Shown here: positions 1 to 64,000 of the stretch, one piece after another | Position numbering within the stretch: the first letter of the stretch is position 1 | Layout: every line of letters starts with the position of its first letter | Assembly (NCBI GenBank): GCA_016432625.1 | Contig: CP066697.1 | Location: 81,415 to 145,414 of the forward strand | From: Candidatus Berkelbacteria bacterium | GTDB lineage: Bacteria > Patescibacteriota > UBA1384 > 2-12-FULL-50-11 | Length of the DNA stretch: 64,000 nucleotides | Direction: 5' to 3' | Notes under the pieces: generated by a model | What the model was told of the DNA's origin: nothing | The model's database searches: none | What the model saw: only the letters and a program-made list of their open reading frames with translations | Program-made: the position numbers and the translations under genes

Positions 1-105
1 CGTCAGGCTTTCCCATTTGCCGAGCGCCGCCTTGTCGGCAGCTAAAAGTTTTTTCAGATCATCCGGTAATTTGTGCGCCGTCCCGCCTGAAATTTCTTTA
101 GCCAT
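1..105 (-). CDS. hypothetical protein, first ~35 codons only (gene runs off the window start); possible YdeI/DUF1905-like partner of the adjacent DUF1801 gene
   Basis: ATG at 105 on the minus strand with an open frame to position 1 (MAKEISGGTAHKLPDDLKKLLAADKAALGKWESLT); overlaps the stop of the 98..520 gene by 8 nt. Confidence 0.4.
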   Translation of the reverse strand, partial: MAKEISGGTAHKLPDDLKKLLAADKAALGKWESLT

Positions 106-520
106 TTGGATACTTCTTCTGCATATACTCCCAGGAAGCTTTGACTAAATCTTCCAGGACATTCAGGTCGATATCGGCCAGTTTGTCGATGTACAAACAG
201 CCGACGCCCGTTTTGTGCTTGCCGAGCTTCTTTAGCAAAGGCGCGTCTTGATCACCGGTTAGGACGTATAAGGTTAGGGCAGATTTTCGCGGCGAGAAAC
301 CAATTCTTAGCCAGTCACCTTCCTGGCTACTCCGCTCGGATTTGTAGTGATAAACGCCAAACCCAACCATCGTTGGTCCCCACATTACCGGTTTTTCGCC
401 GGCAACTTTTTTAAACAGTTCTAGGAGCATGAAGCCGTCGGCCCGTTTTTGCTCCGGCTCAACTTTATTTAAGAATTCTTCAACACTCGCACTAGTTGCT
501 TTGGTTTTTGGCTCCGCCAT
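98..520 (-). CDS. DUF1801 (YdhG-like) domain protein
   Basis: 140-aa ORF with a conserved W/G-rich core typical of DUF1801; preceded by the conserved promoter element and a 7-nt gap before the ATG. Confidence 0.65.
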   Translation of the reverse strand: MAEPKTKATSASVEEFLNKVEPEQKRADGFMLLELFKKVAGEKPVMWGPTMVGFGVYHYKSERSSQEGDWLRIGFSPRKSALTLYVLTGDQDAPLLKKLGKHKTGVGCLYIDKLADIDLNVLEDLVKASWEYMQKKYPNG

Positions 521-527
521 TTTCCAA

Positions 528-558
528 ATTGTACTACCGAACCTGAAAAAGTCGAGCT
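528..558 (-). promoter_or_regulatory. conserved promoter element, copy 1 (sense TCGACT-N16-TACAAT, 7 nt to the ATG at 520)
   Basis: sense strand reads AGCTCGACTTTTTCAGGTTCGGTAGTACAATTTGGAAA-ATG; shares the core CAGGTTCGG with four further copies. Confidence 0.5.
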
Positions 559-622
559 TATACGCCTCGCTAACTAAAACAGCACCGTCGTAATGACAAG
601 TGCTGCTTTAGTGCGGGAAGGG

Positions 623-811
623 TTACTTCCAGCTAAAGGACTGGCTTAATATCCAGAGCGTGAATGCCGCGGAGATGAAGAACAGCCCCAATCCGATCGG
701 GCTTCCCCAGCTGAACCACGAACCCCACGCCCGCCAATGTTTCAGGCTGTTCTCGTGGCTCCAGTCATATTCCTTCTCGTAATCCCGAGGGCTTTTGTCT
801 TGGTTTTCCAT
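623..811 (-). CDS. small Trp-rich membrane protein, hypothetical
   Basis: 62-aa ORF with a GAAGGGG Shine-Dalgarno upstream and one TM segment. Confidence 0.35.
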   Translation of the reverse strand: MENQDKSPRDYEKEYDWSHENSLKHWRAWGSWFSWGSPIGLGLFFISAAFTLWILSQSFSWK

Positions 812-996
812 ATCACCCCTTCGTTAATTGATGAGTGCCTGTCGTGCCGGGTTCGACGATGCCCAGGTCGACGCAGACGTACTCATTCGCTCTGTCTGGT
901 CTTGGCGTCCGCCATGTCGTTCGCCGAATGAGTGGCGCATGGTTGGAGGACGACCACAGTGATTGTATTTAACCAGTAACTAACAGGCCTGGCAAA

Positions 997-1206
997 CTAG
1001 GACTTGCCGTTTAAGTACTTGCTCGCAACGCTCAAGGCAAATGATGGCAGAATGATAAAAATAGAAGTCAGGAAAAGCCTCGTGACTACTAACTTTAGGC
1101 CAGTACTGCTGTCATCTGGATCGGTTCCGGTCAGAACCATGAAGATCCCTAAGATGCCAAAAGCTATTGAGGAGTAGATAAATACTCGAGTTGCTATTTT
1201 TTGCAT
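997..1206 (-). CDS. small two-TM membrane protein, hypothetical
   Basis: 69-aa hydrophobic ORF. Confidence 0.35.
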   Translation of the reverse strand: MQKIATRVFIYSSIAFGILGIFMVLTGTDPDDSSTGLKLVVTRLFLTSIFIILPSFALSVASKYLNGKS

Positions 1207-1264
1207 GCCTGAAGCGTATCACAACCAATAACTCTATTCAGCCCTGTTTGTGAAGGAGGTGGGG

Positions 1265-1726
1265 TTAATACTTGTCAATCACAATCTTCTTTTGCTGCAT
1301 CAGGGTGGAGAAAGCATTTGGTTTCTGCATCAGTTCTTCCATATCCCTGGGCACTATTTGCCAACTTAAGCCGTACTTATCTTTGCACCAGCCACATTGC
1401 TCCGATTCTGGCACGGCTGAGAGTTTCTCCCAGTAGTAATCGATTTCTTTTTGATCTTCGCTGGCAATGGCAAAAGATACGGCTTCGTTAAACTTGAACT
1501 CGGGACCAGCGTTGATGGCGATAAAGCGCATCCCCTCAAGCTCAAACTCGACTGTTAATACTTCGCCGGCTAAGTCTTTCTGAAAATCAGCCAGACCCTC
1601 CTCGGCGCTTTTGGGATAATGCTCGGTCGATAATATTTTGCTGTTTGGGAATACCGAAACGTAAAAATCTACAGCTTCCTTTGCGTTGCCGTCAAACCAT
1701 AAATTTGGGGTTATTTTTTGGGTCAT
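1265..1726 (-). CDS. VOC-family protein (PhnB/glyoxalase-like; 3-demethylubiquinone-9 3-methyltransferase-like domain)
   Basis: MTQKITPNLWFDGNAKEAVDFY...GWCKDKYGLSWQIVP is the typical PhnB-like VOC signature; start placed at the ATG at 1726, which has an AAGGAAA Shine-Dalgarno. Confidence 0.7.
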   Translation of the reverse strand: MTQKITPNLWFDGNAKEAVDFYVSVFPNSKILSTEHYPKSAEEGLADFQKDLAGEVLTVEFELEGMRFIAINAGPEFKFNEAVSFAIASEDQKEIDYYWEKLSAVPESEQCGWCKDKYGLSWQIVPRDMEELMQKPNAFSTLMQQKKIVIDKY

Positions 1727-1806
1727 TAATTTCCTTTCTTTAGACCAATAGTATCTCAAAAAGCAGCAGGGTAATTGGAAGTTTTATAAACCCGCCAACA
1801 ATTTCC

Positions 1807-1826
1807 CAACCTGGGAATGTCGAGAA
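1807..1826 (-). promoter_or_regulatory. conserved element copy 2 (degenerate; -35-like TCGACA plus a CCAGGTTGGG spacer, no clean -10)
   Basis: sense strand CTCGACATTCCCAGGTTGGGAAATTGTTGG at the 3' end of the PepSY gene. Confidence 0.35.
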
Positions 1827-1830
1827 AGTA

Positions 1831-2190
1831 TTACTCGCCGTCGCCAGCCTCGACTCTCATGATTTCACCGGTTACCGCATTAACATCAACGCGACCGCTG
1901 TCGGTGAATCGGACGCTATAAACCCCAACGCCCTCCTCGACCTCCTGCTCAATTTTCTCAATGGTTTTGCCAGGGCGGCGGTTCTGGGCGATAGTCCGAG
2001 CTTGTTCGATGGTGATATCACCGATAAATTTGTCGGGAACCTCGTCAGTTTCTTCGGACTTGGCAGAATCGCCCACACTTGGCTGGACCTCAACTTTTTC
2101 GACGCTACTATTGTTTCGGGAAGCTAAATAACCCCCGCCCAGGATAATAGCCGCAAGCACGGTTACTATTAAAATAGTTGTTGTTTTCAT
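1831..2190 (-). CDS. PepSY domain-containing secreted/membrane protein
   Basis: N-terminal TM or signal segment; C-terminal GVGVYSVRF...VDVNAVTGEI PepSY-like motif. Confidence 0.55.
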   Translation of the reverse strand: MKTTTILIVTVLAAIILGGGYLASRNNSSVEKVEVQPSVGDSAKSEETDEVPDKFIGDITIEQARTIAQNRRPGKTIEKIEQEVEEGVGVYSVRFTDSGRVDVNAVTGEIMRVEAGDGE

Positions 2191-2309
2191 CTGTATTATC
2201 CTATACCTATTTCTTCCTAACTAAACTGGACGATCTGTATAAAACAAACAGCCCGCCACAAGGACTAGCTCTTCGTTCGCTCCGAATTGTGCAGGAGGTT
2301 AGGCTGCGC

Positions 2310-2708
2310 TTAACCTAAGCTAGAGGATCGCCACCAATACGGCTGAACTTGCTTCAACGATACTGATTGCCACTTGGTCGGATCGTTTTCTTGGGGAATT
2401 GCTACTCGAACATCCTCACCAAACCAGAAAAAGCGTTCCTGGCAAATACCGCACGGCGTATAAATGATAACCTGGCCGGTCTTATCGTTATTAGCAATAC
2501 AAATCGAGGCAACTATTTTCTTCTTTAATTTTTGGGCTTCACAAATCGGCCCAGCTTCGGCACACAAGCAGACTTGATCGTGCGGACTGTCAGTCGAAAC
2601 CCCCGTCAGGATTTGGCCGTCTTCGACGTAACAAGCACTAACTGCTTGATCAGGGTGCTCTTCCAATAGTGATCGGGCAGCATCGTATAGTTTCTGGTCA
2701 ACTTCCAT
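2310..2708 (-). CDS. cytidine/deoxycytidylate deaminase-family zinc-binding protein
   Basis: CAEAGPICEA ... PCGICQE is the (H/C)AE...PCxxC zinc-binding deaminase signature. Confidence 0.6.
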   Translation of the reverse strand: MEVDQKLYDAARSLLEEHPDQAVSACYVEDGQILTGVSTDSPHDQVCLCAEAGPICEAQKLKKKIVASICIANNDKTGQVIIYTPCGICQERFFWFGEDVRVAIPQENDPTKWQSVSLKQVQPYWWRSSSLG

Positions 2709-2715
2709 TCACTTG

Positions 2716-2747
2716 ATTGTACCCCCGAACCTGGAAATGTCGAGCTA
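2716..2747 (-). promoter_or_regulatory. conserved promoter element copy 3 (TCGACA-N16-TACAAT, 7 nt to the ATG at 2708)
   Basis: sense strand TAGCTCGACATTTCCAGGTTCGGGGGTACAATCAAGTGA-ATG. Confidence 0.5.
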
Positions 2748-3818
2748 CTTTGCCTTGGAGTAAGTAATTTGCCACAGCTGTAGGTTTCTCGCACGGAATG
2801 AGCCAGCGCAACCTTGAAGGTAGAGTTTCCACATTCTGTAGAACCTTCCCCCATACTTACTTTTGAGCTTAGGCCAATTTCTATCAAAATTATCCCACCA
2901 GGCCATTAACGTCTTGTCGTAATCAGTACCGAAGTTTTCTAGACCCTCCTCAATAAAGAGCCCTTGAGTCGCTCGATCAAGCTGTTCGAGGGAAGGAAGC
3001 ATACCTCCCGGAAAGATATACTTATCAATCCAAGGGTTAGTGTGGGTTGTCGAGAAATTGCCCCCGATTGTTTGAAACACGAACAGCCCACCTTCGGGCA
3101 GACATCGATGAACGACATCCATATAGTGACGATAGTTTTTCCAGCCCACAGCTTCGAACATTTCTATCGAAACTACTGCATCAAACTTTTCGTTAACGTC
3201 ACGATAATCGGCCAGCCTGTTTTCGACAGGCAATCCTTCACACAGCTCGTTAGCTAATTTAACTTGCTCTTTTGAAACCGTGATATTTACTACCGAAACC
3301 CCATACTTTCGAGCGGCATACTTTGCAAAACTGCCCCAACCGCCCCCAATATCCAACACTCTCATTTTCGGCTTGAGCTTCAACTTTTGGCATATAAGGT
3401 CGAGCTTCTGCTCCTGAGCTTCGTTTAGTGACTTTACGCCTCTCCAGTACCCGCACGTATAAACTAGCCGATGGTCGAGCATTGCCTGGAATAAATCGTT
3501 GCCAAGATCGTAGTGCTCTTTGGCAAGACGCTTAGCGTACCAGCGACTGCCAGTATTTAGTAAGTAGCCAAGCCCAGCGTGAATCAGCCAAGTAGGATGC
3601 TTATAGAGAGATTTCGCCAAGTTTGCTTTGTAGGCTCGGTACACTAGTTGGTCAATCGATTGGCAGTCCCACTGACCATCCATATAACTCTCTCCGATCC
3701 CCAAAATGCCGCCGAAGATCGTTCTTTGGAAGGCTTGCTGGTCGTTTACCTTAAGATCCCAAGCACGCTTTCCATCAAGCCGGATGTCGGCTTGAGCTAG
3801 GAGTTTTTCAATTAACAT
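2745..3818 (-). CDS. cfa: cyclopropane-fatty-acyl-phospholipid synthase
   Basis: 357 aa; VLDIGGGWGSFAKYAARKYGVSVVNIT SAM-binding motif and overall CFA synthase architecture. Confidence 0.85.
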   Translation of the reverse strand: MLIEKLLAQADIRLDGKRAWDLKVNDQQAFQRTIFGGILGIGESYMDGQWDCQSIDQLVYRAYKANLAKSLYKHPTWLIHAGLGYLLNTGSRWYAKRLAKEHYDLGNDLFQAMLDHRLVYTCGYWRGVKSLNEAQEQKLDLICQKLKLKPKMRVLDIGGGWGSFAKYAARKYGVSVVNITVSKEQVKLANELCEGLPVENRLADYRDVNEKFDAVVSIEMFEAVGWKNYRHYMDVVHRCLPEGGLFVFQTIGGNFSTTHTNPWIDKYIFPGGMLPSLEQLDRATQGLFIEEGLENFGTDYDKTLMAWWDNFDRNWPKLKSKYGGRFYRMWKLYLQGCAGSFRARNLQLWQITYSKAK

Positions 3819-3826
3819 CGATCTAA

Positions 3827-3858
3827 TTGTACAGTTGAACCTGAAATTATCGAGCTAA
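3827..3858 (-). promoter_or_regulatory. conserved promoter element copy 4 (TCGATA-N16-TACAAT, 7 nt to the ATG at 3818)
   Basis: sense strand TAGCTCGATAATTTCAGGTTCAACTGTACAATTAGATCG-ATG. Confidence 0.5.
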
Positions 3859-4523
3859 TTCTGTCGCTTTTTGGCAGTAATGAAGAGCGTCTCCGGTATC
3901 TGCTCGGGATTTTCTGCATCGATTGAAGCGGACTCGTCTAATTCTTTGAGGTCAAAGAGCTGCATAAACTCCTCGGAAAGGTAGTCGGTTATATTATGGG
4001 GAGGGAATGTGACAGTAACCTTACCTCCGTAGAGCTTAACCGCAACCAGCGCCTCTCTTGTGCGGGAAATCGTGAATGTATCGAATATTGGGTGGCTCAC
4101 GGCTAGCAGCAATTTACCGCCTGGTTTCAAAGTTCGAGCCATTTCCCGATGAGCTTTTGAAAATTTATTGAGGTAGTGCATAGAGAAGCGCCCCATAATT
4201 AGTCCAAAGAAGTTATCAGAGAACGGAATATTTTCATAACCGCCGATTTTGATATTTTCGGGGTGACCGACATTCTCTTTAGCCAGTTCGTACATTGTTT
4301 CCGAGGGTTCAATGCCAAACGCCTCAATGCCGTTACCCTCGCACCACTTAACATCGTCACCGGCACTACAGCCAATATCCAATACCGGCCCTTTGACCCT
4401 CTTCAGTTCGGCCCGAAGCTTCGTCCTGGTCCAATCCTCTTTATTGGAAAAGAATTTACGCTGGTAATTGACGTAATCTTTTCCCATCGTGTCGTACTGT
4501 TTTAGCATCTCTTCGCCGTTCAT
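3855..4523 (-). CDS. class I SAM-dependent methyltransferase
   Basis: VLDIGCSAGDD motif I; 222 aa. Confidence 0.75.
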   Translation of the reverse strand: MNGEEMLKQYDTMGKDYVNYQRKFFSNKEDWTRTKLRAELKRVKGPVLDIGCSAGDDVKWCEGNGIEAFGIEPSETMYELAKENVGHPENIKIGGYENIPFSDNFFGLIMGRFSMHYLNKFSKAHREMARTLKPGGKLLLAVSHPIFDTFTISRTREALVAVKLYGGKVTVTFPPHNITDYLSEEFMQLFDLKELDESASIDAENPEQIPETLFITAKKRQN

Positions 4524-4530
4524 CGCTTAG

Positions 4531-4562
4531 ATTTTACTCCCGAACCTGGGATTGTCGAGCTA
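4531..4562 (-). promoter_or_regulatory. conserved promoter element copy 5 (TCGACA-N16-TAAAAT, 7 nt to the ATG at 4523)
   Basis: sense strand TAGCTCGACAATCCCAGGTTCGGGAGTAAAATCTAAGCG-ATG. Confidence 0.5.
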
Positions 4563-4817
4563 GCGATCCCGGCTCTTGAGCCAAGCATTTTTCGCCCACT
4601 GCAGGGTTAGCGTTGAGATCAGAAACCCTATCGAAGGAATAATCGCATTGCCCCACGGCCTATTTATCCCCATCAGTTGCATATAAGCGCCAATTAATAA
4701 GTACGTTGTAATAAGCAGGATAATTTTACGAATCAGGCTAGTCTCCCACTCTTTATCGGAGGCCACTTTTGCGTTGCGAGCTTCGATCGCAGACACGCGT
4801 TTTTCGAGATCTTTCAT
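4560..4817 (-). CDS. small membrane protein with an N-terminal coiled-coil, hypothetical
   Basis: 85-aa ORF directly downstream of tRNA-Asn on the minus strand. Confidence 0.4.
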   Translation of the reverse strand: MKDLEKRVSAIEARNAKVASDKEWETSLIRKIILLITTYLLIGAYMQLMGINRPWGNAIIPSIGFLISTLTLQWAKNAWLKSRDR

Positions 4818-4820
4818 CTG

Positions 4821-4892
4821 CTCCGGAGGTCGGATTCGAACCGACGACCAATGCGTTAACAGCGCACTGCTCTACCGCTGAGCTACTCCGGA
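4821..4892 (-). tRNA. tRNA-Asn (anticodon GUU)
   Basis: minus strand TCCGGAG-TA-GCTCAGCGGTAGAGC-A-GTGCG-CTGTTAA-CGCAT-...GGTTCGAATCC...CTCCGGA-G; cloverleaf with anticodon loop CUGUUAA. Confidence 0.85.
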
Positions 4893-5211
4893 ATACGTTC
4901 GTACTTTTTAGCGAAAGACGGCTCAAAATCCCCAGCGAGGATTTTGTCCTTCCGCTCGGACTCGCTCTGCCGCTACGCGGCAACCATGCCCGCTCGTCCT
5001 GCGCGAGACTTTCTTATAAAAAGTACTCACTCAAACAATAAGGTACTGGCATATTTTACCGCAGCGGCACTCTCGAAACAATCAGGACAGCCGCCTTTAC
5101 GAAACGTCTACGTCCAGGTTAAATGTTTAGTAGGAGGGGAAATTCAACAGATTATTCGTATCACTCATATCTGTCACATCGTTACTAATATAGTTCGGGG
5201 TGAGGTATAAG

Positions 5212-5775
5212 ATGCAACAGATCAAAGTAGGAGTTTCTGGTTCAGCGGTCATTTCGGGCAAGGAAGCAGCGCGCAAAGCTGAACTTATCGGTTACTACCT
5301 GGCACGCGCTGGGGCGATTGTTGTAACCGGAGACACGACCGGCATACCCAACGAAGCGGCCCGCGGCGCCAAACGCGCACGCGGTTTTACCTTAGGCATC
5401 TCGCCGGCCTCTAGCTTTCACGACCACGTTCGGCGCTATAAACTACCGTACAAATACACTGATTTTGCGATATACACTGGGTTTGGATACTCCGGACGCA
5501 ATCTATTATTCATTCGCGCAACTGATGCGGTGATTTTCATCCATGGCCGTATTGGAACCTTGAACGAGTTCACGATTGCCTTTGAAGATAAAAAGCCGAT
5601 CGGCATCCTGACAGACTCCGGCGGCATCTCTGATGAATTGGACCATTTGCTGACCGTGGCTCATCGTGGCCGCAACCTGATTGTGTTCGACGAGGATCCG
5701 AAACGCTTAGTCCAGAAAGTTCTCAAGATGGCCCACGAAGACCTGCGACGAGTTGCCCGCGGTGCTGATGGTTAA
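5212..5775 (+). CDS. LOG/TIGR00725-family Rossmann-fold nucleotide-binding protein
   Basis: GGTSGIMEA-like GVSGSAV...TGDTTGIPNEAARGA...IFIHGRIGTLNEF motifs; start moved to the ATG at 5212, which has a GGTGAGG Shine-Dalgarno. Confidence 0.6.
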   Translation: MQQIKVGVSGSAVISGKEAARKAELIGYYLARAGAIVVTGDTTGIPNEAARGAKRARGFTLGISPASSFHDHVRRYKLPYKYTDFAIYTGFGYSGRNLLFIRATDAVIFIHGRIGTLNEFTIAFEDKKPIGILTDSGGISDELDHLLTVAHRGRNLIVFDEDPKRLVQKVLKMAHEDLRRVARGADG

Positions 5776-7126
5776 ACTTGGTTTCTACGGCGCGGCCGGT
5801 GAGGTAACTGGTTCGAATTTTCTTATTGACACCGGTGAGCATAAATACATTGTCGACTGCGGCCTGTTTCAGGGAGCGGACGAGATTACCGAGCACAACG
5901 ACGAGCCGTTTGCCTATAATCCCTCCGAAGTTGAAGCGGTCGTGGTGACACACGCTCACCTCGATCACATCGGTCGCCTACCGATGCTGGTGCGAGGCGG
6001 TTATAAAGGCCCCATTTTTACTACTGAAGCAACTATCGAACTAGCTGGTTTGGTTCTGCAGGACGCGCTTGATTTGGCGACGCATCGCCACGAGCGAACT
6101 GGTAAGCCGCTATTGTTTGAACGAGTTGATTTACAGCGCACACTGGAGATGTTTCAGGCGGTACCATATCACCAACGGCACGCACTGCTCGGTAGCGACG
6201 GGTTCACGCTTTACGACGCCGGCCATATTTTGGGGTCGGCTGCAATTAGCGTTGAAGCAGGCGGTAAACGCATTGTGTTTTCCGGTGACGTCGGTCACGC
6301 CCCGAACGTTCTGCTGCCTCAGCCGGAAACTGGCTTCGCGGCCGACGTTGTCGTCACCGAAGGCACATATGGTGGCCGAGAGCGAGAAGACAAACTGGAT
6401 CGCTTGGCGGTCATCAGGGAAGCGGTGGATTGGGTTACCGAGCGCAAAGGCGTACTGCTCGTACCGGCGTTTTCCGTAGAGCGTAGCCAAGAGCTCCTCT
6501 ACCTCTTAAACACCTTGTTTAACAAACACCAATTGCCGAAAATCCCGATATTTCTTGATAGCCCGCTCGCCATCGAGGCGCTTCAAGTTTTTGAACGCCA
6601 CCAAGAGCTTTACCGCAAGGACGTCCAACAAGTCCGTCGAGTTGACGACGATATTTTCTCGTTTAAGGGTCTGGCGCTGGCGACGTCCGTCGATGAGTCA
6701 AAAGCCATTAATGAGCAGGCGCCGCCAAAAATAATTATCGCTGGCTCGGGCATGATGGAAGGCGGCCGCATTCATCACCATCTGAAACGCTATCTTGGTT
6801 GGCCCAATACCTACCTGCTGGTTGTCGGCTTCCAGGCTCCAGGCACGCTTGGCGACCATATCCTAAGCGGCGCGTCTACCGTCAACATTCTCGGCGAGCG
6901 AATACCGATTAGAGCTAAGGTAGTGCGCGCGGATGTCTTTTCTGGCCACGCGGATAACTCGGAGCTGTTAGACTGGCTCCACGGTCTCCGTTATGCCGAT
7001 AACGCCAAGGTCTTCGTGGTGCATGCTGATGCCGATAAAACCGCACTTTTCGAAGAAAATATAAAGCGCGCCATACCGCACGTCAGTGTTGTTGCACCCG
7101 AACTCGGCCAAGTTACAGAACTGTAG
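5768..7126 (+). CDS. MBL-fold beta-CASP ribonuclease (RNase J/CPSF-like RNA-metabolising metallo-beta-lactamase)
   Basis: MVKLGFYGAAGEVTGSNFLIDTG ... THAHLDHIGRLP (the HxHxDH motif) ... C-terminal beta-CASP His motifs; the ATG at 5768 overlaps the upstream stop by 8 nt. Confidence 0.7.
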   Translation: MVKLGFYGAAGEVTGSNFLIDTGEHKYIVDCGLFQGADEITEHNDEPFAYNPSEVEAVVVTHAHLDHIGRLPMLVRGGYKGPIFTTEATIELAGLVLQDALDLATHRHERTGKPLLFERVDLQRTLEMFQAVPYHQRHALLGSDGFTLYDAGHILGSAAISVEAGGKRIVFSGDVGHAPNVLLPQPETGFAADVVVTEGTYGGREREDKLDRLAVIREAVDWVTERKGVLLVPAFSVERSQELLYLLNTLFNKHQLPKIPIFLDSPLAIEALQVFERHQELYRKDVQQVRRVDDDIFSFKGLALATSVDESKAINEQAPPKIIIAGSGMMEGGRIHHHLKRYLGWPNTYLLVVGFQAPGTLGDHILSGASTVNILGERIPIRAKVVRADVFSGHADNSELLDWLHGLRYADNAKVFVVHADADKTALFEENIKRAIPHVSVVAPELGQVTEL

Positions 7127-7175
7127 ACAGCACGTAGCTGATACTTCGCAATTCACATATCCACATCTTTAATAA

Positions 7176-7186
7176 TACCCAGGGTA
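7176..7186. promoter_or_regulatory. candidate CsoR-type operator (palindrome TACCC-a-GGGTA) next to the -10 TATATA/TATAAA of the 7213 gene
   Basis: perfect 5-1-5 inverted repeat 27 nt upstream of the CsoR-like start codon; GC-rich pseudo-palindromes of this style are the known CsoR/RcnR operators. Confidence 0.4.
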
Positions 7187-7212
7187 GGTATATAAAAATC
7201 TAAAGGGGTAAT

Positions 7213-7455
7213 GTGGATAAACAAACGCAACAGCAATTAATAGCCCGTCTGCGTCGTATAGAGGGCCAGGTTAGGGCTCTCGAGACTTCAGTCGGTCACG
7301 ATTCGGCTGATAAAGTAGTCACCCAGCTTCAGGCAATAATCGCGGCCAATCGCGCGGCGCTACGCTTCTATCTGCAAGAGAAACTACTGGTCCAAGAAAA
7401 GTTGAGTACGGAGGACAGGCGGTTGCTAGCCCGCATCATCGATAGAGGTGCCTGA
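7213..7455 (+). CDS. CsoR/RcnR/FrmR-family (DUF156) transcriptional repressor, Cys-less variant
   Basis: LIARLRRIEGQVRALE signature helix; 80 aa; no cysteine anywhere in the protein. Confidence 0.75.
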   Translation: MDKQTQQQLIARLRRIEGQVRALETSVGHDSADKVVTQLQAIIAANRAALRFYLQEKLLVQEKLSTEDRRLLARIIDRGA

Positions 7456-7460
7456 ATTCC

Positions 7461-8900
7461 CTAGAGGTGAATGTTGACCAGGGTGCCTACGGGAGCATTG
7501 TCGTAAACCCAGTCAGCGCCAGAGTCCTCGATACGGACGCAGCCGTGCGATACTGGCCGACCCAAGTGGCTCGATGGTTCTCGCGAATTACACGCTGAAT
7601 CGAAACAAGGGACTCGGTGCAGCCCATAGCCTTCATAGCCGGAGCCGTCAGAGTTCTTGGCCAGAGCGTTCCATTTTTCCATCCAGATGCCGGGGAAAAG
7701 CCTTGATTGAGCTAGGGCGATCTTATTCTTAATGTAGAACCGTCCGACGGGGGTAGGCGTGCCGCGTTTACCACTAGAAATGAGGTATTGGGCAACTTTA
7801 GTCGTGCCGTTCATGATGAAGAGGCGCTGCTTTGACAGGTTGACGTCTATGTAGAGTCCTTCTACTAAGCCGGGCACGTAGTCTGGTTCAACTGTCTTTT
7901 GGGTGAAGGCGGTCGTAACGACACCTATCTGAATCGGCGCGTCTTTGGTCGGGGTTTGTTCGGTAATTGTTCGCTTAACTGCGGAGATTAAGGTATTCAT
8001 ATCAACCGATTTGCCGTCACGCCCTTCTTGGGTAACCTGTTGAGTATCTGACTGGATGAGCTTTTCGACCATCTTCAGATTGATCCGGCCGGCGATTTTA
8101 CTCGCAAGATAACCCTGTAGCTTGTCGTTGTTGATCGACCAGAGCAATTGACCGTTACTGGTTTGGTAATCAATTAGGTCGTATAGATGAGCTTCGGGAA
8201 TCATGAAGTTTCGTCCATCACCCGCTAAATAAATCGGTTGAAGGGCGGCTTCAATTTCGGTTTTTGTACGGTTTACGACCTCGGTCGTGACAGAAGGAGC
8301 GACTTCAGCTGCCGCCAAAGGTACAGCGTCGGCCGAGCCGGTCCTGAGTAATTGTCCAACGGCGGCGACAACTAAATCTAGGCCGATAGACTCGCCAACC
8401 CGACTTGGTACCACCTCGAGAAGGCCGTTGTTAACGGCGAGTGCGGCGCTCTGGGCGGTGCTGGTAACGCCGAAGACGGTTTCGATTTTCTTCTGTGCCA
8501 CGTCCTTGTCTATCTCGTAGAGCAGGCCGATCTCCTTTTTACCGAAGAAATTGCTCCAGTAGTTTAAGTCGAGCCAGTCCCACTGGTTATTAGGAGCGAG
8601 AAGAACGTTTAATTCTGGACCAGCAATAACCACGCCGAGTTCCGTTAGCGGAACGGCCTCAGTTTTGTCGTTGTAAGTGAGGGTAAGCGTGGCCGCGGTA
8701 AGGCTATTTTGTTTGGCGGCAATTATTCTTTCTGCCTCGGCAGTAGACATATTGCCGACTGATTCGCCGGCGATTATCGTGCGGGGCGAGAGTCGGTTCT
8801 GGTAGGCAAAGGCAGTAACAGCAGCCACGCCGGCAACGAGCGCTACAGCGCAGGTAAGACACAAGCCAACAATGATTGCCAGGCGTTTAACGTCTTTCAT
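7461..8900 (-). CDS. L,D-transpeptidase (YkuD) domain protein with an N-terminal TM anchor
   Basis: C-terminal SHGCVRI catalytic motif of the YkuD domain; N-terminal hydrophobic segment. Confidence 0.7.
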   Translation of the reverse strand: MKDVKRLAIIVGLCLTCAVALVAGVAAVTAFAYQNRLSPRTIIAGESVGNMSTAEAERIIAAKQNSLTAATLTLTYNDKTEAVPLTELGVVIAGPELNVLLAPNNQWDWLDLNYWSNFFGKKEIGLLYEIDKDVAQKKIETVFGVTSTAQSAALAVNNGLLEVVPSRVGESIGLDLVVAAVGQLLRTGSADAVPLAAAEVAPSVTTEVVNRTKTEIEAALQPIYLAGDGRNFMIPEAHLYDLIDYQTSNGQLLWSINNDKLQGYLASKIAGRINLKMVEKLIQSDTQQVTQEGRDGKSVDMNTLISAVKRTITEQTPTKDAPIQIGVVTTAFTQKTVEPDYVPGLVEGLYIDVNLSKQRLFIMNGTTKVAQYLISSGKRGTPTPVGRFYIKNKIALAQSRLFPGIWMEKWNALAKNSDGSGYEGYGLHRVPCFDSACNSREPSSHLGRPVSHGCVRIEDSGADWVYDNAPVGTLVNIHL

Positions 8901-8939
8901 CTATTAATATTAGCGTTTCTTGATGCCTTTGTGACGTAT

Positions 8940-9824
8940 TTATCGGGCCGATGCAAGGAGATTTCTAATAAAATCATCGAAATTTATTCCGGCGGCAGAT
9001 AATTCTTTATTAATCAGCGAAGTTGGGGTCATGCCAGGTAGGGTGTTTATCTCTAGAAAATATGGTTGGCCGTCGCGTAAAATCCAGTCCAGGCGACCGT
9101 AGGACCGTGCGCCCATCTTCTTATATATGGACACAGATTTCTCCTGAATTTCTTCGGTGAGTTTGGCTTCAATCCGGGCGGGACAGATTTCTTCGCAACC
9201 ACTCTCGTTACTGTACTTGGCCTGATAATCAAAAAACGACGCCTTAGGAACGATCTCAACGAGCGGCAAAGCTTGCAATGACCCGAAAACGTCAATAACG
9301 CCGCAAGTCAGCTCTGTCCCCGGGATTAACTCCTCGATAATAAACTTGCTATCCTCGTCGTATTTCTGGGCCAGCTCTAGGGCGACCGATAGCTCGCTAG
9401 CTTTGCTGACAATTGATACGCCGTAACTTGAGCCCTGCTTGTTAGGCTTCACGACGACGGGAAAGTTGAGAGAATCGTTGGCTGACAGGGTTTTGGGAAC
9501 GGCCACACCAAGAGAGGCCACTAAATCTTTCGTTCTTAGCTTATCGAAAGCGAGCGCTGAGACTGTCGCGCCCGATCCGGTATGAGGGAGATTATTCTCT
9601 TGAAGAATATGTTGTACCTTGCCGTCTTCGCCGAAAGTTCCGTGTAGCGCGAGCACGACTTTCTCAGGTTTGGCGGCAACGAGCTCCTCGAGCCAAGTTG
9701 GTTTCGCTGGATCAATAACGACGAACTTGACGCCTTGTCGTTGCAGGGAATCTTGAATAGTTTTTGCCGTCGCAAAAGATACCTCGCGCTCGGCCGATGG
9801 TCCACCGGCAAGAATTACTAACAT
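8940..9824 (-). CDS. ddl: D-alanine--D-alanine ligase
   Basis: MLVILAGGPSAEREVS ... ATP-grasp motifs; start placed at the internal ATG at 9824 that matches the canonical Ddl N-terminus (the ORF is open to 9860). Confidence 0.85.
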   Translation of the reverse strand: MLVILAGGPSAEREVSFATAKTIQDSLQRQGVKFVVIDPAKPTWLEELVAAKPEKVVLALHGTFGEDGKVQHILQENNLPHTGSGATVSALAFDKLRTKDLVASLGVAVPKTLSANDSLNFPVVVKPNKQGSSYGVSIVSKASELSVALELAQKYDEDSKFIIEELIPGTELTCGVIDVFGSLQALPLVEIVPKASFFDYQAKYSNESGCEEICPARIEAKLTEEIQEKSVSIYKKMGARSYGRLDWILRDGQPYFLEINTLPGMTPTSLINKELSAAGINFDDFIRNLLASAR

Positions 9825-9949
9825 GTGGAGACGCCTGAACGCCATTCGCACCCAGATCATATCTGGAAAACACTACTTCGGAAAGTTGCGTCTACCGAAC
9901 GAATCTCCGAACCTTGTCGTACGAAAGCAATGAAAGTATTCCAGCAACA

Positions 9950-10315
9950 TTAGTTCCTAGTCACAACGCGCGCAACAACGGCTTGTGCGCCAAAGAAGTT
10001 CTTAGTGAACTCTTCGGCAACCTTGGGATCAAATTCTTTACAGGAGAATATGTTGACGAGGGAGAGCTTCATCAGCTTCATGCAATGGATCACGAGGGTG
10101 CTTGTCTTTATAAACTGCATAGCCGACACTCCGTCAAGATGAGGGATCCCACTGTTGTCTTCCCAGAAGACTGGTTCGCCGTGGCGTTCCATCTGAATGA
10201 GCTCCAGTACTTCGGAAATGTACTTACCTAAATTCTCCTTGGTGAACATTTCCGGGTTACAGCCATGCATGTCGAGCATTAGCTCGGTGCCGTAGGGTCT
10301 TGTCTGAATCTCCAT
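9950..10315 (-). CDS. S-adenosylmethionine decarboxylase (SpeH/SpeD pyruvoyl-type) family protein with a non-canonical processing site
   Basis: aligns along its length to SpeH (G..L....GC..E; GVS...I..S.L.IH......F.C.E.DP), but the ESH self-cleavage triad is TST (only the Ser is kept); leaderless-type promoter TTGAAA-N16-TAGAAT-7nt-ATG. Confidence 0.5.
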   Translation of the reverse strand: MEIQTRPYGTELMLDMHGCNPEMFTKENLGKYISEVLELIQMERHGEPVFWEDNSGIPHLDGVSAMQFIKTSTLVIHCMKLMKLSLVNIFSCKEFDPKVAEEFTKNFFGAQAVVARVVTRN

Positions 10316-10513
10316 TTGCCAAATTCTAACAAGTGTATGGCCGTTTTCAAGGATGAGGTGAGATTCGAACTCTTGTCAGGCGACTTTTGGCGTGTAAACA
10401 AAACACGTTTGAACCAAGAACAGGTTCACTTATGAACCGTCTGGCTTGGCGGGAGCACAAGGATTCGAACCTAGGACCACCAAGGTATCTGCTGACGCAG
10501 CTGCTGAAAACTG

Positions 10514-10585
10514 TGGGCGGACCAGGGCTCGAACCTGGAACCACCAAGGTATAAGCTTGGCGCTCTACCATTGAGCTATCCGCCC
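10514..10585 (-). tRNA. tRNA-Ile (anticodon UAU)
   Basis: minus strand GGGCGGA-TA-GCTC-AATGGT-AGAGC-G-CCAAG-CUUAUAC-CTTGG-TGGTT-CCAGG-TTCGAGC-CCTGG-TCCGCCC-A; anticodon loop read directly. Confidence 0.7.
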
Positions 10586-10624
10586 ACAGTTCCCAGCAGT
10601 AAGCTTGGCGCTCTGCAACCCTTC

Positions 10625-10642
10625 ACTATACTCCCGAACCAG
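10625..10642 (-). promoter_or_regulatory. tRNA-Ile promoter -10 (TATAGT) preceded by the conserved CTGGTTCGGGAG spacer motif
   Basis: sense strand AATCAACTGGTTCGGGAGTATAGTGAAGGG; same core as the cluster promoters at 0.5-4.6 kb. Confidence 0.4.
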
Positions 10643-10834
10643 TTGATTTTACTCTATCAGCCGGTCAGACTCAATCCGCTACACCCAGGTTTGACAAGGT
10701 GAACCAATGCGGTATCTTGTTGACTAGATCCTTAGGGGACCACTTCTAGGGTTTAAAGAGGGGAAAATATAAGGAGGGGCCGTTTCGCCCTTTTTTAGGT
10801 GCGACAAGGCTCTTTAACAACTAGAAGGAGAAAA

Positions 10835-13027
10835 ATGCAGAGATTGAAAAAACTCTTTGTCCGCTTTCTCGTTGTCCTTCTGGCTGTTCAGGGACAGGCG
10901 GCCGTATGGCTGTTCTCCCCTAGCGCCGCACACGCGGCCGGAACACAAGAAGTGGTCATTAACGAGATTATGTGGATGGGCTCGGAAGCAAGCGCTGCTG
11001 ACGAGTGGATAGAGCTACGTAATAACAGTGAGACCAATACAGTGGACTTAACTAACTGGAAATTGACTAACGTTTCCAGTGGCGGTGATTTAGTGATTCC
11101 CGCAGGGACGATTGCGCCGGGCGGTTACTTTCTAATCAGTAATTACGACAAGACTAGCGCTAGTTCAGTGCTAAACGTAACGCCTGATTATGTAACAACG
11201 ACACTGCAGGTCGGTAATAGCTGTCTGCCGATTGTTCTACAGGACGCGGCGTCAACCCAGGTTGACGAAATGGGTTGTAACGTCGCTGATTACTTTGGCG
11301 GCACCAACACCGCTACGAAAGCGGCTTTGGAACGCAACGCGGTAATCGAAGATGGGGCGCTAGCTAGTAGCTGGCACACTGGTGTTGGCAACGCGAATTT
11401 GGATGCTACGGCGACAAACACCCTAGCGACGCCAAAATTCGTAAACGACGTGACCGTAGCCACTGCTGGCACAGTCATGGACGGAGGCGACTTTACTGCT
11501 GTCCCGACAGCACTTAGCGCCAGCTGGTCTGGCTTTGCTGACCCTGAATCAGGGGTTATAAGTTATCTTGCCGGCGTAGGAACTACTGCCGGGGTTAATA
11601 ACACCTTGGCGCTGACGAATGTCGGCAATGTTCTGAGCTATAACTTTGACTTCACCGGCTCCCCGTTAAGCGAGAACGAGACTTACTTCATTAACGTCAT
11701 TGCCGTCAACGGAGTTAACCTACTGAGCAACACGGCATCAAGTAATGGAATCACGGTCAATACATCGGCGCCGAACGCGCCAGTGCCACTAATGGCGATC
11801 GACACGCCGAACGATAACGGCGGCTCGGTAACCGTATACTGGCAGGCCGGTGGCTCACCGGACGTCACGAGCTATCAGGTCAACTACCGTAAGCTTGGAG
11901 ATGTCGGCTTCTTGAACACTAATGCTGGGCTGAATCTAAGCGCTGTTCTAACAGGCTTACTGAATGCCCCAGCGACTTACGAAGTGACAATTGAGTCGAT
12001 CGACTTCAACAATCAGCACTCGGTCCCAACAGGGATTCTGCAAGTTCAGGCTCTCGATAACTTGGCGCCGATCCTCGACGTCAATAAAGTCGTGATCGCG
12101 CAGAATAAGCCGGGCAATAGCGACACGATCGGCGGTAACGCCGGCGCCTCAAACGAGGCTGGCGTGACAGTTTATGTTTTCGATCGCAATCCGGCCGAAA
12201 CAACTAAAGTCCTCATCAACTCGGTAATGGCTAACGCCGACGGTAGCTTCAGTGTCATGGGTCTTGGCGACAACCGTTACGCCCAAGTTTGGGTGCAGCT
12301 GGTTGATGCCGCGGGTAACTCAAGTGAGGCGAAGGCCTTCACTAACGATACCGTTGCTCCGAACGCTCCAACGCTCAATAAATCAGTCGCAGTCTGTCCG
12401 GACAGGCCATGTCGGGTAACTCTTGAGTGGACGGATAACGGTCCGGACACGGCGTACTACAAGGTCAGCTATGTCGCGGGTGGAGTAGAAAAGCTTTCAA
12501 TGGAATTTACTTCCACCACAGCTGCGCTCGATCTTGAGGGATGCGCGACGTACGGTTTCAAGGTCTTGGCTTTTGACAAATACGGCAACGAATCGTCTTC
12601 GAGCAATGCCTTTGAGTTCCGCTTGACCCCTGGCGTCAAAACAACTGTAGAGTTCGTTGACGGCAAGCAGGTCACTAAGACGGAGGCACTAGGCGGGACG
12701 CGACAAGTCCGACGCGCTTCTGTCCCTAGCGGATTTAGCGCCGAGATCATTCCCCCAGTTCAGGCGAGCGAACCTGAAGCCGACAAGGCGCCACTCGGCG
12801 ATGACAGTGCCGACGGCGCAGCTTCAGACCAAGACTGGGTTCGAATCGGGGTTGTGATTGCCCTACTCTTGATAATTGCTGGCAGTTTTTACGCCTTATC
12901 GCGCTCAATGCGTGATGGCAACGGCGGGACGAGCAAGCAAGTAGTGAAAGATGTAAAAACGCCCGTGGCAGCTGGAACAAAGCGACCTCGCACGAAGCGT
13001 CGTGGTCGACCGGCCAGACGTAAGTAG
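10835..13027 (+). CDS. lamin-tail-domain (LTD) surface protein with Fn3/Ig-like repeats and a C-terminal TM anchor plus basic tail
   Basis: signal peptide; VVINEIMWMGSEA...EWIELRN...DLTNWKL...GGYFLIS is the LTD signature; repeated Y.V.Y Fn3-like segments; C-terminal hydrophobic helix and KRPRTKRRGRPARRK tail; AGGAG Shine-Dalgarno before the ATG at 10835. Confidence 0.7.
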   Translation: MQRLKKLFVRFLVVLLAVQGQAAVWLFSPSAAHAAGTQEVVINEIMWMGSEASAADEWIELRNNSETNTVDLTNWKLTNVSSGGDLVIPAGTIAPGGYFLISNYDKTSASSVLNVTPDYVTTTLQVGNSCLPIVLQDAASTQVDEMGCNVADYFGGTNTATKAALERNAVIEDGALASSWHTGVGNANLDATATNTLATPKFVNDVTVATAGTVMDGGDFTAVPTALSASWSGFADPESGVISYLAGVGTTAGVNNTLALTNVGNVLSYNFDFTGSPLSENETYFINVIAVNGVNLLSNTASSNGITVNTSAPNAPVPLMAIDTPNDNGGSVTVYWQAGGSPDVTSYQVNYRKLGDVGFLNTNAGLNLSAVLTGLLNAPATYEVTIESIDFNNQHSVPTGILQVQALDNLAPILDVNKVVIAQNKPGNSDTIGGNAGASNEAGVTVYVFDRNPAETTKVLINSVMANADGSFSVMGLGDNRYAQVWVQLVDAAGNSSEAKAFTNDTVAPNAPTLNKSVAVCPDRPCRVTLEWTDNGPDTAYYKVSYVAGGVEKLSMEFTSTTAALDLEGCATYGFKVLAFDKYGNESSSSNAFEFRLTPGVKTTVEFVDGKQVTKTEALGGTRQVRRASVPSGFSAEIIPPVQASEPEADKAPLGDDSADGAASDQDWVRIGVVIALLLIIAGSFYALSRSMRDGNGGTSKQVVKDVKTPVAAGTKRPRTKRRGRPARRK

Positions 13028-13052
13028 TTAGGGTAGGCGCGTTTTAAGCGAC

Positions 13053-13083
13053 AAAAACGATCCCTTCGGGGATCGTTTTTGTT
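13053..13083. terminator. rho-independent terminator (bidirectional)
   Basis: AAAAACGATCCC-TTCG-GGGATCGTTTTTGTT. Confidence 0.65.
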
Positions 13084-13111
13084 ATCTCTAGATGCTAGAG
13101 TGTTGGTGGCA

Positions 13112-13507
13112 ATGGTTCTCGCTAACACGCAAAAACTTCTGGGGAGAATTTTAGTAATTCTACTGGTAGTTTTTGCGTTATATTCCAATGTTCGTTTGAT
13201 AATCCGTAACAATAAATTGCACGAGCGTCTTTCCGAAGTGCAAACAGAACTCACAAATAAAGAGCTACGTAATAAAAAAATGTCGCTGTTGATCGCTTAC
13301 TACCAGAGCCCGTCGTACCAAGATGTGGAGGCTAGGCGACGTTTGGGCCTGAAGCTACCCGATGAGACGGTGATGCAAGTTCGTGGCGTCGAATATAGTA
13401 AAGACGGTACCACTCTTGAAGACACTATCTATGAAAACACCGAAGTCGCCTCGCCTACTCCGCCGACAAACTTCTCGCGTTGGTGGGGGTACTTTTTCGG
13501 TAGCTAA
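13112..13507 (+). CDS. septum-formation initiator (FtsB/DivIC-like) protein
   Basis: single N-terminal TM, coiled-coil, then a conserved QSPSYQDVEARRRLGLKLPDE-type tail. Confidence 0.5.
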   Translation: MVLANTQKLLGRILVILLVVFALYSNVRLIIRNNKLHERLSEVQTELTNKELRNKKMSLLIAYYQSPSYQDVEARRRLGLKLPDETVMQVRGVEYSKDGTTLEDTIYENTEVASPTPPTNFSRWWGYFFGS

Positions 13508-13517
13508 ATATAAGGAA

Positions 13518-13543
13518 GAGGCGCGCCCGTTTGGGCGCGCCTC
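13518..13543. terminator. GC-rich hairpin terminator between the convergent FtsB-like gene and purH
   Basis: GAGGCGCGCCC-GTTT-GGGCGCGCCTC, T-rich on the minus-strand side. Confidence 0.5.
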
Positions 13544-13566
13544 AAGTTCTTGGCCGTTATGACGGC

Positions 13567-15252
13567 CTAGTGGAACCGGAACATCCGGTAGTATTCGTCA
13601 GGCCCCCAGCCGAGCTTGACGCCGTGCTCTTGGCAGACGCGCAAAGTCTCGGGATCGCCACCGCCTTTGGCTTTCGAGCCGCTGGTGGCAAAGATCACGT
13701 TGACCTTGGCGTCGGCGCACAATAGCGTCGGGCCGTCTGGGAACGGGAAGAAGGAGTCGCTGACAGCGACCGCTCCCCTCAGGTCGTGTCCGGCGTCGCG
13801 AGCGATCATCATCGCCAGCTTCGCCGCCGTCACCCGATCGGTCTGACCAGCACCGTTGCCGAGCAACATCCCGCCGCGCACAAGCGTGACGGTGTTGCTG
13901 ACGCCGCACTCGCAGATTGTCGCCCCGAGGACGACGTCGTAGACCTCGTCCTGTGATGGGTCACCGAGCGGCCACTCCACCAGATGCGAGAAGAGGTCGA
14001 ACGGCGGTAGCGGCTGCTGAACGATTTCGCCGCCGCGAAGCGGGCGGCGATCCGGCTCTTGTTTCATCATGCCCAATCCAGCGTTCTCGAGGGCCGGGTT
14101 GCCATAAAGGACGATGTCCTTCTTCACCTTCAAGCTAGCGATCGCCTCGTCGCTGAAAGAGGGCGCTACCACCTGGTGGATTAACCGTCGATTGGACGGC
14201 TCACCTTCTTCGGCAGGCTCCATCATGTAGTAAACGAGGTCGTGGGCGTCGGGTGCGCCAAGCCGGAATGAAGTAGTGACCGTCGCCCCAAAGATGGCCT
14301 GGGTGTTACTGGCGATCATCTTACGAATCGCGTCCTGCGTCGATTCGAAGCTAATGCCAACGCCGCACGGCTGCCCGTGCTTCATCGCTGCGGCAACGAA
14401 TGGCTTGGCAAGAGCGTTCTTCTCGAAGTTGGCCCCAACCCGAACGACGAAGTCCGCACCGCGATCCAGGTCTGTCGTGTTAACAGAGCCGGGGTCGCCG
14501 TTTAGGAGTTGAAAGGCATGAGTTGCCAGCGGGTCGCTCGTCTGTGCACGATACTGACGCGCTTTGCCCTGCTGCGGGTTTTCTGCCCGTCGCAACGTGC
14601 GGTGAAGCTCACCGAAGTTCGCGAAGTAACGACCGTCGCCGTAGTGAACCGCGGCTACACCGCGATGTCTGGCTACGGTCATGAAGCCTTCGGCGACCAT
14701 TTCATGAACGATCTCGTCGTCAAACGGCGTTCCGGACTCGAGGCGATCGAGAATCTTGTCGCACATCTCGGGGGAGGTGGCGACAAACGTCCCGTAGTGG
14801 CCGTCGCAAGCGTTGAGCTCCGCGGCTTTGGCGAATGAGCCAATCATTCCCGGGCCGCCCATGTCCTGCTTCTCGGCGATTTGGCGCCGCGTGCTATTGG
14901 GGTCAGCGATGGCGCCCGCGCCATCATAGATCGTGACGTAGCCACCGACGATTCGGTCGATGCCAAGCTCCTTGAGCTTCTCGCTCGCTTCCAAGGTTTG
15001 CGGTGCAAGAATGCCCGCATGGACCTTGTGGTGAAGCGTTTTGACGAGGTCGTTGAAGAGTTCCGGGAAGTCGATGATGTCACTTAAGTCCGTGACCTCG
15101 ACCTCCGCTACTTTGAGGCACTTGGCCGTCCCGCCCGTTGAGGCGATTGAGTAGCCAAGAGCAAGAAGACGCTTCGCCTTGTCCGGTAAAGCGGGCTTGT
15201 CTCGATTGTCGACAGACATCAAGACCCAGCCCTTCGTTGAAGATTCGTTCAT
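13567..15252 (-). CDS. purH: bifunctional AICAR transformylase/IMP cyclohydrolase
   Basis: N-terminal MGS-like domain (WVLMSVDNRDK...GYSIASTGGTAKCL) and the C-terminal AICARFT signature AVSDSFFPFPDG; start at the ATG at 15252 (MNESS...) because the longer ORF would overlap the tRNA; GC is about 60% against about 50% in the flanks. Confidence 0.85.
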   Translation of the reverse strand: MNESSTKGWVLMSVDNRDKPALPDKAKRLLALGYSIASTGGTAKCLKVAEVEVTDLSDIIDFPELFNDLVKTLHHKVHAGILAPQTLEASEKLKELGIDRIVGGYVTIYDGAGAIADPNSTRRQIAEKQDMGGPGMIGSFAKAAELNACDGHYGTFVATSPEMCDKILDRLESGTPFDDEIVHEMVAEGFMTVARHRGVAAVHYGDGRYFANFGELHRTLRRAENPQQGKARQYRAQTSDPLATHAFQLLNGDPGSVNTTDLDRGADFVVRVGANFEKNALAKPFVAAAMKHGQPCGVGISFESTQDAIRKMIASNTQAIFGATVTTSFRLGAPDAHDLVYYMMEPAEEGEPSNRRLIHQVVAPSFSDEAIASLKVKKDIVLYGNPALENAGLGMMKQEPDRRPLRGGEIVQQPLPPFDLFSHLVEWPLGDPSQDEVYDVVLGATICECGVSNTVTLVRGGMLLGNGAGQTDRVTAAKLAMMIARDAGHDLRGAVAVSDSFFPFPDGPTLLCADAKVNVIFATSGSKAKGGGDPETLRVCQEHGVKLGWGPDEYYRMFRFH

Positions 15253-15320
15253 TATGGTTTCTCCGTCCTGCAAGTTTAGGTACGACAAAACCGAATCCCT
15301 CCAGATTCGTTTCGTGCCTG

Positions 15321-15394
15321 TGCCGGGGGAGAGAATTGAACTCTCGACCTCCACTTTATGAGTGTGGCGCTCTAACCGACTGAGCTACCCCGGC
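15321..15394 (-). tRNA. tRNA-Met (anticodon CAU; G1:C72, elongator-like; Ile2-lysidine not excluded)
   Basis: GCCGGGG-TA-GCTC-AGTCGGTTA-GAGC-G-CCACA-CUCAUAA-AGTGG-AGGTC-GAGAG-TTCAATT-CTCTC-CCCCGGC-A. Confidence 0.8.
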
Positions 15395-15649
15395 GCGTAA
15401 AAGTTCTCGCGTAATTGTATCAAGGTTAGACGTATATATGAAGGAGAAGGGGATGGTGGGGGATGAAGGCGCGGGGGCAGGAAAGTGTGTTTCTAAGACA
15501 GGAAGTCTCGCAGCTAGCGCTGCTCGGAAAGCTCCTTCGTCCAGGAAGGAACCCGCCTCACTTCGTTCGGCAATTCTCGCATACTAAAAGTATGCTCGAA
15601 TCCGAACCACGCCAGCTGAAGCTGGCTGTTCGCCTCCTTCACGCCAGCA

Positions 15650-15688
15650 AAACAAAACACTAGCCATTGAGGCTAGTGTTTTGTTCTA
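15650..15688. terminator. rho-independent terminator (12-bp stem, bidirectional) after the second tRNA-Met
   Basis: AAAACACTAGCC-ATTGA-GGCTAGTGTTTT flanked by an A-run and a T-run. Confidence 0.6.
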
Positions 15689-15689
15689 G

Positions 15690-15760
15690 TAGCGGGGACA
15701 GGATTCGAACCTGTACCTGTTGGTTATGAGCCAACCGGGGTGCCATTCCCCTACCCCGCT
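15690..15760 (-). tRNA. tRNA-Met (anticodon CAU), A1:U72 variant; initiator candidate
   Basis: AGCGGGG-TA-GGGG-AATGGCA-CCCC-G-GTTGG-CUCAUAA-CCAAC-AGGT-ACAGG-TTCGAAT-CCTGT-CCCCGCT-A; the weak 1:72 pair is reminiscent of initiator tRNAs. Confidence 0.7.
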
Positions 15761-15874
15761 AATATCGGATTATATCTAAAAATCAAGGTTGAATCTAGTC
15801 GGAGGTGAGCTGACTTTTCTGGAATATCTAATGCATCTCGGGCTACCCACTTGATACGGATCTACCTGGATATT

Positions 15875-15995
15875 TGATTTCTACCGGTATAATCTGCCGT
15901 TTCAGATTTACCTCAGCACTTCGTGCCAATCGGTATAATCTGCCGGTTGCAGATTTACCTCGATATTTCATATCTTTCGGTATAAAATATGGAAC
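15875..15995 (+). promoter_or_regulatory. three tandem -10-bearing repeats of about 47 bp upstream of ftsH (TATAAT at 15888 and 15934, TATAAA at 15981); the last lies 9 nt before the ATG
   Basis: CGGTATAATCTGCCG(T/G)TTCAGATTTACCTC repeated, with a third truncated copy. Confidence 0.4.
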
Positions 15996-17813
15996 ATGCC
16001 GCAGCGTAACCGCGTCACGCGTCAGATCGTCTCTATTGTCACAGTATTATTTCTAGCCCTAATCGGCTGGGTAATTTTGCTTGGGCCAAATTCCAAAAAA
16101 ACCGAAGACGTCGGCATCTCCCAAATTGCCCAGGAGGTTCAAGAGGGAAAGGTCGAGCTTATCCGCGTTGAAGGTAATAAAGTGATTGCTATCACCAAGG
16201 ACCAGCGTGAGCTAGTAGCTTTCAAAGAGGCGAGCCAGGGCCTTAAAGACTACGGCATCACTGGCGACAAAGTTAAGCTCCAGATCGATAATCCTGATTC
16301 TGGTGCCCTTTGGACGACGTTGCTTTCGGTGATGCTGCCATTTGCCCTATTGATACTGATTCTGTGGCTCATGAGTCGGCAGGCACGAGCTGGCAACATG
16401 CAAGCGCTTTCCTTTGGACGCTCAACTGCCAAAATCGCCGATCCACGAAAACGAACAACCTTTAAAGATGTTGCGGGGCTAAAAGGCGCCAAACAAGAAT
16501 TAGTCGAAATCGTCGACTTTTTGAAGAGCCCGGGTAAGTTCAAAGCGCTTGGCGCGGAAATCCCCCGAGGTGTTTTGCTGTACGGTCCGGCAGGCGTTGG
16601 TAAAACCTTGCTCGCCAAGGCCGTGGCTGGTGAAGCCGAGGTTCCCTTCTTCACCTTGTCTGCTTCAGAATTCGTAGAGATGTTCGTCGGCGTCGGCGCC
16701 TCAAGAGTCCGCGATCTTTTCGCTAAGGCTAAACGCGTCGGGCCGGCAGTAATCTTCATAGATGAGCTAGATGCTGTTGGCCGTCAGCGCGGCACTGGCT
16801 TGGGTGGCTCGCATGACGAACGCGAGCAGACTTTGAACCAAATTCTTGTCGAGATGGACGGGTTCGACACTGATACTAATGTCATCATACTCGCCGCGAC
16901 TAACCGGCCAGACGTGCTCGACCCGGCCCTGCTACGCCCCGGTCGATTCGATCGTAAAGTTGCCCTTGATATTCCTGACCGACAAGAGCGCAAAGAAATT
17001 ATTGAAGTTCATGCTCGAAATAAGCCGATTGCTAAAGGCGTTGATTTTAATGAAGTCGCCAAAACCACACCAGGACTAGCCGGTGCGGATCTGCGCAACA
17101 TCGTTAACGAAGCAGCAATTTTGGCCGCCCGGGAAAATCGCAAGCAAATTGAGCAGAAAGATTTTCGTAACGCCATCGAAAAAGTCATGCTCGGCCCGGA
17201 ACGTACCAGCCATATTATGCTTGGTAAAGAACGAGAAATTGTTGCCTACCACGAGTCGGGGCACGCGATCATCGGTCATATTCTTTCCGAATTGGATGAT
17301 GTTCATAAAGTCTCAATCGTCTCGCGTGGCATGGCCTTAGGGTTCACCTTGTCGCTACCAAGTGAAGATCGCCGCTTAGTGCCAAAAACCAAATTTGAGC
17401 AACAGATCGTTCAGCTTCTAGGCGGTCGCGCGGCGGAGCAATTGATATTCAACGAAGTTACGACCGGTGCCTCAAATGATCTAGAGCAGGCAACTTCAAT
17501 CGCCCGCAATATGGTGACAATCTTTGGCATGAGCGAACTTGGGCCAATTAAACTTGGCGAACGCGAAGAGATGGTGTTCCTCGGCCGGGAAATGGGCATG
17601 CATAAAGTTCACTCGGAGAAAGTCGCCTCAGAAATTGATGAGCAAATTCACACCATTATTAACCGTGCCTGGAAGCAGGCTCTGGAAATTCTCAAGAAGG
17701 AGATGAAAACGCTCCATGAGATGTCGAAATTACTACTCGACAAAGAAACGCTTGAAGACGACGATCTGCGTACCATACTCGGGACACTGAAAACCGCTCC
17801 GGTGAGCAACTAG
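15996..17813 (+). CDS. ftsH: ATP-dependent zinc metalloprotease FtsH
   Basis: AAA+ Walker A (GPAGVGKT), SRH region, HESGHAI zinc motif, two N-terminal TM segments. Confidence 0.9.
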
Positions 17814-17845
17814 CCAGCGCCTCGTAATAAAGGCAAACTAAAGCT

Positions 17846-18394
17846 ATGGAGGGCATTACTGTTGCAGGGAGTAGGCAAGCGCCATTTTCGGAGCGACTTT
17901 ATTGGGTTACAGGCTGGGTTTATGATTTCTCAAAGGTAGCCACAATTTTCCTACTTGTGGGGCTGGTCGTACACTACTTTTTCTATACGGCGCTTATAGT
18001 TCGTGGCAAGAGCATGGTACCGACATTCGCTGACGGACAAATCCTGACCGTTAACAAGATCGCTTACGTTACCGGTGCGCCGGAGCGCGGCGATGTTGTG
18101 GCCATGTTCTTTCCTGGCGAGACGGAGAAGCGGTTTATCAAGCGGATTGTTGCGCTGCCCGGAGAAACCATTTCCATAAAACAGGGCAAAACCTACATTA
18201 ACGGCGTCCTGCTAAAAGAGCCTTATCTTAAAAAAAGTGTCATCACGGTGCCGGAAATGGAGCGAACGCTGGTTGGGGGCGAGTACTTCGTGATGGGTGA
18301 TAATCGAGGCAACTCAAGTGACTCCAGGGCATGGGGGCCAGTGCCAGAGTCGTTCGTTATAGGCAAAGTTATGGCCAAGGTGGGCTCGCTCTAG
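17846..18394 (+). CDS. lepB: signal peptidase I
   Basis: GKSMVPTF (Ser box), RGDVV, the KR of KRIVALPGE, and GDNRGNSSDSR boxes. Confidence 0.8.
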   Translation: MEGITVAGSRQAPFSERLYWVTGWVYDFSKVATIFLLVGLVVHYFFYTALIVRGKSMVPTFADGQILTVNKIAYVTGAPERGDVVAMFFPGETEKRFIKRIVALPGETISIKQGKTYINGVLLKEPYLKKSVITVPEMERTLVGGEYFVMGDNRGNSSDSRAWGPVPESFVIGKVMAKVGSL

Positions 18395-19995
18395 TTAACC
18401 AGCGGGCCGCGCATTTCGGTGAGCATTGTGGAGATAGTTTTACTAAATTGCTCAATCTCTCTGGCGAATTGGCTGGTGCTAGTTTCTTCGTAGCTGATGA
18501 ACCAGTCGGGCTTAATGATAATCATTTCCGAGATATCGAAACGGCCGGCCCAGTTTTTAGTTTTGCCTAAGGCGATGGCATATCCCAGATATTTTTCGAA
18601 CACTCGATTACGGGCTGCTTCAAGTGAGAGCGGCTGAGCTTCTGAGAGGTAGTTAGCAAAGGCTAGCCACTCCGCCCGCTCGTTTAACCCAAGTTGGGTG
18701 TAGCGCACTAGACCTGGGGTTAGCCTTAATATCAGTCGACAGAAGATCATCGTGCCGGCGACCGGTAGCAGCAAGTACGGCGACGTGCCGGTTACGGCAA
18801 TCCAGATTGCGCCTATCACGCTCAAGTAATAAAGCGACAAGGCAAAAAGTTTGTATCGGACGCGTGTACGGTGCGGGTTCTCGGCGAAATATTGTTTGCG
18901 AGTCACGATCTCGTAGATATCGTCAAACGCCCGACGAACTTTCGGATTAAAAAGCGACTGACGGTTGAGCGCACGCATTTCGCTTTCGGTCAGTTTTGTA
19001 TTAGCGACGGGGAAGAGCGCTTCTAGGATGCCTTGCTCCCAAGGCTCTAGCCGATCATCAAATTGTCGGCGTTGGCTCAAGTAATACTGCCCGCTTTTTT
19101 TAACGATAACGATATAGCCGCGTTGGCAGAGGTCGATTAACATGGCCACGATTTCTTTCGGGTAGACTTTCTTATCTACGAGCGTGCCAACCACGAGCGG
19201 CGATAGCGCACTTGGCACTGTGGTGCGCAGGCGTTTGTTCGGTTTCTCGATAGCTTTTTGCCTAGCCAAGAGTCGTAGCAGCACCGCCAATCCAAGCAAC
19301 GGCAAGAGTATCCCAAGTACAAGAAAGGGTACGATCTCCAGATTTTCTAAGGCCAAACGTAGTTCTTCAATCAAACTGAGGTGAAGAACGCTTTTAGGCC
19401 AGTGCGCGTTAATGGTTAGTATCGCGTTCGGGCCCATGAATGAGGCTTGATAAGTCAGGGTCTGACTATCGGGCCGCTCAACGCGGGTTTGTCCGACGCC
19501 ACCGATAGCGTAAATATTTCCCGTTAGTCCGTCCCCGGAGGCCTCGGCCGGCAATTTGAAAGTAGTGCGCAGTTGTTTAACCGAGAAACCTGACTCTCTT
19601 AAGACTTGGAAATATAGCTGATCTCGCTCTTTAGACCGGATCAGTTTTGATGAGGCCCGGTAGGTTAAACTCCAAAGCTGGTGAGGCGTCTCGGCGATCA
19701 GGTTAACTTGATCGCCAGTTCGCTGCTGTTTGATCTCGCTGGGCTGTATCGGCACACCGTCACCACTCAACGAGAGCTTGGTTAACTCGCCGTAGATAGG
19801 CCAATTCAAACTGGTCGGAGAGGCGAATATCAGCTCCTGCACAACCTCCAAAGACCCGTCCTGCCGAAGTTCTAGGTTCAGTGTCGCGAGATCAACGCTC
19901 TGCTCGACCTTAGCGGCGACACCGGAGGGCAAGAAAAGTAAAACGGCTGCTTGTAGGGTCAGTATAATGACCTTAAGATAAAGTCGAGACGACAT
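18391..19995 (-). CDS. DUF2207-like membrane protein (signal peptide, extracytoplasmic domain, multi-TM C-terminus)
   Basis: 534 aa; architecture and N-terminal beta-rich domain resemble DUF2207. Confidence 0.45.
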   Translation of the reverse strand: MSSRLYLKVIILTLQAAVLLFLPSGVAAKVEQSVDLATLNLELRQDGSLEVVQELIFASPTSLNWPIYGELTKLSLSGDGVPIQPSEIKQQRTGDQVNLIAETPHQLWSLTYRASSKLIRSKERDQLYFQVLRESGFSVKQLRTTFKLPAEASGDGLTGNIYAIGGVGQTRVERPDSQTLTYQASFMGPNAILTINAHWPKSVLHLSLIEELRLALENLEIVPFLVLGILLPLLGLAVLLRLLARQKAIEKPNKRLRTTVPSALSPLVVGTLVDKKVYPKEIVAMLIDLCQRGYIVIVKKSGQYYLSQRRQFDDRLEPWEQGILEALFPVANTKLTESEMRALNRQSLFNPKVRRAFDDIYEIVTRKQYFAENPHRTRVRYKLFALSLYYLSVIGAIWIAVTGTSPYLLLPVAGTMIFCRLILRLTPGLVRYTQLGLNERAEWLAFANYLSEAQPLSLEAARNRVFEKYLGYAIALGKTKNWAGRFDISEMIIIKPDWFISYEETSTSQFAREIEQFSKTISTMLTEMRGPLVN

Positions 19996-20031
19996 GCTTT
20001 TATCATATCCTAGAACTAAGGGCTGTGGCTG

Positions 20032-20280
20032 ATGCGACGCTTAGGCAGAGTCTTTTTGACAACCTCAGCCGTTCTAGTGCTACTGGTGAACCTAATAATG
20101 ATCCTGCTATACGGCAAACAGTTCTACGCTTGTTCGGAGAGCTTTGTCGTCGAGAACTTCTGCGGTGGCCCCGGGGTAGCGTCGCCGTACCTGCCAATTC
20201 TACTTCTTAACCTGGTTGTCATCGGGACGATAATTCTGTGTTGGCTGGCAGTCCATTACTACGTCAAAACACACCGTTAG
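20032..20280 (+). CDS. small two-TM membrane protein, hypothetical
   Basis: 82-aa ORF. Confidence 0.3.
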   Translation: MRRLGRVFLTTSAVLVLLVNLIMILLYGKQFYACSESFVVENFCGGPGVASPYLPILLLNLVVIGTIILCWLAVHYYVKTHR

Positions 20281-20322
20281 TAATCGTAGTACTGATATAA
20301 CGGGTGTGGTAGGCTGAAACTA

Positions 20323-20883
20323 ATGCGCCGAATTGTCTGGATAGTTATTATCGCTCTCTTGGTCGTCACCCCAATTTTTATCTGGTGGCAGGGACAGAGG
20401 CAGCGCAACAATCTCGAAACAGCCTACGGAATTATGCTAGCTAATCGGCCAACTAAATTTTGCCCACCATCAGCCGAGGTTGTCATAACACGAGGCGATG
20501 AGGAGAAGATTATTTTTGACGCTGAAGTAATAGTTAAAAATTGCGAGTTAATTCCGCTCGATAGATCACAGCTTAACGAGGCTACGAGCTACTATATTTA
20601 CGCTCGCCTAAATGAAGTGCGCGCCTTTAGAATAGTTGCGACGGGTCCGATTACATCGGGCATGGAGTACCCAATTATGCTGGGCGATTTGAATAACGAT
20701 AACGCCATCGACCCACAAGACAAGCTTGTAGTTGAAGAAGCCATGAAAGTAGGCGGCTACTCGAAGTCAGCCGACGTTGATAAGGACGGTAATGTCGGGA
20801 TTATCGACTATTCACTCGTGACATTGAATCAAGGCGCTGGCGCCAGTCGCCCTGATGGCGTTGCCTGGAAGGCGCGGCAATGA
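20323..20883 (+). CDS. membrane-anchored protein with a C-terminal type-I dockerin module
   Basis: N-terminal TM; two calcium-binding loop repeats DLNNDNAIDPQD-KLVVEEAMK and DVDKDGNVGIIDYSLVTLN with dockerin spacing. Confidence 0.55.
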   Translation: MRRIVWIVIIALLVVTPIFIWWQGQRQRNNLETAYGIMLANRPTKFCPPSAEVVITRGDEEKIIFDAEVIVKNCELIPLDRSQLNEATSYYIYARLNEVRAFRIVATGPITSGMEYPIMLGDLNNDNAIDPQDKLVVEEAMKVGGYSKSADVDKDGNVGIIDYSLVTLNQGAGASRPDGVAWKARQ

Positions 20884-22208
20884 AGCTGATATCGACGCGA
20901 GCAACATTTATTATTGTCAGTCTAGTGACAATTGCGTTATTGGCCGGATCTGTAATATTGCAGCAAATCGTATTTCGCGCCGAGCAAGAGTTCTCAGCGT
21001 TGACGCTTAGTCCCACCACCTTTCGTGTCGCCCAAGGTCAGCCAGTGGATTTAAGCCTCAACTCTATCTCCGTTAACCAAGTAATTGTTTCGGGACTTCA
21101 AGTTAAGTTAGGCTACGAGGCCGCTAAACTTACATTCAAAGAAGCGGTGCCACCGATCGGTTGGCAGACGCTGCGGCTTGCGTCGACGACTGATACTGTC
21201 GATTGGATTCTCGCACCGATTACGAGCTCGACGTCGCTCGTTACATTGCAGGGCGAGGTGAAGTTAGGGACGGTGCGTTTTCTAGCGACTGGTGCGGGTG
21301 TGACAAATGTTACAGTCGCACAGGAATCAACAGTGCTCTCGGCGGTTGACCAAGTCAGGGGCAGCTTCGTCTATAACGCGGCTGAAAGCGTTCAGGACAG
21401 TGCTGGTACAATCACGGCAGGTAACGTGGGGGAAATAACTTTCCCAGAAGCCAAGTTGCCGGTAATAGTGCCTGAAGAAACCGATGATTCTGCTAAGTTC
21501 GGCACTCAGCGCATCGTCTCTAGCTACGTCGAGACAAGCGCTCGAGCGGGACTGGTCTTTGTCACCCTCGCTTCCAGCGGCAAAGTCACGGTGGAATTTG
21601 GCCCCACCCCAGCACTTGGTAATAAAGCGGAAACGACGCGGGAGAGTGCCACGCACGTTATTAATCTGTCTAGCCTCGACCCTAATCAACAATATTACTA
21701 TCGAGTACTTGGCGAGGAAACGCAGCAACGTTCCAGGGTTGTTGGTGCGCTGAAAACATTTAAAACAACTGCAGAGGGAACAGGAACGCTCTCGGCTGGC
21801 CGCTCTAAGGTAGTGGCCTTTCCCGCCAAATCCAAACAGACCTCTACACTCTTTATCTTTCCACGCGACGACGAGGGCAAAACTGTCGAGTCAGCTGGTC
21901 TTACCGTTGAACACGAGGGCGACGCTACTCTAGGCCAAGTAAGTACTCTCGGAGGTTACTATGTTGTTGAAGTGACAACGGCTACGGACAAGAAGCAGGC
22001 CGTGAAGCTGACCCCTAAGGTAGGCGAAACTGCCCTTGAGGCGCGCACGGTTGTTTTGGACCCTGAGTATAAAGAGCCGACAGTGACCTTGAACAAGTCG
22101 GAGCTTGTCCTGGCATGGAACGACAAAACGATGGCTTTCCTATTCGGAGGCGCTATCTTACTTTTCCTACTGCTCTATTTCTTTGTCAGGTTAGCGCGGA
22201 GCCGTTGA
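20880..22208 (+). CDS. membrane protein with an N-terminal cohesin-like domain, an Fn3-like domain and a C-terminal TM anchor
   Basis: start overlaps the upstream stop (ATGA); residues ~45-160 read as a cohesin-like beta-sandwich (VDLSLNSISVNQVIVSGLQVKLGYEAAKLTF...VTLQGEVKLGTVRFLATG); TVEFGPTPALGNKAETT...NQQYYYRV is a purple-acid-phosphatase-N/Fn3-type fold; C-terminal hydrophobic anchor. Confidence 0.45.
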   Translation: MKLISTRATFIIVSLVTIALLAGSVILQQIVFRAEQEFSALTLSPTTFRVAQGQPVDLSLNSISVNQVIVSGLQVKLGYEAAKLTFKEAVPPIGWQTLRLASTTDTVDWILAPITSSTSLVTLQGEVKLGTVRFLATGAGVTNVTVAQESTVLSAVDQVRGSFVYNAAESVQDSAGTITAGNVGEITFPEAKLPVIVPEETDDSAKFGTQRIVSSYVETSARAGLVFVTLASSGKVTVEFGPTPALGNKAETTRESATHVINLSSLDPNQQYYYRVLGEETQQRSRVVGALKTFKTTAEGTGTLSAGRSKVVAFPAKSKQTSTLFIFPRDDEGKTVESAGLTVEHEGDATLGQVSTLGGYYVVEVTTATDKKQAVKLTPKVGETALEARTVVLDPEYKEPTVTLNKSELVLAWNDKTMAFLFGGAILLFLLLYFFVRLARSR

Positions 22209-22251
22209 TGCTACCGACAGCGAGTAGCACTAACGCAGGCCTTCTGGATAG

Positions 22252-23859
22252 ATGATTAAACGTCTCGGAGGCCTCTTTTATCAGAGCAGCAACCTTAAAC
22301 AAGCGGTCGGGATTCTATTCGTAACGGTGCTAATTAGTAACGTCCTTGGCCTGCTACGAAACGTTATTATTGCCAATCGTGTTGGTGTTGCCTTTGGGAC
22401 CTTCGGGCCGCTCGACAACTATTACGCTGCCTTCGTACTGCCGGACCTTCTCTATAACATTATTATTGTTGGCGCCCTTTCCTCGGCAATCCTGCCGTTG
22501 CTAGTAACGATTGATTCGGAAGGTGACAACGCTAGATTCTGGAAAACATTCAACGTTCTGCTCTCGACCGGATTCACGGCGATCGTTGTAGGGCTCGTCT
22601 TTTTATATTTATTGCTGCCAGTGCTTATTCCAATAATCTATCCTGGCTTCACACTGAGTGAACAGGAATTTACCTTATCGTTGTCGAGGGTACTACTGTT
22701 GAGTCCGCTATTCTTCACTATCTCCCAGCTATCTACCTCAGCCCTGCAGGCGAAGAAATTCTTCTTCGCGCCGGCTGTAGCGCCGTTGATCTACAACTTA
22801 TCGATAATCGCTTCGGCATTATTAATACCGGACTTTGGCCTGTCAGTTTTGGTCTTTGGAGTAATCTTGGGCGCTGCCGGGCACTTCTTAGTGCAGCTAC
22901 CCACGCTAATTCGTCTGGGCTGGCGTTTCAATTTTGAAACCAGTTTCGGCAACGAAACCGTACGGAAAGTTTTCAGATTGATGATCCCGAGAACGATCGC
23001 CCTCACCGGTACCCAGCTTCTCCTCCTGGCTTTCTATCGAATCGGCTCACATCTGACCGACGGCTCAATTGCTATCTACAAGCTGACAGACGACTTACAA
23101 ACGGCACCAGTCTTATTACTAGCCAATACTCTAGCAATGGCAATCCTGCCCGATTTTGCCCGGCATATCGCCAAAGACAACAACGCTCAGTTTGAAGAAT
23201 TGATCGGTAAGGCGATCAGGCTGCTGATCTTTATTTTCCTACCGGTGACAATGTTCCTGCTCATTTTCCGTTGGCAAATCATCAGCCTTTACTTGGAAGT
23301 TGGGCACAGCGTTGACGCGGTAGAGACTGCCCTTGCCGTCGCAACGTTTACAAACTTTGTTGTCTCACTATTCTTTCAGGGCGCCGTCCTCTTACTCGCC
23401 CGAGCGTACTTCGCCCGCTCAGATACCCGGCGCCCAACGATATATAGCATTGTCTCTATCCTCGTCGCGCTGGTCGCAGCGTGGACGTTTGCTGTTAGGG
23501 GCGACTACGGTGTCAGTGGCCTATCGCTCGCCTTCTCCATCGGTTCGGCACTTAATGCTGCGTTGCTTTGGTTTAACTTACGTCTTCCAGCACGGGTACT
23601 GTTGCTCGACTACCAGCGACGCTACAATTTCATCCCTGTAGTGGTTGGGACGCTCTGTACAGCGCTAGTTTTTATCATTCTAAGACAACTTGGTCCGTCA
23701 ATCGCTGCGGGCTTTGCCGCCAGACCGTCAATGGCTAACCTAATTACACTCGCGATTGGTTTTGCCGGCGGTTTAGTGTTTTACTGGGCTTGGAGTCGAG
23801 CATTTCGTCTAGAGCAGTGGCAACTCATCGCTCGGCGATCCAATAACGATGAAACATAA
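22252..23859 (+). CDS. murJ: lipid II flippase MurJ/MviN
   Basis: 535 aa, 14 TM segments, conserved N-terminal NVLGLLRNVIIANRVG...LPDLLYN motif. Confidence 0.85.
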   Translation: MIKRLGGLFYQSSNLKQAVGILFVTVLISNVLGLLRNVIIANRVGVAFGTFGPLDNYYAAFVLPDLLYNIIIVGALSSAILPLLVTIDSEGDNARFWKTFNVLLSTGFTAIVVGLVFLYLLLPVLIPIIYPGFTLSEQEFTLSLSRVLLLSPLFFTISQLSTSALQAKKFFFAPAVAPLIYNLSIIASALLIPDFGLSVLVFGVILGAAGHFLVQLPTLIRLGWRFNFETSFGNETVRKVFRLMIPRTIALTGTQLLLLAFYRIGSHLTDGSIAIYKLTDDLQTAPVLLLANTLAMAILPDFARHIAKDNNAQFEELIGKAIRLLIFIFLPVTMFLLIFRWQIISLYLEVGHSVDAVETALAVATFTNFVVSLFFQGAVLLLARAYFARSDTRRPTIYSIVSILVALVAAWTFAVRGDYGVSGLSLAFSIGSALNAALLWFNLRLPARVLLLDYQRRYNFIPVVVGTLCTALVFIILRQLGPSIAAGFAARPSMANLITLAIGFAGGLVFYWAWSRAFRLEQWQLIARRSNNDET

Positions 23860-24035
23860 ATCAGATCAAGATTTTTATGGAGACGTGGACCGCTCAAGGT
23901 ATCGAGCTAATTGGGGCTGCCTAATTTGGTTCTTTGTCATAGGGGTCGCCCTAATCGGCGCGGCGTGGTGGTTATTCAAGTATTCGGGGTATCTGTAGAG
24001 ACTTTGAACCTGTTTTCCGCTACAATTTGCCTGTT

Positions 24036-24156
24036 ATGAATATCCGTAATTTCGCAATAGTTTCAAGTAAAGCGAGAAAATGAGCAAAGTAAAATGAATA
24101 TCCGTAACTTTGCGACTACTTCGAGTGAAACGAGAAGGAGTGCGAAGTTGCAATAA
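24036..24156 (+). other. two tandem leader ORFs (15 and 20 codons) that mimic the LepA N-terminus; the second is coupled to lepA through a TAATG overlap
   Basis: ATGAATATCCGTAATTTCGCAATA... (MNIRNFAIVSSKARK*) and ATGAATATCCGTAACTTTGCG...TTGCAATAATGG (MNIRNFATTSSETRRSAKLQ*), against LepA MAIRNFAIIAH. Confidence 0.4.
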
Positions 24157-25862
24157 TGGCGATTCGCAATTTCGCAATCATCGCTCATATCGATCACGGC
24201 AAATCGACACTTGCCGATCGTCTGCTGGAAAAAACCGGAACGGTCAAAGTTGGTAGCGGAGATCAGCTGCTCGATACGATGGAATTAGAGCGGGAAAAAG
24301 GCATTACGATTAAGCTGAACCCGGCTCGGATGTTTTACGAGCATGACGGCGAGAAGTACCAGTTAAACCTAATCGATACCCCGGGGCACGTAGATTTCGG
24401 CTATGAAGTTTCCCGTTCTCTGGCTGCGGTCGAAGGCGTCCTCTTGTTGGTCGATGCCAGCCAAGGCATCCAGGCCCAGACCCTAACCAACCTTCATCTA
24501 GCCGAAGATAGTCACTTAGTTATTATTCCAGTGGTTAATAAAATAGATCTGCCGCACGCTCAAAGCGAAGAAACTGCCGAGCAACTTGTGAAGGCGTTGA
24601 AGTGCGCGGAAGACGATATCTGTTTCGTTTCAGGCAAAACAGGTGAGGGCGTGGAAGAGTTACTGGAGGCGATCGCCAAAAGAATTCCGCCACCTAGACC
24701 AAATCCAGACGAACCGCTTCAAGCTCTAGTTTTTGATTCCTTTTTCGACGTTTTTCTTGGTGTGGTAGCGTACGTGAAAGTTGTCAGCGGCAATTTAAAG
24801 AAGAATCAGCCGCTATTAATGAAGGCGACTGGCGCCGCCTTTGATTGCTTACAGTCTGGCTACTTACAAATAAAAAGAATCGACAACGGTCATTTAGATA
24901 GCGGCGAGATCGGTTATGTCGCTACGGGCTTAAAGACGGTTCATGACTGCCGGGTTGGAGACACGATTGTTGCCTCTGGTACGACGAGCGCCCTGCCGGG
25001 CTACAAGACGTCAAAACCAATGATTTATGCTTCGTTTTTCCCAGAGCCTGGCAAAGAGCGGGAACTAACGGTGGCGCTAGATAAACTTAAGCTTTCCGAT
25101 GCGTCGCTTTCCTACGAGCCAGTTAGCTCAAAAGCCTTGGGTCCGGGCTACAGCATCGGGTTCTTGGGGTTGCTTCACTTGGAAATAATAAAAGAAAGAC
25201 TAAACAGAGAGTTTGACATCGATATCCTCGTTACGACACCCTCAGTAGCCTACAAACAGGAAGAAGGGCAATGGATGGAGCCGTGGGTGGAGCTTGAAGT
25301 TGTTTGTCCCCGGGAGCATTACGGTGCCGTAAGCGACCTTGTCGCCCAAAGCCGAGCCGTATTCGTCGACGTTGAATACGTTGCCGACAGAGTCGTCTGT
25401 CGTTACGAGACGCCGCTCTCAGAGGTGATCAGCGATTTCTACGACAAACTTAAATCGGTCACTTCTGGCTACGCCTCGATGGATTACCAGCTAAAAGACT
25501 ATCGCGCGGCGGATCTCGTCGCTGTTGATTTACTTGTTGCGGGTGACAAGATCGATGCCTTAACTCAGTACATGGTTCGTTCCAAGGCCGAATCCTATGG
25601 TCGAAATCTTGTCCAAAAACTGAAAGAGCTAATTCCCCGCCAGAATTTTGAGGTCACTTTGCAGGCAGCAATTGGCGGCAAAATAATTGCCCGCAGCGAT
25701 ATATCGGCCGTTCGCAAAGACGTGACTGCCAAACTCTACGGCGGCGACGTGACACGTAAAAACAAGCTATTAGACAAGCAAAAGAAAGGTAAGAAACGAC
25801 TGCGGACTCTGGGACGGGTCGAAGTGCCGAGCGAAGTTTTCGTTGAATTGTTGCGTAAGTAA
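24156..25862 (+). CDS. lepA: translation elongation factor 4 (LepA)
   Basis: MAIRNFAIIAHIDHGKSTLADRLL (G1), DTPGHVDF, NKID G-domain motifs. Confidence 0.9.
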   Translation: MAIRNFAIIAHIDHGKSTLADRLLEKTGTVKVGSGDQLLDTMELEREKGITIKLNPARMFYEHDGEKYQLNLIDTPGHVDFGYEVSRSLAAVEGVLLLVDASQGIQAQTLTNLHLAEDSHLVIIPVVNKIDLPHAQSEETAEQLVKALKCAEDDICFVSGKTGEGVEELLEAIAKRIPPPRPNPDEPLQALVFDSFFDVFLGVVAYVKVVSGNLKKNQPLLMKATGAAFDCLQSGYLQIKRIDNGHLDSGEIGYVATGLKTVHDCRVGDTIVASGTTSALPGYKTSKPMIYASFFPEPGKERELTVALDKLKLSDASLSYEPVSSKALGPGYSIGFLGLLHLEIIKERLNREFDIDILVTTPSVAYKQEEGQWMEPWVELEVVCPREHYGAVSDLVAQSRAVFVDVEYVADRVVCRYETPLSEVISDFYDKLKSVTSGYASMDYQLKDYRAADLVAVDLLVAGDKIDALTQYMVRSKAESYGRNLVQKLKELIPRQNFEVTLQAAIGGKIIARSDISAVRKDVTAKLYGGDVTRKNKLLDKQKKGKKRLRTLGRVEVPSEVFVELLRK

Positions 25863-25867
25863 ACAGT

Positions 25868-25892
25868 GGCCCGTCCCTTGCGGGGACGGGCC
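25868..25892. terminator. GC-rich hairpin between the convergent lepA and glpX
   Basis: GGCCCGTCCC-TTGC-GGGGACGGGCC; weak U-tracts. Confidence 0.45.
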
Positions 25893-25902
25893 AAGTCGGA
25901 CT

Positions 25903-26931
25903 CTAAAGGCGAAATGCCTTCTTCGGGTGATCGATTGTTACGATCCTGGAGGGTGGGATCAGGTAGCGAATGCCGTCTTCGCAACCCATCGCCGACCAGT
26001 GAATGACGTGTCCGTGGCTAAAGCGTTTGACCGCTTCTCCGCGTAATACGCCGTGTGTGACGTGGGCGATGGCGACTACAATCCGTTGGCTAGGCGCGAG
26101 TTCGTTCGTCGTGTAGTAACGGTTAAACTCGATACCCATTTCAAGCATTCGGTCGCAGTAGTTGTCGGAGAGCTTGCCTCGATCCTTGGGGAATTCGGCC
26201 AACTCGTCAGGATGAAGGTAGCGTCCCCAATGAGAGCCGCCCATACACTTGGCGACGCAGGCGCCGATATGCCCTTCGGGAGATCCGCCGCTGCCCATGA
26301 CCGCATCAGTGTCGTGACCGGCCACCATTGCGTTGATGACCTCGGACAGGTCACCGTCGGTGATCAGCGTCACTCGTGCCCTGGTCTTCCGAATCTGGTC
26401 GATGGTGGATTGGTTGCGCATGCGATCGAGGACGGCGACAGTAATGCCGCGAGTTTCTCGGTCGAGACGTTGGGCCATCGCTTCGATGTTCTCGGCGATT
26501 GTTGCAGTCGGATTGACGACATCAACAAGATCAGGCCCAACGGCAAGCTTGTCCATGTAGCCATCGGCTGCCCCGATGATGCCATCCGCATCGCCACAAG
26601 CCAAAATACAGATTGCCCCTCGTTGGCCTTTGGCACATGGCCCAGTACCCTCAAGTGGGTCGATGGCGATGCTGACCTTGGGGCCAGAACCGGTACCGAC
26701 CTTTTGGCCAATGTAGAGCATTGGCGCGTTGTCGCGCTCACCCTCTCCGATGACGATTTGGCCGTCCATCTCAATCCCATCCATCACCGCGTTGATTGCC
26801 TCAACGGCGAGGTGGTCTGAGTTCTCTTTGTCGCCGTCACCGATACTGTCGGCGGTGGCCAGTGCTCCAGCGTTGACGGCACCGATGAGTTGTGGCCAAA
26901 GGCTGATGATTGGATCTTTACTATTAAACAA
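25903..26931 (-). CDS. glpX: class II fructose-1,6-bisphosphatase (GlpX family)
   Basis: GlpX-type motifs [34 protein letters not shown]; GC about 55%. Confidence 0.8.
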
Positions 26932-27017
26932 CGAAACTTCCTCCTGCGCCGTCGAGACGGTGCTGGAAAATTATACCCTGTTTAGGGGTGGTTAATCTAG
27001 GGTTCTGTCCGGAAAAC

Positions 27018-28670
27018 TTATTCGCTAGATAGCGCTTGTTGGCCTAGTTTTTCAAGTTTGTACTGCGCCGCACGCTCCGCGGCCAAGCGGGTCAGCTCCG
27101 GATCTTCGCGACTATTAATAAATTTCATCGCCTTGGCGATCCGCGGATAAACTTTGGCGAATTGCTCGTACATTTTTAAGCAAATACGGCGATAGCCGGG
27201 GTGACCGTCGGGACCGGTGCGGAGTTCTAAGAAGTGAAATAGCGCCCGAGCGTTGAAGATATAGCGATAGCGCATTTTATGTCCAAGTAGGGTTGCGTAC
27301 TGCGCCTCGGCTTCAAAACCAGATGACCTTAAACGCTGATAGAGCTCGTAAGACAGCTCGAAACATTTTGTAAACTCTTCTTCGTAGCCGCCTTCTTTCA
27401 CGAGCGCGGGAATATGATAACCGTAGTCAGGCGTGAGGCGCTGCCACTCCTCGCCGTCGACAACGCGGTGGCGCTGCAGATCGCGAAAAGTCCCGTAGTC
27501 ATTTAAGATCTCCCATTCAAAATGAGCTTTCTCAAACGCCCGGCCTGGCTTATGTCGGCGGTTCAAGCGCTCGCCACAATACAACTTAAATAGCTGGTCA
27601 ACTTTTTTCTGCGGCCATTTTTGCACTTGGCGTCGGATCTCTTTTTGCGGTAAGTCTGAGTACGCGAAAAGCATTTCTGCTAGTAGTTCCTCCTCATTTT
27701 TTGGCCAGTGATCAAGGAGCATCACGTCGCCATCGCTGGTGCGGAGCTTGTCGTTGCTTGTGAGGTTGCGCTCGGCGAATTGCCTTAAATTAGTACGAGT
27801 GTTGGAGAGGAAGGCGGTGATCGCCCCACCACGTTCCGGCACATCGGCCCGTTTCAAAAATGGCCGTATTACTTTACGACACTCGGCCAGGGTTTTAGTA
27901 CCGACTGTGCGGAACTCCTCTAAATCTTCGCTCAACAGGCGCATCACGAGGTACTCAATCGCTTGGGCGCTGGCAAAAATCCCCACGGTTGATTTTGTAG
28001 CTGCCGGCAATACTGTCCGGATAGCGTCACAGGCCGTAGCGCGGGTAGAGTTTAGCCAGGCGGTACGTTCTTTGCGATCCGCCGGCTCGGGATTCTTGAC
28101 GCGTAAATGAGCCGCTAGTCCTCGGACCATCGATGAATAAAGATTGAAGATCTCATCCATCGTCTGGTTATAATCCTGAGCAATTTCGCTTGGCAGATTG
28201 GTCGGCGTGAAATACAGGTAGCGGCCATTGATGTCACGTGAGTCAAAGAAAATGTAGCGCGTTGATTGTTCGAGTGGCGAAGTAAATCGACCCCATTCCA
28301 AGGCTTTGGTCAGTAAGTTCGAAGCGCCCTCAACCACGAAGTACGCGCCCGCAAGCTGCTGAACGGAGTCATCACCGTAAGCGGTAATAACGCGATCAAA
28401 CAGTGCCTCCGCGTCTTCCTCGCCGGTTTGTGAAAATTCCTCAATCAGCGTCATCCGCAGGTCGCCTGCTCTTCGGCTAAGCCTGGCCATAGCGGCGCCA
28501 ATGATCGCTGGCGAGAGTTTGTCGGTGAACGAATAGACTTGGTCTCGCGTGTTAGTGACGATGGCGTCTAAGTAGGCGTAACCCTCGTCGCTAATTACTG
28601 GAACAAATTTTACGAACGGATTTTCTGTTTCGGAGGATTTGGCCATCAGCCTTGTGGTAACAGGCGACAA
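27018..28670 (-). CDS. ThyX-family (flavin-dependent thymidylate synthase-like) protein made of two fused ThyX-like domains
   Basis: N-domain has the ThyX motif as WGRFTSPLEQSTRY (the RHR is WGR) and ...SAQAIEYLVMRL; C-domain has HKPG..FEKAHFEWEI, LQRHRVVDGEEW (RHR kept, the Ser is Asp) and NARALFHFLELR...YRRI; both halves align to T. maritima ThyX. Confidence 0.6.
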   Translation of the reverse strand: MSPVTTRLMAKSSETENPFVKFVPVISDEGYAYLDAIVTNTRDQVYSFTDKLSPAIIGAAMARLSRRAGDLRMTLIEEFSQTGEEDAEALFDRVITAYGDDSVQQLAGAYFVVEGASNLLTKALEWGRFTSPLEQSTRYIFFDSRDINGRYLYFTPTNLPSEIAQDYNQTMDEIFNLYSSMVRGLAAHLRVKNPEPADRKERTAWLNSTRATACDAIRTVLPAATKSTVGIFASAQAIEYLVMRLLSEDLEEFRTVGTKTLAECRKVIRPFLKRADVPERGGAITAFLSNTRTNLRQFAERNLTSNDKLRTSDGDVMLLDHWPKNEEELLAEMLFAYSDLPQKEIRRQVQKWPQKKVDQLFKLYCGERLNRRHKPGRAFEKAHFEWEILNDYGTFRDLQRHRVVDGEEWQRLTPDYGYHIPALVKEGGYEEEFTKCFELSYELYQRLRSSGFEAEAQYATLLGHKMRYRYIFNARALFHFLELRTGPDGHPGYRRICLKMYEQFAKVYPRIAKAMKFINSREDPELTRLAAERAAQYKLEKLGQQALSSE

Positions 28671-28679
28671 TAGTATATG

Positions 28680-29408
28680 TCAAGCAAAGTGATACTTCTT
28701 GGATACAATACGCCAAACTTTATCGCTAATTTCCTCACGGCTCAGTTGCTCACCGTTCTTAGAACAATCTACAATTGGCCAATTGAAACGCCTAGCTAAC
28801 TTCGGGTAATAACTATTAACGCTCTCCATGTAAGCTAAGTCTTGCTCGTGTCGGTCGCGTTCGGCGACCTGAGCATGCGTCTTGCCTCCACTTTTGGCCA
28901 TGAATTCTCGTCTTCGTTTTTCGGTTTGTTCAGCGCGCACCGCTGCCGGTAGTGTCAAGATCAAAACCAAATCTGGCTTAGGCAGCTCGAAATACTCGTG
29001 CTGCAAATAGGTTAGAACTTTAATGAAGTGCTCCTGTTCCTTCTTGTTTTTAAACTTGACCGTTTGATGCGCCAAATTGGATTCGACGTAACGATCACAA
29101 ACCACCCAATTGCCTTTCTTTAATTCAGGGATCATTGAGTTGACGGCAACAACACGGCGGTCGAGCTCATAGAGCATACTTGCCTGCAGCGGATCGCCGG
29201 CGATGACTTCATCCAGCGCTTCGCCTCTCCCCAAATAACGGCTTACTAGACCGCCCCAAAAGCTATCGTAATCGGGGAAGGTGTAGAAAATTGCCTTGGC
29301 GGGCGAAATCCGTCCCGACTTATTCAGTCTTTCAACGAAGAGTTGAGTTTGCGTCCGTTTGCCAACCCCATCATTGCCGCCGAAAACGATCACTTTACCT
29401 TTAGCCAT
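28680..29408 (-). CDS. tmk: thymidylate (dTMP) kinase
   Basis: IVFGGNDGVGKRTQ P-loop; DRYVESNLAHQ is the Tmk DRY...AYQ motif. Confidence 0.75.
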   Translation of the reverse strand: MAKGKVIVFGGNDGVGKRTQTQLFVERLNKSGRISPAKAIFYTFPDYDSFWGGLVSRYLGRGEALDEVIAGDPLQASMLYELDRRVVAVNSMIPELKKGNWVVCDRYVESNLAHQTVKFKNKKEQEHFIKVLTYLQHEYFELPKPDLVLILTLPAAVRAEQTEKRRREFMAKSGGKTHAQVAERDRHEQDLAYMESVNSYYPKLARRFNWPIVDCSKNGEQLSREEISDKVWRIVSKKYHFA

Positions 29409-29477
29409 AACTCACATATAGCCGAGTTTTGCATTTAAACGAAGCCCCGCCTTCCTTGCGGTTGGCGGGGTTCGGAT

Positions 29478-30152
29478 TCATCTGCTTCGGCTGCGCCGTC
29501 TTTGCGACAGTTTCTCCTTGACGAAGCTTTCGATCATCCGTTTCAGGCGAGCGGAGCGACGGGGCGGTTTCGGGTCTTTGGCCGGTTTCATCCATTTGAT
29601 ACTCCGGCCGATCGGCTCGATGGCCGGATCAGGGTACGGTACGCCATGCGAATCACAAAGGCTGCGGTAACCGGCTTCGTTGACCACGGCGCTGTGGCGA
29701 TCGTCGCCGTCCCTTTTCCAACGAGGGGCAAGCGAGTTGATCATGCCCATCAGTTCCGATAGTTCTTCAGGACTGCCGTAAAAGGCACTGAGCTGGATCG
29801 TTACCCGGTGGGCAAAGTAGGACTGGTCGCGAGCGATTTGATGGACCTCGGGACCAGTTATTTGCTCGGCCAGTTCCGGGTTGATTGCCAGTTCTTCTAG
29901 ATCGAAGGCCGCCTCGCCCCCGAGGTCTGGAAGTCGGGCACTCTCGACGTAGAGACCCTGAATTTCTAGTATTCGTTTCAGGATTGTTGCCTTCTCATCG
30001 GCGCAGTCTTTGGATTTCTCGTTGACGAGGGAGTGACGTCGCAATAGGTAACGTAACTCCCGCATTTCCCTTCTCGTCCTTGCTGGCCTGTCCCGGCCGG
30101 GCATTACGCGAAGGAAAAGTTGACCTCGTTCACTATTACGATCATTACTCAC
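29478..30152 (-). CDS. hypothetical Arg-rich protein (GC about 58%)
   Basis: 224-aa ORF in the operon orientation of thyX-like and tmk; no motif recognised and the frame choice is uncertain. Confidence 0.3.
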   Translation of the reverse strand: MSNDRNSERGQLFLRVMPGRDRPARTRREMRELRYLLRRHSLVNEKSKDCADEKATILKRILEIQGLYVESARLPDLGGEAAFDLEELAINPELAEQITGPEVHQIARDQSYFAHRVTIQLSAFYGSPEELSELMGMINSLAPRWKRDGDDRHSAVVNEAGYRSLCDSHGVPYPDPAIEPIGRSIKWMKPAKDPKPPRRSARLKRMIESFVKEKLSQRRRSRSR

Positions 30153-30230
30153 GGTTTTCTCCTATATGAAGTACTCCTCGGCACAGCCGAGGCTAAGGTC
30201 GAATCACTTCGGCCCTAGCCGAGTTGAGCC

Positions 30231-30608
30231 TTAGTTGGCGTAAGCTTCAGCGTAAGCGTTGCCGTATTGGTCGACACCGGCGGTTGCCCAGGCGTTGGCG
30301 TCCGCGGTTGCCCGAGTCTCGTAGCTGATAGTAACGACCGCTTGATCGGCAATTACGGCACTACGACTAGCAGGCTTGGCTTGTCGTCTTTTTGGCGTGG
30401 CGGGCTTAGCAGGTTTCTGTGGCGCAGGGGGCGTTGGAGTAACTTGTAGGGTAGGCGTCGGAGCCGGTATAGCTTGCTCAACTTTTTTATCGTCAGTTTT
30501 TTTGACAATTTCATTAGGTCGTTTTATCGCGACGGCAATTGCCCAGACGAACCCAACTACAAAAATCGCGAAGGCGATAGCGAGAATTACTTTAACCACA
30601 TTAGTCAT
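30231..30608 (-). CDS. N-terminally anchored Pro/Ala-rich membrane protein
   Basis: TM helix, then a PAPTPTLQVTPTPPAPQKPAKP low-complexity linker. Confidence 0.4.
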   Translation of the reverse strand: MTNVVKVILAIAFAIFVVGFVWAIAVAIKRPNEIVKKTDDKKVEQAIPAPTPTLQVTPTPPAPQKPAKPATPKRRQAKPASRSAVIADQAVVTISYETRATADANAWATAGVDQYGNAYAEAYAN

Positions 30609-30784
30609 TGTGACTGGAGTTTAACGAAAATTACCCGAGCTGTCCAGAGTAACGATCGTAAAAATAAAGGAACGACCGCTGCCGCGGTCGAACCAAATTC
30701 AACATTATTTTATGCAGCCATTGTCCTACCCGAAGTCCAAAATTAATATGGCAATTCTTATAAAAAGAGCCCTCGCGCGTAATA

Positions 30785-31045
30785 TTAAAGAAGTTGAGCG
30801 AGTGCGATTAAGGCGATTAGCGCCCAGATGATATTTAGGGCCGCCGGCTGGTAGTCCTTTTTGGCTACAGAATGGAAGATTATCCCAATAGCCCCAATAA
30901 AGTTGAGGATCTGATAGGTGCTTGTTTGGCTAGCGAAAACATCGAAGCTCACCATCGCATATGCCAGGATAATTAAGGCAACGCTGAGCCAGCCGATAAT
31001 CTCTATTATTAGATGGGTTTTTTGACGTGACGAAGACAGCTTCAT
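30785..31045 (-). CDS. small three-TM membrane protein (PQ-loop/SemiSWEET-like?)
   Basis: start placed at the ATG at 31045, which overlaps the HD-gene stop (ATGA coupling). Confidence 0.4.
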   Translation of the reverse strand: MKLSSSRQKTHLIIEIIGWLSVALIILAYAMVSFDVFASQTSTYQILNFIGAIGIIFHSVAKKDYQPAALNIIWALIALIALAQLL

Positions 31046-31635
31046 CGTTTCCAGTCCCCAGAGTTGTGGCGGTTTCGCGCTTGGAAATGCCAAGCGTGCG
31101 GATCGGCGTTCTCGATCTCGTCCCAAAGAGTCTTAGCGGTTTTAGTATAGAGTTTGTGTCCTTTAACTTGTTGTCGTCGTCGCGCACCCCACAACTTTTT
31201 TAGAGGGCTACCGTGGACTTGTTGCTCCCGGAGTTCGAGTTCAACGTCCAAGGTGTCAGCGTCTTTGACAATTTTCGCTTCGATGCAATCGAACCGTTCG
31301 TATTCTTCCCAGATATCGACGAACTCTTTAAGCGAAGTAGAGGCCAGCATATCGTTAATAGCCAATTGCTCGTTTCGCGTTGTGTAGAGCCGAGAAACGT
31401 AATGTACGTCCCCCGTGCGAGACTCGGGGAGATCGTGCACTAGAGCCATTTTCAAGAGCTTCTCGCCGTTTACTTCTTTTTCCTTGGACGCAATGAGCAG
31501 AGCAACCCACATCAGACGGAAAGTGTGTTCGCTGACGTTGGCAAAATCGGCTCCTAAAAACTGACGCCATGTCCGTTGCACATGACGCAGAGTCCCTACT
31601 TCGAAGAGAAAGTTAATATCACTAACCTTTGGCAT
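31042..31635 (-). CDS. HD-domain phosphohydrolase (YfbR-like 5'-deoxynucleotidase family)
   Basis: EHTFRLMWVA...LVHDLPESRTGDV...DADTLD are the HD motifs. Confidence 0.7.
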   Translation of the reverse strand: MPKVSDINFLFEVGTLRHVQRTWRQFLGADFANVSEHTFRLMWVALLIASKEKEVNGEKLLKMALVHDLPESRTGDVHYVSRLYTTRNEQLAINDMLASTSLKEFVDIWEEYERFDCIEAKIVKDADTLDVELELREQQVHGSPLKKLWGARRRQQVKGHKLYTKTAKTLWDEIENADPHAWHFQARNRHNSGDWKR

Positions 31636-31671
31636 AGTCAGACTGTATCACGAACCAGGGCCGTCGCAACT

Positions 31672-31688
31672 GAGCGGGTAACGGGAAT
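31672..31688 (-). repeat. 17-nt direct repeat of the tRNA-Gly 3' end (att-like scar)
   Basis: GAGCGGGTAACGGGAAT, identical to 31740..31756 inside the tRNA; a 10-bp hairpin CTTTACGCAA-ataa-TTGCGTAAAG lies between the copies. Confidence 0.6.
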
Positions 31689-31740
31689 TTTCGCTACGCT
31701 CAACTTTACGCAAATAACTTGCGTAAAGCCGAACTCGTCG

Positions 31741-31811
31741 AGCGGGTAACGGGAATCGAACCCGTAACCTCTCCTTGGAAGGGAGATATTTAACCATTAA
31801 ACTATACCCGC
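31741..31811 (-). tRNA. tRNA-Gly (anticodon UCC), U73 discriminator
   Basis: GCGGGTA-TA-GTTT-AATGGTTA-AAT-A-TCTCC-CUUCCAA-GGAGA-GGTT-ACGGG-TTCGATT-CCCGT-TACCCGC-T. Confidence 0.85.
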
Positions 31812-31849
31812 AATTTCTCGGTAATTTTCTCAGAAATAGCCAAGTAAAT

Positions 31850-32203
31850 CTACCGGCCGCGGGCCATCTCAAAGACAGCTTTTAGCGCAACGATTAAAAT
31901 TGCCGGCGCCACGAATTGGGTGATGTTCCACAGGATCGCATCCATGTAACCGCCGACCCATGGTAGTGATTGGACGCCGCCGCTACCTACTACTAGAAGG
32001 GCGATACCGGCAACCAGAAATTTTGTCGTCTCACGAGCACTGATATTAAGAAAGCCGATTACCAACCCAAGTCCCGCCATGGTGGGCGTTACCCACGGCG
32101 CCTCTGCCCCACCGGGCGATACAGCCAACACGATCGCTGCAATTAAACCAGCAAAAAATGCCCATTCTCCCCAAGTTGTTTCCTGAACCTTTTGTTCTGC
32201 CAT
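31850..32203 (-). CDS. membrane protein, hypothetical
   Basis: 117-aa ORF with three or four TM segments. Confidence 0.4.
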   Translation of the reverse strand: MAEQKVQETTWGEWAFFAGLIAAIVLAVSPGGAEAPWVTPTMAGLGLVIGFLNISARETTKFLVAGIALLVVGSGGVQSLPWVGGYMDAILWNITQFVAPAILIVALKAVFEMARGR

Positions 32204-32233
32204 TTGTCCTCCTTATTAACTATTGAAGCACGT

Positions 32234-32551
32234 TTACATTCCCGCCTGCCAACCGTACTTCTTTAAGTCTACCCAAAACTGGCCGTTTTGTTCGGACACG
32301 GTAACGCCATCTTCTTGTAATAACCCGGCCTGCATGGCTGGCGGGTGCTCTAGGCAAGTTGTGGAAATCATGCCTTTAGAATTGATTACCCTTTGCCACG
32401 GCAAGTTATAGACTTCCGTTTGATGATGAAGGATCTGCCCCACAACAATTGCTGCTCGGGGTGTGCCGGCAAGCGCCGCGACCTGCCCGTACGTAGCAAC
32501 TTTGCCCCGTGGAATCGATTTGATTATTTTCACTACCTTAGAGGCGAACAT
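32234..32551 (-). CDS. alkyltransferase-like (ATL) protein; MGMT-family DNA-binding domain with Trp in place of the active-site Cys
   Basis: IPRGKVATYGQVAALAGTPRAAIVVGQIL...PWQRVIN, against the canonical PCHRV. Confidence 0.7.
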   Translation of the reverse strand: MFASKVVKIIKSIPRGKVATYGQVAALAGTPRAAIVVGQILHHQTEVYNLPWQRVINSKGMISTTCLEHPPAMQAGLLQEDGVTVSEQNGQFWVDLKKYGWQAGM

Positions 32552-33063
32552 TAAATCTGATTGAGTTCAAGAATCGTAACCGCGTCACCAACGTTGAAGT
32601 ACTGGCTTTGCCCAGCGTTAAGCTCGAGAACGTAATCTACCGGCGCCGGTGGGCGATAATTTGGCAAATCTTGAGGCTGGGCACCAATTTTTGGCGGCGG
32701 CGCGTTCTTTTCAACGCCAATGACCTTGCCGTTGGCAATCCAGACAATATCAAGCGCAAACCGCATGTCTTTCATCCAGAAAGGTACGGTTTGAGGCGGC
32801 GAAAAGGGGAAGATCATTGCGTCGGTCTCTGGCATTGAGTCGCGACCGGATAATCCCAGAGCTTGTTCCTCAGTAGTTTTAGCAACCTCGGCGTTATAGT
32901 TACGATTATTAATCGTCACCAAACTCACCTTCTTTTGAACTTGCCGCGCATCGTTCTCATAAGCGCGAAAACTTGCCGGACCACTGAATGCCCGGTAGAG
33001 GAACGCGAAAATCAGGCCAAAAGCCAGTAGCGTCACAACGCTAATGAGGATTTTTTTGTTCAT
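32551..33063 (-). CDS. DUF192 domain protein (secreted)
   Basis: signal peptide; GLSGRDSMPETDAMIFPF...FWMKDMRFALDIVWI is the DUF192 pattern. Confidence 0.65.
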   Translation of the reverse strand: MNKKILISVVTLLAFGLIFAFLYRAFSGPASFRAYENDARQVQKKVSLVTINNRNYNAEVAKTTEEQALGLSGRDSMPETDAMIFPFSPPQTVPFWMKDMRFALDIVWIANGKVIGVEKNAPPPKIGAQPQDLPNYRPPAPVDYVLELNAGQSQYFNVGDAVTILELNQI

Positions 33064-33322
33064 CTTCCTTGTCCCCTCCCCATTGCAGCCTCGGCTTTTC
33101 GCCGGTAACGAAGGTAATTATTAGTAGAACCAGAGTTAGTCCAATAAGCGGCAAGAAGAATTCAATCAAACTGTCGCTCACAGAGTGTGAGCCCCCATCG
33201 ATTTTAAGAAAGATTGAAACCAGGCCACCGGTATAAACGCCCAAAACTAGCCAGCCTTGCCACGATGCAGGATACCAACCGTAACCGTACTTTTTTCGCC
33301 GGAACCAATAGTTCTTTTCCAT
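33041..33322 (-). CDS. small membrane protein, hypothetical
   Basis: 93-aa ORF with two TM segments. Confidence 0.35.
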   Translation of the reverse strand: MEKNYWFRRKKYGYGWYPASWQGWLVLGVYTGGLVSIFLKIDGGSHSVSDSLIEFFLPLIGLTLVLLIITFVTGEKPRLQWGGDKEDEQKNPH

Positions 33323-33397
33323 GCCGGCTCAGTATACCCGACGACCAAGGTTCACGACAGTCGACGAGGTGGCTTTAACTCGGGTAGAATATCAATA

Positions 33398-34153
33398 ATG
33401 TCGAATGCCTGGTTTGCCACAATTGCGTCTGTGACAGTTGTCAGTCTTGTCTCTTTGATCGGAGCATTCGTTATCGCTGTTCATGACCGCAGGAGTGAGG
33501 ATGAAGAATATTCGCCCTTCATGCATTTTCTGATTGCTCTGGCCGTTGGCGCCCTACTCGGTGACGCAATGATCCACCTTTTACCTGAGGCATTTGCCGA
33601 GGCCGGACAAATAGCCTCACTCTATGTTGGCGGCGGGTTCATTGTCTTTCTTATTCTGGAGAAGTTCCTACACTGGCGTCATCACCATCGGCAACAAGTT
33701 AAAAACCGTATTGAGCCTGTCGGCGTGATGAACCTAGTTGGTGACGGCCTCCACAATTTTATTGACGGAGCGCTAATTGCCGCTTCGTATCTAATATCCT
33801 TTCCAATCGGCTTGGCAACCACAATTGCCGTCGTCTTGCACGAGATTCCGCAAGAGTTAGGCGATTACGCCATCCTGCGCAGTGCCGGGTTCAGTAAGCG
33901 CTCGGCCATCTTCTTTAACTTCGTATCCGCCTTGTTCGCTATCGTTGGTGCCGTCGTCGTACTCTCGACGACAATTAATGTTATCGCTACCGCGCCCCTC
34001 ATACTTGCGTTCACGGCGGGTGGATTCATCTATATCGTCCTAATTCTATTGAAAAAACTTGGCGAAGAACTAACGGCCAGTCGGACGTTTGGACATATTG
34101 CCTCTATCGTCCTCGGCATCCTACTGATGTGGGCGTTGAAGTTTATCGAGTAA
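33398..34153 (+). CDS. zupT: ZIP-family zinc transporter (ZupT-like)
   Basis: HHHRQQ loop, HNFIDG, HEIPQELGDYAIL are the ZIP signatures; start at the ATG at 33398. Confidence 0.75.
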   Translation: MSNAWFATIASVTVVSLVSLIGAFVIAVHDRRSEDEEYSPFMHFLIALAVGALLGDAMIHLLPEAFAEAGQIASLYVGGGFIVFLILEKFLHWRHHHRQQVKNRIEPVGVMNLVGDGLHNFIDGALIAASYLISFPIGLATTIAVVLHEIPQELGDYAILRSAGFSKRSAIFFNFVSALFAIVGAVVVLSTTINVIATAPLILAFTAGGFIYIVLILLKKLGEELTASRTFGHIASIVLGILLMWALKFIE

Positions 34154-34399
34154 GTTATCCCGCCCTGGTTGATCTTACACGGCAAAATACTATAATACCC
34201 AAGTGAAAAAGCTCCTTATCTTGGCAAGAATCGTACGCCACTTGCCGCAACTCATTTCGATCCAGTATCGGATATGGCGGCTTCGGCGCGAGCGACGAGA
34301 CATCCTTCGCCATGGCGCACGGAGGATCATTCATCTCACGCCGGAACAGCGCAAGCTCATGGGATTCCCCGAGTAGTGGCGGACCCCCGATCCGGCGAT

Positions 34400-34430
34400 G
34401 CGGGCACGAACGTTGTGCCCGCATTTTTTT
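34400..34430 (+). terminator. rho-independent terminator for plus-strand transcription
   Basis: GCGGGCAC-GAACGTT-GTGCCCGC followed by ATTTTTTT. Confidence 0.6.
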
Positions 34431-34431
34431 G

Positions 34432-34505
34432 TCGGGGTGGTGAGACTCGAACTCACGACCTCCTGCTCCCAAAGCAGGCACGCTAGCCAACTGCGCCACA
34501 CCCCG
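34432..34505 (-). tRNA. tRNA-Pro (anticodon UGG), C1:G72
   Basis: CGGGGTG-TG-GCGC-AGTTGGCTA-GCGT-G-CCTGC-UUUGGGA-GCAGG-AGGTC-GTGAG-TTCGAGT-CTCAC-CACCCCG-A. Confidence 0.85.
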
Positions 34506-34561
34506 AATACCCACAATTCTACCTGTTCACAGGCTAAAAATGAAGAGAGTAGCGACCTTTT

Positions 34562-34969
34562 CTAGAGATAGATCCGGCCAATGGTGAAGATGGCGATAAA
34601 AGCAATTAAAGACGCCCAGGCAAGAGATGTGAGCCCTTTTGTTGCATTGCCGTTACCGGTAAGCGCCGCTTCGACTTTCGCGTTAATTAGCCGAACCGCG
34701 ACAAAATAATCAAGGGCGATTAATACGAGTTTAGCCCAAAACAATTTGTCACCCTTAAGCTCCGCCCAGTCCTCAAAGGCAAGGTAAAGCCCCGCCAAAA
34801 CCGTCACGCCCATGGCATAAACGCCGAAACGGCGAATAATCTGAATCGCTTTCAGCCTAGTTTCATCGAGAGGCTTACCAAGCGCCAAAGCTAGTGAGAA
34901 AAAGACGATCCCCAAGACTACCGCTGCGCCGAACAGATGTATTAGTAGGACTAAACGGTGCACACTCAT
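34562..34969 (-). CDS. four-TM membrane protein, hypothetical
   Basis: 135-aa hydrophobic ORF. Confidence 0.45.
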   Translation of the reverse strand: MSVHRLVLLIHLFGAAVVLGIVFFSLALALGKPLDETRLKAIQIIRRFGVYAMGVTVLAGLYLAFEDWAELKGDKLFWAKLVLIALDYFVAVRLINAKVEAALTGNGNATKGLTSLAWASLIAFIAIFTIGRIYL

Positions 34970-35575
34970 CTACGGGGCGATCTTGAAGGTAGCGACGACG
35001 TTTTTGGCATCAGCGTAAACGGCGCTTAGATCATCAGGAATTGCCTGAGCTTGACTCCAGCCCCAGTAGTAGTTGGCGTTATGACCCATTTCGGTCGGCT
35101 TATTGGCCTCTTCTTGAGAAGCAGTCCATTGCGCCGGCGAGTAGACGCTTACGGCAAAAACACTGGCGTATTTCGCGTCGTGGTCAGTAGCGGCCGTTGT
35201 CCAGACGGTATCAGACGAGGTTGTTGGCATCGTGACGTAGCAAGTGATGATGGCGTAGTCAGGCTTTACTTCCTTGATCTTATACCCTGTCCATTTGTCA
35301 CCAAATTCCAGGGAAAAGGCATATGCTTTATCGCCACAAGCGAGATTACTGACTGTGGCCGTTTCTGTTGTTGTCGTGCTCGTGCTTTCCGTTGTCGTCG
35401 CGGTGTCAGACTTTTTGACTTTCTGTGCCGAGTAATCAGTAGTGTCAGGCTGGCTGTAAGTTGCCTGAATAAAGTACGCTAAGGCGCCAATAACAACCAA
35501 GGCAAAAATCAACAGCACTACCTTCATGCTAGTCGTGGCGTTGTCGTGGCCATCAAGATGCTCGTTTAATTCCAT
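34970..35575 (-). CDS. N-terminally anchored Thr-rich surface protein, paralog A
   Basis: conserved N-terminal M-ELNEHLDGHDNATTSMKVVLLIFALVVIGALAYF anchor plus PDTTDYSAQKVK and a Thr-rich linker, shared with the next gene. Confidence 0.5.
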   Translation of the reverse strand: MELNEHLDGHDNATTSMKVVLLIFALVVIGALAYFIQATYSQPDTTDYSAQKVKKSDTATTTESTSTTTTETATVSNLACGDKAYAFSLEFGDKWTGYKIKEVKPDYAIITCYVTMPTTSSDTVWTTAATDHDAKYASVFAVSVYSPAQWTASQEEANKPTEMGHNANYYWGWSQAQAIPDDLSAVYADAKNVVATFKIAP

Positions 35576-35583
35576 GTTCCTCC

Positions 35584-36270
35584 TTAAATTACTTCCAATT
35601 TATCAACTAAGTTGCAGCAACTGCAGCCCCGCCCGGCGTGAACTTGGAAACCAAGCTTCACCATTACGGGCTTGTCTTTTGTTGAGGCTAAAAGTTTCAC
35701 CTGGCTTGCAGCGTCGGTTAGGTCTCCAGTGTCACTAACGATTTTACTATTCTCATAGCAACCACAGCCTAGTTGGTAGGTGCCTGCTGCGGCACTATTG
35801 ACAGTGTTCCCATCGCTAATTTGCTTATCAAGCGCGGCCTTGAACTTTTCGTCCTGAAATTTAGTAACTGTTAGATAGGCACGATTTTTCGTTAGTGGCT
35901 CGTCGCCCTCGAGGGCCATATTCTCTTCTTTTTGCGTTAAGTAGCCGCAGACTAGGGTATCAAACTCTTCGCCGCCCCCAAGGTCGTATGTGGTCGCGGT
36001 TTTGAGAGTGACGGTCGTTTTTGTAAAGTCGCAATCGTCAGTGGTGGTCTCGGTCGTGGCGGTTTCGGTTGCGTCATTTGTCGCAGCGGCATCTTTGACC
36101 GTCTTTGCAGAGTAATCTGTTGAGTCCGGCGTGGTATTGGTTTGGTAAACAAAATAGCCCAGCGCAGCGATCAAGACGACGGCAAAAATAAGTAGTAGCA
36201 CTTTCAGCGACGTTGTCGCGTGTTCGTGTCCTTCGAACGGCTCGTGCAGATCCATATCCCCCTCTTTCAT
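35584..36270 (-). CDS. N-terminally anchored Thr-rich surface protein, paralog B (Cys-rich C-terminal domain)
   Basis: the same conserved N-terminal anchor (HEHATTSLKVLLLIFAVVLIAALGYF) with a divergent ectodomain. Confidence 0.5.
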   Translation of the reverse strand: MKEGDMDLHEPFEGHEHATTSLKVLLLIFAVVLIAALGYFVYQTNTTPDSTDYSAKTVKDAAATNDATETATTETTTDDCDFTKTTVTLKTATTYDLGGGEEFDTLVCGYLTQKEENMALEGDEPLTKNRAYLTVTKFQDEKFKAALDKQISDGNTVNSAAAGTYQLGCGCYENSKIVSDTGDLTDAASQVKLLASTKDKPVMVKLGFQVHAGRGCSCCNLVDKLEVI

Positions 36271-36275
36271 TTTAA

Positions 36276-36413
36276 TTATTGCCCCTCTTCGGCGTGGTAC
36301 TCAATCCCATAAATAATGGCATCGCTCTTAGCTACCATCATGCTTAAGGTGCCAATCAGTAGCAAAGCGAATATAAGCAACGATACTTTTAGGGTGGTTG
36401 AGGCCTCCTCCAT
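36276..36413 (-). pseudogene. 45-codon ORF homologous to the N-terminal anchor of the two adjacent paralogs (remnant third copy or small anchor protein)
   Basis: MEEASTTLKVSLLIFALLLIGTLSMMVAKSDAIIYGIEYHAEEGQ*, to be compared with ATTSLKVLLLIFAVVLIAAL. Confidence 0.35.
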
Positions 36414-36493
36414 CTCTTCACCAGCTTACGCGGAGCGTGGCCAACCTGTCAATCTGGTCGCGTTGACGCTCAAACCCGGCAGAAATATGCGCA

Positions 36494-36561
36494 CCGGGAT
36501 ATTCCATCCCTAGCGAAAGCGCCTCAGCGGCGCTATACCCGCCGGGATATTCCATCCCTAG
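36494..36561. promoter_or_regulatory. two direct repeats (CCGGGATATTCCATCCCTAG, 48 bp apart), each holding the inverted repeat GGGAT-N5-ATCCC; candidate regulator sites upstream of the rny promoter
   Basis: 36494..36513 and 36542..36561 are identical over 20 nt. Confidence 0.4.
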
Positions 36562-36576
36562 GGAAAGTCGGCGCGC

Positions 36577-36605
36577 TTTACGATATGCACCGCGCCGACT
36601 ATACT
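36577..36605 (+). promoter_or_regulatory. sigma-70-type promoter for rny (TTTACG-N17-TATACT)
   Basis: hexamers at 36577 and 36600 with a 17-nt spacer; about 55 nt to the ATG, with a GAAAGGAA Shine-Dalgarno. Confidence 0.45.
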
Positions 36606-36662
36606 GTCCTAAGCTAATAAAATAATAATTTAACCTACCAATGATTCAGAAAGGAATTCATT

Positions 36663-38150
36663 ATGACACCGTTAACAATCGCCATCCTGGCAGGGCTGGG
36701 GGGTCTTGCGGTTGGCTATGTTGTGCGTCAAGTGCTTTTGACAAGGAGCCAGGAGGAAGTCGAAGCTAAGCGCAAAGAAATTCTCCTTGCTGCGAAAGAA
36801 GAGGCTCTTAAACTAAAAGAAGAAGGCAAAAAAGAGCTCGAAGATAAATCTAAAGACATCACCAAGGCCGAGGCCCAACTGCGGGAGCGGGAATCTTCTA
36901 TCGAGCGTCGGATGGAAAAGATCGAGGCCGAGAAGGCCGATCTGGAAGTTCAAGCCCAAGATCTCGAAGCTAGTCGTCAGGAAGTTAGTCGGTTGCGGGA
37001 GCAGGAAGAGACTGAACTAGAAAAACTTGCCAAATTAAACAAAGAGGACGCCCGCGAACTGTTGCTCGGCAAAATTGAAAAAGATTACTCCGACGACATG
37101 ATCCGTAAGATTCGTTCGATGCGCGAGACCATGAAGAAACACTGGGAGCAAGAAGCGCGCGAAATCATCACTACCGTTATCGAACGCATGGCGACAGAAC
37201 AGACTGCTGAAATGACAGTCACTTCCGTTTCTCTGCCAAACGATGAGATAAAAGGCAAAATTATCGGTAAAGAAGGTCGCAATATTCAGGCATTCGAGAA
37301 AGCAACGGGCGTTGATTTGGTAATCGATGAAACGCCAGAGACGGTCCTTATTTCAAGCTTCGATCCGATCCGCCGCGCAGTGGCCGTTAAAGCCCTGCAA
37401 GCATTAATAAAAGACGGCCGGATTCAGCCAACTAAAATTGAGGAACTTGTTAAAAAAGCTCAAGACCAAGTTGAAGACGAAATCCGCGAAGCTGGAGAGG
37501 CCGCCGTACAGGAGGTTGGTATTACCGGTCTGCACCAGGAGTTGATCAGACTGCTTGGCTCAATGAAGTTTCGTACTAGTTACGGTCAGAACCAGTTAGC
37601 CCACGCGATTGAAGTTGCTCATATTGCCGCGCTTCTTGCCAAAGAAGTTGGCGCCGATGTGAATATCACCAAAAAGGGTGCGTTACTGCACGATATCGGT
37701 AAAGCAATTTCCCACGAGTACGAAGGCTCGCACATTGAGGCCGGCGTTGAACTGGCCCGCAAGTACGGCTTAAGCGAAGAGGTTGTCCATTGTATTGAGG
37801 CTAGCCACGAAGAAGTTGACGCCAAATCATTGGAAGCGATCTTGTCGCGCACAGCTGATGCAATTTCATCGGCTCGCCCTGGAGCTCGTCGCGAATCCAC
37901 GGAGCAACATATAAAACGAATGACTGAGCTAGAGAATATTGCTAACTCATTCACTGGAGTTGAGAAATCATTCGCTATTCAAGCTGGCCGCGAGATCCGC
38001 GTTTTGGTGCGCCCAGAGCAGATTGATGATCTGACAGCCATGAAGCTAGCGCGTGATATAGCCAATAAAATTGAAGCCGACTTACAATACCCGGGCACGG
38101 TTAAAGTCAACGTAATTCGCGAGACGCGGTTTGCCGAACTAGCCCGCTAG
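36663..38150 (+). CDS. rny: ribonuclease Y
   Basis: N-terminal TM plus coiled-coil, KH domain (IIGKEGRNIQAFEKATGVDL), HD domain (LLHDIGKA). Confidence 0.85.
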   Translation: MTPLTIAILAGLGGLAVGYVVRQVLLTRSQEEVEAKRKEILLAAKEEALKLKEEGKKELEDKSKDITKAEAQLRERESSIERRMEKIEAEKADLEVQAQDLEASRQEVSRLREQEETELEKLAKLNKEDARELLLGKIEKDYSDDMIRKIRSMRETMKKHWEQEAREIITTVIERMATEQTAEMTVTSVSLPNDEIKGKIIGKEGRNIQAFEKATGVDLVIDETPETVLISSFDPIRRAVAVKALQALIKDGRIQPTKIEELVKKAQDQVEDEIREAGEAAVQEVGITGLHQELIRLLGSMKFRTSYGQNQLAHAIEVAHIAALLAKEVGADVNITKKGALLHDIGKAISHEYEGSHIEAGVELARKYGLSEEVVHCIEASHEEVDAKSLEAILSRTADAISSARPGARRESTEQHIKRMTELENIANSFTGVEKSFAIQAGREIRVLVRPEQIDDLTAMKLARDIANKIEADLQYPGTVKVNVIRETRFAELAR

Positions 38151-38165
38151 AGGTACGCTAGAGCC

Positions 38166-38381
38166 ATGGATAAAGCCGAACTAGCGAAAAAACTCGCTTC
38201 CAAGTCGCGCCTCAACGAGAAAGAAGCCACCGAATTTATCGAGTCGTTTACAGAAGTCATGGCCGAATACTTCAAAAAGGGTGAAAAAGTAGTGATTGCC
38301 GAGTTTGGCAGTTTCACGATTGGTGACAATAAAACAGTTCAGTTCAACCCATCAGCCAAGCTCAAGGATTTAGTCGGTTAG
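38166..38381 (+). CDS. HU/IHF-family DNA-binding protein, short form lacking the beta-arm
   Basis: MDKAELAKKLA...GEKVVIAEFGSF...FNPSAKLKD aligns to HU, but the protein is 71 aa with no RNPxTG arm segment. Confidence 0.65.
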   Translation: MDKAELAKKLASKSRLNEKEATEFIESFTEVMAEYFKKGEKVVIAEFGSFTIGDNKTVQFNPSAKLKDLVG

Positions 38382-38386
38382 AATTG

Positions 38387-38459
38387 TGCCCTCGGTAGGA
38401 GTTGCACCTACGACCAACTCCTTAGGACGGAGCTGCTCTGTCTACTGAGCTACGAGGGC
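38387..38459 (-). tRNA. tRNA-Arg (anticodon CCU) with non-canonical D- and T-loops
   Basis: GCCCTCG-TA-GCTC-AGTAGACA-GAGC-A-GCTCC-GUCCUAA-GGAGT-TGGTC-GTAGG-TGCAACT-CCTAC-CGAGGGC-A; perfect acceptor and T-stems, but the D-loop lacks G19 and the T-loop reads UGCAACU instead of UUCRANY. Confidence 0.55.
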
Positions 38460-38467
38460 AAAAAGGC

Positions 38468-38494
38468 GGGGCGACCGAAGCCGCCCCTTTATTG
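38468..38494. terminator. GC hairpin plus T-run terminator (bidirectional)
   Basis: GGGGCG-ACCGAAGC-CGCCCC-TTTATT with an A-run on the other side. Confidence 0.5.
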
Positions 38495-38511
38495 TAGTCC
38501 CTTGCGGGACA

Positions 38512-38910
38512 CTAGTCTCGACGAGAGGGGTCCATCTCTTCCTGTTTGCTGGTCCCGACGTATAACATCAGCCAAACGAACACTTCCCAGGCAGCCAACA
38601 GGCTGATCTTAAGCTCCACCCAAAAGCCAAAACGTGGCTGGTCCGACCTGCTTGCTTCCTGAGGAATGTTTGGCAGCTGCCAAAGTACCTCCCAAGCTGC
38701 GAGTAAGCCAATCCAGAAGTTCTCACGACGCGACAATTTCCTTTGTTCCGTCACTTCGAGAGTTAGTCTTGGTTGAGTGAGAAGCTCAGACTTTGGGGTG
38801 CCGAGCGGCAATGATGCCAAGTCGAGAGTATGTGACCCTTCTTCAATGATTGTTGGGTACGTATCTGCTAGTGTGGGCTCGCCCACCTTGCCCTCCGTCC
38901 TCATCCTTGT
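38512..38910 (-). CDS. hypothetical protein with an internal Trp-rich repeat (..LLAAWEV.W.. occurs twice)
   Basis: ORF truncated to the ATG at 38910 because the longer ORF runs antisense over tRNA-Pro; coding status uncertain. Confidence 0.25.
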   Translation of the reverse strand, partial: TRMRTEGKVGEPTLADTYPTIIEEGSHTLDLASLPLGTPKSELLTQPRLTLEVTEQRKLSRRENFWIGLLAAWEVLWQLPNIPQEASRSDQPRFGFWVELKISLLAAWEVFVWLMLYVGTSKQEEMDPSRRD

Positions 38911-38968
38911 TGGAGAGTGGATGAATTGTACTGCAACAGGTATAATTGTCAAGCATTTGAGCTGTTTT

Positions 38969-39044
38969 CGGGCTGTGGCGCAGTTGGTAGCGCGCGCGAT
39001 TCGGGTTCGCGAGGTCGTGGGTTCAAATCCCGCCAGCCCGACCA
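38969..39044 (+). tRNA. tRNA-Pro (anticodon CGG), CCA encoded, C1:G72
   Basis: CGGGCTG-TG-GCGC-AGTTGGTA-GCGC-G-CGCGA-UUCGGGU-TCGCG-AGGTC-GTGGG-TTCAAAT-CCCGC-CAGCCCG-A-CCA; TATAAT 22 nt upstream. Confidence 0.85.
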
Positions 39045-39689
39045 ATGAATATTCCGCCAAGCGGCAAACTTTTCGCGATCTACAAACCTAAAGGACCAAG
39101 CTCCCACGACGTTTTGTACCCGCTCAAGCGCAAGTATAAAGGTGAAAAAGTCGGCCATGCCGGCACGCTTGACCCGCTTGCAAGTGGGGTATTAGTTGTT
39201 GCCGTAGGGCGTCAAGCCACTAAAAAGCTCCACTTGGCAGAATTTTCGGAAAAAGAATATGTCACCACCATTAAACTTGGTGCTTACAGTACAACTGACG
39301 ACGACGAGGGGGGAAAAGAAGACATTGCTGTCTCGGAAGCTCCCTCGCTCGATACAGTGAAACGCGCTGTTCGCAGTTTTGTAGGGCAGATCAGCCAAGT
39401 TCCGCCACAATTTAGTGCCGTTAAGAAAGCTGGCCAGCCGGCCTATAAGGGGGCGCGACGTGGCGAGCGGGTCGAGCTCGCGCCACGGCCAGTGGAAGTT
39501 AAGGGCATAGATATCATTGAATATAATTGGCCGCTGTTGAAGCTGCGCGTCGTGACTGGTCGCGGCGTTTATATCCGCTCTCTCGCTCGCGATATTGGCA
39601 AGGCGCTAAAAACGGGTGGTTTTGTACTCGAGCTTGAGCGGACACGTGTTGGGAATTTCCGTCGAGAAGATGCAATAGAGAGTCTCTAA
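39045..39689 (+). CDS. truB: tRNA pseudouridine(55) synthase TruB (no PUA domain)
   Basis: GxKxxGxxSHDV and HAGTLDPLASGVLVVAVG catalytic Asp motif; the ATG immediately follows the tRNA-Pro CCA. Confidence 0.8.
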   Translation: MNIPPSGKLFAIYKPKGPSSHDVLYPLKRKYKGEKVGHAGTLDPLASGVLVVAVGRQATKKLHLAEFSEKEYVTTIKLGAYSTTDDDEGGKEDIAVSEAPSLDTVKRAVRSFVGQISQVPPQFSAVKKAGQPAYKGARRGERVELAPRPVEVKGIDIIEYNWPLLKLRVVTGRGVYIRSLARDIGKALKTGGFVLELERTRVGNFRREDAIESL

Positions 39690-39742
39690 CTAGCCACTTG
39701 GCCGGTTTTTCTCTACACTAGGCCTATGGATAGGATGACCAG

Positions 39743-40783
39743 ATGAACAGAATAGATATCTCAACTTCGACCATGCTGCGCTTCCTTCTGATCCTACTTG
39801 GACTTTGGTTGCTTTACGTGACGCGCGATATTCTGGTTCTGCTTTTCATGGTTTTGATTATAGTTGCCGCACTCTCGCCGACAGTAGACCGTTGGGCGCG
39901 CTATCTGACGAGACCGGGTGCTGTAGTAGCAATTTTCCTACTAATCTTTGTTTTCCTAGCCTTAATTTTCTCACTACTAATTCCGCCATTTGTTGAACAG
40001 CTGCGAGAATTCAGCCTGAACTTACCGCTCTATGCCGACCAGTTGAGTCGGACTGACAATCCAGGGTTTATCGAAGCGTTGATTAATATAATCAAAGACA
40101 ACTTAAACGCTATTTCTTCACAACTAAGTAACTTTGGTACCAATGTTCTGTCGCGCACCGTTGGCGTCATTAGCGGGGTTGTAGCGGTAGTCACTGTAAT
40201 CGTGCTCAGCTTCTATCTGTTGCTCGAAGAAGAGGGCTTGCGAAAGATTTATCGAGGCCTCTTGCCTGATGAGTGGCACGTACCGTTCACAGAGATAACT
40301 CGCAAGATCGCGATTAAATTAGGAGCCTGGCTGCGCGGGCAAGTGACGTTAATGGCGGTTGTGGGGTTACTGACCAGCGTCGGATTATTACTAATTGGCC
40401 AGCCGTATGCCTTAACGCTTGGTGTTTGGTCCGGGCTGACCGAAGTCGTGCCAATTGTTGGTCCATGGATCGGTGCAGTTCCAGGTGTCGTTATCGGTTT
40501 AACCGATTCACCGTTGCAGGGTTTTCTAGCACTGGTCGTTTACGTTGTCGTTCAGCAGCTTGAAAACACGATTTTGGTGCCGAAGATCATGGGTAAAGCC
40601 GTTGGCCTCAATCCGTTTGTTGTTATCGTTGCCATCCTTGTTGGCGGCAAGCTCTACGGCTTAACGGGTGTCTTATTGTCGGTGCCGCTAGCCGCCGCCA
40701 TTAGCGTCATAGTTGAAGACTGGGCTGTTATTCATCAAACAGTGCGTCCCCGCGGCAAACAGAAATCTCTAGAGCAGGTCTGA
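39743..40783 (+). CDS. AI-2E-family (UPF0118, PerM-like) transporter
   Basis: 346 aa, eight TM segments, characteristic N-terminal region and G-rich C-terminal helices. Confidence 0.7.
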   Translation: MNRIDISTSTMLRFLLILLGLWLLYVTRDILVLLFMVLIIVAALSPTVDRWARYLTRPGAVVAIFLLIFVFLALIFSLLIPPFVEQLREFSLNLPLYADQLSRTDNPGFIEALINIIKDNLNAISSQLSNFGTNVLSRTVGVISGVVAVVTVIVLSFYLLLEEEGLRKIYRGLLPDEWHVPFTEITRKIAIKLGAWLRGQVTLMAVVGLLTSVGLLLIGQPYALTLGVWSGLTEVVPIVGPWIGAVPGVVIGLTDSPLQGFLALVVYVVVQQLENTILVPKIMGKAVGLNPFVVIVAILVGGKLYGLTGVLLSVPLAAAISVIVEDWAVIHQTVRPRGKQKSLEQV

Positions 40784-40788
40784 AGTCG

Positions 40789-41952
40789 ATGAAAATTCTA
40801 GTCGGGTCACTTACCTACCCGTTACCAAACGGAGTGACTAACTCCATTAACGTTTCTTTGGACGGGTTTAAAGAAGCTGGCCATGAGCTAATAGTCGTTG
40901 CGCCGGACTACGGGACTGGCAAGTTTAGGCCTGAGCACTATCCAGTGGCGTCCTCAAGGATACTGGAAATTGTTAGCGGTTCGTATGGAAACGGCGAACG
41001 ATTCTTTTCGCTTAAGGCGGCTGGACAGATTCAGCGCATAATCGCCGAGCTGAATCCTGACGCCTATTGGCTACACACAGTTACTTGGGCGCCCAATATT
41101 TTTGAGGTAATAATGGCTCAGCAGCGAAAGCCGCGTGTTGTAACTTATCACACAAATATCGATTACTACGGACGAGTCTACGCTGGCGCTGTTGGGGAAA
41201 AGCATATGGCTGAACGCAGTCGTGAAGTCTGTCAGGCCGTTGAACAAATTATTGTCCCAAGCCACCAAATTGAGGAGAAGCTACGCGCGCTTGATGTTAG
41301 TAAGCCAATCGCGGTTATCCCTACGGGTATTCCACCAGCTCACGGGGCCTTAACGCCGAAAGAGCTCCGTCAGCGTTATTCAATTCCTCAGGAAAACAAG
41401 GTCTTACTTTTCACAGGTCGTTTGGTTCGTGAAAAAAATATTTCCGGCTTAATACAAATGATGGCTGATTTGTGTAAGCTTCGCTCTGACGTATCGCTAC
41501 TATTGATAGGACCGGGCGTCCACAAAGATTTTGAAACGGAGGCCGAAAGCTTAGGGGTCAAAAAAAATATTGTCATGGCTGGCCAAGCCTCTGCCCAGGA
41601 AGTTCGGCGTCACTACCCAGCCGCAGACGCGTTCGTCTCTGCCTCGCAGCACGAAACCCAGGGCCTAGTCATCGGCGAGGCGATGTACGCGGGATTGCCG
41701 GTAATTGCGCTTGATTCGCCGATACGGGAAGAGTTTTATCCTCAAAGCGTGGCGGTTGTCGTATCAGAACAAGCGTCATTTGCTGCTTCGGTGAACAAAG
41801 TTTTAAACGATGAAAAGTTAGCGCTTAAACTCACTGAGGCGGGTAAGAAGTTCTTTGCCAAAAACTTCGCGGTTCAACTAATGATTGATAGACAGATTAA
41901 GTTGTTCAATAGTGTTGTCGGCCCAGCTACACCCAAGCCGCCAACATCTTAG
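40789..41952 (+). CDS. GT4-family glycosyltransferase
   Basis: C-terminal E-x7-E motif region HETQGLVIGEAMYAGLPVIALDSPIREEF. Confidence 0.75.
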   Translation: MKILVGSLTYPLPNGVTNSINVSLDGFKEAGHELIVVAPDYGTGKFRPEHYPVASSRILEIVSGSYGNGERFFSLKAAGQIQRIIAELNPDAYWLHTVTWAPNIFEVIMAQQRKPRVVTYHTNIDYYGRVYAGAVGEKHMAERSREVCQAVEQIIVPSHQIEEKLRALDVSKPIAVIPTGIPPAHGALTPKELRQRYSIPQENKVLLFTGRLVREKNISGLIQMMADLCKLRSDVSLLLIGPGVHKDFETEAESLGVKKNIVMAGQASAQEVRRHYPAADAFVSASQHETQGLVIGEAMYAGLPVIALDSPIREEFYPQSVAVVVSEQASFAASVNKVLNDEKLALKLTEAGKKFFAKNFAVQLMIDRQIKLFNSVVGPATPKPPTS

Positions 41953-41962
41953 ACGTAAAGTG

Positions 41963-42036
<74 letters not shown>

Positions 42037-42041
42037 AAATG

Positions 42042-42122
42042 TAGGCGGGGTGGGACTCGAACCCACAAGCCTTGCGGCAGCGGATTTTAAGTCCGCCGCG
42101 TATACCGTTCCGCCACCCGCCC
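42042..42122 (-). tRNA. tRNA-Leu (anticodon UAA), long variable arm
   Basis: GGGCGGG...GCGGA-CUUAAAA-TCCGC-TGCCGCAAGGCTTGT-GGG-TTCGAGT-CCC...CCCGCCT-A; 81 nt. Confidence 0.8.
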
Positions 42123-42129
42123 ATATGAG

Positions 42130-43065
42130 CTAGTTAATTTTACCGGAAAGGAGTTCTTTTGTCGCGAGGAAACCACTCGCTTTTTGCGTGCCCCGTCCAC
42201 CGAAATATTTAACTAATCGTCGCAAATCAATGTTTGGTTTTCGAGTTCTCAGACTAACTTTCCAGCCCTTATCTACCTCAACTAGCACCATCGCCACCTT
42301 GGCGCCTTGTAACATGACTAGGTTATTAGCTAAACCGGCCGCGTCCTCAACGCTGGAGCCTACTTTTTCAAGCGTCGATCGATCCACTTTAGCGACGGCT
42401 ATGCCCAGTTTGTTGATAAGCGTATTGGAAAGCACCTCGCCCCATAAGCGTGTTTTAAACAGCGTCCGTCTAGATTCAAAAGCCTGGTGGAGCAGCTCCA
42501 AGTTGGCGCCATGGCTGATTAATCGACTGGCCATGCGCAAGGTCTCGCTCGAAGTATTTGGGTGTCGAAAGCCGCCGGTGTCGGTATATATTCCGAGCAA
42601 TAGACAGTCCGCTACTTTGCCATTAATTGGCACACGCAACTCGTGCAAGCAACGCCCAATAAGTTCCGCCGTCGAACTGACACCGGGGTCATGTACTGAA
42701 GCGTCAACGTGCTTACCTATGCTACAGCCGGAGTGATGGTCAAACGCAATGATACGACGTTTCTCTAACTTTGCTTTATTCAGGGCGTCTTCGAAACCGG
42801 TCCGATGCCATTGAGCGCAATCTAATAGGACGACTAGCCCCTTATTCTGTGAGAATTCACGTCCAATGGGCACTTTGCCTAAAAGTGGCAAGAAAACTTC
42901 TGGTACGGTAGTTGCGCAAACAATCTCAACTTTCTTCCTGTGTCTAAAAGCGTGGAAGAGCGCGGCTGCGCTACCCAGCGCGTCACCGTCAGGACGTTCA
43001 TGGACAACAATACTTAGAGACGTAGAGCGATATACTTCCTGGCAGACGTCTTTCCAGCCAGTCAT
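42130..43065 (-). CDS. nrnA: DHH-family phosphoesterase (NrnA-like oligoribonuclease/pAp phosphatase)
   Basis: HERPDGDALGS, FDHHS DHH motifs and a DHHA1-like C-terminus. Confidence 0.75.
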   Translation of the reverse strand: MTGWKDVCQEVYRSTSLSIVVHERPDGDALGSAAALFHAFRHRKKVEIVCATTVPEVFLPLLGKVPIGREFSQNKGLVVLLDCAQWHRTGFEDALNKAKLEKRRIIAFDHHSGCSIGKHVDASVHDPGVSSTAELIGRCLHELRVPINGKVADCLLLGIYTDTGGFRHPNTSSETLRMASRLISHGANLELLHQAFESRRTLFKTRLWGEVLSNTLINKLGIAVAKVDRSTLEKVGSSVEDAAGLANNLVMLQGAKVAMVLVEVDKGWKVSLRTRKPNIDLRRLVKYFGGRGTQKASGFLATKELLSGKIN

Positions 43066-43529
43066 TCGGTCAGCCGATAAAGTTCGCGTCCCTCCAAAGG
43101 CAACGTAGCCTCGGTTAATTTCAATATATCTCGGTCTTCAATTTTCAGGGCCCCTTGAATTTCTTCTATAGGAGTCTGGAAACAAAATACAACAACATTC
43201 GGATCGTACGTTTCTAATAGCTCGTTGGTTTTCGGTTTGTCTAGTGTAGAAATGGCGGGGTCAATTAGGAGGATGTTACAAGGACTAAACTGACTTTTTT
43301 CAAAAGACGTCGGCTTGTCGGCACTGAAAATGTAGGCAATCTGTAGTTTTTCCCAAACAAGTAGTGCCGCTTGAGTGCCGTAAACAATCTCTACGCCCTC
43401 GACTTCGTACTCGCCTGGTTCGTCGAATGCTTGATCCTCAAGCTTTATCTTGCCGCCGGCAAGAGTAATGGTTCGCGACCGGTCCGTTAGTTCGTATTCG
43501 CCGTTTTTGGCTACGCGAATTTGGACCAT
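43062..43529 (-). CDS. hypothetical protein in the rpsA-nrnA operon
   Basis: 155-aa ORF overlapping both neighbours by about 4 nt; no motif recognised. Confidence 0.4.
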   Translation of the reverse strand: MVQIRVAKNGEYELTDRSRTITLAGGKIKLEDQAFDEPGEYEVEGVEIVYGTQAALLVWEKLQIAYIFSADKPTSFEKSQFSPCNILLIDPAISTLDKPKTNELLETYDPNVVVFCFQTPIEEIQGALKIEDRDILKLTEATLPLEGRELYRLTE

Positions 43530-43531
43530 TG

Positions 43532-44614
43532 CTACTTGTCTTCCGTCTTAGTTTCGGCGAGTTTGAGAGAAATCTTACGCAGCTCTGGCTCGATAGAAAT
43601 AACTTCGAACTCGTACTGCTTACTTTCCTGGACTAACTCTTCCGGCTTGCCGCCTCCCATTTGGGAAACATGAAACAGACCTTCTAAGTTGTCGCTGATT
43701 TTAACGAAGGCGCCGTACGGGGTTACTTGCGTAACCGTGCCAGTAGCTTTGCCGCCCACTTCAAGGTTCTTAACCTCAGTCTGCCACGGGTCTGGCAGGA
43801 GCTTTTTGATAGAGAGCGAGACGCGACCGGCATCAATATTGACGACTTCAGCCTCAATTTCTTGACCAACCTTAAAGTGGTCTTTCAGGTTATTGATTCG
43901 CTGCCAGGAAACCTGGGAGATGTGGACCAAGCCTTCGAGCTCGCCGATATCGACAAAGAGCCCAAAATCAACGATGCCAGTAATGTTGCCTTTGACCTTT
44001 TGCCCAATCTCAAACTTCTGCGCCTTTTCTTCTAGGTCCGAATCAACCACTGCCTTTTCGGAGAAGATTATCTTCTTAGCGTTTTTGTCGTAGCTAATAA
44101 TTTTTACCGGCAAATTTGAGCCGATAAGCTCGCTTAATTTCTTTTTAATTTTTAGTCTGTCGCCGCCAACGCGCGGGTAATTCTTGGCTGAGAGTTGACT
44201 CACGGGAATGAAGCCCTGCATGTTGTTGTACTCGGCAACTAACCCACCTTTATTGGCCTGGACGATGCGAACGTTCAGGATTTCGCCCTCATTGTTACGC
44301 TGCTCGAGCATATTCCAGATGCGCTCGCGCTCGGCCTTCTTCAAACTTAGAATTACGTAACCGTTGTCATTTTCGGTCGAAACGACGTAAGCCTGGATCT
44401 TTTCGCCAGGATCTACTTTAGTACCAGCGGTCGAAAACTCTTTTTCCGGAATGATGCCAGTTGCCAAGCCCGCAACGTCAACCATAATGTTGTCGCGTGA
44501 GCTGGAGAGAACGGTCACCTCGACAACGTCTCCTTGGTTAAAGGGAATGAGCGAGTCGCCCATGAGCTCAACGAGCTCGGCCATTGTCTTCGGTCCTTGA
44601 GTTGTTTTTGCCAT
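43532..44614 (-). CDS. rpsA: 30S ribosomal protein S1 (four S1 domains)
   Basis: repeated S1 motifs (GDVVEVTVL..., GEILNVRIVQANKGGL, GQKVKGNITGIVDFGLFVDI, GGKATGTVTQVTPYGAFVKI); start at the ATG at 44614 (MAKTTQG) to avoid overlapping the upstream gene. Confidence 0.8.
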   Translation of the reverse strand: MAKTTQGPKTMAELVELMGDSLIPFNQGDVVEVTVLSSSRDNIMVDVAGLATGIIPEKEFSTAGTKVDPGEKIQAYVVSTENDNGYVILSLKKAERERIWNMLEQRNNEGEILNVRIVQANKGGLVAEYNNMQGFIPVSQLSAKNYPRVGGDRLKIKKKLSELIGSNLPVKIISYDKNAKKIIFSEKAVVDSDLEEKAQKFEIGQKVKGNITGIVDFGLFVDIGELEGLVHISQVSWQRINNLKDHFKVGQEIEAEVVNIDAGRVSLSIKKLLPDPWQTEVKNLEVGGKATGTVTQVTPYGAFVKISDNLEGLFHVSQMGGGKPEELVQESKQYEFEVISIEPELRKISLKLAETKTEDK

Positions 44615-44621
44615 CAAAATA

Positions 44622-45137
44622 TTATTTTCCTTTCCTGCGTGGTGCCTTAGTGGCGCCAGTCGCATTAGTAGGAAGATACCTGAAAAAGCGCTCCTTTTCA
44701 AGGTGAGCAACCCGTTTGGCCGGCAGCTGCCGTGTGATGTGAAATACTACCCAGCCAAGCCAAACTAAGGCGACGAGGATGATACTGCCAAGCAGGAGGC
44801 GGCTAGAAAGATAGGCGAGCTGTTGAACTCGGAAAAACCAGTAAGCAGGGAGCATTATCGCCACGAAAAAGAAGATATTGCTCAGTTGATTCTGGGCTAC
44901 TTCGTAAATTGGTGTCGAGACGTGAAGATTTTTGAGACGGCGACGCCAGACTTCCAGTAGAATCAAGAATAATAAAGTAAGCACGAGGCCGAAAGTGTAG
45001 TACGGCGAGCCGCTAGTTAGCGGGTCGTTCGTCCAAAAATCAGCCGTAAAGACATTTTTCCATTCCGCAGTAGGAAACTGCTGCGTTGCTAGAAAATCTC
45101 TAATTGTTGCGAATCTTGAAGTAAAAAATTCTTTCAT
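44622..45137 (-). CDS. membrane protein, hypothetical
   Basis: 171 aa with three or four TM segments. Confidence 0.4.
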   Translation of the reverse strand: MKEFFTSRFATIRDFLATQQFPTAEWKNVFTADFWTNDPLTSGSPYYTFGLVLTLLFLILLEVWRRRLKNLHVSTPIYEVAQNQLSNIFFFVAIMLPAYWFFRVQQLAYLSSRLLLGSIILVALVWLGWVVFHITRQLPAKRVAHLEKERFFRYLPTNATGATKAPRRKGK

Positions 45138-45167
45138 TTGATGTCTCAGGATCAGAATCGGGCACTT

Positions 45168-45256
45168 CGTGCCGAAGGTCAGAATCCTCGCGTTTCACGC
45201 TTGGTTCTTCTCTTCGTCCCAAATCGCTTCCGCGATTTGTGCCGAAGGTCAGAATC
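45168..45256 (-). repeat. two extra direct copies of the tRNA-Phe 3' end (19 nt, GATTCTGACCTTCGGCAC[A/G] on the sense strand) 75 and 145 nt downstream of the tRNA, plus a degenerate fourth copy near 45150
   Basis: plus-strand GTGCCGAAGGTCAGAATC at 45169..45186 and 45239..45256, identical to the tRNA at 45333..45350; short hairpins in the spacers. Confidence 0.6.
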
Positions 45257-45333
45257 TTTGCCTGCGGCAAAGTTCTTCCCGTTCGACATGGTCAAGCCAG
45301 CATCCACACTTCGTGTGAACTCTGGCTCAACTG

Positions 45334-45405
45334 TGCCGAAGGTCAGAATCGAACTGACGACACCACGCTCTTCAGGCGCGTGCTCTACCACTGAGCTACT
45401 TCGGC
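45334..45405 (-). tRNA. tRNA-Phe (anticodon GAA)
   Basis: GCCGAAG-TA-GCTC-AGTGGTA-GAGC-A-CGCGC-CUGAAGA-GCGTG-GTGTC-GTCAG-TTCGATT-CTGAC-CTTCGGC-A. Confidence 0.85.
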
Positions 45406-45497
45406 TTTTAACTACTGGTTATTTTACCGAACTTTTAGGGTAGGGAAAAGGCGGCAGGTATGGATGCCTGCCGCCTTAACGATAGTGGCCCGGGAGC

Positions 45498-46016
45498 CTA
45501 GGCCGTAGCCTGAGGCTGGGTCACGAGTACCGGTGCCGTGGTCTTTACTTTCAGACGCTCCTTGACCACGGCCAGGGTTTCCGCTGTGGGTACCACGACC
45601 TCTGTCAGAAGCCCGCCGATACGTAGTTCGCGTTCGCCGATCTTCTTATAGGCGGTCACCCTTACCGTGACGAGAAAGCCGTCCCACTTGTCCGCACCGA
45701 TCTTGGTGGCTTGGCGATCGGTTTCTTCGTAGTTGAAGCCGATCTCGTCGCCGACCTCCACCGGGACACGGAAACGCTGCTCTTTGCAGCCTCCGGCGGT
45801 GGCGCCGTCGCCGTACTCCGTCCAAACGTCGCGGCTCAAGATCATCATGATCATAGTGCCGTGAATGATCGGGTTGGTGCACAGTTTCTGGCCGAGCAGG
45901 GTGCGGGCAAAGTTAGGGTCAGTGTGTAGCGGGTTACGGTCCCCGGAAACACCGACATACTGGTCGAAGTCACCTTGAGTGACTTTATGCCAACGAGGGA
46001 CTTTTCGATTGCTCAT
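45498..46016 (-). CDS. MaoC-like (hotdog-fold) dehydratase
   Basis: GDRNPLHTDPNFA...G..L..HG hotdog/MaoC motif; GC about 60%. Confidence 0.7.
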   Translation of the reverse strand: MSNRKVPRWHKVTQGDFDQYVGVSGDRNPLHTDPNFARTLLGQKLCTNPIIHGTMIMMILSRDVWTEYGDGATAGGCKEQRFRVPVEVGDEIGFNYEETDRQATKIGADKWDGFLVTVRVTAYKKIGERELRIGGLLTEVVVPTAETLAVVKERLKVKTTAPVLVTQPQATA

Positions 46017-46113
46017 GTCATTACTCTTGGGTGCGCGTAGCGTACCGCGGATACTACCCTACTTTACAGCAAAAATCTACCCTTACGAGGGTGCTTTTTG
46101 GGCGCTAAAACGG

Positions 46114-48282
46114 CTATATCTGTAATAACCGGCGGAGGCGTCTTCCCTGCATTGCGAGCATTCCGGCTGTGATGCCGAGAATTCCAAGGGTTACGGTATC
46201 TGTTGCTGGCAAGCTGTTCTGGCGAGATTGTGCCCCCGGCTTAGCGGTCTTTACGCCCTCAACTAAAACCGGCTTTGTTTTAACGTTAGAGACTTTGGCT
46301 GTCGGCCCAGCAGCGGACTTTTGCGCTGTCGAAGACCTGGCCGTAGCTTTACTGCCCGAGCTACTCGTGGATTTTGTCGCGGCGGGTTGCTTAGTTGACT
46401 TGGTTGTCTTCGGTACCGTTACTGTCTCAACTTCGGGCTCGCGGGAGAGGATTTTGTAACTCCCTAGGTACCAAGCTTCGGTTTTGTCAGAAGCGCTGTT
46501 CCAATCCACTAGCACCGGTAACTCGACCTGATCTTTAAGTTTGAATATCGTCTTGGCGCTATCCTCGAGCGCGCGCATGTCAACTTCAAGGATTCCGCCC
46601 AGTACCAACTCATCGGCGTTTAGTTCACTCACATTATCAGTGACGTTAGCCACTAAGCCCTGGGAAGAATCGGCCTGGGCAGCACTAATTGACTTGAAGC
46701 TAATCTCGCCCGTCCCTTCCGCGCTAACGTCGTCAAGCGCGTCGAGTAAGATTCGTTTAGTAGCACTGGAGCTAATCTCGCCAGTTACCCGCACTAAACT
46801 ATTAACCGCAAAATTTAGTGCGCCCTTACTCTGGCTAAGATACATTTGGATACCGCCGGTCTCGTCCTGGATGTATTCGATCTCATTGCCGACAATTCCT
46901 GCTGGAACGCTGACGGTTGCCAGTGTCTCAAGCAGCGTGCCTGGTGATAGGTTTCTTGCCTCGCCGATTGTGCGCGGTAAGGTCGGCGTTGTTGGCAGAC
47001 TGACTCGGCTCCAACTAAGATAGTCGTTGCTCTTGTAGAGGTTTGTATTACCGGACCCTGAGTTCGTGACGACACTAACGTAAGACGGGAAGCTATTAAG
47101 TGAGACTGCTTGAACCGGCGAGGTTGTCGAAGCCCAGACGTTAACTTTGACGAAGCTCGTTTGGCCGTCAGGAAGAAACTGGCTATGTCCGCCGCTTGTT
47201 TTAACCTCGTTAGTTTGCCAAACGAAAATCCCACGACTTGTGGAAGAAGCGTGGTTAAAATCTCCCAGTGCCGCCATCGTCTGCCATTGACCTGGGGCAA
47301 GTGAATGGTAGGCGATCGAATCGGCGGAGATTAGGGCAAGGTCGGGATCATTTTCGACCTCAACAATATTCGTAAAGCTAGTTGTAATCGGCACTAATGT
47401 AGGCAAGGGTTCTTGCCATAATAGTTCATGCAGACCTAAGGTGGGAAAGTTCAATAGAACCCTTGAACCGGCCACGCTGAGCGATGCGGGTAGCTCGACA
47501 CTCTGCAGATCGATAGTCAGTATCTCGCTTTCAGTGGCGACGTAGAGACGGTTTTTGTTATTTTGCTCAAACGCAGCGGCCACGTTGGACCCGATGCTTT
47601 GCCCCTCAATCGTTGTCGGGAAGAGTTCTTCCCAGGCAAAAGCATCCGACAGATAGAAATTTTCACCGTTGTCGCAGATCGCGGCCGGCCGTGGACTGAT
47701 AAAAATGGCCGCATTATCACATGTCAGGCTTGCCTCCTCTATCCATGTGTCGCCAGATAATAGAAAAACTTTAACTTCATCCCCCATTATCGCCAAAGAG
47801 GCGATAGAGGCGTTCGAAAGAAAGGCGTTGCGAATATCGTCAGGCGCGGCAAGGGACCAACCCGCAGTTTCCCGCCAAATGTCGTTAACTAAATGATGAA
47901 TTTTAGTCGCGCCGTTTATACTGGCGGAGAGAAAAGATTGGTCAGCTACTCTAACTATCACGGCAGCTTCAAAAGTTCCGACGCTGCTATCGGCAACGTA
48001 TCGCAGACCATCTGAACTGCGATACAGCTTATCGCCAATAGCGGTGTGAAGCGTCTCCCCTATTAACGCGGAGGCTAAAACATTGCCGGTTTGTTCGGTA
48101 AGTTGCCAGGGTTTGGTGTCGCCGCGTAAACGGTAGGTGTGATCGCGGCTCTGGAAGATGGTTTTCCCCGTTAAGGAATGAAAATTGTCAGCTTGAGCAA
48201 CCGTCGGGAGTAGTAAGAAAGCAAGACTAAGGGCAAGAAAACTAGCCCTCATCCTCCGCCTCGGCTTTATGGTGGAACTCAA
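46114..48282 (-). CDS. large secreted surface protein with a C-terminal sortase-type sorting signal (LPATD, hydrophobic stretch, RRLRR tail)
   Basis: N-terminal signal peptide; Ser/Thr-rich stalk; ...SLPATDTVTLGILGITAGMLAMQGRRLRRLLQI. Confidence 0.55.
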   Translation of the reverse strand: MSSTIKPRRRMRASFLALSLAFLLLPTVAQADNFHSLTGKTIFQSRDHTYRLRGDTKPWQLTEQTGNVLASALIGETLHTAIGDKLYRSSDGLRYVADSSVGTFEAAVIVRVADQSFLSASINGATKIHHLVNDIWRETAGWSLAAPDDIRNAFLSNASIASLAIMGDEVKVFLLSGDTWIEEASLTCDNAAIFISPRPAAICDNGENFYLSDAFAWEELFPTTIEGQSIGSNVAAAFEQNNKNRLYVATESEILTIDLQSVELPASLSVAGSRVLLNFPTLGLHELLWQEPLPTLVPITTSFTNIVEVENDPDLALISADSIAYHSLAPGQWQTMAALGDFNHASSTSRGIFVWQTNEVKTSGGHSQFLPDGQTSFVKVNVWASTTSPVQAVSLNSFPSYVSVVTNSGSGNTNLYKSNDYLSWSRVSLPTTPTLPRTIGEARNLSPGTLLETLATVSVPAGIVGNEIEYIQDETGGIQMYLSQSKGALNFAVNSLVRVTGEISSSATKRILLDALDDVSAEGTGEISFKSISAAQADSSQGLVANVTDNVSELNADELVLGGILEVDMRALEDSAKTIFKLKDQVELPVLVDWNSASDKTEAWYLGSYKILSREPEVETVTVPKTTKSTKQPAATKSTSSSGSKATARSSTAQKSAAGPTAKVSNVKTKPVLVEGVKTAKPGAQSRQNSLPATDTVTLGILGITAGMLAMQGRRLRRLLQI

Positions 48283-48841
48283 TAATTATCCGCGCTAAGC
48301 GATTAGGGTCGGGCAGGTCGTGGATCGTAAAGTATCCTTGCAGACCTGGGCGGTGCGGGTCGTCACTTGTACCAGCGCCAGCCGTTTCGATTATTAGCGT
48401 GCCGTAATTAAAGGTGGTCTGGAGGAAGCCCTCAACTTGGGCGCTGACGTTCTGGACTTGTAGTAGCGGTAGTTCGGAGGTGCCCCGGGCTAGTAAACCC
48501 TTCTGGTCGACGTTCAAGATACGGTTGTTGGTAATGAAGACGATGTCGTAATAGAAGTTAATCCATGCGCCGAACAAAAAGGTCAGTAAAAATATAAAGA
48601 AGCCAGAAATGAACAACACCACAATCGGCACGATGCTTTCGATGTCCAGACCATCGAGTAACGAGGCGGCGACAATCATTAGGATCGGTACGAGAGCCAT
48701 ACCGAGCACTAGCATTAACGTTCCTAAGAACCCCGCCCAATGGTGACGGACTATCAGCTGAATCTGCTCGCCGGGATGGAGATTCAAATACAGAAAGGCT
48801 TCGTCGTTGGTGTCGATAGTTTCTTCGATTAAGTGAGGCAT
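48242..48841 (-). CDS. bacterial PH-domain (bPH_2/DUF304, YdbT-like) membrane protein
   Basis: two TM helices flanking region, then a C-terminal bPH-like domain. Confidence 0.5.
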   Translation of the reverse strand: MPHLIEETIDTNDEAFLYLNLHPGEQIQLIVRHHWAGFLGTLMLVLGMALVPILMIVAASLLDGLDIESIVPIVVLFISGFFIFLLTFLFGAWINFYYDIVFITNNRILNVDQKGLLARGTSELPLLQVQNVSAQVEGFLQTTFNYGTLIIETAGAGTSDDPHRPGLQGYFTIHDLPDPNRLARIIIEFHHKAEAEDEG

Positions 48842-49038
48842 CAGCCGAGATTGCTTATGTAAACCGAGGTGCCGGTTATTATTAATAGCAGCAAGAATAT
48901 GTGGATAACCAAAACAGGGATCGAAGCGTCACCAGGAATGCGGTATTTATAGACCTGAAAAAAGTAAAGCAGATTGACGAGCAACATCACGGCCAAAAAA
49001 ACGCCGTAACCCAGCAGTATGTAGGGGTTTAACTCCAT
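48841..49038 (-). CDS. small two-TM membrane protein
   Basis: 65-aa ORF. Confidence 0.3.
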   Translation of the reverse strand: MELNPYILLGYGVFLAVMLLVNLLYFFQVYKYRIPGDASIPVLVIHIFLLLLIITGTSVYISNLG

Positions 49039-49076
49039 CGGTCATATTGTACGGCTAAATAAGGTCTCTTGAAAGA

Positions 49077-50267
49077 TTACGGCCGGATGTAGCTCGGTGA
49101 TCCGTAGCGGCGAGGGTCAACATTGGCGCGATGGTCAAACTTCTCTGCCGCCGTCCAGTTGTATTCGTCAACGTCTATCAGGCCGCCATGCACGGCGGTC
49201 ACAATTGCCACGTGACCGTAAGGCATGTTATTTCCTTTTGGCCATGACACGATGTCACCTACCTGCGGATTACCGGAGACGGTGTAGCCTTGATCGGCGG
49301 CAAGTGCAGGCCAGTTCCAAGCGCTTCCCTGACCTGGGCGAGTGTTGTAGAAGACCAGCCCGGTATTTCGTAAGAATTTCCAAGCGGCATAAGAAGTACA
49401 CTGGCACTTGTAGAACAGCCAGAAATCAACTCCGCCACATTGGTTGTAGTACGGATAACCGCCGGTTCCGCCAGTCGTTGTTTCTCCCGCGCCCATTTGA
49501 CGTCGTGCCTCATAAATCTCGGCCGAGAGGTTCTCCTGCTGGCTTTTCAGCTTCTCCAGATCGGACTGAAGTTTGGCCTGATCGCGCTGGGTAGCGGCAA
49601 GGAAGCTCTCTTTCTGATTGCGTTGCCGGTCTAGGTGGGTTCTGTCAGCTGCCAGCCTGTTCTTCAGTTTAGAGAGGTCTTGATTCTGGCTCTCGCTCTC
49701 AGTTTTTTTCTGGCCGAGGTTACTTAGTAGCTGGCTTGAGGAAGTAATGTCTTTCTGCAGCTGGTCTTGAATTGCTTGGACATACATCTCGTGAGAAACG
49801 ATGTCAGATACGTCGTCACCCTGAGCCATCATTTCTGTCGGGCTAGTGCGAGACAGCTGATATAACGCGACGTACGCCACTCGCAGTCGTTCTTGAAGCT
49901 TATCCAACGTACCTTGTTCGTTAGTGATTTCTTCTGAGAGTTTGGCAATTACCGCCGAAGTAACTGATATCTGGCTTTCTGTGTCATTGATTCGTCCTTG
50001 GGTGTAACCGATGCTGCTCTCTAGGTCGTCAATATCTTCAGCGAGGTTCTGGCCTTCTGACTCTTTTTGCTTAAGCTGCTGCTCCTTCTGCTGTTGTTGA
50101 TTACGTAGCTCGTTCTGTTGTCGCAGTAGCTCGTCGAGAGTCTCGGCGCTAACAACGCTTGGCACCAACAAAATAAGAGCGGCAAAAATAACTGGCAAGA
50201 TTCTGAGTCGGGTCACCCCTCCAAACATGTTCACAACCAGCCTAGCAAGCATAAGCAAACGCGTCAA
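49077..50267 (-). CDS. PcsB-like peptidoglycan hydrolase (coiled-coil domain with a C-terminal CHAP domain)
   Basis: signal peptide, long coiled-coil, then the CHAP Cys (CQCTSYAAW) and His (PYGHVAIV). Confidence 0.7.
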   Translation of the reverse strand: MTRLLMLARLVVNMFGGVTRLRILPVIFAALILLVPSVVSAETLDELLRQQNELRNQQQQKEQQLKQKESEGQNLAEDIDDLESSIGYTQGRINDTESQISVTSAVIAKLSEEITNEQGTLDKLQERLRVAYVALYQLSRTSPTEMMAQGDDVSDIVSHEMYVQAIQDQLQKDITSSSQLLSNLGQKKTESESQNQDLSKLKNRLAADRTHLDRQRNQKESFLAATQRDQAKLQSDLEKLKSQQENLSAEIYEARRQMGAGETTTGGTGGYPYYNQCGGVDFWLFYKCQCTSYAAWKFLRNTGLVFYNTRPGQGSAWNWPALAADQGYTVSGNPQVGDIVSWPKGNNMPYGHVAIVTAVHGGLIDVDEYNWTAAEKFDHRANVDPRRYGSPSYIRP

Positions 50268-50287
50268 ACCGTAAACTCAACAATTAC

Positions 50288-51238
50288 TCAAGCACGGAGG
50301 TACCGACGCACTGAAAGTACGCTAACTAAAATCCCTAGCACTACACCCACGACCAGTTGCAACGCAACCAGGCTCCAAAAATGGTTCATGACGTATTGGT
50401 AGAGGTCGGTATTAAGAACGCCGAACGCACTGCCAAGGGTGGTTAGGCCGCTGTTGCCCCGGTAGCGAGTGATAATATAGCTCAAGAGCGGTAGGAGAGC
50501 TGAGGTAGCGATCGTCCCTAGCAGACCGTAGAGTACGCCTTCGACGACGAATGGGCCGCGGACGAAGGAATTAGAAGCGCCAACGTAACGCATTATCTCG
50601 ATCTCATCTGAGCGGGCGCCGATCGTCAGACGGATAATGTTATAGACATTGAAAATTGCAATTAGCCCAAAGAACCCGCTCAGCAACCAGCCAGCTTGCT
50701 GGGCGGTGCGAGTGCTCGAGATTAGCTGATCAACAATGTCTTTGTTTTTCGTATAAGATACGCATTCGCCACATATTATCTTCCCACTATCGAGCTTCTC
50801 TATCTGCGCCACTATCGACTGAATCTGCTCAACGTCTGAAGTCGCAATCTCGAGGCTCCGTGGTAACGGGTTAAATCCTTCGTTAATAGGATCTTTGACG
50901 TTCTGGTTGATTGGTAGGCGCTTAAAAATAGACAGTGCCTGATTTTTTGTTATAAACGTGACGTCGAGAACGTCTGGAAGCTGGCCAATTTGTTTGCCAA
51001 GCTGCTCAATATCTTTGTCAGCGACCGCATCAACCTGGAAATAGATTGTTAGGTTGATTGATGAACGAACAGCGCTGGCGGTGTCGCGGATCATGAAGGT
51101 CATTAGGAGTGAAACGCTAATCATTACCAGTGTTAAGGTCATCAGAAGCGTTGCCCCAAGGGTTAACCAGCGGTTGCGCCAGAAATTGTTATAGCCGAGC
51201 TTAATAACTCGTGCCAAGGTTTCCCAACTAGATGACAT
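50288..51238 (-). CDS. ftsX: cell-division permease FtsX
   Basis: four-TM FtsX topology with a large periplasmic loop; adjacent to ftsE. Confidence 0.8.
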   Translation of the reverse strand: MSSSWETLARVIKLGYNNFWRNRWLTLGATLLMTLTLVMISVSLLMTFMIRDTASAVRSSINLTIYFQVDAVADKDIEQLGKQIGQLPDVLDVTFITKNQALSIFKRLPINQNVKDPINEGFNPLPRSLEIATSDVEQIQSIVAQIEKLDSGKIICGECVSYTKNKDIVDQLISSTRTAQQAGWLLSGFFGLIAIFNVYNIIRLTIGARSDEIEIMRYVGASNSFVRGPFVVEGVLYGLLGTIATSALLPLLSYIITRYRGNSGLTTLGSAFGVLNTDLYQYVMNHFWSLVALQLVVGVVLGILVSVLSVRRYLRA

Positions 51239-51977
51239 AACGCCCCGACTTTTGGTCGCTAATAACTTTACCCGACTTCATCAAAACGACCCGCTTTTGC
51301 ATCCGGTCAACGACTTGGCGGTTGTGAGTGGCAAGTATGACGGTTGTGCCGCGAGAATTGATACGGTATAGCAGCTCAATAATCTCCCAAGTGTTAATCG
51401 GGTCAAGGTTGCCAGTAGGCTCGTCGGCGATCAAAATTTTAGGAGAATGAACTAACGCGCGAGCGATGGCGGCCCGCTGGCGCTCGCCCCCTGAAAGCTC
51501 ATTGGGGTAACTGCTTTTTCGTCTTCCTAAGCCGACCAGGTCGATTACGCGATCGGTTCGGCGCTGAACATCAGCGGCGGAAACGCCGCAAACTTCAAGG
51601 GCAAAAGCGACGTTTTCCCAGACAGTTTTTTGAGGTAACAGCTTGAAATCTTGGAAGACAACCCCGATTTTACGTCGGTAAAGCGGTATCTCGCGGTTCC
51701 GCAAATCGGCGAGATTTCGTCCAGCTACAAAAACCTGGCCTTTTGTCGGACTCTCTTGGCACGTCAGGAGCTTAATCAGTGTCGTTTTGCCAACGCCACT
51801 CTGGCCAACGAGGCAGATAAATTCACCGTCGAAGATAACCAGCGTGACTTCCTTGAGGGCGGTGTTGCGCGGGTATTGTTTGGTAACGTTACGCAACTCA
51901 ATGATTGGACTCTGCGTGGAATTATCTTCTGGCTGAGTTGTCGGTAAGGTTGAACCAATGTGTAGTACTTCCTTCAT
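51228..51977 (-). CDS. ftsE: cell-division ATP-binding protein FtsE
   Basis: Walker A GQSGVGKTT, ABC signature LSGGERQR, Walker B ILIADEPT; start at the ATG at 51977 (MKEVLHIG...). Confidence 0.85.
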   Translation of the reverse strand: MKEVLHIGSTLPTTQPEDNSTQSPIIELRNVTKQYPRNTALKEVTLVIFDGEFICLVGQSGVGKTTLIKLLTCQESPTKGQVFVAGRNLADLRNREIPLYRRKIGVVFQDFKLLPQKTVWENVAFALEVCGVSAADVQRRTDRVIDLVGLGRRKSSYPNELSGGERQRAAIARALVHSPKILIADEPTGNLDPINTWEIIELLYRINSRGTTVILATHNRQVVDRMQKRVVLMKSGKVISDQKSGRYVI

Positions 51978-52023
51978 CACTTCCGAGCATACCAAGCCTG
52001 GGGGATTGCAGAAAGCTGGACGG

Positions 52024-52827
52024 TCAAACTCGCTCGAGTAAGCGGAGTTCTGTTTGAATCCGACTAGCCACAATCGCCTCCAGGTCTTTAAGGGATCGAT
52101 CGCTTTTAGCTTGCGATCTCCTACCCGCTTCGCCATCACCCGATCGGCGACTGATGATTGCCATCAAACCCTGGGTACGTGCTAGGTCGTGAGTGTAACG
52201 ATCCCTGCCGTGATCAGCCTCGAACCAGCTAATCGCCTCTTCCAGATATCGCTTAGCAGAATCAAAATCTTCTTTGCGCAGCTTTGTTATCGCGAAATCC
52301 ACTCGCGCTCGCGCCTGATAAAACCCTGAGAGCGGCTCCTTATTAAAAAGGCTGAGAGCTTTTTCGAGCATTTGAATTGATCCATCCAGCTGCCCGAGGC
52401 GACTTAAATGGCTACCTAAGTCGGCGTAAGTGGCTGCAAGCTCGCCTATCGCCTCGTTTTTCTCTAGCGTTTCGAGCGCTTTCTGAAAGAAAACTGCGGC
52501 GCTTGCAAAATCGGCCGCGGCGTCCGCAGCTCGGGCCATCTCGTGGTAGATTACCCCGGTAGCAACCTGGTCCTGCAGCTGGATAGCTTCTTGGAGTCCT
52601 TCTGAAAATAAAGCCAAGGAGTCGCGGTAGTAGCTTCTCGCATCAGGAGAAATTGCCATTGCAGCGCTACGGCCAGCGCCGAGTATCGCTTTCATATGAT
52701 GAGGACGGTCGTGATCTTCTCTACTCAACTCGGCGATATCTCGATATGCCGCCACCGCGTCAGTAACGTGGCCGCTCATTTCAATGCGCCAAGCTTGCTC
52801 AAAGAGATCTTCGAAATTGACCGTCAT
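52024..52827 (-). CDS. TPR-repeat protein
   Basis: repeated A..Y...A......G-type helical repeats. Confidence 0.5.
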   Translation of the reverse strand: MTVNFEDLFEQAWRIEMSGHVTDAVAAYRDIAELSREDHDRPHHMKAILGAGRSAAMAISPDARSYYRDSLALFSEGLQEAIQLQDQVATGVIYHEMARAADAAADFASAAVFFQKALETLEKNEAIGELAATYADLGSHLSRLGQLDGSIQMLEKALSLFNKEPLSGFYQARARVDFAITKLRKEDFDSAKRYLEEAISWFEADHGRDRYTHDLARTQGLMAIISRRSGDGEAGRRSQAKSDRSLKDLEAIVASRIQTELRLLERV

Positions 52828-55430
52828 TAGCCACGGTGATGCGGTGCGTTAACGAGGCCGCAGTTTTTGTATTTGTACGGCCGCCCCGTTTCGGGATTAA
52901 CAGCGCCGCACGGACACGGATCGTTACGGCCAACTTTCAGGTCGCTCTTCGTGGCCGGGAGCTTATCCTCGCCCTTGTCCGGACCGCTCAAAACCGTTCG
53001 CGGCTGTCCGGTTTCGACAGTTGGCGGTGGTGCTTGCGGCTCGATCTGGACGTGTAGTAGCATCTCTCGAATTTGGCTGTTGATGTTCTGCTGTAGCAGA
53101 GTGAATAAGTTGTACGCTTCCTGTTTGTATTCCACCAAAGGATCACGCTGGCCGTGCGCTCTGAGGCCAATACTTTCGCGCAGATCCTCCATCGTACCCA
53201 GATGCTCTACCCAGAGAACGTCAATTGCCCGAAGTGTTACGGCGCGCTCGACACTGAAAAGCAGTTCTGGCTGCCAGTCCTTTATTTTTTTCTTGTATTC
53301 CTCGCCTTCTTCTTGCGACATGCTCTCCATGATTGAAGCGTGAAGCTGCTCCGCGGCCTCGGGGGATTTGGCGTGCAAGACGCGATGGCGTGAACGGTAG
53401 ATTGCTTCGCGGTGCTTATTCATGACGTCGTCGTATTCCACTAAATGCTTGCGGATCTCAAAGTTGTGAGTCTCCACTTTGCTTTGCGCTTGCTCTATCG
53501 CCCGGCTTAACAGTTTGTTATGAATTGCAACCTCGTCAGGCATATTTAGGCGCTCCATTAGGCCCTTCATCCGGTCGCCGCCGAAGATTCGCATCAAGTC
53601 GTCCTCCATTGAGAGGTAGAACTGCGAAGCGCCCGGGTCGCCTTGACGTCCGGATCGGCCACGGAGCTGGTTGTCGATTCGCCGTGATTCGTGACGCTCG
53701 GTGGCGACAACAAATAAACCGCCAAGCTCAAGCACGTCCTGATGCGCCTTCTCCCAGGTTTCAATATCTTTGTCGCTGGCAGTGCTCGCGGGCGCTGCCC
53801 CACCGAGAATAATATCAACGCCACGGCCGGCCATGTTCGTTGCGACAGTCACGGCGCCCAATCGTCCAGCCTGAGCGATAATCTCTCCCTCTTTTTGGTG
53901 ATGCTTAGCGTTCAGAACCGTGTGAGGCACCTTAAGGTTCTTAAGGATTCGTGACAACCTCTCTGATTTCGCCACAGAAACTGTACCGATTAAAATCGGT
54001 TGACCGGTAGCGTTAATTGCCTGGATGTCTTTGGCGACCGCGTTGAACTTGGCTCCCTCTGACTTATAAATTGCGTCCTCACGGTCGATGCGTTGATTAG
54101 GTCGATGTGTCGGAATTGTGACGACTTCCAGGCCGTAAATCTTCGAAAACTCCTCGGCTTCAGTAACGGCTGTACCGGTCATACCGGCCAGCTTGCCGTA
54201 GAGCCGGAATAGGTTCTGAAAAGTGATCGTCGCCAGCGTTACCGACTCTTCTTTGATGTTAACTTTTTCTTTAGCCTCAATGGCCTGGTGCAGTCCGCCC
54301 GAATAGCGCCGTCCTTGCAACATCCGACCAGTAAACTCATCAACGATTATTACTTCGCCGTCTTTAACGACGTAATCGCGGTTCTTGGCGAATAACGCCT
54401 CGGCTCTTAGCGAGACGTCAGCGTGATGAACAAGGCGAACATTCTCGGGATCATAAAGATTAGGAACTCCCAACAGTTGTTCGAGCTTGTGGATGCCGCT
54501 TGGTTCAAGGGAAGAAGTACGGGCCTTCTCGTCTGTCTTGTAGTCGATGTCTTTTTTGAGCTGTTTAATATGAACGGCAAACTGGGCATAAAGATCAGCC
54601 GATTCGCTTGAGGCGGCGGAGATAATAAGCGGCGTTCGAGCCTCGTCGATTAAGATTGAGTCGACTTCATCGACAATGGCATAGGCCAATTCGCGTTGCG
54701 CGAGTTGTGTCGGGTCTTGGGCCATGTTGTCGCGTAGGTAGTCGAAACCGAACTCGTTATTAGTGCCGTAAGTAATGTCAGCCCGGTAGGCATCCTGCTT
54801 AGCGCAAGGTCGAAGGTGCTTTAGGCGTTCGTTATCTTCTTCGCTCGTGAACTTGGTGTCATAAATCAAAGCGAACTGCGGTCCGATAACGCCAACGGTT
54901 AAGCCCAAGAAGTCGTAAATCGGCCCAATCCAACCGGCGTCACGTCGTGCTAGATAATCGTTAACAGTGACGAGATGCGCTCCGAGGCCAGTTAGCGCGT
55001 TAAGGTAGAGAGCTAGACTTGCAACCAGGGTTTTACCCTCGCCGGTTTTCATCTCAGCTATTTGACCCTGGTGCAAGACGGCGCCACCGATAATTTGGAC
55101 GTCGTAATGACGCAGGCCGATCGCCCGCTTCGAAGCCTCTCGGACGAGAGCGAAGGCGCGCGCTTCGTAGGGCTCAAGCAGTTCGTTGAGGGCTTTTTTG
55201 AGCTGCTTATTGCGCTCTGGACGATCATCGATAACTTGGGCGCTGTCCCAGATTACCCTAGCCTGCTGACTAATTTCTTCCTTAAGATTTAGCGAAGTAT
55301 TTTTCAGCTCCTCGTCACTGAGCTTCTCCAGCTCTGCTTCGAGTGAGTTGACTTTGTTGACAAAGCCAGTAAATCGGCCGACTTCCTTTTGATTTGGGTC
55401 ACCAAAAACCCGCGAAAGAAAACCCATCAA
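52827..55430 (-). CDS. secA: preprotein translocase ATPase SecA
   Basis: DEAD motor motifs and the C-terminal zinc finger CPCGAVNPETGRPYKYKNCG. Confidence 0.9.
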   Translation of the reverse strand: MMGFLSRVFGDPNQKEVGRFTGFVNKVNSLEAELEKLSDEELKNTSLNLKEEISQQARVIWDSAQVIDDRPERNKQLKKALNELLEPYEARAFALVREASKRAIGLRHYDVQIIGGAVLHQGQIAEMKTGEGKTLVASLALYLNALTGLGAHLVTVNDYLARRDAGWIGPIYDFLGLTVGVIGPQFALIYDTKFTSEEDNERLKHLRPCAKQDAYRADITYGTNNEFGFDYLRDNMAQDPTQLAQRELAYAIVDEVDSILIDEARTPLIISAASSESADLYAQFAVHIKQLKKDIDYKTDEKARTSSLEPSGIHKLEQLLGVPNLYDPENVRLVHHADVSLRAEALFAKNRDYVVKDGEVIIVDEFTGRMLQGRRYSGGLHQAIEAKEKVNIKEESVTLATITFQNLFRLYGKLAGMTGTAVTEAEEFSKIYGLEVVTIPTHRPNQRIDREDAIYKSEGAKFNAVAKDIQAINATGQPILIGTVSVAKSERLSRILKNLKVPHTVLNAKHHQKEGEIIAQAGRLGAVTVATNMAGRGVDIILGGAAPASTASDKDIETWEKAHQDVLELGGLFVVATERHESRRIDNQLRGRSGRQGDPGASQFYLSMEDDLMRIFGGDRMKGLMERLNMPDEVAIHNKLLSRAIEQAQSKVETHNFEIRKHLVEYDDVMNKHREAIYRSRHRVLHAKSPEAAEQLHASIMESMSQEEGEEYKKKIKDWQPELLFSVERAVTLRAIDVLWVEHLGTMEDLRESIGLRAHGQRDPLVEYKQEAYNLFTLLQQNINSQIREMLLHVQIEPQAPPPTVETGQPRTVLSGPDKGEDKLPATKSDLKVGRNDPCPCGAVNPETGRPYKYKNCGLVNAPHHRG

Positions 55431-55432
55431 CT

Positions 55433-56638
55433 TCAGCTACGTAGTGCTCGTGGCAGATCAATTCTACCGTCCGGCCGCTGGTGATTTTCGATTATAGCTA
55501 GCAGCAGCCGCTCTGTGGCTAAGGTGGCGTTCAACGTGTGAGCGTAAACCTCTTCACCGTCTTTGTCGCGAACCTTGATATTAAACGAGCGAGCCTGGTA
55601 GTCGCCGCAATTACTGGCAGAATGTGTCTCGCGATATCTTGCCTGACCAGGGAAGTACGACTCTAGATCGTATCTTTTAGTCGCTTTTGTCTCGAGATCC
55701 CCACTGCCAACTAAGACCATCTGGTAGGGCACATCAAACTGCGACACAAATTTTTCTTGTAAAGAGACTAATCGCTGATGCTCTTTCTCCGATTCTTCAG
55801 GACGGCAAATTGAAACCATCTCTACCTTATCGAACTGGTGCTGCCGAAACATCCCTTTAGTATCCTTGCCGTAGGATCCGGCTTCGCGCCTAAAACAAGT
55901 GGAGAATCCGGTGAATCGGAGGGGCAGTTTATCGACGGGATGGGTTTGCTCTGAACCGAGCGCTACTAAAAGTGGTTCACTCGTTCCAGTTAAGAAATGC
56001 TCCTCGACCTTGAAAGTGTCTTCACGGCCAACTGGGAAAAAGCCGGTCTTAAGTAATAGGTCGTCACGTACTAAGACCGGAGGTATAACGGGCGTAAAGC
56101 CGTTCCGTACGGCCCAGTTAAGGGCGAGATTCATAAGTTTCATATGAGCTAATGCGGCGTCGCGTTTGAGGAAACGGAATCGAGCGCCACTTGTTCGGGC
56201 GGCGGTAGCGCTATCTAGCCAGCCCAAGGCCTCCATTAATTCGTCGTGGGTCTTGCCGGTTTGAAGTCGTACTCGCCCGACGTTTCGGATGGCGATATTA
56301 GCCGACTCGCCTTCGCCAACAGGAACCTCGTCGGATAAAATTTGTGGGACTAGGGATAATGCATCCAGTCGGCGCTCGGCCACTTCCCGTTCCTTCGACT
56401 CGAGCTTCTGTAATTTTTCTTTGAGTTTCTTAAGCTTCGCCGAATTTTTCTGGGCTAATTCTTTGCTGGCGGTTAGCTGATTTCTTTCTTGACGTAACTG
56501 CTCGGCTTCTTGTAAAGCCGCCTTCCAACTTCGATCAAGCTCAAGAAAGGCGTCAACAAGTTCGGGATTACCGCCACGTTTAGTGATTGAGGCTTTGACT
56601 AGCTCTGGTTTTGTGCGAAGGATTTCGGGGTCTAACAT
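55433..56638 (-). CDS. serS: seryl-tRNA synthetase
   Basis: N-terminal coiled-coil arm and class II motifs (FRRE, GSYGKDTKGMFRQHQF). Confidence 0.9.
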   Translation of the reverse strand: MLDPEILRTKPELVKASITKRGGNPELVDAFLELDRSWKAALQEAEQLRQERNQLTASKELAQKNSAKLKKLKEKLQKLESKEREVAERRLDALSLVPQILSDEVPVGEGESANIAIRNVGRVRLQTGKTHDELMEALGWLDSATAARTSGARFRFLKRDAALAHMKLMNLALNWAVRNGFTPVIPPVLVRDDLLLKTGFFPVGREDTFKVEEHFLTGTSEPLLVALGSEQTHPVDKLPLRFTGFSTCFRREAGSYGKDTKGMFRQHQFDKVEMVSICRPEESEKEHQRLVSLQEKFVSQFDVPYQMVLVGSGDLETKATKRYDLESYFPGQARYRETHSASNCGDYQARSFNIKVRDKDGEEVYAHTLNATLATERLLLAIIENHQRPDGRIDLPRALRS

Positions 56639-56683
56639 TGCCCCTGTAGTGTACCAGAAGCGCTAACCCACCAAAAGCAAGTT

Positions 56684-57148
56684 CTAAGCGATGGAAACTA
56701 TCTTATAAGCGACGTCACCGTCCGGTGTATTGACCTTAACGGTCTCCTTCTCTTTGCGGCCCATCAAAGCTTGGCCAACAGGTGAGTCGGTGGAAATTCG
56801 GCCACTCGCTGGGTCTGATTCGGCTGGTCCGACGATCTCAAACTTGTCGTTCTCACCCTCGACCTCAACAGTGACACTTGAGCCAATTTGAATAGTTTTG
56901 CCGTCACCTTTACCATCAGCCACCACTTTGGCGTGCTTGATGACGTCTTCAAGCTCTTGAATGCGTCCTTCGATGAAAGACTGCTCGTCCTTGGCGGAAG
57001 AGTACTCAGCGTTCTCTGACAAGTCGCCCAATTCCTTGGCTGACTTAATACGACCGATAACATCAGGACGACGAACGTCGACGAGTTCTTTGAGCTCGCT
57101 TTGGAGTTTATCTAGGCCCTCTTGAGTAATCAGTATCTCTCTTTTCAT
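56684..57148 (-). CDS. greA: transcription elongation factor GreA
   Basis: ILITQEGLDKLQSEL...SENAEYSSAKDEQ acidic-tip motif. Confidence 0.85.
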   Translation of the reverse strand: MKREILITQEGLDKLQSELKELVDVRRPDVIGRIKSAKELGDLSENAEYSSAKDEQSFIEGRIQELEDVIKHAKVVADGKGDGKTIQIGSSVTVEVEGENDKFEIVGPAESDPASGRISTDSPVGQALMGRKEKETVKVNTPDGDVAYKIVSIA

Positions 57149-57335
57149 AATTACCTTTCTTAAAAAAAATTAACTGGCGAGCTTTTCGTATGAAAATAAC
57201 TCGCCACCCCAAGAAGTGAAACTAGCCATTAACAGAAAGATCTTAGCAAAACATTTTTCAACATGTCAAGCCTCAAACCCTACGGTCTTACATTAGGCCG
57301 AGGTTAAGAGTTGTTATGAGAAGTGGTATCTCCTA

Positions 57336-58985
57336 GTGAAATCCTCCAAATGTCGAGTTACAATTGCCCCGATGAGCGCAAAACAGGTTACGGCTCTACC
57401 CCCGTGGGAGAAACTACTACAACGCCTTCACGTGGGAGACGCGAGTATTCTTCCTGGCAGCCGTGAATATTCTTTGATAAAACTCATCACCGATACTCGA
57501 GTTGATCTCAGGGAAATGTTCGGAAAATTGGTGCTCGCTTTGTCGCGTCTCTTATCGGCAAACGCGGTTTTTATCGTGAGGAGCACCCCAACCTCCATTG
57601 CTCTGGTGGCCGGGACGCTCAATCGTGAGCGAGCGTTAAACCTCCTGGAGTCGGCGTTCATTCATCGACTAACTAGCGCTAGAGATAGCGTCGTGAAAAC
57701 CATTCCGGTCGGGGAGAAGAAGCTTCGCGCCAAGTATCGCTACGCCTATTGCCTCCCGCTTGGCGAGCGCCGCAACGGTTTTCAGATTGTTCTACTTAGC
57801 CAGGCGGAGCTAAGCAACGCCGAGAACAATACAATGCAACTTATTCAACGAGTCCTCGCTCTCAGAGTCAGAATAAGTGGTATGGCGGAGCAGCTAGCAA
57901 GAGAGGCGGAGAGCCTAAGCTTGCTTACGCACCATCTTAGCGAGGGTATGGCGGTCCTTGACGCGAACCTGAACGTCACGCTGTGGAACCGGCCAATGCA
58001 GCGGTTAACAGGCTACTCTCCTCGCGAGGCAACCGGTAAGCCTTATCAAGCGGTCTTCCGTCGGGATCAAGAGGCCGACTGGCTGAAAGACCTGATGAAT
58101 ATCTACCTCTCAACGCCTTTAAGGAATGTTTTCAATCGAGAGTTTGAGATAATTAGCCGCGACGGTAAACGATGTTGGGTCAATGTTTCAGGTTCGTTTA
58201 TGCGCCAAGCGGAAGATAGAATAGTTCAAACGATTCTGATAGTCAGAGACGTCACCCAGCTCAAGGCTCAAGAGGAGCGAAAAAATGAGTTTATCTCTAT
58301 CGCTACCCACGAACTACGGACGCCGATTACAGCTATTAAGGGCTATTTGAGCCTGCTCTCAAGAGACGAAACGGGCTTAACCGATTCGCAGAAGACCTAC
58401 TTGCGCCGCGCCGCCGAGGCTAATAATCGTTTAGCCGGCCTAGCCGAAGACTTATTGCGTACCGTTCAAATTGAAGAGGATCGTTTGAGCATTAATTTAC
58501 GGCCAGTGAATCTTAGAGAGATCTTGAACAGAGTGACGCGTGATCTCAAAACCAAAGCTGAAGGTAAGGGCATTGCCTTTAGCTATGTTCCCCCGGGTTT
58601 TGAGGCGTGGGTAACTGCCGACGAAGAAAAGCTGCACCAGGTATTCACGAACTTGATTGATAACGCTCTCAAGTACACAAACAAGGGGTCGGTCAGGGTC
58701 TACCTAGACAAATTTGAAACGAACGGCGAGCCGCGCATTATCGTCCATATTCAGGACACGGGAATTGGAATAAGTTCCAAAAACTACGATGTGATTTTCG
58801 AGAAGTTCCGTCGTACTCACAACACTGCCCAAATCCGAGAATCAGGAGCGGGTTTAGGACTTTTTATAGTTAAGTCATTTGTAGAAAAACAAGGTGGAAA
58901 AATAAGTGTGAATAGTAGAATGGGCAGAGGAACAACCTTCTCGGTGCAGTTCCCGGCGACGGAGAATCCTAAGCCACTAAATTAA
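57336..58985 (+). CDS. sensor histidine kinase (PAS, HisKA, HATPase_c)
   Basis: H-box ATHELRTPITAIKGY, N/G boxes (NLIDNALKYT, DTGIGI, GGAGLGL). Confidence 0.8.
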   Translation: MKSSKCRVTIAPMSAKQVTALPPWEKLLQRLHVGDASILPGSREYSLIKLITDTRVDLREMFGKLVLALSRLLSANAVFIVRSTPTSIALVAGTLNRERALNLLESAFIHRLTSARDSVVKTIPVGEKKLRAKYRYAYCLPLGERRNGFQIVLLSQAELSNAENNTMQLIQRVLALRVRISGMAEQLAREAESLSLLTHHLSEGMAVLDANLNVTLWNRPMQRLTGYSPREATGKPYQAVFRRDQEADWLKDLMNIYLSTPLRNVFNREFEIISRDGKRCWVNVSGSFMRQAEDRIVQTILIVRDVTQLKAQEERKNEFISIATHELRTPITAIKGYLSLLSRDETGLTDSQKTYLRRAAEANNRLAGLAEDLLRTVQIEEDRLSINLRPVNLREILNRVTRDLKTKAEGKGIAFSYVPPGFEAWVTADEEKLHQVFTNLIDNALKYTNKGSVRVYLDKFETNGEPRIIVHIQDTGIGISSKNYDVIFEKFRRTHNTAQIRESGAGLGLFIVKSFVEKQGGKISVNSRMGRGTTFSVQFPATENPKPLN

Positions 58986-58995
58986 GGAGAAAAAT

Positions 58996-59379
58996 ATGAG
59001 CAAAAAAGTTTTACTGGTTGAGGATGAGCCGCTGTTAATCGATCTGTACGAGGAACGTTTTAAGGAGGAGGATTTTGATTTAGTTACTGCTGAAACCGGG
59101 GAGGACGCACTTAAGGTTGCCGAGAAAGGCAATATCGATTTAGTGCTTCTAGATATCCTTTTGCCTGGTATCAACGGTTTCGAGGTCCTGCGCCGTCTCA
59201 AAGCCAACATGGAAACAAGAGATGTGCCGGTAATCGTCCTTACCAACCTGGGCAGTGAACAGTCGGATAAGGACAAGCAGTTGGCTCTATCGCTTGGTGC
59301 GATTGACTACCTCGTGAAGTCTTATCACACCCCGGACGAAATGGTGGAGATAATTAAGAAGCGACTGGAACTATCGTAA
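58996..59379 (+). CDS. single-domain response regulator (CheY-like receiver)
   Basis: VLLVEDEP...LVLLDILLPG...VIVLTN receiver motifs; no output domain. Confidence 0.75.
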   Translation: MSKKVLLVEDEPLLIDLYEERFKEEDFDLVTAETGEDALKVAEKGNIDLVLLDILLPGINGFEVLRRLKANMETRDVPVIVLTNLGSEQSDKDKQLALSLGAIDYLVKSYHTPDEMVEIIKKRLELS

Positions 59380-59504
59380 TAGTCGCCTCTTACTGCTCGC
59401 ATTAAGCAAGCGCTCGCCATCAAAAATAGGCCGGAGCTCGGCTCGTAGCTGGCTCTTAACAGTCTAAGGCAGAACGGTCGTATCTATCTGAGTAGGAGGT
59501 GGAG

Positions 59505-60671
59505 TTAAAACCCGGCCTCTTCCCCGAAGACTTTTTTGAATAGGCTCCCAACATACAGTTCGACAGCGTCCTCAAAGTGTCTTGGGTCACGGTCAAGCTT
59601 CTCGTTAATTTTGTCGAGACGGTAGATGACGGTATTTCTGTGCACCTTTAGCTGCTCGGCGGTCTGGGTGAGGTTGAGGTTAGCAGCTAAGAATGCCTCC
59701 AAAGTATCGACAAGCTCGGGATCGTCTAGCTTGTCGAATAGGTGTTTGGCATAGTCGCGCTTTTGCTCGTCGGTACCGCTTAGCAGCAAGGGTAGAACCC
59801 CCAGGCCTTCGAAACGGTGAGCTTGGTCGGTGCCGGTGATCCGTTTGCCGATCTTAAGGATTTGGGTTGACTCCTGAACGGAGCGTAATAAACCATTCGC
59901 TGAGGTTGAGGGGGTACCGATACCGATCGTCACTTCCTTGATGTAGACGTTCCGGAGTGACGAGGTAATCTCTGCGAATTGTTTTTCCATCAACGCGCAG
60001 AACTTTGTGTAGTCGGTGTCGTAAAGGTCCTTCAACACCAGGAACGTATCGCCGCCAAGAAAGCCGATCAGATTATCTTTATTGCGACTGAAGAAACTGT
60101 TTAGATTGGTCTCGATATCTCTCTTCTTTGCCGCAATCAAATCACCTTTATCGCCGAGGGGCTGACCGGCGGTGTGCAGGTAATTGTCCCAGAACCCCTT
60201 CAGCTCGATGGCCAGAGCGACTCGTGGTAAATCAAGCCGATACCCGAGGGCAAGGAGTTGTTGCTCTAACTCTTCGGCGTCAATCGAGAGCGGTTTGTAG
60301 GCAACACGGGTTAAGAGTAAGTCCACAGCATCAGGTCGAGGACGGTGCGTAAGAATGAACTGATGGATGACGAGCTCAGCGAGGCTGTTAATTATTTGGA
60401 TCATCTGTAAGTCTTCACCAGAAATTTCAGTCACGACCATGGCGTAGAATTTACCGTCGACAAAAATTGGCACTGCCTGTAACTCCTCCTCACCCTCTAT
60501 CGGTAAGGAGTGGACGTCGGCCCGCAAGGTCTCTTTAAGGGAGAATCGTTTTCGACTGGCAAAATCGCTAGCCGTATCGTAGACCTGCCCGCGTTGGTCG
60601 GTAATGGCGATTGACTTGCCGATGACCTGCTTAATATTTTCGTAAAGTCTCTGTAATAGAAATGGTGACAT
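59505..60671 (-). CDS. PucR/CdaR-family transcriptional regulator
   Basis: C-terminal PucR-type HTH TLEAFLAANLNLTQTAEQLKVHRNTVIYRL. Confidence 0.65.
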   Translation of the reverse strand: MSPFLLQRLYENIKQVIGKSIAITDQRGQVYDTASDFASRKRFSLKETLRADVHSLPIEGEEELQAVPIFVDGKFYAMVVTEISGEDLQMIQIINSLAELVIHQFILTHRPRPDAVDLLLTRVAYKPLSIDAEELEQQLLALGYRLDLPRVALAIELKGFWDNYLHTAGQPLGDKGDLIAAKKRDIETNLNSFFSRNKDNLIGFLGGDTFLVLKDLYDTDYTKFCALMEKQFAEITSSLRNVYIKEVTIGIGTPSTSANGLLRSVQESTQILKIGKRITGTDQAHRFEGLGVLPLLLSGTDEQKRDYAKHLFDKLDDPELVDTLEAFLAANLNLTQTAEQLKVHRNTVIYRLDKINEKLDRDPRHFEDAVELYVGSLFKKVFGEEAGF

Positions 60672-60785
60672 TCCTACTCCTCTCTAGAGCTTTTTATATA
60701 TTTACACAATTCACTATGCCAAGTTAGGCGCTTAATACAATAGAAACACAGCAATAGAGCGATTCAATTGTAATTTGTGACAAAA

Positions 60786-62828
60786 TTACTGGTTCTCTTG
60801 AACTGGATTAGCAGGGACGATCGGAGTCAGAGGTAGGTTGAAATAGCGCTCGATGGTATTCTTGGCAACCGGCGCTGCCACGGCAAAGCCCTCGCCGCCG
60901 CCCTCGACGATTACAGAAACAACAATCTCGGGATTATTGTAGGGCGCAAATGCGGTAAACCAAGAGTGGGTTTTATCTTTAGATTTGGAGGTTTGCGCTG
61001 TACCAGTTTTAGCCGCTACCTCTATAGGGAGGCTACTAAAAGATCGTGCTGAGCCAGAGAGCACGGCTTGGCGCATTCCCTCACGCACAATCTGAAGCAC
61101 CTCCTCGTCCATTATCTGCTCTTTCAAAATCACTGGGTCGCGATCTTTGGTCTGGCTAGCGTTAGCGGCCAAGACGGTTTTAACTACCCTAGGTTGTAAT
61201 AATTTACCGCCATTGGCGATCGAAGCTGTGGCTCTGGCAAGCTGCAGGGGTGTCACCAGCAAGTTGCCCTGGCCGATAGATGTGTTGTAAGTATCGCCAA
61301 GGAACCAGCTCTCTTTCTTAACTCTCTTTTTCCAGTCGGGGCTTGGAACTAGACCCTTGGCTTCAGCACCTTCACCTAAATCAATCCCCGTGGCGGCACC
61401 GAAACCGAATTTCTCAAGGTAATTTTTTAACCGTTCAATGCCCAAGCCCGTTACCTGTTTATAGCCACCGCCCAGTGCGAAGAAAAAGATGTTGTTACTC
61501 TCAGCAATTGCTTGCTTAACGTTACTCCTGCCGTGGGTCTTCCAGTCAGAGAATGTCGTTTGGCCGACCACAATTTTACCTTCCGAAGTGTCTATCACGG
61601 TGCTCGCAGAAATAGTTCGTTCTTGCAAAGCGGCCGAGGCAACAAACGGCTTGATTGTTGAACCAGACGGGTACTGGCCTGCGATTGCGCGATTGATTAG
61701 TGGGGCGCCAGGGTCGGAAAGAATTTTTTTCCGCTCCTCACTATTAACTGAGGAAGAGAATAGATTGTTGTCAAAGGTCGGGAAACTAACCATTGCGATG
61801 ATATCACCGGAACGCACATCCATAGCAACTGCCGCACCGCTAGTAGCGCCATTCTTCTCAATAGATGCTCTCAAGGCTTCAGCAGTCACTCGTTGTATCT
61901 CTGCGTCTAGACCTAGGATCAATGACTTGCCTGGTACCGGCAAAGTGGATCCGATCGGTCGTACTGCTCGGCCAAGCGAATCGATCTCGAGCGTTTCGGT
62001 TCCCGGTAAACCTTGTAGCTCCGTATCGTAACTGCGCTCGACCCCCGATTTACCTATCAAACTAGTGCTTAGCAGCTCTTGACGGTCTTCTAAATCTTCA
62101 GCGGTAACTTTGCCGATGTAGCCGATTAAGTGCCCCAATCCAGGCAGGTCGCCGTAGCGCCGACTCGGGGTTTTGTTAAGAACAATGCCGTGCAGGCCAA
62201 AAAGCTTGACCTCAAGCGATAAGGCACGGTCGCGGTCGATGCCCTCTTCTAGCGCGACGGTTTCCTTATTCAAGTTAGGTAAAATCAGCGTCGATAGTTC
62301 CTCGACCGAGCGACCTAGAACCGAGCTAAGCTTAGCGAGGTATTCCTGTCGCTTGGTTTTGTCTTTGGGGAAGTCGGCCGGGTCCAATTCGATAGTAAAA
62401 CTTGGTTCGTTGCGTACGAGCGGCACGCCCTTACGATCGAAGATTAAACCCCGTGGGGCCGGTGTCGGTTTTGTCTCTAGGCGGTTACCTTCGGCTAACG
62501 AGTAGTTCTCCTCGCCTTGGGTAATCTGCAGCCCGATTAGGCGTACCCCCAACACTAGGGCGACGACGATAACGACGGCCTTGAATAACAGGAACCCTGG
62601 CAACTGTTCAACGTTTTCATCGAAGTCGCCGTTGGCGCTACCGTAGCCGCTCATAATACGCTCAAAGTCCTCGTCGACATTTGTCAGCTTGTAGTCGGCT
62701 TGGTACTCATTCTCCACCCGTTTAAGTGAGGTGATCGGTACGAACGGGTCGAATAACCCTTTGTCGCTGGGTCGCATTAAACTTCGTGGGTGCCAAACTA
62801 ACTTCCAAAGCCATTTGATGAATTTCAT
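60786..62828 (-). CDS. mrdA: penicillin-binding protein 2 (elongasome transpeptidase)
   Basis: SGSTIKPF (SxxK), SNN and KTGTAQ motifs; located next to mreD and mreC. Confidence 0.8.
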   Translation of the reverse strand: MKFIKWLWKLVWHPRSLMRPSDKGLFDPFVPITSLKRVENEYQADYKLTNVDEDFERIMSGYGSANGDFDENVEQLPGFLLFKAVVIVVALVLGVRLIGLQITQGEENYSLAEGNRLETKPTPAPRGLIFDRKGVPLVRNEPSFTIELDPADFPKDKTKRQEYLAKLSSVLGRSVEELSTLILPNLNKETVALEEGIDRDRALSLEVKLFGLHGIVLNKTPSRRYGDLPGLGHLIGYIGKVTAEDLEDRQELLSTSLIGKSGVERSYDTELQGLPGTETLEIDSLGRAVRPIGSTLPVPGKSLILGLDAEIQRVTAEALRASIEKNGATSGAAVAMDVRSGDIIAMVSFPTFDNNLFSSSVNSEERKKILSDPGAPLINRAIAGQYPSGSTIKPFVASAALQERTISASTVIDTSEGKIVVGQTTFSDWKTHGRSNVKQAIAESNNIFFFALGGGYKQVTGLGIERLKNYLEKFGFGAATGIDLGEGAEAKGLVPSPDWKKRVKKESWFLGDTYNTSIGQGNLLVTPLQLARATASIANGGKLLQPRVVKTVLAANASQTKDRDPVILKEQIMDEEVLQIVREGMRQAVLSGSARSFSSLPIEVAAKTGTAQTSKSKDKTHSWFTAFAPYNNPEIVVSVIVEGGGEGFAVAAPVAKNTIERYFNLPLTPIVPANPVQENQ

Positions 62829-63304
62829 TAGAGTCTCCGGCCGGTCCAGCGTTGTAAGAAGCGGAACCGGAAGGCTAGCACATAGTATGTGACCACGCCG
62901 GCGATTACATTGGCAAGCACGCTGAATAGAATGCTCATAAGATCAAACGAACCAGCGAACGCACTTAGAATTACAGCCGCCAGTACTGAAACAGAGGCTA
63001 AGGTCGCTAGGGCAAGCATAATTGAGGACACCTCGAAGAAACGGCTTTTGAGTAGATCCGTCACGAAGCAACAGGCTATCAATGTGATAAGCCAGCTGCC
63101 GAAAGGCAGGAAGCCAATTAAATCGAAAGCGACGCCGAGTAGAGCAGCCCAGCGCAGCCCGGTTTTCTGATCAACGAACCAAGTGAAGGCCCACACGCCA
63201 AGCACCGCCAAACTTATGACGCCGCCGTTAGTTCCTTGTCTGCCGAGCGGTCCAAGCTCTAGGGATAAGACAATAAAGGCCAAAATTAGTTGCAACAACA
63301 CCAT
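62828..63304 (-). CDS. mreD: rod-shape determining protein MreD-like
   Basis: 158-aa polytopic membrane protein between mreC and pbp2. Confidence 0.55.
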   Translation of the reverse strand: MVLLQLILAFIVLSLELGPLGRQGTNGGVISLAVLGVWAFTWFVDQKTGLRWAALLGVAFDLIGFLPFGSWLITLIACCFVTDLLKSRFFEVSSIMLALATLASVSVLAAVILSAFAGSFDLMSILFSVLANVIAGVVTYYVLAFRFRFLQRWTGRRL

Positions 63305-64000
63305 CTAGGATTCTACGACATAGACCGTTGTTAAATTACTTGGGTTAATTGGGGTAGAGATCCTTAGGGTTAGGAATATCTCTTCTTTGGCGGAGATTAT
63401 TTCTTCGACCTGGCCTAAAGCGATGCCGGCCGGGTAAAGACCTTCAAGCGCCGAAGTTACAACGGGCGTGCCTTTAGCGACTTTGGTGTCGAGCGGAATA
63501 TTCTCCACAACCAGACCCCGTATACTGCCCTTCAGTAACCCAACGGTCTGACTGTCGCTGAGTAGGACTGGGGTTAGTAAGTTGCGGTTACTGAGCAGCC
63601 AAACTTCGGCTGTCGAGTTGGAAACATTGTTGATTTTGCCAACTAAGTAGCCACTTGAGATCACAGCTTGGCCGGTTTTTATTCCGTCGTTACTCCCCTT
63701 ATTGATGGTGATCGATTGATACAGGTTCGTCGGTGAGTAGTTAACGACATTAGCAGCTTTTAGCTGTAGATCCTGGCGTTGCCGCTCAAATTGCAGATCT
63801 CTTTTAAGCTGTTCGTTTTCGCCTAACGCGAAAGACAGTTTAGCAATCTCGGCGGCCTGGCTGATGTTTTGTTCTTTAAGGCTGGTGTTCTCTTTGGCTA
63901 AATCTTGAACGGCAAAGAGCACGCCAAAAGCATTCTTGAAACGTGTGCCAACTGTGTGGAAAAAGTTAGTCGGCGCACCAAAGGCGGTGCGCAAAGTGTC
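63305..64000 (-). CDS. mreC: rod-shape determining protein MreC (5' end beyond the window)
   Basis: coiled-coil followed by a beta-barrel region with GIALGQVEEI-type motifs; ORF is open to the window end. Confidence 0.7.
   Translation of the reverse strand, partial: DTLRTAFGAPTNFFHTVGTRFKNAFGVLFAVQDLAKENTSLKEQNISQAAEIAKLSFALGENEQLKRDLQFERQRQDLQLKAANVVNYSPTNLYQSITINKGSNDGIKTGQAVISSGYLVGKINNVSNSTAEVWLLSNRNLLTPVLLSDSQTVGLLKGSIRGLVVENIPLDTKVAKGTPVVTSALEGLYPAGIALGQVEEIISAKEEIFLTLRISTPINPSNLTTVYVVES

Follow-up and report, generated by a model that had tools for sequence, protein, structure and literature searches.

Several minus-strand genes beside a tRNA-Asn gene of a Candidatus Berkelbacteria bacterium carry the same sequence immediately before their start codons. 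The question raised by this locus was what kind of element this is and why it is repeated in front of one gene after another. The element was analyzed in a stretch of 64,000 nucleotides from contig CP066697.1, called the window below, and in related genomes.

Copies of the element in the window

A sequence-only reading of the window had placed the element before five consecutive genes. The repeat proved real, with four canonical copies, but the copy at the PepSY/VOC junction was a relic, and the genes are not strictly consecutive, since PepSY, two small ORFs and the 85-aa ORF beside tRNA-Asn all lack the motif. The cores of the four canonical copies matched the pattern GCTCGAY-N4-YCAGGTTC-N4-GTAMAAT exactly (Table 1), copy B having the most divergent spacer among them (CAACTG). 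No match was obtained in 100 dinucleotide-preserving shuffles, even at 3 mismatches, so that 0 copies were expected against the 4 observed. A PWM scan of the 64 kb scored the copies at 35-52 bits and the next best site at 7.5-7.9 bits, and gave no further copy. Beyond the canonical set, the inventory comprised one decayed copy, a half copy before tRNA-Ile, a probable decayed copy before ddl, and, immediately beyond the left edge of the window, a sixth copy that precedes an Mrr-like gene.

The consensus of the element, TA-GCTCGACATTTCCA/GGTTCGGGAGTACAAT-N6/7-ATG, covers 32 bases and resembles a complete promoter. Three of the window copies open on the TAG stop codon of the preceding gene, which makes the intergenic gap exactly 36 nt. 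Only 4 of the approximately 64 genes in the window carry the canonical motif; the tRNA, FtsH, YkuD and ribosomal-type genes have different upstream sequences.

Table 1. Positions of the element and of neighboring features in the window
Feature	Position	Strand	Remarks
Canonical copy A	4521..4562	-	TAG (85-aa ORF stop), core 4531-4560, 7 nt, first ATG of SAM-methyltransferase
Canonical copy B	3816..3857	-	TAG (methyltransferase stop), core 3826-3855, 7 nt, first ATG of CFA synthase
Canonical copy C	2706..2747	-	TAG (CFA synthase stop), core 2716-2745, 7 nt, first ATG of deaminase-like gene
Canonical copy D	518..559	-	TAA-G, core 528-557, 7 nt, first ATG of DUF1801
Hairpin and T-run	564-621		Directly upstream of copy D
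Decayed copy after PepSY stop	1794..1827 (approximate)	-	TCTCGACATTCCCA 5' half and GGTTGGG kept; -10 lost
3' half alone	10625..10640	-	GGTTCGGGAGTATAGT; 39 nt upstream of tRNA-Ile(UAU); 5' half absent
Probable decayed ddl copy	9890..9925	-	ACGACA..AGGTTCGGAG..TTCGGTAGACG; -10 lost
SAM-dependent methyltransferase gene (cassette)	3855..4523	-	
Cyclopropane-fatty-acyl-phospholipid synthase (CMAS) gene (cassette)	2745..3818	-	
Cytidine/dCMP-deaminase-like gene (cassette)	2310..2708	-	
DUF1801 gene	98..520	-	OmdA-like gene next, overlapping start at 105
tRNA-Asn	4820..4892	-	Conserved right-hand border of variable cassette region
Terminator-like hairpin with T-run	2249..2267	-	After deaminase gene; closes three-cassette block

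Promoter geometry and predicted leaderless start

The proposal that the hexamers fit a sigma-70 promoter was borne out by a generic sigma-70 scan, which ranked the copies at the top as TCGACA-16-TACAAT with 9-10 of 12 matches. The ATG had been described as lying 7 nt after the -10, and this spacing held across genomes: it was 6-7 nt in 31 of 37 copies, where that ATG was the first in an ORF of 50 codons or more. The N-termini of deaminase homologs confirmed the motif-linked ATG as the start. No Shine-Dalgarno sequence was found at a working distance from the motif genes, and ribosomal-type genes in the window carry AAGGAGG. About 10 other genes in the window share TAnnnT-N6/7-ATG, with ordinary -35 boxes (TTGAAA, TTGCGA, TCGACG), and deaminase homologs of 73-58% identity that lack the motif keep TAGAGT, TATTAT or TACCAT at N6-7 from the ATG. 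From this geometry we infer that the element would be a promoter, with transcription starting at the ATG and leaderless translation.

The information content of the element was about 45 bits, roughly three times that of a normal promoter. Because the known sigma-70 holoenzymes do not, to our knowledge, read 16 spacer positions base by base, RNA polymerase alone may not explain this conservation. In the non-motif promoters of these genomes, G made up 39-61% at -1 to -4 before the -10, compared with 20-27% in controls. The spacer of the element runs in the order T-tract, GC, AT, G-rich, a pattern that has been reported for strong spacers, and the spacer alone can shift promoter strength up to 600-fold (PMC12641261).

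Conservation of the element across related genomes

A nearly identical sequence is present in uncultured, Saccharibacteria-like relatives. In all, 37 canonical copies were recovered, spread over at least 12 related CPR genomes or metagenome populations and placed before about 30 unrelated accessory genes, and the element was restricted to one clade. These copies scored 33-54 bits in the related loci, where all other sites stayed at 16 bits or less, and this bimodal distribution sets the canonical copies apart as a discrete class. The loci were collected by a strict pattern, so conservation at the fixed pattern positions of the primary matches is partly forced; the conservation argument rests on the unspecified positions, 16 secondary copies and ortholog pairs. 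In ortholog pairs the motif was 83-93% identical, while the identity of 4-fold-degenerate sites was 0.31-0.49. Since the block was kept at this level where synonymous sites are saturated, the whole of it, spacer included, is under selection, in agreement with the proposal that the spacer is conserved far beyond promoter requirements. The comparison thus shows purifying selection over all 32 positions, and it supports selection rather than recent copying as the source of the conservation.

The upstream ORF ended in the motif's own TAG in 15 of the 37 copies and read through it in none, and some copies had no co-directional gene upstream. Many of the downstream genes are of the detoxification or house-cleaning type (NUDIX, Ham1, HIT, DinB-like, VOC, isochorismatase, AHSA1, DUF1801, OmdA, methyltransferases); the targets also include a ddl gene (locus L018) and a tRNA, and share no common pathway. 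The element had no match in Rfam or in the literature, where no promoter description for CPR/Patescibacteria was found. RNA or DNA secondary structure, covariation, and dyad or direct-repeat symmetry were not detected, and folding was no better than in shuffled sequences (z 0.04 to 1.07).

Motif and gene as a cassette beside tRNA-Asn

The suggestion that these are cassette-like units with their own promoter agreed with the comparison of genomes, in which homology ran exactly from the motif to the gene end while the neighborhoods differed. Between the window and locus L008, homology opened at the first base of the motif and closed at the gene end, and the breakpoints in the pairs L024/L008 and L002/L020 sat at the 5' edge of the motif. 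The deaminase-like gene with its motif sits between tsaD and valS in other genomes. The content between tRNA-Asn and DUF1801 varied among the window, L004, L009 and L016, this variable region being anchored by the conserved DUF1801 and OmdA-like pair. The first copy in L016 was fused to a 14-nt repeat of the 3' end of tRNA-Asn. The homology boundaries are cassette-like: motif and gene behave as one cassette, and the stretch that follows tRNA-Asn is a variable hotspot.

Half, split and decayed copies

The element is bipartite, a feature that, like its clade-wide spread, the sequence-only reading had missed. Its halves were also found apart, or parted by related inserts of 23-56 nt that form a nested-deletion series, and in all half and hybrid copies the similarity broke at one dinucleotide, CCA/GG. 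In front of some genes the 3' half stands with its 5' partner missing or displaced, and a hybrid with only the 5' half retains TCGACA-N17-CAYCAT-N6-ATG. In the split copies TCGACA lies 23-56 nt too far upstream for use as a -35, so the 5' half has another role there, or none.

The spacer core noted before tRNA-Ile was recovered with 1 mismatch to the 16-mer, where 0.74 matches were expected at up to 3 mismatches, and the presence of this 3' half before a tRNA gene argues for a transcriptional role. The partial match claimed before ddl was by itself at chance level (21 matches to the 9-mer with 1 mismatch, against 13.7 expected). However, it aligned to a canonical copy before a 58%-identical ddl elsewhere, and the ddl site is therefore probably a decayed copy. 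At the PepSY/VOC relic, the VOC/3-dmu-9_3-mt gene starts at 1726, 68 nt downstream, with its own Shine-Dalgarno sequence.

Interpretation of the element

The reading that we favor, and judge rather probable from the sequence comparisons, is a self-contained, clade-specific core promoter of the sigma-70 type, built of two modules, which would give a leaderless mRNA and form a cassette with the ORF behind it. The 5' module, (TA)GCTCGACATTTCCA, would supply the -35-like TCGACA, and the 3' module, GGTTCGGGAG-TACAAT, would combine a G-rich "extended -10" block with the -10 hexamer. With 6-7 nt between the -10 and the ATG, RNA polymerase would begin the transcript on the A of the start codon or 1 nt earlier, and ribosomes would initiate directly on the leaderless mRNA with no need of a Shine-Dalgarno sequence. 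Since leaderless initiation requires the start codon to be at the 5' end of an RNA, each gene of a tight array would need its own copy, which would explain the repetition. Related genomes would gain, lose and relocate the unit of motif plus ORF, with a hotspot for such units between tRNA-Asn and DUF1801-OmdA. The element thus looks like a strongly conserved and reusable "start transcription at ATG" module that moves with single genes.

For the constraint on the spacer, our preferred reading is that the RNA polymerase holoenzyme of this lineage would read the 3' block as an extended -10, with a dedicated DNA-binding factor as the chief alternative. In that alternative, the block, especially GGTTCGGGAG beside the -10, would be the site of a trans-acting protein (an alternative sigma factor, a sigma-adapting activator or a repressor) that co-regulates accessory, stress or house-cleaning genes. 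We regard this as possible but doubtful. The discrete class of copies, the selection on all positions and the many detoxification-type targets fit it, as does the ability of the 3' half to function with unrelated upstream sequence that has no recognizable -35, as in activator- or sigma-specific promoters. However, the -10 has the unremarkable form TAnAAT, and the G-rich block before it recurs in generic promoters of these genomes, which allows an explanation intrinsic to RNA polymerase. The element also lacks the symmetry expected for a dimeric regulator, its targets share no pathway, and no candidate regulator was found adjoining the arrays. A regulator would refine the promoter reading and does not contradict it, since the element would still be a promoter.

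It is improbable that the motif is a cis site of cassette exchange, comparable to an integron attC but promoter-bearing, with crossover at CCA/GG or TA/G. Crossover at a fixed point would explain the half copies, hybrids and arrays, and the constant break at CCA/GG, the rearrangement breakpoints at the 5' edge, the TAG that ends upstream ORFs and is never read through, the tRNA-Asn repeat in L016, and the arrays of unrelated single genes beside a tRNA gene, different in each of 4-5 related genomes, all point that way. However, inverted repeats, a stable ssDNA or RNA hairpin and covariation were lacking, and the annotated arrays showed no integrase or recombinase. Promoter function, and not recombination, accounts for the constant spacing to the ATG and for the position in front of a tRNA; nested-deletion inserts could arise by ordinary indel evolution of a longer intergenic element, and selection for compaction could likewise place stops at the motif edge.

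A signal acting in RNA transcribed from upstream (for example a processing site between cistrons, an enhancer of translation in the 5' UTR, or an element at the 3' end of the preceding gene) is very unlikely. Arrays with no room for terminators between genes must yield read-through RNA that includes the motif, and GGGAG resembles a Shine-Dalgarno sequence; however, it lies 13 nt from the ATG, beyond the working range, no consensus structure or Rfam match was obtained, translation is irrelevant before the tRNA gene, and the motif occurs where no co-directional gene lies upstream. An ordinary consensus promoter, recently duplicated DNA or chance is hardly credible: other genes in the window have such hexamers and leaderless geometry, but the rarity of the canonical motif, the gap in scores, the shuffles and the conservation between orthologs contradict it.

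Comparison with known systems

Sigma-70-type promoters of leaderless genes have been mapped in Actinobacteria (Mycobacterium, Streptomyces) and Deinococcus. As there, a TAnnnT -10 ends 6-7 nt before the start codon with no Shine-Dalgarno sequence, the transcript should begin with the A of the ATG, and leaderless and Shine-Dalgarno-led genes are mixed in one genome. In contrast, those promoters share only the -10 and sometimes the -35, whereas here, in CPR/Patescibacteria, 32 contiguous positions are shared across species and unrelated genes. The actinobacterial RecA-NDp/PafBC motif and the T4 MotA box likewise place a non-hexamer block beside a TAnnnT -10 in a discrete promoter class, often on leaderless genes. 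These motifs replace the -35 and serve a coherent regulon (DNA repair or phage middle genes), whereas the canonical element has a -35-like hexamer and its genes share no pathway.

Integron cassettes also form arrays of unrelated single genes parted by a conserved site, with content that varies between relatives, and attC has conserved ends around a center of variable length (0-56 nt here). However, attC is an imperfect hairpin located 3' of promoterless cassettes, and intI and the common promoter Pc adjoin the array; the element has no such structure, is located 5' of each gene and is itself the putative promoter, and no integrase was seen. Correia/NEMIS, ERIC and REPIN repeats are short, dispersed and promoter-supplying as well, with internal-deletion variants that keep the conserved ends. 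Those repeats have 100-150 bp with terminal inverted repeats and hairpins, whereas the element has 32 nt (its long form reaching about 88 nt) and no inverted repeats, and always faces a gene.

The element follows the spacer order described with extended -10 promoters and strong spacers (PMC12641261), with a G-rich block abutting the -10 and a C just 5' of the -35-like hexamer, but it has no TG (Ex) dinucleotide, its exact bases rather than its composition are conserved, and its 3' block can apparently function in the absence of a -35. Putative mobile promoters (Matus-Garcia, Nijveen, van Passel) are likewise highly similar upstream sequences before non-homologous genes, within a genome and between taxa (PMC3575422). 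They are at least 50 nt long with at least 80% identity, lie at -150 to -50 and mostly lack the -10 (PMC3575422). In contrast, the element has 32-40 nt, abuts the ATG and includes the -10, and its similarity is shown to reflect purifying selection and not just recent copying.

Copies of the element in the window

The pattern GCTCGAY-N4-YCAGGTTC-N4-GTAMAAT had four exact matches, all on the minus strand of the window (copies A to D in the table). None of 100 dinucleotide-preserving shuffles matched this strict pattern, even with up to three mismatches. A position-weight scan detected no further copy in the 64 kb, where the next best site scored 7.5-7.9 bits in comparison with 35-52 bits for the copies. 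In three of them the element begins with the TAG stop codon of the preceding gene, which leaves an intergenic gap of exactly 36 nt. The most likely function of the element is that of a modular, information-rich core promoter that yields leaderless mRNAs and moves together with single accessory genes.

The sequence-only reading had counted five copies. Four are canonical, but the one at the PepSY/VOC junction is a relic, which has kept TCTCGACATTCCCA-GGTT and has no -10 box. The VOC gene starts at 1726, 68 nt beyond the relic and behind its own Shine-Dalgarno sequence. A sixth copy, TAGCTCGACTTTTCCAGGTTCGAGACTACAAT-N7-ATG, is canonical and precedes an Mrr_cat/NA-iREase1 (Mrr-like) nuclease gene. 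It is known from L023, a public-run contig carrying the same genes as the window, and its position shows that the array extends past the window edge. The hairpin between a 62-aa ORF and copy D (CAGCAC...GTGCTG followed by TTTT) is probably a terminator ahead of the copy D promoter; its weak mir-15 match in Rfam is spurious. The region upstream of ddl resembles a rearranged, decayed motif. In L018 a canonical motif precedes a ddl gene that is 58% identical to that of the window. The window ddl may start at the ATG at 9824 instead of 9860, because the BLASTP alignment begins at Met13 of the window ORF.

Coordinates of the element, its partial forms and neighbouring features (L numbers denote motif-bearing loci from related CPR genomes or metagenomes)
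Feature	Locus	Position	Strand	Remark
Copy A core	window	4531-4560	minus	7 nt, then first in-frame ATG of SAM-methyltransferase gene (3855-4523)
Copy B core	window	3826-3855	minus	7 nt, then first in-frame ATG of CMAS-type cyclopropane-fatty-acid synthase gene (2745-3818)
Copy C core	window	2716-2745	minus	7 nt, then first in-frame ATG of cytidine-deaminase-like gene (2310-2708)
Copy D core	window	528-557	minus	7 nt, then first in-frame ATG of DUF1801 gene (98-520)
Sixth canonical copy	L023	4207-4248		just left of window position 1
Relic at PepSY/VOC junction	window	about 1794-1827
Hairpin with T-run	window	564-621
Region upstream of ddl	window	9822-9935
Split copies	L003	1553-1652; 4197-4270
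	L022	277-376
	L001	770-838
	L013	3871-3930
5'-half hybrid	L006	3998-4041
	L010	1566-1610	minus
Starts of non-motif TAnnnT genes	window	8900, 10315, 15996, 19995, 31635, 33322, 33398, 57372, 63304
HicB/HicA pair	L008	2135-2693
tsaD stop overlapping motif	L024	1637-1641
Last 14 nt of tRNA-Asn	L016	6495-6508
Repeat of these 14 nt	L016	6553-6566
tRNA-Asn	window	4820-4892
85-aa two-TM ORF	window	4560-4817	minus
tRNA-Ile	window	10513-10585
	L016	13195-13268

Distribution, consensus and selection

The strict pattern was searched against 185,579 species-representative genomes, a set to which the window's own genome does not belong. It matched 10 stretches, all from uncultured CPR bacteria deposited as Candidatus Saccharibacteria, Saccharimonadales, Berkelbacteria or merely 'bacterium', and 12 further stretches in metagenomes from soil and groundwater. 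One additional motif-bearing MAG was found via protein search, and several of the matched loci were syntenic with the window at 64-78% nucleotide identity. The sequence-only observation was confirmed, and it holds for a whole clade. A phage origin was rejected, as the strict pattern had 0 matches in viral contigs.

A scan of the fetched loci gave 37 non-redundant canonical copies scoring 33-54 bits and nothing between these and sites of at most 16 bits, so the canonical copies are a separate class that does not grade into weaker sites. The consensus was TA-GCTCGACATTTCCAGGTTCGGGAGTACAAT-TTAGRAA-ATG. Conservation set in abruptly at the TA and covered a block of 32 nt (-39 to -8 relative to the ATG), in which all spacer positions carried 0.7-2 bits; the flanks were not conserved. 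Conservation at the fixed positions of the pattern is partly forced, because the primary matches were chosen by that pattern, but the same consensus was seen at its unspecified positions and in 16 secondary copies found only by proximity.

The identity of 4-fold-degenerate sites in orthologous pairs was 0.31 for the deaminase (window vs L008), 0.49 for HAD and 0.49 for Gmad2, at or near saturation, and the 30-mer before these genes was 83-93% identical. The motif is kept by selection, not by recent copying. With regard to concerted evolution, copies inside one genome were no more alike than copies between genomes in a by-eye comparison. The DUF1801 gene of L004 has no motif whatever, which shows that the promoters turn over too.

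Promoter geometry and downstream genes

The fit to a sigma-70 promoter proposed in the sequence-only reading (TCGACA-N16-TACAAT) was borne out by a generic sigma-70 scan, in which the four copies were the top four minus-strand matches of the window. Their hexamers, TCGACA/TCGATA/TCGACT-16-TACAAT/TAAAAT, agreed at 9-10 of 12 positions, had sigma-70-type -35/-10 spacing and contained A2 and T6 of the -10 box. We know of no sigma-54, SigB, SigH, ComX or ECF consensus sequence that fits the element. That reading had also allowed that the motif might stand at every promoter; an ordinary consensus promoter of the organism was ruled out by the gap in position-weight scores and by the differing upstream regions of tRNA and housekeeping genes.

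The distance of 7 nt from the -10 box to the ATG, likewise claimed earlier, was exact at all four window copies. In 31 of the 37 copies the -10 box was followed after 6 or 7 nt by the ATG of an ORF with 50 or more codons, and no in-frame ATG lay upstream; of the others, single copies had a GTG at 7 nt, a short ORF, an ATG at 10 nt or a Shine-Dalgarno-led start at 17 nt, and one was a relic. This spacing is that of leaderless genes, and the room before the ATG is too short for a Shine-Dalgarno sequence, strong forms of which (for example TAAGGAGG; AAGGAGG-type) were present on other window genes. Transcription would be expected to start at the A of the ATG or one base before it. A leaderless start is functional only at the 5' end of an RNA, which would explain why every gene of an array without gaps retains a copy.

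All 37 copies were directed at a downstream gene. The downstream set comprised about 30 unrelated single accessory genes or Pfam families, including methyltransferases, HAD, NUDIX, Ham1, HIT, DinB-like, isochorismatase, AHSA1, alpha/beta-hydrolases, beta-lactamase-like, VanY, EamA, ion channel, Gmad2, DUF402, DUF1653, OmdA and a PALP-MTase-RibB fusion, and ddl in one genome.

The TAnnnT-N6/7-ATG geometry also occurs without the motif. In the window some ten further genes had it together with ordinary -35 boxes and no Shine-Dalgarno sequence, among them those for YkuD transpeptidase, AdoMet decarboxylase, FtsH, DUF2207, an HD protein, a ZIP transporter and a PAS histidine kinase. Two of these promoters, those of FtsH and the HD protein, are similar to parts of the motif (CTCGATATTTC...TTCGGTATAAAAT and CCCTGGTTCGTGATACAGT). 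Deaminase homologs at 73-58% identity carried TAGAGT, TATTAT or TACCAT at N6-7 before the same conserved N-terminus, with no motif, and a relic in L006 was followed by a textbook TTGACA-N17-TAACAT-N7-ATG.

Bipartite architecture and the conserved spacer

Separate scans with each half of the element showed that GCTCGACATTTCCA and GGTTCGGGAGTAnAAT are able to occur apart, and the break in similarity was always at CCA|GG. The halves were 23-56 nt apart in five places; the inserts were mutually related, and in alignment they form nested deletions of a long form of roughly 88 nt, which carries a conserved CTATGGC block. The 3' half was found without the 5' half in two promoters. One precedes an ion-channel gene in L001, whose L005 ortholog has the full motif. 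The other lies 39 nt upstream of tRNA-Ile in the window (GGTTCGGGAGTATAGT), where the spacer core had been noticed from the sequence alone, and its presence before a tRNA gene points to a role in transcription, not in translation. In a hybrid conserved between two genomes the 5' half, TAGCTCGACATTTYCA, is followed by another 3' part, GGCTCGTCAYCATWAATTA-ATG, with the spacing TCGACA-N17-CAYCAT-N6-ATG retained. These half copies and the hybrid indicate that the 5' half has the behavior of a -35 module. The 3' half behaves like an extended -10 module, which is apparently able to work alone.

Non-motif leaderless-type promoters of these genomes had 39-61% G at positions -1 to -4 before the -10 box in comparison with 20-27% in controls, and they had TTGnCA at 17-bp spacing. 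Strong spacers have been reported to show a T-tract / GC / AT / G-rich order, and changes of up to 600-fold in promoter strength can come from the spacer alone (PMC12641261); the spacer of the element follows this order. The G-rich non-motif promoters and this order favor, but do not prove, that the element is recognized by the RNA polymerase of the lineage itself and not by a distinct regulator. An extended -10 intrinsic to the polymerase is the preferred of three readings of the spacer, and the element suggests that the transcription machinery here reads the G-rich block abutting the -10 box. The second reading is the regulon with a spacer-binding factor proposed in the sequence-only reading; such a dedicated factor would also account for the constraint on the spacer, but it is rather unlikely. 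The downstream gene set is heterogeneous.

Cassette behavior and the tRNA-Asn region

The suggestion that the units are cassette-like and bring their own promoter held, since homology boundaries fell at the motif start and the gene end and the same unit occurred in other neighborhoods. Homology between the window and L008 ran from the first base of the motif to the point where the deaminase gene ends. Both L008 and L024 have this unit between tsaD and valS, not beside tRNA-Asn. A HicB/HicA toxin-antitoxin pair in L008 is inserted exactly between the tsaD stop and the 5' edge of the motif; L024 has no HicAB, and there the TAG of tsaD overlaps the motif. Synteny of L002/L020 likewise began at the 5' edge of the motif. 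An upstream co-directional ORF ended at the motif's own TAG/TAA in 15 of the 37 copies; in another 8 its end lay within 5-12 nt of the motif, and none read through the motif. TAG is a common stop codon in the window (26 of 64 genes).

The variable region lies between two conserved anchors, tRNA-Asn/SLOG and DUF1801-OmdA, and the content between them differed in every relative compared. It consisted of five genes including three cassettes in the window, an AHSA1 cassette and VOC in L004, four other cassettes in L016, and still different contents in L009 and L005. Window positions 1-4000, the cassette region, had the lowest GC of the window (0.464-0.481 vs about 0.49-0.55 elsewhere), which fits accessory or acquired DNA. 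In L016 the last 14 nt of tRNA-Asn (CCGACCTCCAGAGC) were repeated 44 nt downstream, where they run directly into the first copy of the motif. The repeat may have arisen as an att-like duplication or as a side effect of the GGAGG/CCTCC hairpin that the tRNA trailer contains. A duplication of this kind, which might mark an integrated island, was seen in L016 only and is absent from the window, and the trailer hairpin explains part of it.

Comparison with known classes of element

RNAalifold gave 0 pairs on 38 copies and on 7 long or hybrid forms, MFE z-scores against shuffles were -0.13 to +1.07 for RNA and for ssDNA of both strands (ssDNA MFE -0.4 kcal/mol, z = +1.07), and two hand-drawn candidate helices showed no covariation. 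RNA or DNA secondary structure was ruled out by these data. No dyad symmetry was present in the consensus. The only Rfam 15 match in window 1-6000 was tRNA-Asn, all others being far below gathering scores. The absence of structure, dyad and Rfam match argues against attC-like, dif-like, MITE-like and RNA-element readings.

Integron attC sites are imperfect inverted repeats that fold to a hairpin with extrahelical bases, whereas the element has no such fold. Integrons also have an adjacent tyrosine-recombinase gene (intI) and a shared Pc serving promoterless cassettes; here each cassette has its own promoter-like element, and no recombinase domain was found among the array genes scanned. Xer/dif-like (pdif) sites are 28 bp long, with two inverted 11-bp arms around a 6-bp center, unlike the element with its lack of dyad symmetry. 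MITE and Correia-type repeats have terminal inverted repeats, target-site duplication and hairpin potential, whereas the element has neither inverted repeats nor structure and is always gene-directed. Putative mobile promoters (PMC3575422) share with the element near-identical upstream sequence before non-homologous genes, but they are defined by at least 50 nt, at least 80% identity and a location within -150 to -50, and the element is 32 nt long and lies at -39 to -8.

It is conceivable, though improbable, that Saccharibacteria-like CPR bacteria have an undescribed system for exchanging gene cassettes and that the bipartite element serves as its cis site, with recombination at the fixed CCA|GG and a platform adjacent to tRNA-Asn. 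The exchanged unit would be GGTTCGGGAG-TACAAT-N7-ATG...gene...TAG-CTCGACATTTCCA. Such a system would be a functional counterpart of the integron, but each cassette would have its own leaderless promoter and would supply the stop codon for its upstream neighbor. That cassette recombination is what constrains the spacer is the least probable of the three spacer readings, and very doubtful. If the fixed junction does reflect site-specific exchange, this would be a new kind of cassette system.

Relation to published work

To our knowledge, almost nothing is known about transcription and translation initiation in CPR/Patescibacteria. No relevant literature was found on promoters, leaderless genes or TSS in Saccharibacteria, Patescibacteria or CPR, and no paper was found that contained the sequence of the element or described it. 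The element, read as an information-rich core promoter feeding leaderless mRNAs, offers a concrete and testable promoter architecture for one CPR clade. The accessory genes of these streamlined genomes would be organized as one-gene, one-promoter cassettes with turnover at a tRNA-linked hotspot, and the 32-mer is a candidate portable expression signal for emerging Saccharibacteria genetic systems. The nearest concepts are the leaderless promoters of Actinobacteria and Deinococcus, the putative mobile promoters (PMC3575422) and, by analogy only, integron cassettes.

Observations on the tRNA genes

At 4815-4820 only 2 nt separate the 3' end of tRNA-Asn from the ATG of an 85-aa two-TM ORF, which had no Pfam match. 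If both are part of one transcript, 3' processing of the tRNA would leave a near-leaderless mRNA for this ORF, similar to 'tRNA punctuation'. The anticodon of tRNA-Ile in the window and in L016 is UAU. This tRNA-Ile is uncommon in bacteria, where AUA is usually decoded by a lysidine-modified CAU tRNA.

Follow-up and report, generated by a model that had tools for sequence, protein, structure and literature searches.

Complementary sets of conserved residues in the two domains of a double-length flavin-dependent thymidylate synthase from Candidatus Berkelbacteria

The canonical flavin-dependent thymidylate synthases (ThyX or FDTS; EC 2.1.1.148), represented by T. maritima TM0449 (Tm), M. tuberculosis ThyX and PBCV-1 A674R, are homotetramers of chains of ~220-250 aa, each with the full set of motifs, and their four sites are identical. 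Each site is formed by three subunits, the first contributing the RHR motif and Arg174, the second the Ser88-Arg90-Tyr91 loop, and the third the Ser/Thr beside His53 together with Arg165; Arg147 of the T. maritima enzyme binds the phosphate of dUMP. Subunit roles have been described for site 1 of M. tuberculosis ThyX, in which Ser71 contacts the FAD phosphate and R190 and R199 also take part (PMC6514825), while the PBCV-1 enzyme draws Gln75 and Arg182 from one monomer, Ser88 and Gln89 being supplied by a second (PMC3498832). The T. maritima enzyme depends critically on S88 and Y91 (PMC11940539), and R174 activates dUMP (PMC8316439).

Several Chloroflexi are reported to have a duplicated ThyX as their only thymidylate synthase, ThyA being reported absent, and the duplication was noted there in 2009 as uncharacterised; this was the only remark that we found in the literature on tandem, fused or two-domain ThyX (PMC3224940). 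The chlamydial species examined elsewhere lack thyA (PMC3932018), and the activity of C. trachomatis ThyX has been assayed (PMC3498832). Among the chlamydial relatives of the protein studied here, the double-domain form was the only ThyX type seen. C. trachomatis CT632, of about 529 aa, is presumably of this type, and Griffin and colleagues reportedly found in 2005 that it is an active FDTS.

Here we analysed a tandem thyX gene and its neighbourhood in a 64-kb stretch of DNA from a Candidatus Berkelbacteria bacterium, hereafter the window. The genes and sites considered are the following:

25867..25893, minus strand: terminator-like hairpin after glpX, 11 pairs of which 9 are G-C, matching the consensus
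27018..28670, minus strand: tandem two-domain thyX ORF, 550 aa from a TTG start at 28670
28680..29408, minus strand: tmk, thymidylate kinase, 242 aa, same strand as thyX and 9 nt upstream of it
29478-30152: Arg-rich ORF, 224 aa, GC 0.56, Arg 13.3%
31042-31635: HD gene, candidate YfbR-like 5'-deoxynucleotidase

Inspection of the start region of thyX revealed an AAGG 4 nt 5' of the ATG at 28646, which is the more likely translation start and gives the 542-aa product annotated by NCBI. That entry, an 'FAD-dependent thymidylate synthase' from a Candidatus Berkelbacteria MAG, is 100% identical to the window protein, and an identical protein occurs on three contigs. The gene is the thymidylate synthase expected of a Patescibacteria genome, and already annotated so. 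Neither a second thymidylate synthase nor a DHFR was found within the 64-kb window, using a verified T. maritima ThyX query and unverified E. coli ThyA and FolA queries.

The original prediction of two ThyX domains in one 550-aa chain was borne out when the halves were scanned separately. The whole protein scored 120.6 bits against Pfam Thy1 (PF02511; gathering cut-off 24.8), the N half alone matched this family at aa 59-267 (E 4e-14, 53.2 bits) and the C half alone at aa 318-509 (E 1e-19, 71.6 bits); a single ThyX domain with a long unrelated insertion did not turn up. The thyX equivalog cut-off of NCBIfam TIGR02170, a model evidently built on single-domain enzymes, was missed (60.9 vs 87.9 bits). 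The chain is divided as follows:

27765..28613, minus strand: N-terminal ThyX-like domain, aa ~20-302 (Pfam match 27870-28496), with a proposed 'substrate-loop' role
27726..27854, minus strand: inter-domain linker, aa 273-315, with the conserved motif R274-A-D276-x-P278-x-R280-G-G and a long helix at aa 278-302
27144..27719, minus strand: C-terminal ThyX domain (Pfam match aa 318-509), with a proposed 'flavin/RHR plus Arg174' role

The AF2 prediction yielded one compact model (pLDDT 87.4, pTM 0.83) with a ThyX fold; every one of its top 50 Foldseek hits was a solved ThyX chain (probability 1.00; target-normalised TM-score ~0.65-0.72). Profiles of the two halves matched M. tuberculosis ThyX 3gwc (N half, E 4e-11) and T. 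maritima ThyX 1kq4 (C half, E 1e-6), the fold of the canonical enzymes being common to both. The domains share ~15% identity and aligned with each other in register by hhalign when profiles were built from diverse members (E 9e-4); profiles from close relatives only gave no meaningful similarity (probability 2%). A two-domain ThyX was not found among PDB structures by sequence, Foldseek or profile comparisons.

Residues were mapped by profile alignments to solved ThyX chains and by the profile alignment of the N against the C domain, and their conservation was counted in 63 diverse homologues with 30-53% identity to the window protein. The window strings align in register with T. maritima R78-H79-R80...S88-G89-R90-Y91 and N163-A-R165...L173-R174. 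The segments of interest, all on the minus strand, are:

28365..28376: G99-D100-D101-S102, at the position of T. maritima G52-H53-E54-T55 (YGDDSV over VGHFSV in the alignment)
28254..28295: W126-G127-R128...E134-Q-S136-T-R138-Y139, a degenerate RHR followed by an intact loop (Tm E86, S88, R90, Y91)
28005..28028: D215..R218..L221-P222, equivalent of EVARIVLP, the T. maritima helix with Arg147
27531..27560: R371-R-H373-K-P-G-R377-A-F-E380, counterpart of Tm ...H51-G-H53-E-T-P-F-E58, with E380 at E58
27441..27485: R396-D397-L-Q-R400-H401-R402-V-V-D405...Q410, an intact RHR with Ser83 replaced by Asp, then a deletion of the S-G-R-Y loop
27189..27254: N473-A-R475...E482-L-R484...G489-H490..Y493-R494, equivalents of Tm N163, R165, L173 and R174

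In the N domain, the predicted replacement of RHR by WGR and the retention of the downstream Ser and of S.RY were confirmed: WGRFTSPLEQSTRY stands at aa 126-139 and aligns in register. The RHRxxS position reads W-G-R-F-T-S, with the Ser present and R and H gone, W and G occupying the R78 and H79 positions; across the homologues the R78 position is W, D or R in nearly equal numbers (20/20/19 of the 63). The loop that follows is conserved, with E134, S136 and R138 in 63/63 homologues and Y139 in 61/63. Likewise, G99-D100-D101-S102 was found in all 63, Tm His53 being replaced by Asp and the Ser/Thr that contacts the FAD phosphate being retained, as were D215, R218, L221 and P222 (63/63). Leu stands at the R174 position. 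HMM alignment to T. maritima ThyX gave no match for the N-terminal ~60 residues of either half. By eye alone, an apparent A-R-x-S match pairs R63/S65 of the N domain with Tm R28/S30.

The C domain carries LQRHRVVDGEEW at aa 398-409 and NARALFHFLELR at aa 473-484, in agreement with the prediction that RHR and the NAR and ELR motifs are kept and that Asp takes the place of the Ser. R400 and R402 are present in 63/63 homologues and H401 in 61/63; the Ser83 position is T, D or S across homologues, and Asp405 in the window protein, so that the full RHRxxS motif occurs in neither of its domains. R475, R484, H490 and Y493 are found in all 63. The loop is missing: the C-domain profile has no match for Tm 'lsgry', which stands as an insertion in the alignment, and a 10-column gap lies opposite LEQSTRYIFF of the N domain. 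Gln occupies the R147 position, and Gln75 is replaced by Asp. The His-containing motif said to be retained in this domain is present as a string, with R371, R377 and E380 in 63/63 homologues and H373 in 49/63, but RRHKPGRAFE aligns securely only from A378/E380 onward (Tm P56/E58) and H373 lies two positions off His53, which leaves it uncertain as the counterpart of that residue. His53 is thus clearly kept in neither domain, being Asp in the N domain and a His out of register in the C domain.

Taken together, E134, S136, R138 and R218 of the N domain and R400, R402, R475 and R484 of the C domain are invariant among the 63 homologues, their counterparts in the opposite domain being absent or variable. 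The active-site loop occurs in the N domain only and the Arg174 equivalent (R484) in the C domain only, each once per chain and invariant. The reciprocal loss that had been proposed is a property of the family, and a loss of all binding residues from both halves did not turn up, complementary sets being kept. Judged from this pattern of residues, the complementary loss is not due to chance. Since different catalytic residues have been lost in each half, two composite sites, rather than four, are probably formed.

We consider it probable (roughly 0.8) that the gene encodes a working double-domain FDTS that arose by duplication and fusion followed by a division of labour, with two composite sites per dimer and dTMP passed to Tmk. 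An ancient thyX duplication and fusion would have been followed by specialisation of the domains, the N domain retaining only the loop set along with the Arg147 equivalent and the Ser beside the former His53, and the C domain retaining only the RHR/Arg174/Arg165 set. Two tandem chains would form a dimer mimicking the ThyX tetramer, each N/C domain pair providing one complete and one incomplete site; given the split of labour between the domains, we infer a pseudo-tetramer with two catalytic sites and ~1 FAD per chain. Compared with the canonical enzyme, in which all motifs are found in every chain, none of the RHR, the S-x-R-Y loop and the Arg147, Arg165 and Arg174 equivalents is missing, but they are split between two fused, highly diverged domains, His53 and Gln75 are replaced by Asp, and four domains should form no more than two complete sites. 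Canonical ThyX probably shares with it the reaction, dUMP + CH2-THF + NAD(P)H to dTMP, and the cofactors FAD and folate. Monomeric herpesvirus dUTPase, an enzyme with interface sites in which duplication and fusion followed by complementary motif loss left fewer composite sites, offers an analogy only, its fold and reaction being unrelated.

The residues of the supposed 'dead' half-sites, GDDS in the N domain and R371, R377 and R475 in the C domain, are also invariant; it may follow that these sites are not inert or that the role of the third subunit has been misassigned. Because the N-domain GDDS, R371/H373/R377 of the C domain and the R-A-D-x-P-x-R-G-G linker are as invariant as the catalytic residues, the incomplete half-sites could conceivably have been repurposed to bind another ligand, for instance NAD(P)H, folate, or dTMP, dTTP or a similar regulatory nucleotide. 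We regard this as unlikely; if true, catalysis would have its own sites in this ThyX, apart from those for reduction or regulation, an arrangement impossible in the homotetrameric enzyme.

The neighbouring genes bear on the reaction itself. Tmk matched Pfam PF02223 (E 3e-20, 73.1 bits, cut-off 27) and fell below the equivalog cut-offs of TIGR00041 (65.5 vs 83.25) and NF005923 (75.3 vs 193); it is a divergent Tmk typical of its lineage. Its gene had been described as following thyX; the two do lie side by side and are functionally linked, but tmk is transcribed first. A tmk gene lies immediately upstream of tandem thyX in 23 of 80 related loci, and in 25 of 120 close homologues Tmk forms the N-terminal part of a fusion with tandem ThyX, such fusions occurring also among the representative sequences; within the 80 loci, adjacency or fusion is confined to those of Patescibacteria type. 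The Tmk-ThyX-ThyX fusions (~730-800 aa) have their three modules in the order of the window pair, which unlike them consists of separate ORFs 9 nt apart. dTMP from the tandem ThyX would be passed on to the predicted co-transcribed kinase.

This adjacency and fusion argue for ordinary dTMP synthesis and against the altered chemistry that the original prediction had entertained, in which remodelled sites would use another substrate or give another product (UMP, dCMP, or hydroxymethylation instead of methylation). His53, Gln75 and Ser83, all replaced by Asp, line the canonical site, the protein scores under the thyX equivalog cut-off, and the ThyX homologue PolB is reported to be a UMP C5-methylase, whose substrate has thus changed (PMC5003785). 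However, every residue class of the canonical site is present once in the domain pair, the R174, S88, R90, Y91 and R78 equivalents being invariant; Tmk, which is adjacent or fused, acts on dTMP; and dTMP is still needed in the chlamydial relatives, where no other ThyX type was seen, and in the several Chloroflexi for which the double form is the reported sole thymidylate synthase. We therefore hold a changed reaction to be very improbable.

Still less credible is a catalytically irrelevant N domain serving as a scaffold for active sites formed by C domains alone. R78, H79 and R174 are missing from the N domain, and the C half outscores it against Thy1, yet the deletion in the C domain removes precisely the S88/R90/Y91 loop reported critical for activity, and the N domain keeps exactly that loop, invariant across the family, as would not be expected of an inert scaffold. 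Finally, a merger of two adjacent thyX genes by a frameshift or a chimeric contig, in favour of which nothing was found, is refuted by the uninterrupted two-domain ORF in thousands of independent assemblies (7972 matches among scored candidates, 523 representative clusters, at least 594 species), by the identical protein on three contigs and by the single compact AF2 model.

The wider pyrimidine deoxynucleotide module that had been suggested stood only as far as tmk. The HD protein scored over the cut-offs of PF13023 HD_3 (88.1 bits) and PF12917 (32.6 bits) and under that of NF003009 (23.8 vs 122), and the 224-aa Arg-rich ORF had no Pfam, NCBIfam or PHROG match. Both genes exist, but neither had a homologue at any of the 80 related thyX loci, a terminator-like hairpin lies between the HD gene and the tmk-thyX unit, and at the closest syntenic locus a 125-aa gene is followed directly by tmk, with no intervening genes; the module was consequently rejected. 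The hairpin at 25867..25893 is the probable 3' end of a ...tmk-thyX-glpX unit, terminator-like sites in the region being no more numerous than in shuffled expectation.

Contrary to the rarity implied at the outset, the window gene falls unremarkably within a family of double-length flavin-dependent thymidylate synthases that is very large and already annotated. The search for other tandem proteins found that the 523 clusters align over the full length at E<=1e-30, the genomes of at least 594 species belonging to Patescibacteria, Actinomycetota, Chloroflexota, Acidobacteriota, Chlamydiota and DPANN archaea; two phage proteins also have the form, as does the cultured Acidimicrobium ferrooxidans. 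We defined the subfamily by a length of ~520-560 aa, by GDDS and E-x-S-x-R-Y in the N domain, and by NRRHKPGR, RDLQRHR and NxR...ELR...GH..YR without the active-site loop in the C domain; the window protein has all of these motifs, which vary little or not at all among homologues. Architecture, length and invariant motifs are common to the members from Chlamydiota, Chloroflexota, Actinomycetota and Patescibacteria, the last group being distinguished by one extra residue after RHR and by Asp at the Ser83 position.

The window locus itself is of very little significance. For an enzyme that serves whole phyla, Chlamydiota included, the residue map of the family predicts that each dimer holds two composite sites, to which the N domain contributes the loop and the C domain RHR/Arg174. 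ThyX is pursued as an antibacterial target because it is absent from humans, and the different geometry and stoichiometry of the sites in the double-domain form could matter for the design of inhibitors against chlamydiae. Tandem ThyX would also provide a clean case of subfunctionalisation after the fusion of subunits with common active sites.

Both halves of the 550-aa product were matched by Pfam Thy1 (PF02511), the whole chain scoring 120.6 bits in two stretches and, in separate scans, the N half (aa 59-267, profile 14-188 of 191) and the C half (aa 318-509, profile 2-190) giving E values of 4e-14 and 1e-19, respectively. The protein therefore consists of two complete ThyX-like domains in one chain, as originally predicted, and the same matches rule out a single ThyX domain carrying an insertion. 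An AlphaFold2 model built from 47 homologues was confident (pLDDT 87.4, pTM 0.83), and its best matches among solved structures were all single-chain ThyX enzymes, each covering one domain (TM about 0.7 target-normalised, about 0.3 query-normalised); PDB and model-based structure searches found no solved two-domain ThyX. The inter-domain linker (aa 273-315, window 27726-27854) carries a conserved R-A-D-x-P-x-R-G-G motif without counterpart in single-domain ThyX, with R274 present in 60/63 members.

For residue mapping, two profiles, one from 24 diverse N halves and one from 24 diverse C halves, were each aligned to solved ThyX chains, with the Thermotoga maritima (Tm) sequence, checked against PDB 1kq4, as a reference.

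Tm ThyX residues and their counterparts in the window protein
N domain: G52-H53-E54-T55, now G99-D100-D101-S102
N domain: R74, now K122
N domain: R78-H79-R80, now W126-G127-R128
N domain: S83, kept as S131
N domain: E86, S88, R90, Y91, kept as E134, S136, R138, Y139
N domain: R147, kept as R218
N domain: R165, now Q236
N domain: R174, now L245
C domain: E58, kept as E380
C domain: R74-Q75, now R396-D397
C domain: R78-H79-R80, kept as R400-H401-R402
C domain: S83, now D405
C domain: L87-Y91, all five missing
C domain: R147, now Q457
C domain: N163, R165, kept as N473, R475
C domain: L173-R174, kept as L483-R484

The alignment between N-half and C-half profiles was weak yet in register (E 9e-4, 127 columns, 15% identity), and its 10-column gap in the C half exactly faces LEQSTRYIFF of the N domain.

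The complementary loss proposed for the two halves was borne out in an alignment of 63 tandem members (30-53% identity to the window protein), in which the residues that each domain retains were invariant or nearly so, whereas the lost positions of either domain were variable or consistently non-catalytic. In the N domain, G99, D100, D101, S102, R128, E134, S136, R138, D215 and R218 were found in 63/63 and Y139 in 61/63; the position of Tm R78 was W, D or R in 20, 20 and 19 members, and that of Tm R174 was L or M, never R. Similarly, R371, R377, E380, D397, R400, R402, R475, R484, H490 and Y493 of the C domain were present in all 63 and H401 in 61, while the position of Tm R147 was Q in most. 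Judging from these alignments, the reciprocal pattern is due to selection and not to chance, and at the level of sequence the idea of a fused pseudo-heterodimer is well supported.

In its canonical form, ThyX assembles as a homotetramer whose four identical sites are each located where three subunits meet (PMC11940539, PMC4913046). In site 1 of the Mycobacterium tuberculosis enzyme, subunit A provides the RHR motif and Arg199 (Tm R174), subunit C Ser105, Arg107 and Tyr108 (Tm S88, R90, Y91), and subunit B Ser71 and Arg190 (Tm T55, R165) (PMC6514825). The same split occurs in PBCV-1 ThyX, one monomer giving Gln75 and Arg182 and another Ser88 and Gln89 (PMC3498832). Activity depends critically on Ser88 and Tyr91 (PMC11940539), and R174 activates dUMP (PMC8316439). 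Since the tetramer has 222 symmetry, two reciprocal sites are shared by subunits A and C; in tandem ThyX the "A" role would be open to the C domain only and the "C" role to the N domain only, so that of the two sites in each N/C pair one would be complete and the other incomplete. Two tandem chains together would then resemble the tetramer but have two catalytic sites. The composite site may be built within one chain or between chains, and the third-subunit role may fall either to the C domain, where R475 is invariant, or to the N domain, where S102 is invariant and position 236 is Q or R. The invariance of incomplete-site residues is left unexplained by a simple two-site dimer model. No explicit account of a division of labour between ThyX halves was found in the literature searched.

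Tandem homologues, which the original prediction had suggested seeking, proved numerous: 7972 matches among scored candidates, and 3279 representative clusters at E<=1e-3 or 523 at E<=1e-30, with lengths almost always of 520-560 or 730-800 aa. They occur in at least 594 species genomes, from Saccharibacteria and other Patescibacteria, Acidimicrobiia and other Actinomycetota, Chloroflexota, Acidobacteriota, Rokubacteria and Binatia. Separately identified carriers are a Micrarchaeia (DPANN) archaeon, Woesebacteria and the cultured Acidimicrobium ferrooxidans. The nearest relatives of one homologue, P0269, are named Chlamydiia, Chlamydiales, Estrella lausannensis and Parachlamydia, and on its contig (L083) lie genes for a 716-aa GreA, much extended at its N terminus, and for a topoisomerase I that ends in a SWIB domain (4677-6827 and 15483-17557), both chlamydial hallmarks; the neighbours of thyX there are Ham1/ITPase, a NYN/YacP nuclease and uvrB instead of tmk. 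The two-domain architecture is also found in phages: the Microcystis phage LMM01 "thymidylate synthase" (491 aa) and viral A0A6B7EUB9 (461 aa) were BFVD matches to the window-protein model (about 506-510 columns aligned, query-normalised TM 0.58-0.64), and the N half is matched by phrog_36506, a PHROG of 491 positions that bears the name thymidylate synthase. An identical sequence is deposited in NCBI under the expected name (FAD-dependent thymidylate synthase, P0001), and the window protein is a routine member of a known, widespread and already annotated subfamily.

Genes of the locus, in transcription order
31635-31042, minus strand, HD-domain gene
minus strand, small membrane gene overlapping the end of the HD-domain gene
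30608-30231, minus strand, 125-aa ORF
30152-29478, minus strand, 224-aa ORF
29408-28680, minus strand, tmk, 9 nt upstream of tandem thyX
28670-27018, minus strand, 550-aa tandem ThyX ORF
26931-25903, minus strand, glpX

The likely start of tandem thyX is ATG 28646, preceded by AAGG and giving the 542-aa product of the NCBI annotation; TTG 28670 is less likely. Downstream, lepA (plus strand, ending at 25862) and glpX (ending at 25903) converge on a strong G+C-rich hairpin (25867-25893; 11 pairs, 9 of them G-C) in their 40-nt gap, which could act as terminator for both.

Membership of the HD gene in a pyrimidine deoxynucleotide module was not upheld, no homologue lying near thyX in 80 related loci. 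Its product is a generic HD_3/YfbR-like phosphohydrolase (Pfam), scoring far under the 5'-deoxynucleotidase equivalog cut-off, and a terminator-like hairpin (30690-30673, a consensus match only) lies between it and the tmk-thyX unit. The end of the HD gene falls within the next small ORF (window 31042-31126), an overlap that suggests translational coupling; this small gene, with a Pfam match to CBU_0592, encodes 113 aa when the longest ORF is taken; the gene call in an independent assembly (L081) gives 86 aa and a 4-nt overlap. Just outside this region, according to the Pfam labels of the L081 gene table, 32234-33063 (minus strand) encodes a DUF192 protein and a 105-aa protein whose sole domain is MGMT-type DNA_binding_1 (PF01035); a ZIP transporter comes next. 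For the 224-aa ORF, which an independent assembly also annotates as a gene, the predicted composition held (moderate GC of 0.56, Arg 13.3%) but module membership did not, the ORF being missing from the closest, otherwise syntenic locus; with no family match in Pfam, NCBIfam or PHROG, it appears to be an orphan gene or an insertion specific to this lineage.

The link to tmk recurs elsewhere. A tmk homologue lies directly upstream of tandem thyX in 23/80 related loci, all of Patescibacteria type, and Tmk is fused N-terminally to tandem ThyX, in the same order, in 25/120 closest homologues, such Tmk-ThyX-ThyX fusions being seen repeatedly among representative sequences too. The 64-kb window yielded no ThyA, no DHFR and no further ThyX, a result that says little about the whole genome. 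Chlamydiaceae possess thyX and lack thyA (PMC3932018), and the activity of Chlamydia trachomatis ThyX has been assayed (PMC3498832). Several Chloroflexi are reported to have a duplicated ThyX, noted in 2009 as uncharacterised, for their sole thymidylate synthase (PMC3224940). The altered chemistry once envisaged is unlikely, because organisms relying on the tandem form as their sole thymidylate synthase must obtain dTMP from it; the function that fits best is ordinary dTMP synthesis.
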